From positions 3,100,001 through 3,164,000 of the forward strand of contig NC_043013.1 in NCBI RefSeq assembly GCF_006345805.1: a stretch of DNA of 64,000 nt. The letters are read 5' to 3'. The notes beneath the pieces were generated by a model. The model did no database searches. It saw only the letters and a program-made list of their open reading frames with translations, and was not told the origin of the DNA. The translations under genes and the position numbers were made by a program. This document shows positions 1-64,000 of this stretch, one piece after another; the first letter of the stretch is position 1; each line of letters starts with the position of its first letter. This DNA comes from Octopus sinensis (lineage: Eukaryota).

Positions 1-284
<284 letters not shown>

Positions 285-719
285 CTTCAAGCAAACTTCT
301 ACACAGTTTACATTAATCAAAAAGGTATTGGTCCATCCGAGGTTATTGTACAAGGTATATTTTGAAGGTGTGGCTTGGGATCGAATCCAGCAACATAGTT
401 GCAAATATATCAAATAAGTTCCAAGGAAATGCTGGACCAAAAACACTACTGGGCTGTTACACGTATATTCCATAGTCTACAAAGCGTCGTACGAGATTTG
501 GGAAAACTAATACTGAAAGTTAACGCAAAAATTAATCTTCAATGTATTTGTGGATGAGCAGACATTTTACGATAAACAACCCATGCTAGCATGGAAAACG
601 GACGCTAAACGACGATGATGATGATGATGAATAAAATAATCTCGGAAGCATAAATAGAACAATTCATACACCGAAAAGAAAAGTGATCATGTGACCAAAA
701 GTGACCAAAAGACAACTAA

Positions 720-3110
720 CCATGGCTAAAATAAAGATAAACTTGTACAAACTAATGAAGTTAGTGGAAATTAGTCCACAAAATACAAACACATAAGCCG
801 TACAACACCAAGATAACAATAGAAATAACCACATATATAACAAATGAACATTAATTTTATCTTACATAGAAAGAACAAGGTAGAAAAGGAAAGCAAAAAT
901 ATACAGAGAGCAAATAAAAACGTTAAACGATGGTGGCTTCCACACAACTCCTTGTGGAAAAACCTACCAAATACCCAAACACAATATACAATATTCCCAC
1001 ACTTAACAACAAACAATAAAAACACCCAGCATAACAATCTAATCACAGCCAGGAATAAGGAAAATTTATCTGAAAAAAAAATGGAAAAAGAAATATTAGT
1101 AACTACATTAAACAAGAATGGACGAAAACGCCCCACCAAGCTACGATTTAACAAACTCGTCCATGAAATGATAGATTAATGCAAGATGCCTCAAGAAATT
1201 CTTTTAGCCAGAGTAGTATCGAGGGAAATCAGGATCAATTTTAATAGAATAAGAACCTTTTGAACAAAGAAGCAGTGGAAAAAAAATATAATTGAATTGG
1301 AAAGAAAGACTGAAAAAAAAATCCCTCGGTGAAATTGAAAATGTGGAGGATCTAATGATAGAATGGACAGTAGTAAACCAGATATATTTCGAGTGTAAAA
1401 AGACATCCTGGAAGTGAAAGAAAAACTTAAGTCATCTTAGCCAAGTTCTAGCGGATATACATGCTGTGAAAAGTGTGAGCACTTCTTTGATGAGAGTATG
1501 TTATTTGAAACAAATAGCAAAGCATTCCAGAGGGACATCCAATACCCCAGGGTCTTAACAAGTAAAAACACAAGGAATAATGTAATCCTGGATACAATGT
1601 GTCTGGGAAAATGGAATAGTCACGGTTGGAACGCCTGTAATGAGAGATATCTCGGCTAAATAACAAAAACAGAGACATCCAAAAAAAGTAAAATAAATAA
1701 ACTAATACAGTATTAAATTACACACCAACCTCAGCAGAGCCAAAATATCTTGGAAGAAAATATGGAACAGAAACATTCAGCCCAATCGATGCATACAACG
1801 GATTAAACAAAAAAGGGAAGAGAGAATGGTTTATCACACACACAGCCCAGCACAACTTGCAGGGAATTCACTAATGCAATAATAAAGAATGTTGCTAACT
1901 ACAGAAAATCTCTCGGGGTTTATAGTCTCCAATATATGGCTAAAATATCTAACCAGTATTGATGAATCTCTGACAAGAGCATTCAGTAGACTCTACTAAA
2001 CAAATTAAAATCAATACCCGGCTGGCTGTTAGAAGGGGAAACACTATTGATTCTCAAAAATAAAGCATCAGATACCCCGAACAACAAATCAAAAGCATGT
2101 TTGCCATCAGCTACACCTACACTCTACAACAGGTATGCTGTTCAACTGGAAATTAATGGCTGAGAACAGAAAGGGAAAAGATGTATTGTTGCACAGAACA
2201 GTTATTAGTGAATTGGGCAAATACTGAAGAGTGTGAGAAAAGACAGATAAACTCAAGCATAGAATCGATTGATTCTAGAAAAAACATTTGATAGAACACC
2301 ACACTTTTGAATACTGGAAACACAAGAACGTAGGTTCCACTCTAAGGCAGTACAACAACAGTACTATGTCCAAATAGAAAACGGCAATATTACTGCCAAG
2401 ACAGAACATAATAAAAATCTGCTTTTTCACCATAACAAAAATGAGTTTTTTTCAGAAAATTAAAACGGAATCATCCCTTATGATTAGACAACATTGATAC
2501 AACTCAGCAGACAGAAATAAAAGAGGAAATTACAAAATAATATTGTGAAGCAAATGCTTCAAACTCAGTACAAGAAGTAAAATAATAGGTATAGATACCC
2601 GCGCCAGCTCAAGCATAAATTACTTGATTCAATATGGTAATTTGGATATGAAGTGAACAGAGTCCAACGAGGAAAATCAGCGAACTAATGATTACATTAC
2701 TTCAATGTTCAAGTCGATATAGAACGATATAGAAAAATGAGAGATAGAGATAAGCAAGTCTGGTGACTCCTACGAAGGTTAGGTAGGGTAAAGAAATTAC
2801 TATAGAGCAAGGTGTCTGAAAATATTGTTAATTTTGAAACAAATACTTGAAACAGTTGGTAAAATTGGTGAAGAGACGACTATGGAAGAACAAGAAAACT
2901 TCATATTTTGGAAGGTTATAAAATACTTCCAGGATTTTTCCTTTAATGATTTAATCAGAGTAATAAGTAAACGGCATCCATGGATCTTTTCAATGTTGAT
3001 GAAGGGAAGGAAGAATTTACTCTAAGACTGGAATCGTGACTCGAAGGCTTGGAACAGCGTCGATTACTTTAAAGATAGGCAAGGAACAGGTGGTGATGTT
3101 AAAACTAGGT
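720..3110 (+). mobile_element. Highly decayed R4/Dong-like (RLE-type) non-LTR retrotransposon
   Basis: Broken-frame RT motifs: IPGWLLEGETLLILKNK (~2014-2064), EQKG..EQLLVN (~2162-2213), ID..K.FD..PH (~2267-2304). Many stops and frameshifts. Confidence 0.6.
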
Positions 3111-3780
3111 GAATGAATAAAGCTACTATACAAGTATAGGAACGATTCATCGATAAATTTCATCACAGTTTATGCCTAACAAATTTTTCTCTGAAGACTT
3201 TAGTTAACCTCGGATTATGGTGGAAAACATTACACAAGTTTCCGTACTCAGGGTTTGAAACCGATACAACAGAATTGTAAAACGTGCTTCTTTATGTTAT
3301 CTCTGTGTGTTAAAATGGTATGAGATTCTGTTAAAATGGTATGACAAAACATTGGGCACCATTGCAGTAGCATGATCAAAAACAAGACAGTTCAAAGGAA
3401 ATAAATACATGTTGCAAAAAAAACTAGATGAGATAGGTGTGGTGGGAGGGAACATCGTTATCTTGAAACGGTCCCAGGATTCTGAATATTACATTGACTA
3501 CCAACCATTACCAGAAAATCAAAATTAACTTAAAAAAACATTCCTAAAAGAGGATTAGAAGTTTAATCAAGATGGCTCACTCATGCATTGAGGTTGATAT
3601 ACACGACAATATCAAAGCAAATGGGACGATTCAAATAAAACGTAATGCGCATTATTACTTTTTCATGACTTTAACTTGAAATTGGAGATTTATTTATTTA
3701 CTAGATTACATAATAAATATATTCATTCTATATAACGTATCGAATGACTTAGTTTTAAGAAACCACTTTGTTATATATAT

Positions 3781-3931
3781 TTATTAAAGCTGAAAAAAAA
3801 CTCTTCATAAACTGTTACTCAGAGTTTCTCACCTTTCCGTTCTTCGAACATTTCTGATCACAACTGTCCGACGAACAGTAACGTGGAACTTTGTGTAATA
3901 GTTTGTGAAGAGTTTTTTCGGCTTTAATAAA
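3781..3931. mobile_element. Foldback PLE-like fragment with a degenerate hammerhead motif in each arm
   Basis: Arms ttattaaagctgaaaaaaaactcttcataaactgttac / gtaatagtttgtgaagagttttttcggctttaataa. The combined arms give ctgt-ccgacga-acggaaa(c)gt-gaaactctgagta-acag. Confidence 0.55.
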
Positions 3932-4002
3932 AAAGCATATTATTCTACCTTAGGTATTCGATTACTAAATTTTGCACCTTGTTTTGCATTTATGTGCTTA
4001 TT

Positions 4003-4370
<368 letters not shown>

Positions 4371-4773
4371 GTGGTGGAGAGAATGCAGTTTGGGAGACAA
4401 GCAGCCAGCCAGGTTCACGAAGAGAAAAATCGTAAGACGACGACGCTATGATATATATATAAATCATATGTAACAAACATGGCGTTCACCAAGTTTGTCT
4501 CTTTTCTTGTTCTTCTTGATTTTCTTTTCTTTCATCAGATAAGCCGCAGCACAAGGAGATACATTGTCGCATTTTTATACTTAATTCTACCTCTAGTTTT
4601 ACTAGCTGTGATTAAATCTCTCAGCTCTAGACTGCAGTACCTGCCTGAAGCCGCACGCATGTTTTGATAACACACCCACCGCCAACAATCTATATTTGGC
4701 TTCATCCGCTAAACTGGTTTAACTTACATTAGAGAATACTAATGAGATTATGTCTTGAATTCCTCCAACGTAA

Positions 4774-4834
4774 ACACACACAAACATATATATATATATA
4801 TATATATAATATATATATATTATATATTATATAT

Positions 4835-4913
<79 letters not shown>

Positions 4914-4935
4914 TACAATATATATATATGTATGC

Positions 4936-4972
<37 letters not shown>

Positions 4973-5162
4973 TATACATATATATACATATATATATATA
5001 TCATATATATATACACATATATATATATATAAATATATATAAACATGCACATATATATGCATATACATGCATATCAACCTACACACACATACACGCACAC
5101 ATACACGCACACATACACACACATACGCACACACACGCACATACACGTATACATACGCATAT
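4774..5162. repeat. (TA)n/(CA)n microsatellite block
   Basis: Directly visible. Confidence 0.95.
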
Positions 5163-5172
5163 AGATTTGCAT

Positions 5173-5392
5173 GGAAGCACGTGACTTTGTGGTTTAGGTG
5201 CTGCACTCGTGAACGTAAGTTGCGGTTTCAATTCTTAGCCCGGGCGATGCGTTGTCTTCTTGAGCAAAACACTTCATTCTACCTTCCTTCAATCCACTCA
5301 ACTGACAGAAATGAGTAACCCGTCCAGTAGAGGGTTATACATGTTACAGAATCTGGGAAACCAGCCTCATGTGCATAGAGCTTGTGAAGAAC
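5173..5392 (+). mobile_element. Diverged tRNA-derived SINE (family C)
   Basis: Similar to 53803-54045 (ttgagcaaaacacttcattc...ccactca.ctg...aaatgagtaac). Confidence 0.7.
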
Positions 5393-5519
5393 CTTTTACA
5401 AACGCACGCGCGCATACTATTCTTAAACACGCATATTGTTTATAGTGACTGAGAGAGAGAGAGAGAGGGGGGGAGAAGAGAAAGAGAAAGAGAGAGAGAT
5501 ATAATCAATTCAAATAAAC

Positions 5520-5878
5520 GAACAATAAAATTAATAATAACTAATAACATGAGGACGTGCACAAGGAATGTATCAGTTTGGCGCTCGTTAAAAAGAGAGA
5601 TTGACGTTTCGAGCATAGCTCTTCGTCGAAATGGAGAAAGAAACAATTCAAAGAAGGAAAAGAAATCGCCAACAGCATGTGTGTAGTTACATTGCTTTAT
5701 ATCGTTAGCTCCTACACGCATTTTTTTCTCTCCTTGTTTTTTTCTGTGTATCTTTCTGTCGAAGAGCGTAGGCTCAAAACGTAAAAGTCTTTTTCTATTT
5801 CTATTCCTGAGCGCTATACATTTGTTTGTTTGTACTCCACATGCCTTCGTCTTTTGTTTATTTTCGTAAACTTTCGCG

Positions 5879-5880
<2 letters not shown>
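5520..5880. mobile_element. Two PLE-terminal-repeat-like fragments in opposite orientation, each with a minimal HHR-like motif
   Basis: Minus strand 5603-5629: tcgacgaa-gagc-tat-gctc-gaaacgtc. Plus strand 5756-5788: ctgtcgaa-gagc-gtag-gctc-aaaacgta. The plus-strand family recurs at 22235 and 42020. Confidence 0.55.
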
Positions 5881-5913
<33 letters not shown>

Positions 5914-6071
5914 ATCACCTGCTTACTACACTTCTAATTTTTCTCCTTTCATCGTGTCACTTCGTATTTATATTTTATATACAGGTTTCTTATTTATATT
6001 TCATATTCGTATATTTTATATTTATTATATTTTTCATATTTTTTCATATATTTTTCCTTATTTTTTGCATA

Positions 6072-6178
6072 TTCTTTTATTTGTTTCAATCATTTTGACT
6101 GCAGCCATGCTGGAGCGCCGACTTTAGTCGAACAAATCGACCCCAGGACTTATTCTTTGTAAGCCTACTACTTATTCT
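6072..6178 (-). mobile_element. SINE family A, 3' fragment
   Basis: Matches the 3' tail of the copies at 10138 and 52664. Confidence 0.85.
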
Positions 6179-7065
6179 CCCCCTCCGGTGGCTTACATCT
6201 CACCGAAGGCATTTCGGGACATGTCATCGCCGGCAATGCCCGGTTTTTCTTTTTCTTCTTCTTTCTTTTCCCCTTTGCGACGGGAGGGTGGAGTTCCTCC
6301 GACATGTCCGGAGTTCCCTCCTCCCTCCCGCCACCTTAGGGTCCATCGGTGGGCAACCATTGTTGCCCACCTTCTTTCTCTTAGTACCTTTTCTCGAGGA
6401 GGTTACCTCCTCCTCGACTTTCTCCCTATCTCCCTCCAATGAAGAAGCAGGAGGCTCTGTTGGGGGAACAGGGGGTTTACAGCCATCAATCAACTGTTCT
6501 AGCACCTTCGCCTGGTCCCGGCAACAGTTCTTCTTCATGTGCCCTGATTCCAGACACAGGTGACACTTGGGGGGGGGGCATCAATAATCACCGGGTGCCT
6601 GGAACCGGCCATTGTCAAGAAATCTGGTAAAACCAGATCTTCGGCCGATTGGGCTCATAGGGTCAAAATTGCTTTGGACCCGACCCAATCGACCACAGGC
6701 AGTATTTTTACATTCAAGAGCCTCGCTGGGCCACCACCCAGGCCTCGACGGATAGAATCTTCTATCCACTCAGTCTCTATATCGGGCGGCAGCCCACACA
6801 CCCAGGCTCTTGTCAATTTACGCCCACCATAAGTGGGGAGAAACACAATCTCCCTCCCATCTATAGATTGGCTTGTAAATTTCTGAGCCTCAAAAGCACG
6901 CACACCGTTGCGTACTTTGCACCCCTACGGACGAACCTATAACTTGACACAAAATCCCACCAACTCTTCTTCAATTTCAGTCTGAGGGAATACACAGATG
7001 GTGTCGCGGACCTTCCAATAGGTCCGCAACACCACCGTTCTCTCATCATAGCTTTTTGACCACTC
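6179..7065 (-). mobile_element. L1/Tx1-like LINE ORF1 (gag-like) remnant
   Basis: Frameshifted ORF with a CX2CX4HX4C knuckle (KCHLCLESGHMKKNC) and upstream FLPTYGGRKLTRAWVCGLPPDIETEWIE; paralogue at 46850-47410. Confidence 0.75.
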
Positions 7066-7189
7066 CTTGATATATATAAATCATATAAGTAAAAGAAGCC
7101 CGTTATATGTGTGTGTGCTTGTGTGTGTGTGTGTGTGTGTTTGTGTGTGTGTGCGTGTGTGTGTGTGTGCGTGTGTGTGTGTGTGTGCT

Positions 7190-7370
7190 TGTACCCCCAC
7201 CATCGCTTGTTGGTGTGTTTACGTCCCCGTAACTTAGCAGTTCGGCAAAAGGTACCGATAGAATAAGTATTAGGCTTACAAAGAATAAGTCCTATAAAGA
7301 ATAAGGCTATTAGGTGGTGCTCCAGTATGGCCGCTGTCAAGTGACCGAAACGCATGAAAGAAAAAAAGAA
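7190..7370 (+). mobile_element. SINE family A, 3' half
   Basis: gtgtttacgtccccgtaacttagc.gttcggcaaaa...gctccagtatggccgc. Confidence 0.85.
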
Positions 7371-7430
7371 TATACATGTATGTATTAAATTGTAAATTAA
7401 AAGCATCGCTAGTAATGTAGGCATTACCAC

Positions 7431-7853
7431 GTGCTCTGTTTATTCGCAGAATTCGCTACGGTGAGATTCCCTTGAAAGTTATAGACCAGGTAAGACAACT
7501 CGAGTCAGATCGAATAAAGAATTGCGGATACTGATATTTCGCCATTGTTGTGGCTTATTAACACGACACACTTGGTTCAAACGGAAGACGAACTGAATCG
7601 CCGGTCTATAGCTATATACAAATAATATGAAAAATATTGGATGGTGTGCTACGGCGATGCACAAGTGGAAGTAAATGAAATTACGAATTAAATGCAGTGA
7701 TAGTGTTGTAAACATTATCCATCGTACGCAAACAATGTATGTGTTTTATTTAATCACCGAATTCACCACAGTATAGCGTTTTAACACACAGCATTATTAG
7801 GGAATTTCCCTGAAACGCTATCCCGCAGCGAATTTGGCGAATAAACAAAACAC
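7431..7853. mobile_element. MITE with ~31-bp imperfect TIRs
   Basis: gtgctctgtttattcgcagaattcgctacgg ... ccgcagcgaatttggcgaataaacaaaacac; TSD not clear. Confidence 0.7.
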
Positions 7854-7876
7854 ATTCATTTTGTATGTACGATAAA

Positions 7877-8346
7877 TTCGTGTGTCATATAGCTAGCTAG
7901 AGGCGGTGACCTCTCGGAGCTAATCAGCGACAGCTTTAGTCTTATATTTATAGACTGCCATATTAGTATGACGATAACTATTAATATCCAGTAACGCTGC
8001 CGTAATCTCCTTTAGAGAGACTTAGTAATTTTAATATTTCTATTATTGAAAACAATTGGATGTATTCCACTGTAACTAGGTAAATAAAATCTTCGAACAG
8101 ACGGTCAGTAGCGACACCTGCGGGTCTGACTACGCTGCATTGATAAAGGGCAACAACCCCGAAACATGTCTGCAGATGTCTGACTAGCAAGGTGAAGCGG
8201 CTGACCTCCCCTGTTGGAAGGTTGTAATGGACGCAGGTTCGTGTGTCATATAGCTAGCTATAGGCGGTGGCCTCTTGGAGCTAATCAGCGACAGCTTTAG
8301 TCTTATAATTATAGACTGCCATATTAGAATGGCGATAACTATTAAT
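7877..8346 (+). mobile_element. 1.3-copy tandem of a 361-bp unit carrying a degenerate type I HHR (retrozyme/PLE-like)
   Basis: 7877-7985 is repeated at 8238-8346. HHR 8135-8175: ctgca-ttgataaa-ggg-caacaa-cccc-gaaa-catg-tc-tgcag. Confidence 0.7.
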
Positions 8347-9531
8347 ATATATATATATATAAACAGAGAGAGAGAGAGAGAGAGAGATCCCCTTCTCTTT
8401 CGCTCTCTTAGTCGGTATATATCTCTAGTAAATGCATCAAAAGGACCTCAACGCTTATTTTATAAACTCATTGTTTACCTGTTTTGACTCAACGATGGCG
8501 GAAAAACCAGGGCGTTTTGATACATTTGCGAGAGAGAAATATAGACTGAAAGAAAGAGAGAGAGGGGGGGCAGGCAGATAGACAGACAGAGAGACAAACA
8601 GACAGACAAACAGAGAGAAAGGGAAGATAGAGAAGATAATTTGAGAGTGACGGAAAAAATATTAAGAGTAAAGATGTCTATGAAAATTTCCATTTGCTGT
8701 AACTTTACACTCAGCAACACAGATGAGCGATGACCTTGTTTATATTTGATGAAGGTAAAACGATTAACTCAAAAATGGCCACAACTCGAAAGCTCTCATC
8801 AACTGACAACTGTGAGATGATATTGTACGCAAGGACTTTGCTTATAGTCGTGCCAGCTGTTCGATTGTAATTGTATGAGAAACATGACAATTGCATCTGT
8901 TGAAATTTGCAAAGAATTCCTTCACCGAATTCTCTCTTCTGTCTTTAAAATCCGCGGAAGTTGGTTGAACAATGAGAATAGAGTAGAGTGCAGCAATTAA
9001 CCGACATATTTAGCAAATATTAAAGACTAACCAGTTGAATAGTTATCTCTTCCTTACAATTCACAAAACCTGAAGCGTGGTTGTTCGAACTGCTAGAAGT
9101 AGCAGCTAAAGTCTCCTTCAAATTACACTCCAGAAAAGGCCGCCGTGGATAAGATCCTGAGTTTCCTGTACATAATAAAAGACAGGACGGTTATATCTGG
9201 CATGGCTCTGATTAGAGGTTTGTTTGATCAGGACTCACTTGAGGCTAAACGACAATAACTGATGTTTCCTCTGGTTAGTAATCTGGTGAAACACATTTTC
9301 TAGGAACAATTCATTTCGGTTTTAACTTCAATACAAATTTCTTCACAAGCCATTTATTTTGATGATTTCAAGACATTAAGCTTAGATGTTGTTTGGTTTT
9401 TACTTGTACACAACGGTCGATAAATATTTACGCGGTTGCGCAAAACAATTTGCTTTTAGATCAAAGTTTCACAAAAACTTGCATGACACCAAGATTATAA
9501 TGAACCATAACTACAATCCATATATATTTTG

Positions 9532-9945
9532 AGATCTTTTCGGTTTGAACGGCAGTTTTTAACATAATTTCTAGGTAACTAAACACTTTTAAACTTCGTA
9601 TACTGGTAGAATGTGTTTATAAAACATCTTTTTCTCTTGGCTTTATTGAGAAAATTCTATAGTTTGTAAGATATTTATTGTTTTTTTCTTCAGTTTCTGC
9701 AATATCAACCAATCACTGACGTCTATTGAGGTAAAAAAAAACATTCTGTGTCGTATGAATATGTCCCTCGTTTAAGAAGCAGATTGAGTTTATTTACATT
9801 TGTGAAGAAAAAAAGATACCCTTCTCCCCTAACCCTAACCCTAAAACAGATTGAAATGCAATAGATAGATACTAGGGTCATAACTATGGGTGACAATTTC
9901 ATATGACACCGCTAGAAAAAAATGCCGTTCAAACCGAAAAGATCC
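9532..9945. mobile_element. MITE with GG-terminal TIRs and 8-bp TSD (Merlin- or hAT-type), copy 1
   Basis: TIR (g)gatcttttcggtttgaacggca / tgccgttcaaaccgaaaagatcc; TSD atattttg on both sides; internal ccctaaccctaaccctaa. Confidence 0.9.
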
Positions 9946-10137
9946 ATATTTTGGTCTAGTAAAATAAACTATTTTTTATTGATTCTTTTTAAATGTCTCA
10001 CCCTGTACGAATAAATATTTTTTCCATCCAGTGCTAGCAAGAGTTTTTCTTGTCCGAGCATTAACTAGTCAGTATAGTTTGACATTTAGAAGTTGCTAGA
10101 CAATATCTTACAGTTATATGTGCATATAATTACATAT

Positions 10138-10301
10138 ACGCAGGAGTGACTGTGTGGTAAGTGGCTTGCTAACCAACCACATGGTTCCGGGTTCAGTCCC
10201 ACTGCGTGGCACCTTGGTCAAATGTCTTCTGCTATAGTCCCGGGCCGACCAATGCCTTGTGAGTGGATTTGGTAGACGGAAACTGAAAGAAGCCCGTCGT
10301 A

Positions 10302-10362
<61 letters not shown>

Positions 10363-10579
10363 ATGTGTTTGTGTGTGTGTGTTTGTCCCCCCAACATTGC
10401 TTGACAACCGATGCTGGTGTGTTTACGTCCCCGTCACTTAGCGGTTCGGCAAAAGAGACCGATAGAATAAGTACTGGGCTTACAAAAGAATAAGTCCCGG
10501 GGTCGATTTGCTCGATTAAAGGCAGTGCTCCAGCATGGCCGCAGTCAAATGACTGAAACAAGTAAAGGAGTAAAAAAGT
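10138..10579 (+). mobile_element. tRNA-derived SINE family A, full length, with internal (TA)n(TG)n
   Basis: Pol III A/B-box-like head (gtgactgtgtggt...ggttcagtccc), internal microsatellite and (agtaaaag)n tail; more than 12 copies in the window. Confidence 0.93.
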
Positions 10580-10899
10580 ATACAAAATCAAGCTATATTT
10601 ACAGGGCTTTCATCAGTAACATGGTCAAAGGTCCTCACACTGCTGGTGTTAGGATTTTTATTTTATCTTAAAACAGAATAGACACGTACACACAAACAGG
10701 TATATACAAACATACTCAAACACACACAGATACATGTGCGCACAAATACAGGCGCGCGCGCACACACGCACAAACACACACACATACACAGACGCATATA
10801 TCGATGACATATTTGCCTATATTCATTACATTCCCTCTATCACACACACACACACACACGTCCCCACACATATTCACTCACATATATTCTGTATGATTT

Positions 10900-11155
10900 T
10901 ATACATACGTACACACATACATACATACACACATACATACATACATACATATATACATACATACATACATATATACATACATACATATATACATACATAC
11001 ATATATACATACCTACATACATACCTACATACATACATACATACATACATACATACATACATACATACATACATACATAATACATACATACATACGTATA
11101 TACATACATACATACATACATACATACATACATACATACATACATACATACGTAT

Positions 11156-11186
<31 letters not shown>

Positions 11187-11270
11187 CATACATACCTACA
11201 TACATACCTACATACATACATACATACATACATACATACATACATACATACATACATACATACATACAGG
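10900..11270. repeat. (CATA)n tetranucleotide microsatellite
   Basis: Directly visible. Confidence 0.97.
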
Positions 11271-12795
11271 CAGGCAGACAGAGAGACAGACACACAGACA
11301 TATAGATTACTGCAGGCACTAATAAACATTTTTTTACTTTAATTTCTCAATTCTACTCTTTGGGGATTTCTCGTCTGACAACTCTAAAAGTAACTACACT
11401 TACACATAGTGACTTGTGACGACCAATGTCAAATTAAATATATCAGGAGATTTTACTGAAGATCGTACTACAGAAATTGTTTTGAGCAGCTACAACGATA
11501 AGTCTAATATTGATTTCCCAAATTACGAAACAGGAAAGAAAGAGAACAGAGGCCCTATGAATATTAAAGAGACAGAATATACAGAAACGTAACCAATATT
11601 ATTTTTAAGTGGAGCCTAATATTACTACGATTATTTTACCTCATATCTTTACATTCAACAGATGAAAAGACTATTTGATTATTTTCTCAAATTAATTCCG
11701 ATAAGAATTTTTAATGGAGACTGGAAATCGGCATACGGGACTGTGAATATAGATAAAAAACGATAATATATTTATTATCTCTTTCTATCTGTATACAGTC
11801 TGTCTGCTTCGATGAAATACAAACGTTAGTATTAATATCTTCATAGGAATGAGACATTTACTAAGAATAATCAATTATTAGAACACTGTTGAACATATTC
11901 ATGATGGTTATATAATCAGGAAAATGTATAGAGATTGTCTTGTGTCTACGACGTGTCTAAAGGACGCCTTAACCAAAACAACACACACGAAAATAAATGA
12001 CGTAAATTAAGACCTTCTATTTAATGATGGCTTTTAACTGAAACACCATTGGAGATATACCACATTAATCTAAGACTAGTTGAACAGTTAGCTGAAAATA
12101 AAAGATTGTATCTTCAAAGACTGATGAAATTCTGCCCTAATAGACGAGGCAAGCCGCTACCAAATCTAGTATTAAATGCTGGTATTTTCAGTAAATACAT
12201 ATTTTTTGTTTTATCTAAAAGGAAAAGCCTAATGTCTAGTATTAAACAATTCTGTATGGAATAGTTATTAACTTTCATGAGCCTGTAATGTGAAGCCAGG
12301 GAAGTCTTTTAAATCACTGAATTTTTTTCTTGGTTCATGTCTCTGCTCTGTCTCTTCTGGTTCCGCTGTTTTTTCATTTTGATGACTGTGATCATCATCT
12401 GTTCCATGTGTCAACAGTGTATTGAAAGTTGCTAAGAAGAGCTCCAACGGTTCGTACGCTGTCACTGGCTCCACTGGTGCTAGATCCATTTGTTTCATCT
12501 GTAGGTGTTGTTAAACCCGAGACTGTAAAATAGCTTGATAGCTTTTGGCATTAACAAACTTTGTCAGATCGCTTTTCTTTGAGTTTGTGTTTTTTGGTAT
12601 CCACTTAAGGATTTCGTAAACGCGCTGTTATTTCTCCTGGGTCTTAATCGCTTTCAAAAAATAGGATAAAATTTCCCATCAACAGCGGGACAGAGCTTGA
12701 TTGTAGAGGATGAATAGGATGCAAACAAATGAAGAATGCTTTTATCCAAGTCTCCAGTTCAATGATCAGACAAATCTACGAAACAGAAATATTGA

Positions 12796-12831
<36 letters not shown>

Positions 12832-12839
<8 letters not shown>

Positions 12840-13216
12840 TTGTTTCAGTCATTTGACTGCGGCCATGCTGGAGTACCACCTTTAGTCGAGCAAGTCGACC
12901 CCAGGAATTATTCTTTGTAAGCCTAGTACTTATTCTATCGGTCTCTTTTGCCGGTGACGTAAACACACAACCATCGGTTGTCAAGCGATGTTGGGGGGGG
13001 GGAGGACAAACACAAACACACAAACTCACACACACATATATATATACATATATACGACGGGCTTCGTTCAGTTTCCGTCTACCAAATCCACTCATAGGCT
13101 TTGGTAGCCCGAGGCTACAGTAGAAGACACTTGCCGAAGGTGCCACGCAGTGGGACTGAACCCGGAACCATGTGGTTGGTAAACAAGCTACTTACTACAC
13201 AGCCACTCCTGCGCCT
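12832..13216 (-). mobile_element. SINE family A, near full length
   Basis: Reverse complement of 10138-10579. Confidence 0.92.
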
Positions 13217-13376
13217 ATATTTCATTGTTGAAATAAAAACATAAAGAAATTATTCTTAACTCATTCCCTCAGAACTAATTATGTTACAGTTATAGCTTCG
13301 TGAAAATTGCATTGTCGAGTTGTTTAAATTAAAAAATAAAAAAAAACATAATTATATATTTTTACTATTTTTTTAA

Positions 13377-13560
13377 GGCGTCGTGTTGGCATCTTGAGCG
13401 CGTCGAACAAAATGCTTGGTGGCATTTCTTCTGGCTCTGTACGTTCTGGGCGCAAACCCTACCGAAGTCAACTTTGTCTTTCATCCTTTCAGGATGTAAT
13501 CGACACTTCGCCCGCCCGTCCACCCAATATTGCTGGCCTAGTGTCAAGATTAGAAATAAT
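13377..13560 (+). mobile_element. tRNA-derived SINE family B, diverged
   Basis: aaatgcttggtggcattt..acgttctg..gtcaactttgtctttcatcctttc core, as at 18299. Confidence 0.75.
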
Positions 13561-13569
13561 TGTTTTATG

Positions 13570-13989
13570 GGATCTTTTCGGTTTGAACAGCAGTTTTTAA
13601 CATAATTTCTAGGTAACTAAACACTTTTAAACTTCGTATACTGGTAGAATTTGTTTATAAAACATCTTTTTCTCTTGCCTTTATTGAGAAAATTCTATAG
13701 TTTGTAAGATAGTTGCTGTTTTTTTTCTTCAGTTTCTGCAATTTCAACCACTCAATGACGTCCATTGAGGTAAAAAAAAACATTCTGTGTCGTATGAATA
13801 TGTCCCTCGTTTAATAAACAGATTGGGTTTATTTACATTTGTGAAGAAAAAAAGATACCCTTCCCTCCACCCCTAACCCTAATCCTAAAACAGATTGAAA
13901 TGCAATATATCGATATTAGGGTCATAATTATGGGTGACAATTTCATATGACACCGCTAGAAAAAAATGCCGTTCAAACCGAAAAATTCC
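13570..13989. mobile_element. Same GG-terminal MITE, copy 2
   Basis: Near-identical to 9532-9945; distinct 8-bp TSD gttttatg at 13562-13569 and 13990-13997. Confidence 0.92.
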
Positions 13990-14340
13990 GTTTTATGTCT
14001 TACGTAAGCGTTGTTTTTATCTGTATGTCACAGAAACTCCCGCAGACGATATTTAGGAAACATTTACTATTGACTTAGCATAGCAGTTCATTGTCATGGC
14101 AAAATATAGTACCGACTAAGATATGAAAATTCTAAGTTATTAACTAGGATAAGCTCTAATCCTACAGGTTGTGTCCGCTCTGAGCTGGCAGAGAGAACTG
14201 ACGATAACTGAGAATTCACGCTGTTCACATATTATGACGGAATGTCTAAATAATTTCGGACATTCAATAGCTTTTTATAATATTTCACGTCTCCAAGACG
14301 GCGAGGTGGAAGGGTTAGATATTATAAAAACACACACTAC

Positions 14341-14538
14341 ACATACATGCGTGCGTGCGTGCGTACGTACGTACTTACATACATACATACATACATAACA
14401 GTTACATACATACATACGTGCATACATACATACATACATACATACATACATACATACATACATACATACATACATACATACATACATACATACATACATA
14501 CATACATACATACATACATACATACATACATACATACA

Positions 14539-14570
<32 letters not shown>

Positions 14571-14584
14571 CATACATACATACA

Positions 14585-14616
<32 letters not shown>

Positions 14617-14685
14617 CATACATACATACATACATACATACATACATACATACATACATACATACATACGCACGCACGCACGCAT
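14341..14685. repeat. (CATA)n microsatellite
   Basis: Directly visible. Confidence 0.97.
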
Positions 14686-15086
14686 GATTTTTTATACGGC
14701 ATCGAGTTTACAATCCTGTAACTAATAATAATGGTATTTTTTATATAAGCTTAAAGTTTATGGCGGTCACCGTGCAATGACTAAGGAAAATAGTCTAATA
14801 GAGGGGTATATAAGCCCTCGACAGAAAAATGAAGGCTTTCCTATCTGCCTGGAAGTCGAACACACATCCCTTTATTAACGCGACTGAGTGTGTTACCTTT
14901 ACACCAGCAAATCAGTCTCCCCATTTCTGTCAAATTTAAGAACTATAACAGTCCGTGTTTGTTATATATATATATGTGTGTGTGTGTGTTTGTAAGTGTG
15001 AATGTATGTATGCATATTATATATATTCATACACACACACATCATATATGTATATATATATATATATATATAATATATATGTATGC

Positions 15087-15117
<31 letters not shown>

Positions 15118-15167
15118 ATATAATATATATATATATACGCGAAAAGAAGCAACAAGAATGGATAGGT

Positions 15168-15257
15168 TTTTAGTACAATCGTTTCATACAAGGACAGGCT
15201 TTATTAAAAGTTGTAAAATTACAGCATATAAACGTGTCCCGTACTCATCAGCTAAAA
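15168..15257 (-). ncRNA. Type I hammerhead ribozyme with long stem II
   Basis: Minus strand: ttttag-CTGATGA-gtacgggaca...tgtccttgtat-GAAA-c-gatt-g-TA/ctaaaa. Confidence 0.8.
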
Positions 15258-16729
15258 TACATGTGAGTTCTCTAGACATCCTAGTGGTGAGGCTATACTC
15301 ATGAAGTAATGTAGATAATTAAGTAACATAAACAGATTTCCAAAGTTCATTAAAGTTCTTTAAAGATGATGTACAGTCTTATCACAGAATTTTAAAAAAG
15401 TTCTAATAGCATCACAGAGAAGGTGACTAATCCATAGAGCACATATGAATTTCCAGAGATATGATGAGGGATTACATACTCACAGAAGACAAATTTATCC
15501 ATTGTTAATCACAACGAGGTGGGTCTCAATTCCTGCTTATTAGCATTACAGAGAGGGTGAATTAATCCTTTGTATAGATGCACAATTTCCAATGGTGTAG
15601 ATGTAAGTTTCCAGAGAAATGAAGAGGAATCTCATATTCACAGGCGATAAATTTATCAATGGTTGAACACAATGAGGTAGGTATCAATTCTTGTTATATG
15701 ATTAGGTATTTGCCACATTAATCACATTACTGCTATTTACAAGAGGCTGTAGCTATTTAACTTTTAAAGGCTGAAGGGCTTTCTAGAGAGGCCAAGAATA
15801 GAAAGGGAAGGGAATAGAAGAAAAGAGAGAAAATAAAGGAGGAGGGAGCAAAAAAAAGGGGGGAAGGGGACTAAAAGAGAGAGAAAAGGAAAAAGAGAAT
15901 AAGAAGAAGAACAGAAAAAAGAGAAAAGAGAAAGAAATAGGGAAAGAGGGAAAAAATAAAAATAAAAAAGAGGTTCTAGTTATACAGAAGAATTAGTAGA
16001 CGGCAAGTCTGGTTTTAATTTACAGGCATCTAGGAACTAGAGGAGAATATTATTCTTTGGCCAGTAAAACAGCTAATTTATTGCTGTTGAAATCAGCTAT
16101 GAATTTAAGAGAATCTAAAGAGATAACACACTCCGGGGTTTAGGGTCAGATGCTAAATCAAAAGAAAATACATTAGGAAAATCTAAGTATAATCTTATCA
16201 AAAAGTCATTAAAACTTATTATTTAATTTATTCATTTTATGTCTTAAGGAGTTGCCGTTATTATTCATAATTGACGGACTACAGGTCAAATCTTAGAAAA
16301 TCATTTACAAGGTGTTAGGGGATTGTCTATCATAATGAAGATAATCATATTATCACCGAGGGGTAGCCTTATTTATTTAATTTTGAAATAGAATTATGGG
16401 GCTATAGTATCTCATTTTATTTTATTAGAGTTATGCTACTTAAATTAGATTAAGTTAGGAATTAAAATTAAAAATTACAATTAAGATTTAAATTAATAAT
16501 TTAAAAATTATGAGTTTGAAATTAATAAAGCCTCAAATAAGCAGCGTATAAGTACTATTCATTTCCCTGTTCTCAAAAACTGATGCAGAATAAGGAAAAA
16601 GATAACTGTAGTGTGAGAACTCTTAGTTATCTACTTAAAGCAGTGCTATACTAGTAGAAATCAAGTTATATCTATCTATCTAGTTACGGATATTCTAATC
16701 ATTTAAAATATTTTAAAGTCTTCAATTTA

Positions 16730-17124
16730 GCGTGGACACAAACTTGACCTAGTTTCGATATGATTATTCAATAAGTTTCTATGTTTTCTATGCTTTAGAA
16801 TTTCATACGTCTCCATGGAGCATAGTTGGCAACCAACCCTACTATTTTTATACGGAATTGCTCTCCTAACTATTTCCCATTAAGGTTATAATTTTTATTA
16901 TTATTTTTGAGTTCCCAGATTTTGTTGAAAGTGTGGGTGGTACCAGCTTTATGACGTAATTTAAAAGACGAGATGTGATTTCTAACTCTGGCTAGAAAAT
17001 TAATTGTACATCCAACGTAAAGATATTTGTTATTCTCCGTGGATATGGTACATTTATAGATTACATTATTTTCCCCACATAGACCAGGTGCCGGGCATTT
17101 TGATTTTATTCTACACTTACACAC
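16730..17124 (-). pseudogene. PLE GIY-YIG endonuclease C-terminal domain (frameshifted)
   Basis: CKCRIKSKCPAPGLC-NVIYKC-YVGCT-FLARVRNHISSF-IWELK, then CQLCSMETYEIL..LLN. Confidence 0.85.
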
Positions 17125-17371
17125 AGGAGGAGCAACTTCAGGCTTTGGATTATTCTTGGGTAGATGTCTTAGGTTCCTATTATTTTGATTATCATTTCTA
17201 TAGTTGGTGCTGATATCTAAAGTATTGCTATTATTATTGATCCTTCAGCTTCATCATTTAGGTTTAAAGTCCTACCATGATTTCTTATATTATTGGTAAT
17301 GTTACTATTATTGTTAGTCTTTTTATCCGACTGCATATTGCTGTTATAAATATCACTGATATTTTCATTCC

Positions 17372-17626
17372 ACGTGTGTGTGTATGTGTGTGTGGTGTGT
17401 GGTATGTGTGTGGTGTGTGTGTGTGTCTGTGTATGTCCCTCTAGCATTGCTTGACAACCGATGCTGGTGTGTTTACGTCCCCGTCACTTAGCGGTTCGGC
17501 AAAGAGACCGATAGAATAAGTACTGGGCTTACAAGAATAAGTCCCGGGTCGAGTTGCTCGATTAAAGGTGGTGCTCCAGTATGGCCGCAGTCAATGACTG
17601 AAACAAGTAAAGAAAGTAAAAGAAAG

Positions 17627-17627
<1 letters not shown>
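17372..17627 (+). mobile_element. SINE family A, 3' half
   Basis: Matches the family A 3' domain and tail. Confidence 0.9.
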
Positions 17628-17674
<47 letters not shown>

Positions 17675-18188
17675 ATATATAAGTACAAGGGTCGATTTAT
17701 TTGTCTAAAGCTTTCAAGGACGTACCTCCCCATAGCCGCAGTCTAGTGACTGCAGCAAGAAAACTGACTTCCTTTAGAATATTACCTTCTTAACACGTCT
17801 TTTGCATACGTCCTATATTAGCGATTATCTCAGTTCACTTTCAATTTGGCCCATCTTCGGTTACTTTGATAACGTTATGTCAGCATAAAATTTTCAGATA
17901 TATTGATTTGTACCGCTCTTCTACATCGAAATATGCTGACATAATAGAAAAGATTGTCGGTTCTGTATAATGTACTCATTAATTAAAGATGTGATTTTCT
18001 CCATTCATGTTCATGTTGTCAATTACTCCGGATTTCTTAAAATTCTTCTAAGCGACATTTGAATTTACTTGTCAAAATTGAAGAATGTTAATTATATTTG
18101 AATTTATTGGTATTTCATTGTTGGGTGTAGTTAACCGAATTTTTTTCTACACTGAGTGCTTTGTAGATATTTGCCTTTTATCTTCCGT

Positions 18189-18294
<106 letters not shown>

Positions 18295-18298
18295 ATTA

Positions 18299-18533
18299 GG
18301 GCGGTGAGCTGGCAGAATCATTAGCGCGCCGGACGAAATGCTTACCGGTATTTCGTCTGCCGCTACGTTCTGAGTTCAAATTCTGCGGAGGTCGACTTTG
18401 CCTTTCATCCTTTCGGGGTCGATTAAATAAGTACCAGTTACGCACTGGGGTCGATATAATCGACTTAATCTGTTTGTCTGTCCTTGTTTGTCCTCTCTGT
18501 GTTTAGCCCTTTGTGGGTAATAAAGAAATAGGT
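18299..18533 (+). mobile_element. tRNA-derived SINE family B
   Basis: ggcggtgagctggcagaa..gagttcaaatt.. head, with a gcctttcatcctttcggggtcgat..aagtaccag core. Confidence 0.88.
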
Positions 18534-18534
18534 A

Positions 18535-19366
18535 TTAAAGTGTTCCCGGACTAGTTATGTTCAGTAAAAGCTAACTTATTTACCTAAGTTTTAACATCAC
18601 CTCCTTCGAAATAGTCACCTTGCGCAGCAATACACCAGTCCAGCGTTTCTGCCACTTTTGGAATCCGACCTGGAAGTTGTTTCCGTAAGGGAGTCGAGAA
18701 CTTTCTGCGATTCGCTCTTGATTTTACTGTGTTAAAACAGTAACCTTTGAGATGCATTTTCATCTTGGGGAAGAGATGGAAGTCTGTAGGTGTTACATCC
18801 CGAATAGGGCGGGTGCGGAAATGCTATGTTGTTTTTTTGGCGGGAATCGCACGAGTGAAAAGAGCTCGGTGACAGGGTGCATTGTCATCGTGAAGAATCC
18901 AATTCTTCGCGCTTCACAAATCCGGTCGCTTTCGTCGAATGTCCTCCCTCAAACGCTTCGAAACATCGTTGGTTGTCCTCCAACGATACTCATGTACAAG
19001 CTGATGAAATTTTCTCCACGTTTCCGGTGGTTACGCTCGTGGCAGGTCTCTCAGGTCGCTCATCGTCTTCCGGGGACGTTCTTCCGCTTTGAAGGGCCTG
19101 TGCCACTCGAAACACTGTGTATGACCCATTGCTTCGTCGCTGTAAGTTTAACGCAAAATTTCACGTTGGCTCTTTGTTCCAACCTACTCTCAGTTACAAA
19201 AACCGCAGACTACAGCATACACATGATTACAAAAACATAAATTTCACAATTTGCGAAGTAAACACAACAATGTCACTCGGCACACTGCCTCATGAAGGTC
19301 ACTGCTAGCTCTCACTTTGCAGGCAACCATTGACGCGCTACAGAACCAGTCCGGAGACTTTTAGTA
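18535..19366 (-). mobile_element. Decayed, internally deleted mariner element
   Basis: Imperfect TIRs aaagtgttcccggactag / ccagtccggagacttt; minus-strand remnants (ILHDDNAP.H, FQKWQKRW). Confidence 0.7.
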
Positions 19367-19520
19367 TATACATTGAGGTTATGAGAGGTAATGGTGTCAA
19401 GAATACCCAAAGGTAATGTTGAGTAAGTGCTATGCAGAGACTATAGTTAAGCTCCAGCTTCGTTGATTATGCGAATGAGGAGTCCAACATAGGTCATGTA
19501 TCAGCATGCGTATATATAAA

Positions 19521-19936
19521 AAAATAACAGAATGAGATAAAAATCCAAGGCTGTGAAAGATTTCAGAACATTTATAAAGAGGTCTTACAGCTGTTTCGGG
19601 GATATTTTATATATCCTTTCATCGGAGACGGTTTCAGAAAATGGTTAAGCAATAGTTATTATAGAGAAGATATTAAATAGAGAGTGAAGAGGAGGAATGA
19701 AAACAGACGTGAGATCTACAGATACAATATCCCTGCATATCTCACGACTATTTTCATTCCTCCACTTCACTCTCTATTTCGCATCTTATATAAATTCACT
19801 ATTGCTTAACCATTTTCTCACACTGTCTCTGATGAAGGGATATAATAAATATCCCGGAAACAGCTGTAAGACCTTCTCTTTATAAATGTTCTGAAATCTT
19901 TCACAGCCTTAGATTTTTATTTCATTCTGTTAATTT
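19521..19936. mobile_element. ~415-bp foldback (inverted pLTR-like) element with an HHR in each arm
   Basis: Long imperfect palindrome centred near 19725. HHR on plus strand at 19825-19872; HHR on minus strand at 19582-19629 (CCGATGA variant). Confidence 0.85.
19825..19872 (+). ncRNA. Type I hammerhead ribozyme
   Basis: gtct-CTGATGA-a-gggatat-aata-aatatcccg-GAAA-c-agct-g-TA/agac. Confidence 0.85.
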
Positions 19937-19937
19937 A

Positions 19938-20165
19938 TTACTCTTTTACTCTTTTACTTGCTTCAGTCATTTGACTGCGGCCATGCTGGAGCGTGGCCTT
20001 TAGTCGAGCAAATCGACCCCAGGACTTATTCTTTGTAAGCCTAGTACTTATTCTATCGACCTTCTGTCGAACCGCTAAGTTACGGGAACATAAACACACC
20101 ACCATCGGTTGTCAAGCGATGTTGGGGGGACAAACACAGACACACAAACATACACACACACACAC

Positions 20166-20196
<31 letters not shown>

Positions 20197-20282
20197 GACA
20201 CACACATACACACACACACACACACCACATATATATATATACATATATACGACGGACGTTTTTCAGTTCCACTCACAAGGCT
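19938..20282 (-). mobile_element. SINE family A, partial
   Basis: Reverse complement of the family A 3' domain and part of the body. Confidence 0.88.
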
Positions 20283-20814
20283 ATCTTCTTCAGCGCACAA
20301 CACAATGACGCATGCGTACATACATACATGCATACATACATACATACATGCATACATACATACATAGATACATACATACACACACACATCATACATACAT
20401 ACATACATACATACATACATACATACATACATACATACATACATACATACATACATACATACATACATACGTACGTAGGTACGTACGTATGTATGTATAT
20501 ATCCGTATATCTATGTATGTATGTGTAGACAGATAAGTATGCTTATATGTTATTATATCTGTATGCGTATGTTTTCTAAGAAGTAAACCAAAACTGATGA
20601 TAAAATAATAATTAGAACGATAATAATCATTTTTCAAAGAAAATGTTGGTGACAATAACAATGTTTATGAAAGGAAAAATAATATTCAATAAAATTAAGA
20701 TAGACTTCTTCTCAACTGAAAAATTTGTTAGGTTGCTGTTGCAAGATTTTGCACGAAAAGCATAAGATTATCATTAAGATTGTTACAATCTTAATGATAT
20801 ATATATATTATATA

Positions 20815-20847
<33 letters not shown>

Positions 20848-20942
20848 ATTATATATATATATATATATAATATATAATATATGTATGTATGTATGTATGT
20901 ATGTATATTGTTTGTGTTTGTGTGTGTATGTCTGTGTGTATA

Positions 20943-22224
20943 CAGGGGTTGGATAAATAATGGAAACACCTAGCATCACATTGCATCATAATTTTGAAAT
21001 ATCTATAAAACCATCAAAAGCTTGTTTATTTTTATGTTTTTTCATTTATTATTAGTGTTGTTTAATATGTTTTCGTAAAATTGCTGTTTCTTTTCAGATA
21101 TCATCAGAAAAAGCTAATTAAAATTCATTAAAATGACAGATCTGTCGCACTTTCAATGAGGTCAAATTGTTGGTGCCCTTATGGCAGGCGCTAGCGTAAC
21201 GAAAATAGCCGAAATGTTTGGTGTATCAAGAAGTACTGTCTCAAAAGTAATGACAGCATTTCCGAAAGAGTGAAAAACCTTCTCGTCCAAAATAAAACTC
21301 CGGAAGAAAATCAAAACTTTCAGATAGGGACCCTCGGACCGTAAGCGAATTGTTAGAAAAGATCACAAAAGTACAGCTCCCCAAATTACTGCTGAGCTTA
21401 ATGACAACCTCGAGAAACCATGTTCCACAAAACAGCTTGCTGGGAGCCGGATTTCACAAACTGCACAAAGCCAGATTTCACGGGAGGGCTGCAATCAGAA
21501 TACCACTACTTTCAAAAACAAACGTTGCAAAGCGTTTAGAATGGAATAAAAACCTACAGAATTGGTCCCTAGAACAGTGGAAGAATGTTATTTTCTCGGA
21601 CGTGTCATCCTTTACCTTATTTCCGACCACCGGCCGATTATACGTGTGGAGACAGCCAAAAGAAGCATTTAACCCAGATTGCGTTCTTCCAACTGTTAAA
21701 CATGGAGGATCTGTGATGATCTGGGGGAGGGGCTATATCGTGGAAATCCGCCGACCCAATAGTTTCCCTTCGTGGCAGAATTAATAGTCAAGACTATTTA
21801 GGCATATTATCATATCAAATTCATCCTATGGTTGCGGAACTGTTTCCGGAGGGAAACGCAATCTTTCAGGATAATAATGCACCAATCACGCAGCTAAAGT
21901 TGTTAGTGGCACGAGGAACATTCTAGTGAAGTTGAACATCTTATCTAGCCACCACAGTCCCCAGATCACAATATTATTGAACATTTATGGTGCATTTTAG
22001 AAAACCAAGTAAGGAGTCGATATCCTCCGCCGTCATCACTACAAGAACTGGAGACTGTTTTAGCTGAAGAACGGACAAAAATTCCTTTGGAAACAATTCA
22101 AACTTTATACAAGTCTATACTTCATAGAATTCAAGTTGTAATTACTGCCAAGGCGGTCCTACTCCATATTAAAATAAATTTGTTTGAAATTTTAAGGTGT
22201 TTCCATTATTTTATCCAACCCCTG
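20943..22224 (+). mobile_element. Full-length Tc1-like transposon with defective transposase
   Basis: TIR caggggttggataaa(a)taatggaaacacct at both ends; TA TSD. Confidence 0.95.
21133..22172 (+). pseudogene. Tc1 DDE transposase pseudogene
   Basis: MTDLSHFQ*GQIVGA HTH start; WKNVIFSDVSSF; VKHGGSVMIWG; FQDNNAP; SPDHNIIEHLW; GGPTPY*. Stops and frameshifts present. Confidence 0.92.
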
Positions 22225-22234
22225 TATATATATA

Positions 22235-22347
22235 GAAGAGCGTAGGCTCGATCGTAAAATACTTTTTCTATTCCTGAGCGTTATACTAATACATCTGTTT
22301 GTTTTGTACACCACCTGTCTTCGTCTTTTGTTTTTTTCGTAAACTCT

Positions 22348-22351
<4 letters not shown>
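22235..22351 (+). mobile_element. PLE-terminal-repeat-like fragment (family of 5700 and 42020)
   Basis: gaagagcgtaggctcga..cgtaaaa.actttttctattcctgagcg; flanked by TA. Confidence 0.7.
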
Positions 22352-22418
<67 letters not shown>

Positions 22419-22821
22419 TATAATATATATAATATATAGTCAAAGACTAAATATTCAAAGAGAAAATAGTCATATATATATTATATATATATATATCATA
22501 TTAAATTAGAGATAAAACCACTATTAGGCAAATCAAACAGTGATAATCATAAGCCAATACATAGAAATAAAACTAATTAAAAAATATTAAAAAATATAAA
22601 ATATAAAATATAAAATCCAATTAAAATATTTAAATTAAAGTTAAAATTTTAAAAAATTATTTAAATTAATAAATTAAACTTATAAATTTTAAATATATAT
22701 ATATATATTTTATTATTATTTTATTTATTTATTTATTTTTTTAATATTTCTTTTTTTATTTAAATTTTAAACTATCAAAAAGTATTAAAAGTTTAATATA
22801 ATATAAAGAGTAAATATATAT

Positions 22822-22880
<59 letters not shown>

Positions 22881-22884
<4 letters not shown>

Positions 22885-23413
22885 GAATGGAGCTGAACGA
22901 CGAATTAACAAAATTCCTTTATTTTCGACATATGTTTCGAAGGCTGCATATTCCTAATTGCGAAGGAATAAGGAGTACATTATGCCGCTTTCTCATCAGG
23001 AAAAGCAAGGAACTTATGTCAACATCAACATGCACAAAAAACAATTAGATGATTGCTCACACGGAGCCCATAGTGGTAATGAATGTCTCTTTAAAATATT
23101 CCTTTATAAGGAGTGACGTCAAAGTGGTTGAAAGTAGAGGAATCTAGAAGGTTCTAAAGGTTCAAGGGTTCAAACGAAGTTGGAGGAGAGAGGCAAAAGA
23201 ATAGGAAGGTGAAAGGGTGCAGGTCATATGAATGGTGGATTTTGTTAATTTCTTTTGTGAATGAGTGCCTGTGTGTGTGACTGTATATAACTGCATTAAT
23301 GTGTGTGTGTGTGTATGTGTATGCGTGATTGTATGTGTATGAGTGTTTTTTCTGATGTGAATTGCTATCGGTTAATTCGAATTATCCTTAATAAGATAAT
23401 TCATTCAACTACT

Positions 23414-23416
<3 letters not shown>
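22881..23416 (-). mobile_element. PLE/retrozyme-like non-coding insert in (TA)n
   Basis: (TA)n on both sides; contains the HHR at 22922-23004. Confidence 0.65.
22922..23004 (-). ncRNA. Type I hammerhead ribozyme with long stem II
   Basis: Minus strand: ttttc-CTGATGA-gaaagcggcata...tatgcagccttc-GAAA-c-atat-g-TC/gaaaa. Confidence 0.85.
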
Positions 23417-23463
<47 letters not shown>

Positions 23464-23470
23464 ATATATC

Positions 23471-23504
<34 letters not shown>

Positions 23505-23512
23505 ATAATATA

Positions 23513-23562
<50 letters not shown>

Positions 23563-23787
23563 TATATATACATATATATATACATAAACATACCTCCAGA
23601 CCGTGAGGACTGAGCTCTGTGTAGACAGGCTGCTATTATGAAAAAGCTTACCTTGTTAGTTCAAGTCTTCCAATCAGGACTCTTTGTGATTGCTTTGGTG
23701 TACTCATTCGGCTAATATAGGCGATGGGTAATGTTGCATTTTTCTATCTTCTGTATATCAAATATGTGTAACCAGTTAGCGTATTAA

Positions 23788-23882
<95 letters not shown>

Positions 23883-23906
23883 TACTACTACTACTACTAC
23901 TACTAC

Positions 23907-23952
<46 letters not shown>
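23788..23952. repeat. (GATA)n(TAC)n(TAA)n microsatellite
   Basis: Directly visible. Confidence 0.97.
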
Positions 23953-24690
23953 TCATTCATTTATTGGCCACAAGGGCTAACAAAAATCAATTAAAACATA
24001 AAGGGACAAAACACAGGACGAAAGTTACAAAGTGTTTTGTCCGTTTCAAAAAAAGTCCGTGTACAAAATGTGAAATAACAACGAAAATATTTAACAATGA
24101 AAAACCCCTTAATAGGGGGAGGCGCTTCGAAAGGTTACTCGTGGAAAAACCCACAAAAGCCACGGGAGCCTGGTCAAAAGGAGTGGGGTAGAGAGCCCCT
24201 CTCTCCTTTCATATTACCTTTTAATTTTCACAGGTGTATCCTCAGAATTGGTCTGTTCATACTGGCCATTCTTGCGACATTCCCCCACCTTTCAATAAAC
24301 TTGCTACCAGACAGCACCTCCCTCTCTGCTCTTATCTCCCTTTTCAAGTGAAACTCGAAAAAGTTGAGGAGGCCTTGGCCAAAGAGGAAAGTGTCTGACC
24401 TTAGCCCTTTCAAACGGGTCCACCATACCACCTCTTTCGCTACAGCCACTAGGCAAAGGAAAACTGACTTGTACTCCCGGTTAAAGGAGGTCGGTGGGGC
24501 AATCTTCACTATGGATTCAGCTGATAGCCGGATCCGTCCTATACGCGACAGTAGCTGTTCGACATAAACCCATAGTTCAGCAATACTCGGGCACTGGACG
24601 AGTGCGTGCAGAACGGTTTCGTCGTCCTGGCAGCACCTCGGGCAGGTCCTGCTGACGGCACTTCCGTGCCGGTAGAGTTTATGTGACCTG
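23953..24690 (-). mobile_element. 5'-truncated L1/Tx1-like LINE (ORF2 C-terminus plus 3' UTR)
   Basis: ORF 24228-24707 has the zf-RVT-like motif CPRCCQDDETVLHALVQCP; the 3' end has AATAAA and runs into an (ATT)n tail. Confidence 0.85.
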
Positions 24691-24789
24691 ATCAGACAGA
24701 TAGTCATGATGGGTATATTGGGCTTCGTATATTTTTACACCAGTGTTAATTTGAAATCACATGCTGCTCGCTCACTAATGACGATAATA

Positions 24790-25200
24790 GTAATACTGAC
24801 CCTGATGCAGTTCCAGGCAGTAGATGCTCTGATGCCATACCAGGTGGTGGATGCTCTGATGCAGTACCAGGCAGTGAATTTGATGCAGAACCAGGCAGTG
24901 AAAGCTCTGATACAGTACTATGCAGTGGATTCTCTTATACAGTACCAGGCAGTTGATGCCCTGATACAGTACCAGGCGATGAATGCTCTGATGCAGTACC
25001 AGGCGATGAATGCTATGATGCAGTACCAGGAAGTGGATGTTCTGACGCAGAACCAAACAATGAATACTCTGATGCAGTACCACGCAGTGGATGCCCTGAT
25101 TCAGTACAGTACCAAGCGGTGGATATCCTGATGCTGTACCTGAAAGTGGCTGCCCTGATACAGTACTAGGAATTGAATGCCCTCATGGAGTACGAGGCAG
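24790..25200 (+). repeat. 27-bp minisatellite (~15 diverged units; cagtaccaggcagtggatgctctgatg)
   Basis: Directly visible; yields a QYQAVDALM-repeat ORF. Confidence 0.9.
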
Positions 25201-25684
25201 TGACTGTCATAGCTTTTGATTTTAACTAATTGAATGTGTTATTGTGTGCCTGTTTTGTCTTGGTCTAGAAGATGGGCTACAGCAAATATTCTGCTCAATA
25301 TCACAGATCTGCTTGTCAGTTGCTTGACTTTAACTAGTTGAGTATTCCCTTGTTGGCTGATGATATGTGCATCTCTGATGTCGAGCAGAAGTAGTGGGAG
25401 AATATCATAGCTATGTGTTGAAAGGAATTCTTTGAAGTTTGAATAATTCACCTCTGGAAACATGGATGTTTCGTCATCATCCCTAAACAGCTGCATTGCC
25501 TAGCAGAAGAAACGGATGCTACAGCATGAAGTCTTTTGACATGCCTTTTTAATCCTCCATTGAAAGGGACACTTTTTCACAGGTTGCACATGTTCTGTTG
25601 TGAACAATAAACCATACCACAATTTACAAGGGGTTGACTCCTATGAGTTCGCTGGTGGCTGACCAGGCCTGCATTATACATACA

Positions 25685-25833
25685 TGTGGTAAGTAACTTG
25701 CTTACCAACCACATGGTTCCGAGTTCAGTCCCACTGCGTGGCACCTTGGGCGAGTGTCTTCTACTATAGCCTCGGGCCGACCAAAGCCTTGTGAGTGGGA
25801 TTTGGTAGACGGAAACTGAAAGAAGCCCGTCGT

Positions 25834-25916
<83 letters not shown>

Positions 25917-26125
25917 ATATTTTGTGTGTCTGTGTTTGTCTCCCCAACATCGCTTGACAACCGATGCTGGTGTGTTTACGTCCCCGTTACTTAGCGGTTC
26001 GGCAAAAGAGACCGATAGGATAAGTACTAGGCTTACAAAGAATAAGTCCTGGGGTCGATTTGCTCGACTAAAAGGCGGTGCTCCAGCATGGTCACAATCA
26101 AATGACTGAAACAAGTAAAAGAGCA
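25685..26125 (+). mobile_element. SINE family A
   Basis: Matches 10138-10579. Confidence 0.92.
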
Positions 26126-26328
26126 AGAGAGATATATGCACTAAGAAAATGGAGGGAATCAAGAGTTAGTATTCATCAACTTTTAGACATTACATTACGT
26201 CTATTTATTTACTTTTTAAAAGACAATTATAGCAATATACATACATGTATAACATATTATGCTTTACATATAAAAGTATCAGTAATTATTAATATATATA
26301 TCACGTAGAACATAGAAAGTAGGATAAT

Positions 26329-26419
26329 ACCTTACAGCTGTTTCAGCAAAGGGGCCATAGTACCCCATTCTACTTTTGTCCCTCCAGTAAACTGAAGTAT
26401 TTGGGCTTCGTCAGAGAGT
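26329..26419 (-). ncRNA. Type I hammerhead-like motif with branched stem II
   Basis: Minus strand: ctct-CTGACGA-agc...(two hairpins)...gct-GAAA-c-agct-g-TA/aggt; stem I is weak. Confidence 0.65.
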
Positions 26420-26559
26420 TTAGGAAGTTCATAAGGTTAAGTTATAAATATAAATACATACATATATACATACTTTTACGTATACAAACATATACATAAA
26501 TATGCATAAACACATACACACATATTAAAATGTATATGTATATGCATACAAAGGAAACA

Positions 26560-26614
<55 letters not shown>

Positions 26615-26617
26615 TTA

Positions 26618-26727
26618 TTCAGTAGTTTTATTTTTATAGCGTGCTTTCACTTCACTACCGAGCGCAGCTCTGTGTGCCTTGGGTATGAACTGTGATTTGT
26701 TGTGATGCTCTGATGGTTATTGTATGG

Positions 26728-26758
<31 letters not shown>

Positions 26759-26814
26759 CATTATTATTATTATTTTATTATTATTATTATTATTATTATT
26801 TTATTATTATATTA

Positions 26815-26884
<70 letters not shown>

Positions 26885-26989
26885 TAGTTTTATTTTTATC
26901 ACGTGCTTTCACTTCACTACCGAGCGCAGCTCTGTGTGCCTTGGGTATGTGCTGTGATTTGTTGTGATGCTCTGATGGTTATTGTATGG

Positions 26990-26998
<9 letters not shown>
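26618..26998 (-). mobile_element. Two tandem ~118-bp 3' ends of a LINE (R4/Dong-like) embedded in (TAA)n
   Basis: 26618-26735 and 26880-26998 are near-identical. The minus strand reads ..TLSIQ*, a short UTR and AATAAA, then runs into (AAT)n. Confidence 0.6.
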
Positions 26999-27020
<22 letters not shown>

Positions 27021-27046
27021 CATTATTATCATTATTATTATTATTA

Positions 27047-27086
<40 letters not shown>

Positions 27087-27190
27087 TATTATTATTATTA
27101 TTGTTGTTGTTGTTGTTGTTGTTGTTGTGTTGTTGTTGTTGTCGTCGTCGTCGGTCGTCGTTGTTGTTGTTGTTGTTATTAGGTGTATTC

Positions 27191-27303
27191 TTATTAGATA
27201 AAGTATAAACAGAGGTAGGAGAAAGATATTAAAGAAGCAATGATAGGGCAATTTTAAAAAATCCATAACTTTCTTCTACCTCTGTTTATACTTTATCTAA
27301 TAA
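27191..27303. repeat. Hairpin with ~35-bp inverted arms (MITE-like)
   Basis: ttattagataaagtataaacagaggtaggagaaag / ctttcttctacctctgtttatactttatctaataa. Confidence 0.85.
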
Positions 27304-27346
27304 TAACAATAATAATAACAATAATAATATAATAATAATAATAATA

Positions 27347-27381
<35 letters not shown>

Positions 27382-27399
27382 TTAATTGATACTTTTGCA

Positions 27400-28010
27400 T
27401 GCAATTTTTAGAGGAGGCGATAAATCGATTACACCGACTCCAATGCTCAATTGTTATTTTTTTATCGAACCAAAAAAGATGAATGATAGTCAACCTTTGC
27501 GGTATTTGAACTCAGAACGTAGAGTTGGACGAAATGCCGCTAAGCATTTTTCCGGCTTGCTAGCAAATCTGCCAAGCTCGCCGCCTAAGGGACTCTAAAC
27601 ATTAGCTTCAAATTTTGACACAAGGCCAGCAATTTCGGGGGAGCGACTAAGTCGATTACCTCGATCTCAGTGCTCGGCTGGTACTTATTTTATCGACCCC
27701 AGTGTTTAACTGGTTCTTATTTTATCGATCTCGAATGTACGAAAAGCAAAGTCGACCTCGGCGGAATTTGAACTCAGAACGTAAAGGCGGACGAAATACC
27801 TATTTCTTTACTATCCACAAGGGGCTAAACACAGAGGGGACAAACAAGGACAGACAGACGGATTAACTCGATTATATCGACCCCAGTGCGTAACTGGTAC
27901 TTAATTTATCGACCCCGAAAGGATGAAAGGCCAAGTCGACCTCGGCGGAATTTGAACTCCGAAATACCGGTAAGTATTTTACCCAGCGTGCTAACGATTC
28001 TGCCGCCTTA
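27400..28010 (-). mobile_element. Cluster of nested SINE family B copies
   Basis: Repeated cgaaaggatgaaaggc.aagtcgacctcggcggaatttgaactc. Confidence 0.85.
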
Positions 28011-28554
28011 GGGACCCTAAATATATTAGGTTTCCTTAGTTTTATAGTTGATTCGCCACTAACCACGACTACTATATCATTTTATTCTCATTCACATGTA
28101 TAAAAGTCCTCACCGCAAACATTTGGTTTTACATATTCACTTCAGATATTTCATTTCCATTGAACACATTTTACTTATTGATTTTAGCTAGATAATTTAG
28201 CTGTTTAAAATAACATTAGCCTTATTAATCTATCACAATTATTAATGTAGTGTAGTATTTTCTGGTATCCATCTGTTTGCTAAGATCTATATTCGCTGTG
28301 TTTGTTTTTAATCCATTTTTTCATGGACTCTTAACAACGGAGTTCAAATCTTTCTTCAACGGAATGTCTGCTTTATTAGAATGCTTTATTGAATGTTTTA
28401 TTCTAGGAAAGCTTAATAAAATGAAGACTTTTAAAACCTCTTATATATATGTAATGAATATTTAATGATTGTTTTAGCGTTGCTACTAGATTTATTGTTA
28501 ATAAAGTTCCATGCTATAGAAATTGTTCTAAAGAATATATTGCCAGAATCTAGT

Positions 28555-28808
28555 GTTGTTATTGTTGTTCTTCTTCTTGTGTTGTTGTTGTTGTTGTTGT
28601 TCTTCTTCTTCTTCTTCTTCTTCTTCTTCTTCTTCTTCTTCTTCTTCTTCTTCTTCTTCTCTTCTTTCTTCTCCTTCTCTTCTTCTTCTCCTTCTTCTTT
28701 CCTTCTTCTCTCTCCTTCTTCTTCTTCTCTTCTTCTTCTTCTCTCCTTCTTCTTTTCCTCCTTTCCTCCTCCTCTTTTTCTTCTTTTTCTTCTCCTCCTC
28801 CTCCTTCC
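28555..28808. repeat. (GTT)n/(CTT)n/(CCT)n low-complexity tract
   Basis: Directly visible. Confidence 0.95.
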
Positions 28809-29276
28809 GTTTGTTATGTATGCGTGTTTATGTCTGTATGTATCTATGTTTGTAGAGTGCGTGCGCGTATATGCTTGTGTAGGTGCATTCATGTATGTAT
28901 GTATGTATGTATGTAGTATGTATGTATGTATGTATATATGTATATATGTATGTATGCATGTATGTATGCATATAACCTTCGATTTTTACTATCCAAGACA
29001 TATTTAACCCATTATTTAAACGCTATTATTCATAGCTTTAGCATCTTCGAAACAATGTTACCAAAAAGAATCACTCACACACACAAACACACACACACAC
29101 ACACATAATAACTGAAAGGCTTCGATTTCCAGGACTCCAAGTTGCTCGTTTCCGATTACCAGGAGGTAAACCGAGCTCGGTTTCCTTTTGAATACCCGTT
29201 GGGATGGACATTTGCGGAAATGGCTGCTTAAAGCTCACGCTTTTAATTTCATTTCTGGTTCTCTGGTAAAATTATA

Positions 29277-30603
29277 CAGGGAGTTTCAACAAACTTGATA
29301 TCATTTGAGATGTAAATATCACAGAAACTACAAGGTCAAAGCAAATGAAACTAAACAGGTTCAATATTGAGCAACATAAGATTTATTCCTCCAAATTTGA
29401 ATGAGAAATTCGAAGGTTTGTGGATTCCATGAACGATTTCACAAATGTTCAATACATGCACCGCCTGAGACACGGTACATGTCAAGTCGGTAGTCCAGCT
29501 CCTCCCAAACACACTGCAGCAGTGCTCGAGTTCTTCTATATTTGCAGGAAGCGGGGGGGGGGGCATAGACCAGGCCCTTCACATAGCCCTAGAGAAAAAA
29601 ATTGCAAGCTGTCGGCTCAGGTGAACGTGGAGGCCACTTCAACATCATATTGTCTTCATCACCAGCACGCCCGACCCAGCTCTCTTTCAGATTGTCATTG
29701 GGAAAAGCCCGCACAGTGAGCTTCCAGTGAAGTGGTGTCCCGTCCTGTTGAAAAATGAAGTCTGCATCTTCATTTGCAATGAGCTCATCCATTAGCCAAT
29801 TCTGAAGCATTTGCGGATAAACATCACCAGTAAAATTCCCCTCAAAGGAAAACGGACCATGAAGATGCTTCTTGGAGATGGCGCAGAACACATTCACTTT
29901 TGGTAGGTCCTTCGCATGCTCAACTGTGACATGGGGATTTTCTTCGCCCCAAATGCAAAAATGATGCTAATTGGCTTTGTCATTCGTATGAAATGTGGCC
30001 TCATCACTAAAAGCAAGACGTTCCTTGAATTCGGCTTCTTCAAGTTTCTGTTGCATACCAACGCAGAATTGTTTGCGTTTTTGCTTGTCATCTGCCGTTA
30101 TGGCCTAAACGTGCTGCAACTTGTAAGGTTCCATTGGCAAGCGTTTTTCAGGACGCGCCAAACTGTCATTGGAGGAATCTGGGCTTCCAGACTTGTTCTT
30201 CTTATGGACTTCTTGGGGCTTCGCAAGATTTTTTGGCGAACCCTCTCGATCGTCTCTTCCGATGTTAGTTGTCGTCCATATCCTTTTGCCCTGCACAGAC
30301 AGCTTTTCTCTTTGAATTTTTTTGTGCCATGTCCAAATCTGCATTGCCGTTAGTGACCTTTCAGAGAACTCATAAATGCACGTTGCACAGTCTTGTTCGA
30401 CTGTGATCGAGCATACTCCAGTACACAAAACGCCTTTTCTCTTCTAGAGAATGCTATTTCTATGCCTGAAAAAATAAACATATCAAATATTAAACATAAA
30501 ACTTTCACCTGTTTCTACTCATGCTGTTAAAATTTGAAGTCATTTCAACAAGAACTGGCAAAGTTATTAGATTACGAAATATCAAATCTTTTGAAACGCC
30601 CTA
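29277..30603 (-). mobile_element. rosa/DD41D-like Tc1/mariner transposon, defective
   Basis: Imperfect TIRs cagggagtttcaacaaacttgata / tatcaaatcttttgaaacgcccta; TA flanks; FQQDG..WVGR..WPPRSPEPTACNFFL motif. Confidence 0.88.
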
Positions 30604-31185
30604 TATTATGAACGTCATAAGCTCCATACAATTGAAAACATGGATCCAGACAATTGTGTGGCTATCACAGAAAGCTCCTCTAACAGACTTGGCTATCAGA
30701 CCATATAATAATCCCATACAGAGAAGTGTAATGCAGAGTGTTCATGAAGCTGAAATCCGGAAGATCTGATCAATAAAATTACTTCATAAAATGTCAGGAG
30801 GTATGGGGGATGAATATATTTATTTACCCACTTGTCATCCTTAGGGTTACAGTTGTTTCGCAGTTTGATCGTTGAATTCAGTCGCCGATGCAATCATTAT
30901 CTTCTGGTGATCTGACGATCTAGCTTTCTTTATTTGCATTGATATTTGAATATGAAATTGTATCGTATAATGGATAGTATGCATATTAATGTAAACATGT
31001 AAACATAATTTTATTCCACACTGAAATTAATAATACATGAAGAAAGTTGCGAAACAGTCGTAATCCTAAGGATGTCAGGTGGTTAAATAAATGTATTCAA
31101 CTCCAACACCAACAACACCAGCACCAACAGCAGCGGAATTAGCAGCGTCAACATCAGCAGAAGCTGCATCACCAGCAGCAGTATA

Positions 31186-31500
31186 GGAAGATACATCGTA
31201 TATTCCGGAAACAGCTTCAAGCAGAGCCTCTCCAACCACAGATTCTCGTTTAGGATCTCGGGGAAACGATGCGCCACGTCCTTGGCCAGCCATGTGTGGC
31301 GCCTGAAAGGCGAAGGGACTCCACACGTTATCTCATGGAAGATCCTAGAAAAACCAAGAGCAGGTGTTGTGAGCTGTGCATAGCTAAACGGGCGAGAATG
31401 TTAAATAAGTCCCTCGACCCGGGGAGCATCTTATATTCCAAAACGGAGGTGTTCTGACCCTGCTTACACTTCACGATATTCCTGCTGAAATCCTGGGACC
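31186..31500 (+). pseudogene. PLE GIY-YIG endonuclease C-terminal fragment (second family)
   Basis: GRYIVYSGNSFKQSLSNHRFSF..KRCATSLASHVWRLK..ISWKILEK / CELCIAKR..SKTEVF*PCLH. Confidence 0.8.
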
Positions 31501-31639
31501 CACAAGCCGACCGGGTCGATTAAGGATAGCGGTCTAAGGGAGACATTCTCTTGCGCTTGACTCTTCTCCTTTGTCTATGTGTTCAACAACTAGCCAACAG
31601 GTCTTTTCTTCCTCCACTTCGAAAGGAGGTTATAAGCCA

Positions 31640-31793
31640 CGGGCTTCTTTCAGTTTCTCTCTACCAAATCCTCTCACAAGGCTTGATCGGTCCGAGGCTA
31701 TATTAGAAGACACTCGCCCAAGGTACCATGCAGAGGGTCTGAACCCAGGACCACGTGGTTAGCAAACAAGCTTCATCTCACACTACCACGACT
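31640..31793 (-). mobile_element. SINE family A, diverged 5' half
   Basis: gggcttctttcagttt..ctaccaaatcc.ctcacaaggctt. Confidence 0.8.
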
Positions 31794-32220
31794 GTATATG
31801 CAAGTATATATAATTTAAATCACGCTTAATTGTCAGCTAACATCTTGTTTTAAATTTTCCTTTACCAAATCTCATGATATTGCTTCTAATAAATCTTGAT
31901 TTTTAAAACTATACCAACTATGATTTCTGTCTGCTCCCTCAGCCCCACCACTAACAGATACTGCCCTCTGATCTGTCAGCCTTAGATATACAAGGATTTG
32001 ATAAACTAGTCTATAAATTAAAACTGACCCCATAAAAACAAAAAATAATCAGTGATAGGCAGAGCCTGTATCAATGTATATCTTCTTGATAACTTAGTAA
32101 CTTCTATGCTGGAGTGGAGACAGCATGTTCTTTGTCTATCTCCTTAACTTCTTGGAAATTTTAGGTATAATTATACTAATGTGTCCATCTGTTCTAATTT
32201 AATTAAATTCTATGTCTTTG

Positions 32221-32307
32221 TGTAACCGAGGATTGCTCTGCATTTTAAATTGATGTAATGATTGCATTGTTCAATTAAATGGAGTTGCATGAAACGATCG
32301 TACTGCA
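32221..32307 (+). ncRNA. Degenerate type I hammerhead with long stem II
   Basis: tgtaa-CCGAGGA-ttgc..aattga..tcaatt..gcat-GAAA-c-gatc-g-TA/ctgca; followed by a TA tract. Confidence 0.5.
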
Positions 32308-32726
32308 TTACCTCTGGATATCCTTGTTGCTTAATTTGATATATGTGTGTGTATATATATATATACTAGCAGTATCGCCCGGCGTTGCTCGGGTTGTAAG
32401 GGAAATAACTATATAAGCATTTTTAGAGAGTTATAGCCAAAAAGTAGCAAAAAAATGCATTAAAAATTGAAAAAAAATTAAGGTAAATTTTTCTTTAAAT
32501 CGTTGACACATCGTAGATATTTTTAGAGAGTTACTTCCCTTATATAAAAGCGAAAAAAATGCATTAAAATGGAAAAATATGATGGTAATTTTTTTTTACA
32601 TCGTAGACTCATCGTAGACGCGCGCTAATACCCAGAAGGGCTCGTTTGTTATTCTGGGTAACTTTCTGTAAAATTATTAAAATTTTGTTCAAACATCGCT
32701 ATAGAAAATGGGTTATTAGCTAATAT

Positions 32727-33050
32727 TCAATTGGGTATACAACAAAATTTTACGATAGAATTTGTTATTCTGGGTAACTTTCTGATACCCATAATAATAT
32801 TTATGGCAAAATAGGCCTTAATTTCATTTAAGGTTGTGGGAAATAACAAACTATCCTTTCTTTCGTTTTGTTTACGTTTAGCGTAACGTTTCGTTTCCAC
32901 CGTAATGATTTCAAATGGGCTCATTCGAAAAAGTAAATAGAAATAGTTTAAGGCTTTACTCTTCTGGGAAAGTCTGTGGCTTGGTGCAGTTTCTTCAGAA
33001 AAATCACCGAAAGAAACAGTTTTTAAATTTTCACTCCATTCAGGTACCAA
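32727..33050 (-). pseudogene. piggyBac (PGBD-like) transposase N-terminal fragment carried inside a Helitron; second copy at ~34420-34670
   Basis: ALNYFYLLF..IITVETKRYA..PTTLNEIKAYFAINIIMGIRKLPRI matches the piggyBac transposase pattern. Confidence 0.75.
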
Positions 33051-33962
33051 TTCATTTTCTTAATCGCTGTCGGATTCACTGTTTTCACTTTAATAGCTGC
33101 CAACTTGCAAAGACAAAGGAGGAGAAGGGTGATAGCGTCAGTGAAACAATTCGCTCCGTTTGTGTGTGTGTGTGTTTGCGTGTGGTGTAAGCCACACTAA
33201 GAAAAACATTTGACATATACACCACAATGTGAGTTTTCTGTAAATTTTGCTTAATTGGGGTTGAAATTTTAAAAAGTGGACCTGGCACGACCCGATGCAT
33301 TCTACTCTTAAAATGCTAGGTAAATTGTAATTGAAGAAATCCTATATTGTAGATTTCTGTAAGATACAAAGGGAGGCAGATTAAATCTGCCTTTTATAAT
33401 AAGACTAGCAGTATCGCCCGGCGTTGCTCGGGTTTGTAAGGAAATAACTATATAAGCATTTTTAGAGAGTTATAGCAAAAAAAAATAGGAAAAAAATGCA
33501 TTAAAAATGGAAAAAAAATTAAGGTAAATTTCTTTTTAAATCGTTGACACATCGTAGATATTTTTAGAGAGTTACTTCCCTTATATAATAGCGAAAAAAT
33601 GCATTAAAATGGAAAAAATATGATGGTAAATTTTTTTAAATCGTAGACTCATCGTAGACGCGCGCTAATACCCAGAAGGGCTCGATATGACTCACGACTA
33701 TAAGATACCCGGTTTGGTTTTTCTTACCCTTTCGTTACTATATTTCTGACCAAAATACACCCCTTATGTGTTTCAATTATTTTCTAACGTAATCATAAAT
33801 TTAGTCTGGTTTCATTAAACAACAATAACTTTTTTATTTATCAATATATTAATGTGATTTTTGGAAGATATTTAATGAAATGTCCTCAACCAATTCTACT
33901 ATAAATTTTTGTCACAAAGTGACTCTAATTGCAGGTAGATACAGGTAAATTCAACAATATAT

Positions 33963-34424
33963 AAAATTATTAAAATTTTGTTCAAACATCGCTATAGAAA
34001 ATGGGTTATTAGCTAATATTCAATTGGGTATACAACAAAATTTTACGATAGAATTTGTTATTCTGGGTAACTTTCTGTAAAATTATTAAAATTTTGTTCA
34101 AACATCGCTATAGAAAATGGGTTATTAGCTAATTTTCAATTGGGTATACAACAAAATTTTACGATAGAATTTGTTATTCTGGGTAACTTTCTGTAAAATT
34201 ATTAAAATTTTGTTCAAACATCGCTATAGAAAATGGGTTATTAGCTAATTTTCAATTGGGTATACAACAAAATTTTACGATAGAATTTGTTATTCTGGGT
34301 AACTTTCTGTAAAATTATTAAAATTTTGTTCAAACATCGCTATAGAAAATGGTTTTAGCTAATATTCAATTGGGTATACAACAAAATTTTACAATAGAAT
34401 TTGTTATTCTGGGTAACTTTCTGA
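33963..34424. repeat. ~116-bp tandem repeat, 4 copies, inside Helitron unit 2
   Basis: aaaattattaaaattttgttcaaacatcgctatag... at ~33963, 34079, 34195 and 34311. Confidence 0.93.
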
Positions 34425-35699
34425 TACCCATAATAATATTTATGGCAAAATAGGCCTTAATTTCATTTAAGGTTGTGGGAAATAACAAACTATCCTTTCT
34501 TTCGGTTTGTTTACGTTTAGCGTAATGATTTCAAATAGGCTCATTCGAAAAAGTAAATAGAAATAGTCTAAGGCTTTACTCTTCTGGGAAAGTCTGTGGC
34601 TTGGTCCAGTTTCTGCAGAAAACTCACCGAAAGAAACAGTTTTTAATTTTCACTCCATTCAGGTACCAATTCGTTTTCTTTATCGCTGTCGGATTCACTG
34701 TTTTCACTTTAATAGCTGCAAACTTGCAAAGACAAAGGAGGAGAAGGGTGATAGCGTCAGAGAAACAATTCGCTCCCTTTGTGTGTGTGCGTTTGCGTGT
34801 GGTGTAAACCAGACTAAGAAAAGCATTTGACACACACACCAGAATGTGAGTTTTCTGTAAATTTTGCTTAATTGGAGTTTAAATTTTAAAAACTGGACCT
34901 GCCATGACGCGATGCATTGTACTCTTAAAATGCTAGGTAAATTGTAATTGAAGAAATCCTATATTGTAGATTTGTATAACTCCCAAGGGAGGCAGATAAA
35001 ATCTGCCTTTTATAATAAGACTAGCAGTATCGCCCGGCGTTGCTCGGTTTGTGTAAGGGAAATAACTATAAGCATTTTTAGAGAGTTATAGCCAAAAAAT
35101 AGCAAAAAATGCATTAAAAATGGAAAAAATATGATGGTAAATTTTTTTTTAAATCGTTGACTCATCGTAGACATTTTTAGAGAGTTACTTCCCTTATATA
35201 ATAGCGAAAAAATGCATTAAAATGGAAAAAAAACGATGGTAAATTTTTTTTTAAATCGTAGACTCATGTAGACGCTTTCTTAGCCATTTCTGTTTTGGTG
35301 TCTTCAAGCCATGAAGTCGTTGTTCTAAAAGAACACTGGTCTCCTTGACAACGCATTACGACGTTGATTTCCTTACACTCCTCTTCCCCACAGGTGCAGG
35401 TGTGAGCGTGGACGCCAACTCCGCCGCCATCGACACACGAAAAATTATGCATTAAAATGGAATAAAAAATGATGTTAAATTATTTTTAAAATCGTAGACT
35501 CATCGTAGACGCGCGCTAATATTCAGACGGGCTCGATATGAATCACGACTATAAGCTACCCGAATTTGGTTAAACTGTACCGCAAAATGTGGGAGTAGTT
35601 AGGAATCTAAATCGAAGGGGACAGACACTCACACAACTACAGTTTTATATATATAGATATACATAGCGCAGTAGTGGTGAGATATGACAGCAAAGAAAA

Positions 35700-36040
35700 G
35701 CATACATTCACTCTCTGCATGCAATTAGACTCGGAAAGTTCGTGAGGAACCCATTGACCCAATTTGCTGACTTTTCCGATAGCACACAGGTGTCAATGAA
35801 TGGTTGAATGACCAAATCCAAGCTTCTCTGCTAGTTCCTCAACAGTTACGATGATATTTTGTTCCACCAGGGTTTTCAGGATGTCCTTGTCGAGTTCTAC
35901 AGATCTTTCAGGATGAGGCTCGTCTTCTAGGCTGTAGTTTATGGCTCGGGATTTCTGGAACCACCATTGACACTGCCTTACGCTTATTGTCCAATCCCCA
36001 TATACTGCATTAATATTCTTGTACTTTGCACACATTTATA
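35700..36040 (-). mobile_element. Mariner transposase N-terminal fragment
   Basis: NAVYGD.TISVRQCQWWFQK..SLEDEP..TVEELAEKLGFGHSTI. Confidence 0.8.
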
Positions 36041-36090
36041 TTCTGTTATTCTTTTATATGTTTCAGCCTTGAGGTTTGGCCATGCTGGAT

Positions 36091-36130
<40 letters not shown>

Positions 36131-36359
36131 TATCTGTCTGTCTGTCTGTATGTATATATGTATATGTATGTGTGTGAACAATAATATTTTCAACAGATGT
36201 GTTGCAAATGTATCTGATTGTTCTCAAGCTTCAATACTGTGTGTGTGTGTATGTGTGTGTATGTATGTATGTATGTATATGTATGTATGTATGTATGTGT
36301 GTATCTATGTATGTGTGTGTGTATGTATGTGTGTGTGTATATGTATGTATGTGTGTGTG

Positions 36360-36391
<32 letters not shown>

Positions 36392-36602
36392 TGTATGTAT
36401 GTATGTATGTATGTATGTATGTATGAGTGTATGTTTACTTTATTACTAATTACTCTCTTCCAAGAACATTTTCACTCACTCTTAGCTCTTAGCTTCCCAT
36501 ACATTTTACTCATGTATCTATCAGCGTCATAGACAGAATACTTTCACTTTAGTCTTCCTCAAATCACTGTCGCTATTTACTTTCATTTTATTCGTTGCCC
36601 AC

Positions 36603-36839
36603 TGTGTGTGTGCGTTTGCGTGTGGTGTAAACCAGACTAAGAAAAGCATTTGACACACACCAGAATGTGAGTTTTCTGTAAATTTTGCTTAATTGGAGTT
36701 TAAATTTTAAAAACTGGACCTGGCATGACGCAATGCATTGTACTCTCAAAAATGCTAGGTAAATTGTATTGAAGAAATCCTATATTGTAGATTTGTATAA
36801 CTCCCAAAGGGAGGCAGATAAAATCTGCCTTTTATAATA

Positions 36840-36844
<5 letters not shown>
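36603..36844 (-). mobile_element. Helitron 5' segment (same 5' end as units 1-2)
   Basis: Matches 34780-35020; ends ..ttttataataagaga|t. Confidence 0.85.
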
Positions 36845-36880
<36 letters not shown>

Positions 36881-37425
36881 ATATTTAATTCTTATGCTTT
36901 CCTAAAACTTGATTTCGAAACGTACGTCCGTGGATAACTTTAAAATGTTTGATAGATTGCGGTTAATTCATTCTCTCTTACCTGTTTGTGTCAGCCTTCC
37001 AATGCTGTTTTTACTGAGATCTCCCTTTTTAGTAGAAGAAATAGCTATAACCCTTTGACTGCTATTTCTAAATTCGGTATGTGGTAAGGCAATTCGTTGC
37101 TGAACCCTTATTGCTTAGTATTACTTAAATTTTCCTCAAATGAGGCTTTTACATGCCGAAGACTACTTGGTGTAATTGATAATTATTCCAAATTAATTAA
37201 TTTCACCCTTCATTATTACGGATACCATATTTTATCTCAGTAGATGACTACAGCATCTTGTTTTGGCTACACGCGGGTGGGAAGGGGCTGTTGACACAAT
37301 CGTTTCATTCACAAATTTGAATTCGGTGATACTAGTTGAGGATTCCAGCTCGCTCTGATACTGAGTTGAGTTGGTACCTCCTAGTATCTCAAAATTCAAT
37401 ATATAATCATTTATGATTATGGTAT

Positions 37426-37531
37426 TCCACGCTGAAGAGAAAAGAAGTTTCGGTAAGATAGAATTATTTAATATTAATATTTTAATTCTTATGCTTTCCT
37501 AAAACTTGATTTCGAAACGTACGTCCGTGGA
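37426..37531 (+). ncRNA. Type I hammerhead ribozyme, array copy 1
   Basis: tccacg-CTGAAGA-gaaa..(~75-nt hairpin)..tttc-GAAA-c-gtac-g-TC/cgtgga. Confidence 0.9.
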
Positions 37532-38023
37532 TAACTTTAAAAAGTTTGATAGATTGCGGTTAATTCATTCTCTCTTACCTGTTTGTGTCAGCCTTCCAAT
37601 TGCTGTTTTTACTGAGATCTCCCTTTTTAGTAGAAGAAATAGCTATAACCCTTTGACTGCTATTTCTAAATTCGGTATGTGGTAAGGCAATTCGTTGCTG
37701 AACCCTTATTGCTTAGTATTACTTAAATTTTCCTCAAATGAGGCTTTTACATGCCGAAGACTACTTGGTGTAATTGATAATTATTCCAAATTAATTAATT
37801 TCACCCTTCATTATTACGGATAACCATATTTTATCTCAGTAGATGACTACAGCATCTTGTTTTGGCTACACGCGGGTGGGAAGGGGCTGTTGACACAATC
37901 GTTTCATTCACAAATTTGAATTCGGTGATACTAGTTGAGGATTCAGCTCGCTCTGATACTGAGTTGAGTTGGTACCTCCTAGTATCTCAAAATTCAATAT
38001 ATAATCATTTATGATTATAGTAT

Positions 38024-38130
38024 TCACGCTGAGAGAGAAAAGAAGTTTCGGTAAGATAGAATTATTTAATATTTAATATTTTAATTCTTATGCTTTCCTA
38101 AAACTTGATTTCGAAACGTACGTCCGTGGA
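38024..38130 (+). ncRNA. Hammerhead array copy 2 (core reads ctgagaga: mutated or a sequencing indel)
   Basis: Same as copy 1 except for 1-nt indels in stem I and the core. Confidence 0.6.
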
Positions 38131-38623
38131 TAACTTTAAAAATGTTTGATAGATTGCGGTTAATTCATTCTCTCTTACCTGTTTGTGTCAGCCTTCCAAT
38201 TGCTGTTTTTACTGAGATCTCCCTTTTTAGTAGAAGAAATAGCTATAACCCTTTGACTGCTATTTCTAAATTCGGTATGTGGTAAGGCAATTCGTTGCTG
38301 AACCCTTATTGCTTAGTATTACTTAAATTTTCCTCAAATGAGGCTTTTACATGCCGAAGACTACTTGGTGTAATTGATAATTATTCCAAATTAATTAATT
38401 TCACCTTCATTATTACGGATAACCATATTTTATCTCAGTAGATGACTACAGCATCTTGTTTTGGCTACACGCGGTGGGAAGGGGCTGTTGACACAATCGT
38501 TTCATTCACAAATTTGAATTCGGTGATACTAGTGAGGATTCCAGCTCGCTCTGATACTGAGTTGAGTTGGTGGTACTCCTAGTATCTCAAAATTCAATAT
38601 ATAATCATTTATGATTATGGTAT

Positions 38624-38730
38624 TCCACGCTGAAGAGAAAAGAAGTTTCGGTAAGATAGAATTATTTAATATTTAATATTTTAATTCTTATGCTTTCCTA
38701 AAACTTGATTTCGAAACGTACGTCCGTGGA
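38624..38730 (+). ncRNA. Hammerhead array copy 3
   Basis: Intact core as in copy 1. Confidence 0.9.
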
Positions 38731-39222
38731 TAACTTTAAAAATGTTTGATAGATTGCGGTTAATTCATTCTCTCTTACCTGTTTGTGTCAGCCTTCCAAT
38801 TGCTGTTTTTACTGAGATCTCCCTTTTTAGTAGAAGAAATAGCTATAACCCTTTGACTGCTATTTCTAAATTCGGTATGTGGTAAGGCAATTCGTTGCTG
38901 AACCCTTATTGCTTAGTATTACTTAAATTTTCCTCAAATGAGGCTTTTACATGCCGAAGACTACTTGGTGTAATTGATAATTATTCCAAATTAATAATTT
39001 CACCCTTCATTATACGGATAACCATATTTTATCTCAGTAGATGACTACAGCATCTTGTTTTGGCTACACGCGGGTGGGAAGGGGCTGTTGACACAATCGT
39101 TTCATTCACAAATTTGAATTCGGTGATACTAGTTGAGGATTCCAGCTCGCTCTGATACTGAGTTGAGTTGGTACCTCCTAGTATCTCAAAATTCAATATA
39201 TAATCATTTATGATTATGGTAT

Positions 39223-39329
39223 TCCACGCTGAAGAGAAAAGAAGTTTCGGTAAGATAGAATTATTTAATATTTAATATTTTAATTCTTATGCTTTCCTAA
39301 AACTTGATTTCGAAACGTACGTCCGTGGA
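39223..39329 (+). ncRNA. Hammerhead array copy 4
   Basis: Intact core as in copy 1. Confidence 0.9.
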
Positions 39330-39829
39330 TAACTTTAAAAATGTTTGATAGATTGCGGTTAATTCATTCTCTCTTACCTGTTTGTGTCAGCCTTCCAATT
39401 GCTGTGTTTTTACTGAGATCTCCCTTTTTAGTAGAAGAAATAGCTATAACCCTTTGACTGCTATTTCTAAATTCGGTATGTGGTAAGGCAATTCGTTGCT
39501 GAACCCTTATTGCTTAGTATTACTTAAATTTTCCTCAAATGAGGCTTTTACATGCCGAAGACTACTTGGTGTAATTGATAATTATTCCAAATTAATTAAT
39601 TTCACCCTTCATATTACGGAAGGATAACCATATTTTATCTCAGTTAGATGACTACAGCATCTTGTTTTGGCTACACGCGGGTGGGAAGGGGCTGTTGACA
39701 CAATCGTTTCATTCACAAATTTGAATTCGGTGATACTAGTTGAGGATTCCAGCTCGCTCTGATACTGAGTTGAGTTGGTACCTCCTAGTATCTCAAAATT
39801 CAATATATAATCATTTATGATTATGGTAT

Positions 39830-39936
39830 TCCACGCTGAAGAGAAAAGAAGTTTCGGTAAGATAGAATTATTTAATATTTAATATTTTAATTCTTATGCT
39901 TTCCTAAAACTTGATTTCGAAACGTACGTCCGTGGA
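39830..39936 (+). ncRNA. Hammerhead array copy 5
   Basis: Intact core as in copy 1. Confidence 0.9.
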
Positions 39937-40215
39937 TAACTTTAAAAATGTTTGATAGATTGCGGTTAATTCATTCTCTCTTACCTGTTTGTGTCAGCCT
40001 TCCAATTGCTGTTTTTACTGAGATCTCCCTTTTTAGTAGAAGAAATAGCTATAACCCTTTGACTGCTATTTCTAAATTCGGTATGTGGTAAGGCAATTCG
40101 TTGCTGAACCCTTATTGCTTAGTATTACTTAAATTTTCCTCAAATGAGGCTTTTACATGCCGAAGACTACTTGGTGTAATTGATAATTATTCCAAATTAA
40201 TTAATTTCACCCTTC

Positions 40216-40261
<46 letters not shown>

Positions 40262-41382
40262 ATATTCTTTTATTCGTTTATTCTTTTACTTGATTCAGTC
40301 ATTCGACTGTGACTCTACCGGAGCACCGCCTTAGCCGGAAGTCGCTAGCCAATAGCAAAGGGAGATAATCACCAATTGTTACCTTTGAGTAGTGAGATAT
40401 TTGCCCCCTCCATATTTTGAAGAGGTCATGGGTCGACAGGTAATCTCATAAATCGGGCTTCCCCATTTTTAATATATATATATACACACGCACGCGCATA
40501 TGCACTCGCACACCTATGCACGTGCACACATGCACACGTTTTTCAATGTGTACATAAATATTGAAACATATTTCCATACACATTATACTATGAACGTGCA
40601 AACGCACACACGTGTACCACTACTGATACACATGCACCTCACAGACATCCAAACACACACACACACACATATATAGCCAAACACAAATGCTTGAGAGAAA
40701 GAGAGAGGCAGCAGAGAGTGAGGTAGGGAGAGAGAGAGAAATGTTCACATTCTACATAAAATAGAGTTCTGGGAAAATGAAAACAGCGATGGTTGATGAA
40801 ATTGATGAATTTACAACAGAAAAACACCTGCACAATTATTTATCTTATCTAACATCAACACTACCAACAGCACCGGCAGCACAACACCTAGAGTATATCT
40901 AGTTTAGCAGAATGATGTTCGCATACCGTTGTGATGCTGGTGTGTGTCATATTTGACAATTGACAGTAACTAATGTTTATGCATGTACTGCATTTCAATG
41001 TGATTATAGATGCTAAGATATCTACGTATACACATAAAAAGCCTTGTATCTTTTCGGCGAACAACGAAGTAATATGGACGTAAATAAACCAACACCGATT
41101 GAAGGCAAACACAAGAGACTTGCCACTGGTATCACACAGTGCGACTGATCCCCGAACCACATAACAGGGAAGCAAGCTTGATAATCACACAGCCACGCCT
41201 ACGCCTGACAAACGAAAAAAAGGGGTTAGTTAACGTATTTAGCAGGATTTTCGTATATCATTAAAACAAAAATAGTTCATTTCGGCACCACGCAACTGAC
41301 ATTATAAGAATGACAGATGAAAGCCAATTATTATAATATAGGCAAATATTCTCACTAGTTGTTGAAAAACCCTGTATGTATG

Positions 41383-42673
41383 TATATATAGATAAGAGAG
41401 AGAAAGATTCTGTCCGTTTGTTTGTCCACCAAAATGAAACTAAATGGTTCAAGGGAAGCTATTATGCTTTTCCTATATATATATAAAATCGAAATTCTGT
41501 CTCTTTCTCCGGCAAAATGAAAGTACCTGATTCGAGGGAAGCTATTACGCTGTTGCATAATTTGTCTCAGCCAAAATTATGCAAGATTAATTGTGCACAA
41601 ACTTATGACAAACTGCATTGAGGTAAATATTCTCACTTGTTGTGGTAAAGGTGACACAATCTTCATTTCTCATATACCAGTTATACCAGTAATGTCCCAT
41701 TCCAATTTAAGCGGTTACAGTTTCCTATCCGAGTTTCTTTTGAGATGAGCATTAATAAAAGTCAGGGCCAAACACTAACAGTTGCTGGATTACAACTTCA
41801 ACAACCATGCTTTTCACATGGCCAACTTTATGTAGGAGCAACACGAGTGGGAGCAAAAAGTAAATCTTTTTGCTTATGCACCCCGAAATAAAACCCAAAA
41901 AAATCATTGTTTATAAAGTAATATTCACTCTTAATGAAACAAGAATATTTCAATAGCTTACTTTACCATTACTATCATTACATTCAAGAATGAGTAAATT
42001 ACCTATTTAAGTGAACTGTATTATAACTGACGCCATGATAGATCGTTAGCCACTACACACATTTCTTTTCTCTCCTTGTTTCTCTCCTTGTTTCTCTCCT
42101 TGTTTCTCTCCTTGTTTCTCTCCTTGTTTTTTCTGTGTCCCTTTCTGTAGAAGAGCGTAGGCTCGAAACGTAAAAGACTTTTTCTATTCCTGAGCATTAT
42201 ACTAATACATCTGTTTGTTTTGTACACCACCTGTCTTCATCTTTTGTTGTTTTTTTTTTCGTAAACTCTCTCTGTATTATATAATTGCCATTACTCTATT
42301 GATAAATATAATAACACGTACAACTCACGTATAATTATCTTATAATAAACAAACTGAAATTCATGTATGAATTTGCTCTTCTTCCTGCCTCAATTATCAC
42401 ATGCTTTTTTTCTCTTATAACAATATTGTAGAGTTGACGTTACTGTATTAATAAATAAAATATCACATACAACTCACTTATTATTGTCATATAATAAACA
42501 AAAACAAGTTCATGTATGAAATTGATCTTTTTTCTACTTCAATTATTACATATTTTTCTCTTATAAAAATCCACACACAGGAGGAGTAAATTATACATAT
42601 AATGATACTTTGAATGTGGTTCCCGAGAAACAGTAAAAGAAATTACCCGATCAACGACCGGCATTACTGCTAG
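41383..42673 (+). mobile_element. Internally deleted Helitron retaining the PIF1-helicase C-terminus
   Basis: ~41590-41930: FKRLQFPIRVSFEMSINKSQGQTL..FSHGQLYVGATRVG. The 3' hairpin ccgatcaacgaccgg is followed by CTAG|T at 42670-42673. Confidence 0.88.
42020..42275 (+). mobile_element. PLE-terminal-repeat-like insert with a minimal HHR-like motif, nested in the Helitron
   Basis: ctgtagaa-gagc-gtag-gctc-gaaacgta-aaagac; internal 12-bp tandem ttctctccttgt. Confidence 0.65.
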
Positions 42674-42684
42674 TATATATACAT

Positions 42685-42860
42685 ACGAGGGGTTTGTTTT
42701 AGTTTCCGGCTACCATATCCACTCATAAGTGGATATCCACCATATCGCGACCCGCTGCTATAATAGAAGACACTATCCCAAGGTGTCACACGGTGGGACT
42801 GAGCTCGGAACCTTGTTGTTGGGAAGCAAACTTCTTACCACACAGCCACTCCTGCACCTA
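42685..42860 (-). mobile_element. SINE family A, diverged 5' half
   Basis: agacactatcccaaggtgtcacacggtgggactga..cttaccacacagccactcctgc. Confidence 0.85.
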
Positions 42861-43742
42861 TATGTAGAGATATGTTATACATATACGTGTAAATTCATGC
42901 ATATATATGTGCGTATATGCACACATACATATGTGTATACCGTTACACACAGACACACATATATATACACGCGCATGCGTGCATGCACACACGCTCACAC
43001 ACAAACACACACAATATATGTATATATACGCAATGACATACACTCATATATGCACCTTCATACATATGATACTTATTCAAGTAAAACGGAAATCTACGAA
43101 CAGAACCATTAATACACAAAATCACACATATAAACAGAGACACGCTTAAACTTAAACACCCACAAAAGGCCCTCCGACACATACATAGAAACATACAAAC
43201 GCACACAGAATTACACAAGCAGAAGCATACAAACGTAGGTACATAAACGCTCACATGTACACTTACAAACGCACACACTGCACAAACATACACATACACA
43301 CTGCAGAGGAAATCCACTGAAGTGTGAAGGAAACGCTTATGACGTGTGCCAAAGGTATTGGCAATGTCTGTCTCTGATTGGTTGATCTGATGACAGTTGT
43401 GCAGTTGGACAGGCCACCAGAGGAGCAGATGTCACATAAAGAGCAACGGGACACACACACACACATCTACTTGTATACGTATATACATACTCACATACAA
43501 ACACGCATTCACATGCGTTCAAGCGTGACAGAAACACGCGCGCAACACTTGCACACACCCATACATATTGGCATGCTATAATACATATTTTGATATACAT
43601 ACACACACACACACACACACATAAACACACACGCACTCACACACACACACACATATTAGTATTCTAACACAAAAATAAACATATATATGCATGCATAATT
43701 TGTCCCCATATCAGTATCTCATTCTTTCTTTCTTTCTCTCTC

Positions 43743-43814
<72 letters not shown>

Positions 43815-44025
43815 TCATCCCTTTTACTCCCCACACCACATCCCATACACGTGTGACTCAGCGAAGCGAAGCAAAAACTCTAGACTTGCCGCTTCAATAG
43901 TCACTGGTCGTTCGTCACTCTACATAACGACTAAGTTTTTCTGGGATTTCGAGGTCACAGCGTTCACAAGCGTGCACCGCCACACACTGCTATCCATCGC
44001 CGCCTTATAAGACCTGTATACTACC

Positions 44026-44077
<52 letters not shown>

Positions 44078-44575
44078 AATAACGTCTTCGCCACCATTTA
44101 TACTAGCGCCACCAGCATCACACCAACCATGCATCGTTTTATATCACTACGCACCATGCTACATTGTGTATACCACACACACTCACTCTCTCTCACTCTT
44201 TCACTCTCTCTCCCTCTTTCACTCTCTCCCTCTCACTCTCTCTCCCTCTCTTACATACACACGCGCGCACGTATCTTCAATCTCTTTCTCTTCTTTCCTC
44301 TCTTTTACAATATATTCTTTTATTCTTTTATTCTTTTATTTGTTTCAGTCATTTGACTGCAGCCATGCTGCAGCACCGCCTTTAGTTGAGCAAATCGACA
44401 CCAGGACTTATTCTTTGTAAGCATAGTACTTATTCTATCGGTATCTTTTGCCGAACCGCTAGATTACGGGGACTTAAACACACCACCATCAGTTGTTAAG
44501 CGATGTTGGTGGGACAAACACAGATGCACAACATATAAATCATATAAGCACACAATATATACATACATACATACA

Positions 44576-44616
<41 letters not shown>

Positions 44617-44651
44617 TAAACATAGTAAATATATATATATATATATATATA

Positions 44652-45282
44652 TAAACATAGTAAATAAATTATTATTACCGGTGACCTAGCACAAAAGACA
44701 AATTAGTCATTAGGCTATATGTTATTCCTATATATGTACATTAAAAGGCCTCTAAAAGAAGAAGCAAGTACTAGATACACAAAAAGGGGATAAATTCATG
44801 AAATGGAAAGAAAATCAAAAATCAAAAAAGAGGCCTTTTAATGTACTTATATAGGAATAACATATAGTCTAATGACTAATTTGTCTTTTGTGCTAGGTCA
44901 CTGGTAATAATAATTTATTTTATTACCCTATTTACTATGTTTACATATTGTTCGATAAATTTGCTCGTAGACCTTCTACCGGCATCCTCTCTGTTCGCCG
45001 GGTATGTTTTGCGTCTGCGCACTGGTCTGAAAAGTCAGAGAATGCAGGTCGTTAGATTTGCACGTGCTTCTAACGATATGTACTTCTAGGATTACGAAGG
45101 CTGCTTGCTGATGAGTCTAGCCTTGGCAGATAAATTATATTCATTTGCTAAAAAAAAAGACGAAACTGCAGTACAAGATGAGCTGAGTTGGTAAACGTTT
45201 TTGATTTTCTTTCCATTTCATGAATTTATCCCCTTTTTGTGTATCTAGTACTTGCTTCTTCTTTAGAGGCCTTTTAATGTAC
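44652..45282 (+). mobile_element. 436-bp HHR-containing unit with terminal direct repeat and upstream inverted partial copy
   Basis: agaggccttttaatgtac at 44829 and 45265; 44652-44828 is the reverse complement of unit end joined to unit start. Confidence 0.88.
45104..45177 (+). ncRNA. Type I hammerhead ribozyme with extended stem II
   Basis: cttg-CTGATGA-gtct..tggcagata/tcatttgcta..agac-GAAA-c-tgca-g-TA/caag. Confidence 0.9.
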
Positions 45283-45658
45283 TAATATATATATAATATA
45301 ATATTATATATATATATACATATACAGTTTCCTTCTACCAAATCCACTCACAAGGCTTTGGTTGGCTCGAAGCTATAACAGAAGACATTTGCCCAAGGTG
45401 TCACGCAGTGGGACTGAACCCGGAACCATGTGGTTGGTGACGATACCGGTATGAATTTGAATATCTTTAACAATTCAAAATAATGACTTATTACTTTTAT
45501 TCCTACCTCACTTCATCTAATTGTATATATATATATATATCGTTACTTTTCATTAAAATGCCTTTATTTTTTATATATCCAAGTGCATTTCGCTTTTTTC
45601 TTTTTACATTCCCGATATCTATACCAAATGTAGACTCTTTTCTCTTTGAAACCTATTT

Positions 45659-45712
<54 letters not shown>

Positions 45713-45984
45713 TTTACAACGACCTCGAACCCACGAGTAAAGAGTACACAAGAGAGATAGAGAGAGGCAGAAACAAGGAAAATGCCACTTGTATTTGAAC
45801 ACTATACAAATATTCTTTTAAAAAAAATTTTCTTTTAATTTTTCTAAATTCTGTAACAATTAAACAATTTAATTGTTTAATTGTTACAGTTGAAAAAGTG
45901 TCAATGACTGAAACCGGTACTGAAATGTTTTTTATGAAATTATTTTAGCATTTTCTATCTTGACGTTTTTTCCATATATATAAA

Positions 45985-46850
45985 AACAAAACATAGTATA
46001 AGACTTCTGATGATTTATTTTTCAACATAATCCCTCTTGATGGCTGAACACTTTCTCCAGCAGTGCTGAAGCACCATTATCCCGGCGTAGATTAACTCTT
46101 TTGTTTGAGTCTCCAAGACATCATTGTCACTGGCAAAATGGCGAATAGATGAAAGTCAGAGGAGACTAAATCTGGTGAATAAGGCGGATGGGGAACAAGT
46201 TCGTATCCACACTCACGAATTGTTGCCATGACAACCACTGAGGTGTGGGCTGGAGCATTGTAGTGATGAAAAAGGACTCCCTTGGTGAGCATTCCCGGCC
46301 TTTTTTCTTTGATTGCTTCTCGGAGGCGTTTTAGCAGCTGAGAATAATACAGTCCTGTCACGGTGTGACCATTTTCAAAGTAATCGATCAGCAAGACACC
46401 TTGAGAATCCAAAAAAAAAACTGATGCCATGACCTTGCCAGCTGAAGGAATGACCCTGGCCTTCTTTGGGGTAGGAGAAGATGAGTGCCTCCACTGCTTT
46501 GATTGTTCTTTGGTTTCAGGTTGGTAGTGATGAACGCAACTTTCGTCCATAGTAATGAAACGAGCAAGAAAATTCTCTTCATCGGCTTCATCTGTTCAGG
46601 AGTCAAAAGGTGAGGGACTCACCTTGTAGAGACCTTTGAAAACCCAAATTCTTTTGTCACAGTGTTGTCTGCTATTTCAGTTGAGATGCCCAGTCTCTCG
46701 GTTATCTGACGACATGATATTTAAAGACCTTGCATTATCATACCAAGAGAAAGGTCAATGTTGTCCTTGGTGGTTGCAGTTGGAGGTCTCCCTGGTCTGT
46801 AATCATCTTCCACACTCTTATATGTTCTCTTATATGTAAGTACACATTTA
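45985..46850 (-). mobile_element. Mariner (DD34D, irritans-like) transposase pseudogene
   Basis: MDESCVHHYQPETKEQSKQW, SAGKVMASVF, HHYNAPAHTS, HPPYSPDL..SDFHLF. Confidence 0.9.
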
Positions 46851-47410
46851 TATGTAAGAAGATTTTCCTTCCCTCCCGCAGCCTTTGGATCCTTCGGCGG
46901 GCAACCATTGTTGCCCACCTTTCTTTTTTCCCTTTTTTCGAGGAGGTCCCCACCTCTTCGACTACCTCCATCTCTCCCTCCAATGGGGGAGCGGGGGGTG
47001 CTACTTTTAATAACTGATTTAGGACCTTACCTTGGTCCTGGGGACAGTTCTTTTTAATGTGGCCTGGTTCCAGGCACAGGTACCTGCACCCGGCCATTTA
47101 AAAAAAATCTGGAAAAATCAGATTCTTGGCTGATTGGGTTCACAGTGTCAAAACAGCTTTTGACCCAACTCAATCAGCCGCAGGCAAAATTTTCACATTG
47201 AGGAGCTTAGCTCCGCTGCCATCCAAACCCCGGCGGATAGTTTCCTCTATCCACTCGGGTTCTATCCCGGGTGACAACCCGCAGGCCCAAGCTCTTGTCA
47301 ACTTCTTCCCACAATACGTGGGAAGGAGCAAAATCTCTTTGCCCTCCAAGGGCTGGCTCGCAATTTAGCAAGCCTCCTCATGGGTGTCAAATAGCAACCA
47401 TAGTTTGACA
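46850..47410 (-). mobile_element. L1/Tx1-like ORF1 remnant, second copy
   Basis: CRYLCLEPGHIKKNCP knuckle; EVVEEVGTSSKKGK shared with 6179-7065. Confidence 0.75.
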
Positions 47411-47501
47411 GAAATATCTATTCTAAGTTGTGTAATTAAACATTTTGCGTAATATATCTGTTAAATATATATATATATTATATATATATAATATACATAT
47501 A

Positions 47502-47537
<36 letters not shown>

Positions 47538-47542
47538 TATAT

Positions 47543-47579
<37 letters not shown>

Positions 47580-48218
47580 ACACACACACACACACATATA
47601 TATATATAATAGTGTAATAATAAATAAATATATTGCATCATACAAAACATATATGTACGTACCTACATCTACATGTATATATACATGCATATATAAATAT
47701 ATATACGTGTGTACAGGACACCACAAATAGACGTAGAACTCAACCAGAAACGAAAAAGTAAAAACAGCATGGAACGGACTATTTTTTTAACAACGAAAAA
47801 ACAGAGTACAAGACAACTACACAAGGAAAACTCCCCTTCATCATCTGTCCCTAGTTCAACTCCAGCGTGTTTCGAATGTGAGGACAGAACACGTCTTGTC
47901 GAAATAATCCTTCCTACGAAAGAATTAAATAAAATTCCTTTGCAGAGGAGTAAAAACAAGGGAAAAAATGTGACAAAAACAGGACGTAAAAACAATACAA
48001 TTAAAAACAAATACAAAATAAAAATACAATTACAAAATGAATGTAGTCCATATATATATATATATATATATATTCTGCTGTGTCTGGGAAGAGTCATTTT
48101 TGTGCCTTATAATTTAACACACTCACCGTTAAAATTTCCACTTATTTCTTATTTTTATTTTCCTGAAATTTTCGTTGCGTCTTGCAACCTTTTCAATAGT
48201 CTTGACTATATATATAGT

Positions 48219-48259
<41 letters not shown>

Positions 48260-48261
48260 GC

Positions 48262-48296
<35 letters not shown>

Positions 48297-49422
48297 TAGG
48301 CAGAGACAGAAAGAGAAATACACGCATAAACCTACAAATGTGTTGACAGACAGACAGACAGGCATAGAGATAGTCACAAACAGACACAAGACAGACACCA
48401 GACAAACAGACAGACTACACCACGTTCACAAAAATATAAGGAAACGCTGGAAACCTTATCATTCCTGTGTTCCTTTATCTCTGGTATTATCAAAACTGCT
48501 ACACCCAAACTTAACACCAACTCTACTCACCCCTTAACTCACAACACCTACCACCATAGCACCAGCCAAAACATCCCACCCCACCCCCAACGCCACCACT
48601 GCTCCGCTCGAAGGCGTGGTAAAAGCGCATTTTTTTCCATTTCGTTTCTGACGATAACTTCCACCGCCATCGGTCAGTGACTAGGTGTCATTGAGTGCGT
48701 TTTTCTTCTTCGGTGTGAAATTTGTGTAAGGGTTACGTGTGTGTGAGTGCGTGTGTGTGAGTGCGTACGTGTGTGTGTGAGTGTGTGTGTGTGAGTGCGT
48801 GTATGTGTGAGTGCGTACGTGTGTGAGTGCGTGTGTGTGTGTGAGTGCGTACATGTGCGCCTGTGTGTGTGTGTGTGTGTGTGAAGAACTATGGTGAGAG
48901 AGAGATGGGCTGTTGTGGTGGTGGTGTGAGCTGCCATATGACGTGGGCATGTGTCACTATGTTTTTTGCGTACTTGTACGTAGGTGTATGTATGTATGTA
49001 TGTATGTATGTACGTATGTGTGTGTGTATGTATGTATGTATTTATTGATGTATGTATCTGTTTGTACACACAATTCGATTTATCTACATGCATACATGTA
49101 CGCCCGTTCACACACATACATACGCGGACAGATACATGCACACGCACAGACACTTATATGTATATATCTATGTATGTAAGTATGTATGCGTGTGTGTGTG
49201 TATGTGTTTCTGTGTGTGTATATATTTACTTCCACACAAACTTAGTTGTCGTCTCTCTAGCTAACATCTCACTCATTACACAAGTTCGTTAGTTAACAAA
49301 ATATCTAATTATTGTCTCTTTGTGCCTTTCTGTCTGTTTATCTTGTTATCAGATTGAATCTCTCTCTCCCACCTCTCTCCCCCTCTCTCTCTCTCCCTCT
49401 GTCTATCTGTCTACCTATCTAT

Positions 49423-49466
<44 letters not shown>

Positions 49467-49596
49467 ATCTCTCTGTCTGCCTCTATATCTATGAGACATA
49501 TTTGTCTGTAACCCTATCTATGTTTCTACCTGTCTGACTATCTATCCACACACACACACACACATCTCTCTCTCTTTCTATCTCTATCTCCCTCTG

Positions 49597-49671
<75 letters not shown>

Positions 49672-49672
49672 A

Positions 49673-49703
<31 letters not shown>

Positions 49704-49729
49704 ATATTATATATACATACACATCGAGA

Positions 49730-49767
<38 letters not shown>

Positions 49768-49911
49768 TACAGATGTTCCGCTATGTTAAGCATGGTATAT
49801 TATATTGGCTCGTGCTTTTGTACATTGGTATGTTTCGTGTATTTCTAGACATGTAAATAAATTAAATTGGGATGTGTACACACACACACACATACATCCA
49901 CAGACACAGAC

Positions 49912-52094
<2,183 letters not shown>

Positions 52095-52429
52095 TTCGGT
52101 GTGTTGAGAAGTGTGTTTAGGAGTACACTTGCATCATTACATTTGTACTTATGTTTTTGTATGAGTAAACGTTGTAAGCAGAATATGAAATGCGTGTATG
52201 TCTTTATCTGGACGTAACTTAATGCTGTGTATGTTTTTATAGTATATATTCATGTCCGCTTTATATCGTCTCTAAATGAAATGTGTATATATACGAAGTG
52301 TTGCCATTAGGTGCTTTTATTGTTGTTGGGCTAAGTCAATGGATAATTGTATCGTAAAGAAATACATTCATATGAATTACATTCGTCTACTACGTTATAA
52401 GTGATTACTTTATATTGTATAATAACTTG

Positions 52430-52650
52430 TAATGTTGGCACAAGGCCAACGATTTTAGCAGGAGTGGCTAGTCGACCACATCGGCTTCAGTTTTCGACTG
52501 GGACTTATTTTATGGACGCCGAAAGGATGAAAGGCAAAGTTGACCTCAGCAGAATTTGTACTCACAACGTAAAGAACCGCAAAAAAAAAAAAAAAAAATG
52601 TTGCTAAGCATTTTGTTCGACGCGCTAACGACTCTGCCAGCTCGCCGCTT
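52430..52650 (-). mobile_element. SINE family B
   Basis: gaaaggatgaaaggcaaagttgacctc..ctctgccagctcgccgc. Confidence 0.8.
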
Positions 52651-52663
52651 CTTCGTATTACAC

Positions 52664-52891
52664 TTTACTCTCTTTTACTCTTTTACTTGTTTCAGACATT
52701 TGACCGCGGGCCATGCTGGAGCACCGCCTTTAGTCGAGCAACTCGACCCCGGGACTTATTCTTTTGTAAGCCCAGTACTTATTCTATCGGTCTCTTTTGC
52801 CGAACCGCTAAGTTACGGGGGACGTAAACACACCAGCATCGGTTGTCAAGCAATGGTTGGGGACAAACACAGACACACAAACACACACACA

Positions 52892-52929
<38 letters not shown>

Positions 52930-53088
52930 TACGACGGGCTTCTTTCAGTTTCCGTCTACGAAATCCACTCACAAGGCTTTGGTCGGCCCGAGGCTATAGT
53001 AGAAGACACTTGCCCAAGGTGCCACGCAGTGGGACTGAACCCGGAACCATGTGGTTGGTAAACAAGCTACTTACCACACAGCCACTCC
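52664..53088 (-). mobile_element. SINE family A, full length
   Basis: Reverse complement of 10138-10579. Confidence 0.93.
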
Positions 53089-53099
53089 ATCCTTTCTAC

Positions 53100-53500
53100 T
53101 CTAGGAACAAGGCCCGAAATTGAGGGATTTGAGCAGTCGATTACATCAACATGTGTCCTCTTTTATCGATCCCGAGAGGATGAAAGTGGATAGTTGACCT
53201 CAGCGGAATTTGTATTTAGAACGTAAAAATAGAAGAAATGCCGATAAGTATTTTGTCCGGCGTGCTAACGATTCTGTGAGTTCGAAGTGTATTGTATTAT
53301 ATAAATTAGCTTATACGGCGGCGAATTGGCGAAACTTTCGCACGAAGGGCAAAATGCTTAGCGGCATTTCGTCTGCCGTTACGTTCTGAGTTCAAATTCC
53401 GCCGAGGTCGACTTTGCCTTTCATCCTTTCGGTTCAATATGATCGACTTAACCCACCCCCGAAATTGCTAGCCGTGGGCCAAAATTTGAAGTCAATATAA
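53100..53500. mobile_element. Two SINE family B copies (minus 53100-53280; plus 53316-53500)
   Basis: Family B core on both strands. Confidence 0.8.
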
Positions 53501-53802
53501 AGTAGCGAATGTAAGCTTTACGAAAAGAGGAAGTGTGTGTTGGCTGCGACTCTGTTTCCATATGTATGGTATGTCTGCTTAGCAGAAAGATTATGCCATG
53601 GCTTGTGCTCAGAAAGTGAGTGGGAGAGGAGTATTACTGTATCAGATGTAGGTTCCATGTATTCATTTATGTATCACCCCAAATCAGTCTTATTTGAGTT
53701 GATTAATGGTCAAAAACTTTCGTTTCCTTTCGTTCCGTTTTGTTCAGAGTATGTAGGATTACGTGCTCAAACAGATCCTTTCGTTTCTCAAGACAGTAGG
53801 GT

Positions 53803-54355
53803 ATCGCGTGGCTTAGTGGTTAGGGTGTCAGCACCATGATCGTAAGATTGTGGTTTCGATTCCTGGACCGGGCGACGCGTTGTGTTCTTGAGCAAAACAC
53901 TTCATTCCACATTGCTCCAGTCCACTCAGCTGGCAAAAATGAGTAACGCTGCGATGAACTGGTGTCGCGTCCAGCTAGGGAACACATACACCATGGAAAC
54001 CGGGAAACCTGGCCCATGAACCTGGCTAGGCTTTAAAAGGGTGCAAGTGGAGGCACATGGCCAAGTCGTTAGAGTAGCGGACTCGTGGTCGAGGGATAGC
54101 AGGTTCGAATCTCAGACCGGGCGATGTGTGTGTTTATGAGCGAAAACACCTAAGCTCCACGCGGCTCCGACAGAAGGTAAGGGCGAACTTCTGCTAACTC
54201 TTTCGCCACAACTTTCTCTCACTCTTTCCTCCAGCATCTTGCAGCTCGCCTGCGATGGACCGGCGTCCTGTCCAGGTGGGGAACCTATACGCCAAGAAAC
54301 CGGGAAACCGGCCCTTATGAGCCAAGCATGGCTCGAGAAAGAACAAATAACAACA
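53803..54355 (+). mobile_element. Two adjacent tRNA-derived SINEs (family C and a relative)
   Basis: A box tggcttagtggttagg and B box gtttcgattcc; second head with ggttcgaatctc; shared gaaaccgggaaacc tail. Confidence 0.85.
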
Positions 54356-54970
54356 GTTGGGTATGATTTTGGAGAGAATTGACTGTGAATTCTAGCTGGG
54401 CGATCGACGATTTAGAGACTGCATCATCAGCTGGAGTTTCTGACGTAGTGTGATAACAGTATGATAGAGTTAAGACAGACCTCGAAAGAAACAGTATAAC
54501 AAACGCACTGGATATACTTCAAAGGACGTTGGCCTGTGTGCGCTGCCAGCTGCACCAGGATATAAAACAGAGTGGGTTGCTCTACACACATTCCGCCGCC
54601 AGAGAATCGGCTGTTTTTATTTCTCATGCCATTCAATTCAAGCACCAACCTCTCGATCTTGAAGAGCTATTAGACTGATATTTAGTGTTGAGGCGCCATG
54701 TGGTATGCATGAGAAAATGGTAAACGAGGGCAGTGGCTCTCAGTGTTCTTCATGGAGCTCTGGGGATTTAAATAGAGAAAAGTAGTGCTGCACATAACGT
54801 AGGCACTTAACTACGACTATATTTTAAAGTAGATGTTCTCAACTTGGATCCAAGTTTGAGGGTTTTCTAAGCTGCGTTCAAAATTTTAAAAGGTTACGGA
54901 ATAATAATATAATAATAATAATAATAATAATATAAACGGTTACGGAAAAAAATATGTATAATTATTCAGA

Positions 54971-55205
54971 TATGTATGTGTATGTATGTATGTATGTATG
55001 TATGTATGTATGTATGTATGTGTGTATGTATGTATGTATGTATGTATGTATGTATGTATGTATGTATGTATGTATGCATGTATGTATGCATGTATGTATG
55101 TATGCATGTATGTATGTATGTATGTATGGAAGGATGGATGGATGGATGGATGGAAGGATGGACGGATGGATGGATGGATTTATGCATGCATGCATGTATG
55201 TATGT
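54971..55205. repeat. (TATG)n(GATG)n microsatellite
   Basis: Directly visible. Confidence 0.97.
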
Positions 55206-55233
55206 ATAATATGTATAAATATATATATATAAA

Positions 55234-55708
55234 GTGAAGAAAGAAAAGACCTAGTAATTCAATCCGCAAACATGACTCCGATTAGAGATGGATTTAAAGG
55301 ACAATTGTACATGATACTCTCTCTCTTTACTCTTTTACTTGTTTCAGTCATTTGACTGCGGCCATGCTGGAGTACCGCCTGTAGTCGAGTAAATTGTCCC
55401 CGGGACTTATTCTTTGTAAGCCCAGTAGTACTTATTCTATCGGTATCTTTTGCCGAACTGCTAGGTTACAGGGATGTAAATACACCGCCATCAGTTGTCG
55501 AGCGATGTTGGGGCGACAAACACAGATACATAAATATAGATACACACTTACACATATATAATTACATACATACATACATGCATACATGCATACATACATA
55601 CATATATATAGATATAGATATATATATATACACACACACATATATATGCAGTTTCCACTCACAAGGCTTTGGTCATGTATATACAAATACATACATTCAT
55701 ACATACAC

Positions 55709-55767
<59 letters not shown>

Positions 55768-56265
55768 AATACATACATTCATACATACACACACACACAC
55801 ATACACATATTATATGTGTATGTGTGTGTGTGTGTGTGTGTGTGTCCCCTTGTGCCTCTGTTTGTCTCTCACCACTATTTGACAACTGGTGTCGGTGTCT
55901 TTCCGTGGTTGGTAAGCAACTCCTGCGCCTATTGATTAAAAATATATAAATATACAGGCATTTTTTTTAAACATCTATAAGTAAATAAATATATTAAGAT
56001 ATATGTATGTGTAAAGTAATAGATTTTAAGTAATTCCGGATGAACGCATAAAAACTTTAAAACATGCGTGTATAGGTAAAAATATGGAGAAAGTCTATTA
56101 CTTTGCACATAAATATTTTTAATATATTTATTTACTATTAAATGTTTTTTTAAAATGGATCTGTATTCGTATATTTTTAATCCATCATGTACGATTGTCC
56201 CTTAAATCCATCTCTAATCGGAGTCACGTTTGCGGGTTGAATTACCAGGTCTTTTCTTTCTTCAC
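55234..56265. mobile_element. ~415-bp foldback element interrupted by a SINE A copy (55318-55931)
   Basis: 55234-55315 is the reverse complement of 56184-56265; 55935-56025 pairs with ~56093-56181. Confidence 0.75.
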
Positions 56266-56398
56266 ATTACATATTTATATCTTTCATCTCAAGTTACTCC
56301 TGGGCACTTTTGAGTCTAAACCTCTATATCTAATCAATCTTCTTTCTCAAAACAATTATATATATATATTATATATATAATATATATAATATATATAT

Positions 56399-56431
<33 letters not shown>

Positions 56432-56508
56432 GTATATATATATGTATGTATGTATGTATGTAGGTATGTATGTAGTATGTGTATATATATATAAGTGTTT
56501 ATATGTGT

Positions 56509-56567
<59 letters not shown>

Positions 56568-57392
56568 CGTATATTCAGGTGAAAGACGAAATTGGGTAAA
56601 CGAGCTTGTAGTTAATAAAATCGACTTATTAAGCCCTTTCAAAGGCCAGGTCCTTGGGAAAAGTCATTTAAATAAAAGGGAGTCTTTACTGGTTAAAAGG
56701 CAGGGACCCACTGTTTGTAAAGTTTAAAATTTGGAAAATAAAGAGAAAACTACGGCTTACCTTGTTTTACTAATCATTCTTGCACATTACAAAATTGTGA
56801 ATAACTCGTTTTTCAAGATATTCGAGCATTAATATGGATTTTCTAAAAGTTAAATTGTATTTTTGAATTCCTTGCCGCACCCAGGGACCCCTTCCGCAAC
56901 ACTGTAACCACATTTACAGGCCGCTCTTATTGACTGCAGAGGCTTTGGAGAATCTACCGACCAGAATGTTACTTTTAGCAGTCTATAAACAGAGTTCAAG
57001 GAGTGCAAATAAATGTTGTGATGTGAATTCTGTTTGAAATATTTGTATTACAATTTGCCGATGCAGAACGGTGCAGTCTACTGTTAAGTTTTTAACTTAA
57101 GAACTATAATTCAACCTAAATGTTAAACAGGTCTGTATTTTTCTATTGTACAAGTCTACATTGCATGTTTGAACGTTACTCTAACATGGCCTTGTTCATA
57201 AATAATAAAATCAAATAGAAGAAAGCTAAAGAAAACATATAAAATTACACATGCATGTACTGAAAATTATACCAAAGCATATACAAATAATTTCTCACCC
57301 ATCACACAGACATGATTACAAAATGATTGGTCCTAAAAAATGGGCGTATTACGGTTATAATACACATTCAAACAGATGCATACGAACATGTA

Positions 57393-57445
<53 letters not shown>

Positions 57446-57915
57446 ATATAGATAGAGAAGGAGAGAGAGAGAGAAGAGAGAGAGAATAGACGTCAGTGCA
57501 CGCAATAAATACACTTACGTAAGAGCAAAAGTATGCACATATTTCGGTTCCATGTAATCACATAATAGGGAAAAAGAAACAAAACAAAGCTAGAATGCAT
57601 AGAACACATCCAGCATGTAGCTATTCCTATAATGGCAGCGCAGAAAATATCTGCGTAATGAACCACCGCACATTGCCACACAGGTTGCCACGTGGTTATT
57701 CGACCGATTAGAAATAGCCAATACCCCCTCTAAATACTTTATTCCCAATTACGGAAAAGCTAAGTTGGATAAGATTTTAGGATAGAGGCCTTGTAACAGG
57801 GCAAACAAAATCTAATTAGTCAGAGGCATACTGTAGGTCAGTGGCTCTCAACCTGGCTCCTTATGGCCCTTGGGAGGCCATTTAAGGTTTTGTTATGAAA
57901 ATTTATCTGCAATAC

Positions 57916-58330
57916 GCGCAGGAGTGGCTGTGTGGTAAGTAGCTTGCTTAACAACCACATGGTTCCGGGTTCAGTCCCACTGCGTGGCATCTTGGGCAAG
58001 TGTCTTCTACTATAGCCTCGGGTCGACCAAAGCCTTGTGAGTGGATTTGGTAGACGGAAACTGGAAGAAGCCCGTCGTATATGTATATATATATATGTAT
58101 GTGTGTATATGTTTGTGTGTCTGTGTTTGTCCCCCCAACATCGCTTGACAACTGATGCTGGTGTGTTACGTCCCCGTAACTTAGCGGGTTCAGCAAAAGA
58201 GACTGATAGAATAAGTACTAGGCTTACAAAGAATAAGTCCTGGGGTCGATTTACTCGACTAGAAGGCGGTGCTCCAGCATGGCCGCAGTCAAATGACTGA
58301 AACCAGTAAAAGAGAGTAAAGGAGTAAGAG
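57916..58330 (+). mobile_element. SINE family A, full length
   Basis: Matches 10138-10579. Confidence 0.93.
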
Positions 58331-59937
58331 AATAATTTGCTTATAGTTTTACAATACATAAAATAGTGTAATAATTTTTTTAATACAGTTCCTAGTAATA
58401 ATTCATATTAATTATAAAAGCATGATAGGATTTTTAAAACATCTAATACCTTTCGGTGTTAATACTGCTTCTGTTCAGGTTCTGATTTTCTTTATATCAT
58501 TAGTGAAGAAATGAGTGACTGCTATCTCAAGCGGTCGAGCGTCCATCACCGATGAAACCAACACAGGTCGAAATCACGTGATCTGATGGTCTTGGCGTTG
58601 TAGTTGGTGGGGAGTTATCTCATCGGACAAAAATCCTTCATGATTGTTCTCACATCTCACCTGTATGTTTTAGGCAGTAGAACCATTGCTGCAGGGCAGA
58701 GAGAAGTTAAGAAATGTTTCGTTCGAACTGGAACACACGGGAGAGCCCACACGAGAGTTTCCCTCATGGTGTCTACCAAGGCAAAGTTTGTTCTATTAGA
58801 ACATCCACGTTTAAGTGGGAATAAAGATTATTCCTGTTAATTAGCGCCCAACGTACAACTTTCTGCGCTTGGTGCAGGACCTCAGCTCAGTCTAAGAAAT
58901 GAGCTTGCGGAAGCTGTGTGGTACGAACGGCTGATCGGCATAAGTTTGCGACTTCAGGTGCTGGGTAGCAAATCCAAATACTTGTCCCAATTGGTGCGGG
59001 TCGTCGTAAAATTTCACCAAGGTCAATTTTGATTCCCATCCCTTACGGAAAGATAAAATAGAATACTAGTCAAATACAGCGGTCGTTAGTATCGACCAAC
59101 TCATACCTCTTGAAAATTGTTGGCCTTGTGCATAAATTAGAAACACTATTATTGCTGTTATTATCTTTGTCATCATTAATATTCATAATTTCTATCGCTG
59201 AATATGAACGTTTACAAAATCTTAAATGGTTGTTTGTCAACCACTTAATTTGTTCACCTAAAACTGGTGGTATTAAAAAAAAAAGAATATTTACTTCAGC
59301 GAGTAAAGTTCATCAATCCGCAAACTACAACTCGGAATCCTCGAACAAACGGGATGATGTAAACCTAGTTTGTATAAAATATAGGAATTTCCAGTGGTTG
59401 GAGCCACGAACAAAGGTGTATTGGTTTACTTTAAAAATACAGCCTTTTCGTGAATACGTATCTTGGATTGAGGGAAACAGGGTAACGTCAATATGTCGAT
59501 GAATAACGGGACCCTAGGGGCTTCCACAGAATATCAATCCCAATGGTCAGAGATTGTTGGGAAATCAAGTCAACACCATCTCTAATGTAAACACCGGAAT
59601 GCATCTTCAAAGGCAACGGGCTCGAAATAAACAATAGGACAGTGAAATAACAGTGAGTCATAGAAAGGAGGTTGTGCGGGAAATTGAAAAGAAGGCTTGA
59701 TATATATATGGGAAACTTCGGGCATGCTTCTAATTTCAGACCAGCGATTAGGGAATCCATCACAGCAAATTAAGCGTAAATATTAGTTGAGTAAATATGA
59801 AGATAGGAGAAATTAGCAGGAAGATAGCAGCCAAACGTAATTATTGGAGGAGTTGATGAGGAATGTAACAGAAGTAATATTTACATCAAAAACACAACAG
59901 CAGCAAGTACAAAAATAATAGCAACAGCAGCATTAAC

Positions 59938-59961
59938 GGTAGTAGCAGTAGTAGTAGTAGT

Positions 59962-60048
<87 letters not shown>

Positions 60049-60085
60049 GGCGGTGCTGGTGGTGGTGGTGGTGGTAGTGGTAGTG

Positions 60086-60128
<43 letters not shown>

Positions 60129-60150
60129 GAGGAGGAGGAGGAGGAGGAGT
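59938..60150. repeat. (AGT)/(AGC)/(GGT)/(GGA) compound microsatellite
   Basis: Directly visible. Confidence 0.97.
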
Positions 60151-60381
60151 AAAAATTCGACGATAAGTAATTCCACACAAGAAACAATATGTAGCAAGAA
60201 AAGACAACAAAAAGCGAAAAGAAACTAATAGGAAAAAAAAAAAAAATTGTTTAAACCGCAAAATCGAAAGGAAAATAGTTAGGTAAGAAAGTCACGTCGA
60301 GAGCGCTTTCCATCAGAGTCACGTTTCATTGACCATCAAAGCAAGTGCCACAGTAATTTTTATAAGCTGACTCACGTTTAT

Positions 60382-60936
60382 TTGGTTCCGGGTTCAGTCC
60401 CTCTGCGTGGCATCTAGGGCAAGTGTCTTCTGCTATAGCCCCGGGCCGACCAATGCCTTGTGAGTGGATTTGGTAGACGGAAACTGAAAGAAGCCTGTCG
60501 TATATATGTATATATATATGTATGTGTGTGTGTGTTTGTGTGTCTGTGTTTGTCCCCCTAGCATTGCTTGACAACCGATGCTGGTGTGTTTACGTCCCCG
60601 TTACTTAGCGGTTCGGCAAAAGAGACCGATAGAATAAGTACTGCGCTTACAAAGAATAAGTCCCGGGATGGATTTGCTCGACTAGCATGGCCGCAGTCAA
60701 ATGACTGAAACAAGTAAAAGAGTAAAAGAGTAACACGTGGTTACATTTTGAAAGTATATATATATATATACACACACATACACACATGTCGGGCTTCTTT
60801 CAGTTTCTGTCTATCGAATCCGCTCACAAGGCTTTAGTCGACCCAAGGCTATAAGTAGAAGACACTTGCCCAAGGTGCCACGCAGTGGGACTGAATCTGG
60901 AACCATGTGCTTGAGAAGCAAGCTTCTTGCCACACA
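60382..60936. mobile_element. SINE family A copies (plus 60382-60732; minus 5' half 60788-60936)
   Basis: Family A sequence on both strands. Confidence 0.9.
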
Positions 60937-61511
60937 ATTTTCCGAATCTGTCGTTAATTGCGAGACAAACGCACAAAGCTGACAACTAAATCGCACTTAC
61001 ACCTCTGCAATGGGAATTAACAAATAGCAAAACACGAACGGATCGGAATGGAATACTCAGAGATTACAAAACATTTATCAACATATTAAGTCCCTCAGGC
61101 AATATCATGGAGTCAAGTTAAAATATCTTACAAAAAAAAAGAAGAAAAAATAGAAAGAGAAAAAAACACTTCAAAATCTCGTAAGTAAATAGCGTAAAAT
61201 TATTAAACACTAGAAGAGTTGCTAAAGATTTAACAACCAAATAATCTTAGCTGTTCAGGAAACCATATTCAAAAGATAATCGTTGAACACACTGTAGGTT
61301 ATAACAAAGCGTCATTGTAACACAGTGCACTCAATAATACAAGCCAACTGTAAAATTAATGGAATGACGAGAGTGCAAATATGGAAGACATCTACTGGCA
61401 ACCGAAGCAAATGAATTGTATTCATCTCAAAAGTACGACAGAAGAAATATAACAAAGATTTGGAACAAATAAACTGGATAGAAGTCACAATTCAACAGAA
61501 CATCATATAAT

Positions 61512-61914
61512 CTTTTATCTTTTACTTGTTGCAGTCATTAAACTGCGGCCATGCTGGGGCACCACTTTGAAGACATTTCAGTCGAATGAATCGACCCCTC
61601 CACACACTACATTTTTTTCTAGGCCTGGTACATATTCTATTGCACTGTTTTACCGAACCGCCTGTTACGGGGTCATAAACACACACAACACTGCTTGCCC
61701 AGTGATGGGGCGCGGGGGGTGTCAACAAACGAACACAAACACAAACACAAACACGACGGGCTTCTTTCAGTTTCCGTCTACCAAATCCACTCACAAGGTT
61801 TTGGTCGGCCCGAGGCCGTAGAAGATACTTGCCCAATGTGCTACGCTGTAGGACTGAACCCGGGACCATGTGGTTGGGCAGAAAGTTTCTTACCATACAG
61901 TCACGCCTGCGCCT
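61512..61914 (-). mobile_element. SINE family A, diverged
   Basis: Reverse complement of family A. Confidence 0.88.
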
Positions 61915-62329
61915 ATGTTGATAAGCCACAAATATGGCGAAATAAATAGAATCTTTATCAGATAAATTCATCACTCATTAAAAATCATTGGTCGCAAATA
62001 GCTCTTTCTAAACCTAGCATGTAGTTTAGAGAGGCGGAGTGGTGGAGGACAAGTGAAGTACATTAACCCCAGTACATAGCTGGTACTTTATCGACTTCAA
62101 AAGATGAAAGACAAAGTCAACTGCAAATCGGATGATAGAAGAAAAAGAAAGTAGATACAGTATAATAGTGATGTAGTCTTCAGAGAGGAGTATAATGTGA
62201 TGTAGTCTTCAGAGAGGAGGATAACTGCTTAAACATACCAGGGAACCTTACTAATCCAGGATCAACCAGACTACAAAGAGCAAGTGCCCTCTCCTAACGG
62301 TCATTCTCTGACTCCCTGACGAATACTGA

Positions 62330-62720
62330 GAGGAGGCTCATTTATTTGCACCATGTTTTCTAAAGTCCCCTACCTTTTAAAATAATTTATTGAAGGTGAA
62401 CATCTCCCTTTTTACGCTCATCTTACTTTCCGAGTCGAACTTGAAAACAGACGTTGGGAGCTACATTAAGGGAAAACTATGTCTTCAGCCTTCCAGTTTT
62501 TATCAACCACGTATCCTTTTTTACCCTAGGCCCCAGACAGAGGAAAACTTTTCCCCCTTAGTTTTAAAGAAGGTGACAGGACATCGGTAACCAGATCGAT
62601 CATACACGCGATAATAGATTCTTGACATAATTCTGCATATCAATGACACCCGGACACTGAACGAGTGAGTGCCGAATAGTTTCTCTGTTCGAATCTGGAA
62701 CAGAATCGGCTTCTGCTCCG
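62330..62720 (-). mobile_element. Decayed L1/Tx1-like ORF2 C-terminal fragment
   Basis: RETIRHSLVQCPGVIDMQNYVKNLLSRV aligns by eye with DETVLHALVQCPSIAELWVYVEQLLSRI (24228-24707). Confidence 0.65.
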
Positions 62721-63132
62721 TCTATTCCCGGAACTGTGACATGTAATGCTCCAGAAACAACGATAGCAACACCCATGGTCTTCCATACTTGGATCTACTT
62801 TTGATGTCTGCAGTTCTATTTTTTCTATTTTCTTGAAGTGACTTTTACTACCAGTACAGAAGGCTCTGTTAGTAACTGGACCTCCTGTGCTGCACCACTA
62901 GTTTGAATGCTTCTTCTGCTCTCTCAGGTATAGTTCCGAGACAAACAAATGTCATACAAAAGAAACAAAGAGTCCCAAAACCAAAATGACAAAGGAAAAA
63001 AAACTGAAAGAGAGAGAGAGGGGGGGATGAAAACATTTTCACTAATTTTAGATGTATGAGAGGAAGAATACAAATAAACCAGGAAATTTCGAGAAAAAAG
63101 CAATAGTAAACGAGAGAGTATGCTCTCATTAA

Positions 63133-63268
63133 CCCTTTGAGCCCGTAACACTGGTTTACCGGTGGATGGCCTATTTTTTTCTATACCGTTGCACCGCTCT
63201 ACCGGTGGAGCGCATCTGCACTGTAGCATCATTTTACAAATAAGGTTTAGGAGTCAGGGCACAAAGGG
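63133..63268. mobile_element. Short piggyBac-like MITE
   Basis: TTAA|ccctttgagccc ... gggcacaaaggg|TTAG. Confidence 0.6.
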
Positions 63269-63856
63269 TTAGTGATAACTACAAAGGGAATATCATTTTT
63301 GGCATTGAGAAGAGTTAATGAATAACTGAAAATAATGATCTTTGATTTAGACACAAGGCCAATAATTCTGAGCCGATGCTAAAGATCTCACAACTTGTAT
63401 GGTGCTTTGTTTTATTGACTCTGAAAGGATAAACTTCAAAGCTGACACCAACTTGAAAAATAATACGTCTAAATAATATGAATAACATGATATATTATGA
63501 AGTTGCACAAATACAAAGTTAAAATGAAAGCAAAAACGATAAGACAATTATTGGTTTCAAATTTTGGCACAAGGCCAGCAATTTTGGGGAGGGAGCAAGT
63601 CGATTGCATCAACCCCAGTCCTCAACTAGTACTCATTTTAACGACTGGGGTTGTAGTTGTTGCTGGTATTGGTGATCTTCCAGCATTTACTGATTTTTGC
63701 TTTCCTTGTTAATTATAATTATGTGGATAATTTTACCTATAAAAGTTATTTTAACGTACAGATCTACTTGGTAAAATTATTAATTAATTGATTAATTAAT
63801 TAATTTAATTAATAAATTTTACCCTTTTATTATTAATTTAAAATTATATATATATT

Positions 63857-64000
63857 GGTGTGATTGTGTAAAAAGAAGTTTGCTTCTCGACCACATGGTT
63901 CCAAGTTCAGTCCCACTGTGTGGCACCTTGGCCGAGTGTCTCCTAATACAGCTTCGGCCCGACCAAAGGCTTGTGAGTGGATTCGGTAGACGAAAACTGA
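63857..64000 (+). mobile_element. SINE family A, 5' part (runs off the window)
   Basis: accacatggttcc..gttcagtcccactg.gtggcaccttgg. Confidence 0.88.

What the first reader, a model, noticed from the sequence alone, without database searches (positions are those of the whole stretch)
44652..45282. 436-nt HHR unit whose inverted copy reads across the end-to-start junction
Seen: the plus-strand unit (44829-45282) is bounded by an 18-bp direct repeat and contains an intact HHR (45104-45177) and several hairpins. The upstream inverted segment (44652-44828) reads the unit's last ~85 nt straight into its first ~100 nt, a longer junction than the plus-strand copy holds. Established: an inverted 5' partial repeat is a hallmark of PLE insertions. 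Inference: the template was a circular or multimeric 436-nt non-coding RNA copied by PLE machinery.
Basis: partly seen in the sequence, partly recalled or inferred. Interest (0 to 1): 0.72.

Follow-up and report, generated by a model that had tools for sequence, protein, structure and literature searches.

The report
Penelope-pasted hammerhead retrozyme, two-start insertion
This is one copy of a non-coding 436-base jumping repeat with a hammerhead-ribozyme motif, a new family of a known genomic parasite (retrozymes), whose copies end at two fixed points and whose young sister family forms uniform head-to-tail arrays, so it was likely pasted by a Penelope-type enzyme that likely copies a circular RNA from both cut DNA strands.

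Summary
Real, and a new member of a known kind. The window holds a two-armed insertion of an ORF-less 436-nt repeat with a type I hammerhead (compensatory changes across copies), landed in a (TA)n tract. The 18-bp 'direct repeat' is not a boundary or target duplication. It is the start of a second pass that stops at a fixed 3' end (site A). The inverted arm stops at a second fixed end 95 nt further on (site B). Family-wide, 136 of 164 pieces end at A or B, and 5' ends are free. Of 58 distinct two-armed insertions, 43 pair A with B and none repeats a site: the Penelope 'tail', which a protein-coding Penelope family in this genome also shows. A young 404-nt sister family forms 1-11-unit arrays with seamless joins and variants fixed across an array, as rolling-circle copying would give. 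The junction itself is ordinary family interior. Not shown: cleavage, a circular RNA, the partner enzyme. The scan noted this pattern before in a 352-bp repeat of this genome (e1-9877025).

The parts
44336..44540 (+). Left half of the abundant host repeat that was interrupted
   Evidence: 28 hits among 302 loci (some overlapping) join this half to 45321-45440 across a short (CA)/(TA) tract: the empty site
44555..44652 (.). Left target (TA)n tract; holds a stray 12-nt duplicate of the site-B end at 44618-44629
44653..44821 (-). Inverted arm: unit 369-436, then 1 to about 120 with a 12-nt deletion; outer (3') end at site B, i.e. the arm that carries the tail
44822..44828 (-). Head-to-head joint of the two arms, with a 7-nt duplication
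44829..45264 (+). Main arm, one full 436-nt pass; no ORF (longest stop-free frame 69 aa, read round the circle); the start point is this copy's 5' truncation
44854..44948 (+). The 95-nt 'tail' between site A (unit 18-25) and site B (unit 113-120), here read through as interior
   Evidence: 3'-end histogram: 56 ends at 25, 55 at 120, of 164 pieces
45104..45177 (+). Type I hammerhead motif: stem I CUUG/CAAG, core CUGAUGA, stem II with a long loop holding a hairpin, GAAA, 2-bp stem III, predicted cut after GUA at 45173
   Evidence: core intact in 52 of 57 family passes
45265..45282 (+). Start of a second pass ending at site A (the '18-bp direct repeat'); not a target-site duplication
   Evidence: the same end recurs in the other copies
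45283..45324 (.). Right target (TA)n tract
45321..45440 (+). Right half of the interrupted host repeat

Best explanation
The stretch is one insertion of a non-coding, hammerhead-bearing 436-nt repeat whose copies end at two fixed sites, and it was likely made by a borrowed Penelope-type RT/GIY-YIG protein that likely nicked both strands of a (TA)n tract and likely copied a circular unit-length RNA from site A on one strand and from site B on the other. Shown: dispersed family, fixed A and B ends abutting (TA)n, free 5' ends, A-with-B pairing in two-armed insertions, copies longer than one unit that read through the ribozyme cut site, and uniform seamless arrays in the sister family. Inferred: transcripts with two ribozymes self-cleave, possibly as dimers or with protein help, and monomers are ligated into circles. 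Inferred: two enzyme subunits prime at A and B, and the two cDNA ends join head to head by microhomology. Inferred: the protein comes in trans from a (TA)n-targeting PLE.
For: 3' ends: 136 of 164 pieces at A or B, 109 of those 136 with a TA-run flank by a strict rule. Two-armed insertions: 26 of 37 A+B and 0 same-site (Fisher p 1.3e-7). In a second set picked by a ribozyme pattern rather than by ends: 18 of 23 A+B (17 of 21 after removing two local duplicates), 0 same-site (p 2.3e-5 on 18). An RT+GIY-YIG family of this genome (781 aa) also ends in (TA)n at two sites about 35-39 nt apart, with the tail on one arm in 3 of 3 scorable pairs among 30 loci. This matches the two RT start sites of PMC11167929. 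Hammerhead stems covary (stem I G-C 12 / A-U 11, U-A 18 / C-G 4; 0 of 500 shuffles reach the score). Sister family of 404 nt: 40 of 40 main arms have their outer end at or next to B, 1.0-11.3 units long. Of variants at sites covered at least 3 times, 53 are fixed in every pass, 97 single, 12 partial. The 19 long arrays carry 14 distinct fixed haplotypes, 3 with a private fixed change. Interior joins are clean: B context exact in 110 of 113, cut-site context without indel in 144 of 149, no tail-skipping join in family 1. There is no pile-up of 5' ends at the cut site (5 of 164 in 344-356, about 5 expected). Passes within one insertion are more alike (0.96-0.97) than between insertions (0.91) in 72 of 72 comparisons.
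Against: No circular RNA and no cleavage were shown. Folded as a circle, the window's unit does not form the ribozyme (stem pair probabilities 0-0.02); locally stem II forms (0.95) but stem I is weak (0.09-0.19) and stem III absent. No autonomous partner shares sequence with the unit among 36 GIY-YIG loci, and no PLE ORF adjoins it. Family 1 arms reach only about 2.1 units; the long-array evidence comes from the 68%-identical sister family. Only 3 of 19 long arrays have a private fixed change, and parents may be unsampled. Sister-family 5' ends are not uniform (KS p 0.001; crowded at unit 281-390 around the cut site at 325), which could reflect cleaved linear multimers. One family-3 insertion (L225) has both ends near A (31 and 39). 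15 of the 58 two-armed insertions have one end at neither site. The window copy was classed as B by hand because of its 12-nt deletion.
Confidence: 0.68

Rival explanations
1. Same element and same Penelope-type priming at A and B, but the template is a linear, incompletely cleaved multimeric transcript of an existing tandem array, and arrays grow at the DNA level (unequal crossing-over or slippage) after insertion.
For: Uncleaved RNA is the main substrate of a PLE in vitro (PMC11167929). The DNA-level route is proposed in bioRxiv 10.64898/2026.07.22.740005. Sister-family 5' ends crowd near and just downstream of the cut site. Seamless joins are expected here too.
Against: Linear copying cannot lengthen an array, yet 14 haplotypes each have arrays of 4 or more passes. 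The 11.3-unit array L167 has 3 single-pass changes only, leaving little time for repeated crossing-over. Nested partial variants are few (12 against 53 fixed) and fall mostly in the noisiest arrays. The 5'-end crowding overlaps AT-rich sequence (rho 0.44, p 0.10).
Confidence: 0.2
2. A linear monomer is copied repeatedly by template jumping from its 5' end back to its 3' end or to a start site.
For: Some insertions hold internal jumps (L006, L021, L026, L248, L176). The idea was raised for another element in note e1-8019547.
Against: No scar at B (110 of 113 exact) or at the cut site (144 of 149 without indel), no A-to-121 joins, no 5'-end pile-up at the cut site in family 1. Arrays never switch multi-site haplotype.
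Confidence: 0.07
3. The inverted arm is a fold-back (self-primed) copy of the first cDNA, and A and B are only places where a strand anneals to (TA)n.
For: Several joints are palindromic (L065 353/353, L027 415/415, L075, L247, L271). Self-priming is proposed in PMC3846280. Both sites carry TATA/ATAT.
Against: Other TATA/ATAT sites (unit 248, 308) are hardly used. A B-ended inverted arm beside an A-ended main arm (15 cases, the window among them) holds a join to the tail that fold-back of that main arm cannot always supply. One-armed copies use both ends (11 A and 11 B). It may still explain the short arms that end elsewhere.
Confidence: 0.05

Closest known systems
Animal non-LTR retrozymes (Cervera and de la Pena 2020, PMC7229834, passages and Discussion read; Li et al., bioRxiv 10.64898/2026.07.22.740005, parts 1-3 of 5 read)
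   Same: ORF-less unit of a few hundred bases, low GC, one type I hammerhead per unit, monomers to multimers, dispersed; PLE mobilisation and circular templates already proposed.
   Different: New sequence lineage with at least three families (436, 404, 460 nt; about 68% and 62% alike). Insertion ends are mapped here; 'target site', 'microsatellite' and 'inverted' each have 0 occurrences in PMC7229834. Circles were shown there by experiment, not here.
EN+ Penelope-like elements with inverted pLTR and tail (PMC8557442 and PMC3846280, passages; PMC11167929, parts 1-2 of 4)
   Same: 5' truncation, partial tandems, head-to-head inverted arm, tail on one end only, microsatellite target, two RT start sites downstream of the hammerhead.
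   Different: No ORF. The tail is about 95 nt against the reported 30-40 bp. The one-tail rule is counted here (43 A+B, 0 same-site), whereas the papers say 'often' or 'optionally', and the in vitro study saw no start-site difference between strands.
PLE hammerheads (Cervera and de la Pena 2014, PMC4209133, passages)
   Same: Type I core, 2-bp stem III with a palindromic loop, likely dimeric; circle-templated more-than-unit copying proposed there.
   Different: Not a minimal motif: long loop II with an internal hairpin and an extended stem I.
L1 twin priming
   Same: Both target strands prime cDNA and give an inversion.
   Different: Here both priming sites are fixed and the two arms overlap in template, up to 484 and 729 nt in L015.

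Membership tests
Non-LTR retrozyme | Type I hammerhead in each unit | tested here: met
   (52 of 57 passes intact)
Non-LTR retrozyme | Unit of about 150-450 bp, no ORF, no LTR | tested here: met
   436 nt; longest stop-free frame 69 aa
Non-LTR retrozyme | Head-to-tail tandem copies with at least two ribozymes | tested here: met
   family 1: L010, L014, L015, L020; sister family up to 11.3 units. The window copy itself has one ribozyme.
Non-LTR retrozyme | Self-cleavage | not testable with these tools
   covariation supports the fold; folding of the whole unit does not predict it
Non-LTR retrozyme | Expressed as circular RNA | tested here: inconclusive
   only contigs of runs guessed to be RNA were available
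Non-autonomous PLE | Fixed 3' ends with optional tail, free 5' ends | tested here: met
   tail about 95 nt, longer than reported
Non-autonomous PLE | Inverted 5'-truncated arm with the tail on one end | tested here: met
   43 of 58 A+B, 0 same-site
Non-autonomous PLE | AT-rich or microsatellite target | tested here: met
   109 of 136 ends; empty sites
Non-autonomous PLE | Sequence shared with the pLTR of an autonomous PLE | tested here: inconclusive
   none in 36 loci drawn from 147 matches of 5029 GIY-YIG candidates
Autonomous PLE | RT + GIY-YIG ORF | tested here: not met
Plant-type LTR retrozyme | Type III hammerhead in LTRs, fixed ends, 4-bp target duplication | tested here: not met
   type I motif, free 5' ends

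The most novel reading that the evidence does not exclude
These families are a genomic record of the Penelope mechanism: an asymmetric enzyme dimer always starts one cDNA at site A and the other at site B on opposite strands of a double-nicked (TA)n target, and it rolls round a ribozyme-made RNA circle up to 11 times. The young 404-nt sister would be a minimal, possibly still active substrate with which rolling-circle target-primed reverse transcription could be shown directly.
Probability: 0.45. Interest if true: 0.62.

Novelty: new member of a known kind. Interest (0 to 1): 0.38.

Why it matters
How Penelope elements make their tandem, inverted and tailed insertions, and whether animal retrozymes really move through RNA circles, are open questions that the cited papers leave as proposals. 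This lineage gives countable support (strict A-with-B pairing; uniform, seamless arrays) and exact start sites for a bench test. The locus itself is an ordinary, roughly 5%-diverged parasite copy with no sign of a host role.

Tried and rejected
Rfam at gathering threshold: nothing. 18-bp repeat as a target duplication or unit boundary: rejected, it is family sequence ending at site A. Longer linear parent: not seen in 59 + 35 segments. Autonomous partner: blastn of the units against 36 GIY-YIG loci and tblastn of 12 PLE or GIY-YIG proteins against the family loci and the window found no link; a Pfam accession recalled for a PLE domain is not in the library. Expression: no RNA holder listed. 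Contigs of runs guessed to be RNA carry family variants over most of the unit, and run X3 has one 434-nt contig for the 404-nt sister, which equals unit + 30, the length a closed loop would have if the word size is 31 (word size assumed). Contigs cannot tell a circle from tandem RNA or DNA, so this is not used as evidence. Look-up of earlier findings by sequence: nothing. Template jumping: tested and disfavoured.

Full report
Observation. The + strand holds a 436-nt period (44829-45264, then 18 more nt), and the - strand of 44653-44821 reads unit positions 369-436 and on to about 120, with a 12-nt deletion just before its end. Both outer ends run into (TA)n. The insertion splits an abundant host repeat at its internal (CA)/(TA) tract; 28 hits in 302 loci, some overlapping, show the empty site. 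The hammerhead is a type I motif (Rfam 25.3 bits, E 0.0013, under the gathering score). In 23 distinct copies from three families, 89% of cells pair and stem I changes on both sides (G-C 12 / A-U 11; U-A 18 / C-G 4). None of 500 shuffles reaches the covariation score, and slid controls pair at 30-41% (related copies inflate such scores).

Family. An exact 29-nt ribozyme pattern occurs 73 times, its reversed control 0 times. Mapping 94 segments on a multimer of the unit gave 164 pieces: 56 end at position 25 and 55 at 120, and 136 fall in the classes A (12-45) or B (108-122). The exact base is blurred by TATA/ATAT shared with the target. 5' ends are spread over the whole unit. Many arms exceed one unit, up to 913 nt, and read through the ribozyme cut site; the window's main arm does too.

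Two starts, one per arm. In the first set 37 insertions have two head-to-head arms: 15 long-A/short-B, 11 long-B/short-A, 0 A+A, 0 B+B, 11 with one end elsewhere (p 1.3e-7; the window copy classed B by hand). That set was picked by similarity to queries that favour certain ends. A second set of 35 new segments picked by the ribozyme pattern gave 18 A+B, 0 same-site and 5 other, two of these 23 being local duplicates. Palindromes are not simply purged, since perfect ones survive (L065, L027). A third family (460 nt, about 62% alike) has the same two ends: of 9 two-armed insertions read by eye, 5 are A+B, 3 have an odd end, and one (L225) has both ends near A. This is the PLE tail, described as often present at only one end (PMC8557442, PMC3846280; passages) and shown in vitro to lie between two RT start sites (PMC11167929). 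A 781-aa RT+GIY-YIG family of this genome (489 exact matches of a 3' pattern) ends in (TA)n at two sites about 35-39 nt apart, with one tail in 3 of 3 scorable pairs. It shares no sequence with the unit, so it shows the type of enzyme, not the partner.

Circle or multimer. Next to one copy lies a 404-nt sister family, 68% alike, 96-100% identical between chromosomes. All 40 insertions examined have their outer end at or next to B and scattered 5' ends, and are 1.0-11.3 units long; one has an inverted arm, ending near A (the sample favours long, young copies). Arrays are uniform: 53 variants are fixed in all passes, 97 single, 12 partial, and 19 long arrays carry 14 haplotypes. Joins at B and at the cut site are clean, and family-1 5' ends do not pile up at the cut site. 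Each haplotype therefore passed through one monomer that was then multiplied without scars. Rolling-circle copying does this in one step, as proposed in PMC4209133 and PMC7229834. Linear multimers plus DNA-level expansion remain possible, and the crowding of sister-family 5' ends at 281-390 may point that way. In family 1, passes of one insertion are more alike than passes of different insertions in 72 of 72 comparisons, though highest of all in only 23.

Limits. No cleavage, no circle and no partner were shown, and the whole-unit fold hides the ribozyme. RNA data were contigs of runs only guessed to be RNA and are not used as evidence.

Novelty. Retrozymes, their PLE link, the tail and the circle model are in print. 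Six full-text searches listed no paper on this family or with a count of A-with-B pairing. Subscription papers, repeat databases and all supplements were not seen and may hold either. This scan has already noted the one-tail pattern in a 352-bp repeat of the same genome (e1-9877025) and similar elements in other genomes. Verdict: new member of a known kind, ordinary as a locus, useful as mechanistic evidence; interest 0.38.

Noticed in passing
L091:3945-5951 (G000:C19) and L158-L196: Very young 404-nt sister retrozyme, arrays up to 11.3 units on many chromosomes, main arms ending only at site B; the best candidate for bench work.
   Followed up: yes
L158:640-1440, L197-L226: Third, older family (460 nt) with a homologous hammerhead and the same two ends; 1947 first-look candidates.
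   Followed up: partly
L112-L126, L273-L302: Young RT+GIY-YIG PLE family (781-aa frame, CxxC before the nuclease) that targets (TA)n, has a 35-39-nt tail and carries a hammerhead-like motif with U3-A8 in place of C3-G8 about 75 nt before its end.
   Followed up: partly
window 45801-45982: Fragment of another repeat (75-83% to L212, L104, L020, L194) with a similar U3-A8 hammerhead-like motif at about 45890-45920.
   Followed up: no
window 44618-44629: 12-nt duplicate of the site-B end inside the TA tract, as if copying started, slipped and restarted.
   Followed up: no
sister-family arrays: Array lengths show a gap between 2.7 and 4.1 units, and 5' ends crowd at unit 281-390; unexplained.
   Followed up: partly
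L091:3130-5951 and L158:964-4685: Young arrays have landed in the (TA)n tract at the end of older relatives, so insertions nest tail to tail.
   Followed up: no
L114:6360-7001, L115:6290-6960: Another canonical type I hammerhead family in inverted arrangement; many further hammerhead-like motifs lie in random flanks.
   Followed up: no
L046-L048 (G000:C27): A 223-nt piece of the unit repeated at about 12.7-kb spacing, within what looks like a larger tandem duplication.
   Followed up: no
window 49906-52094: 2.2-kb (ACAG)n microsatellite.
   Followed up: no
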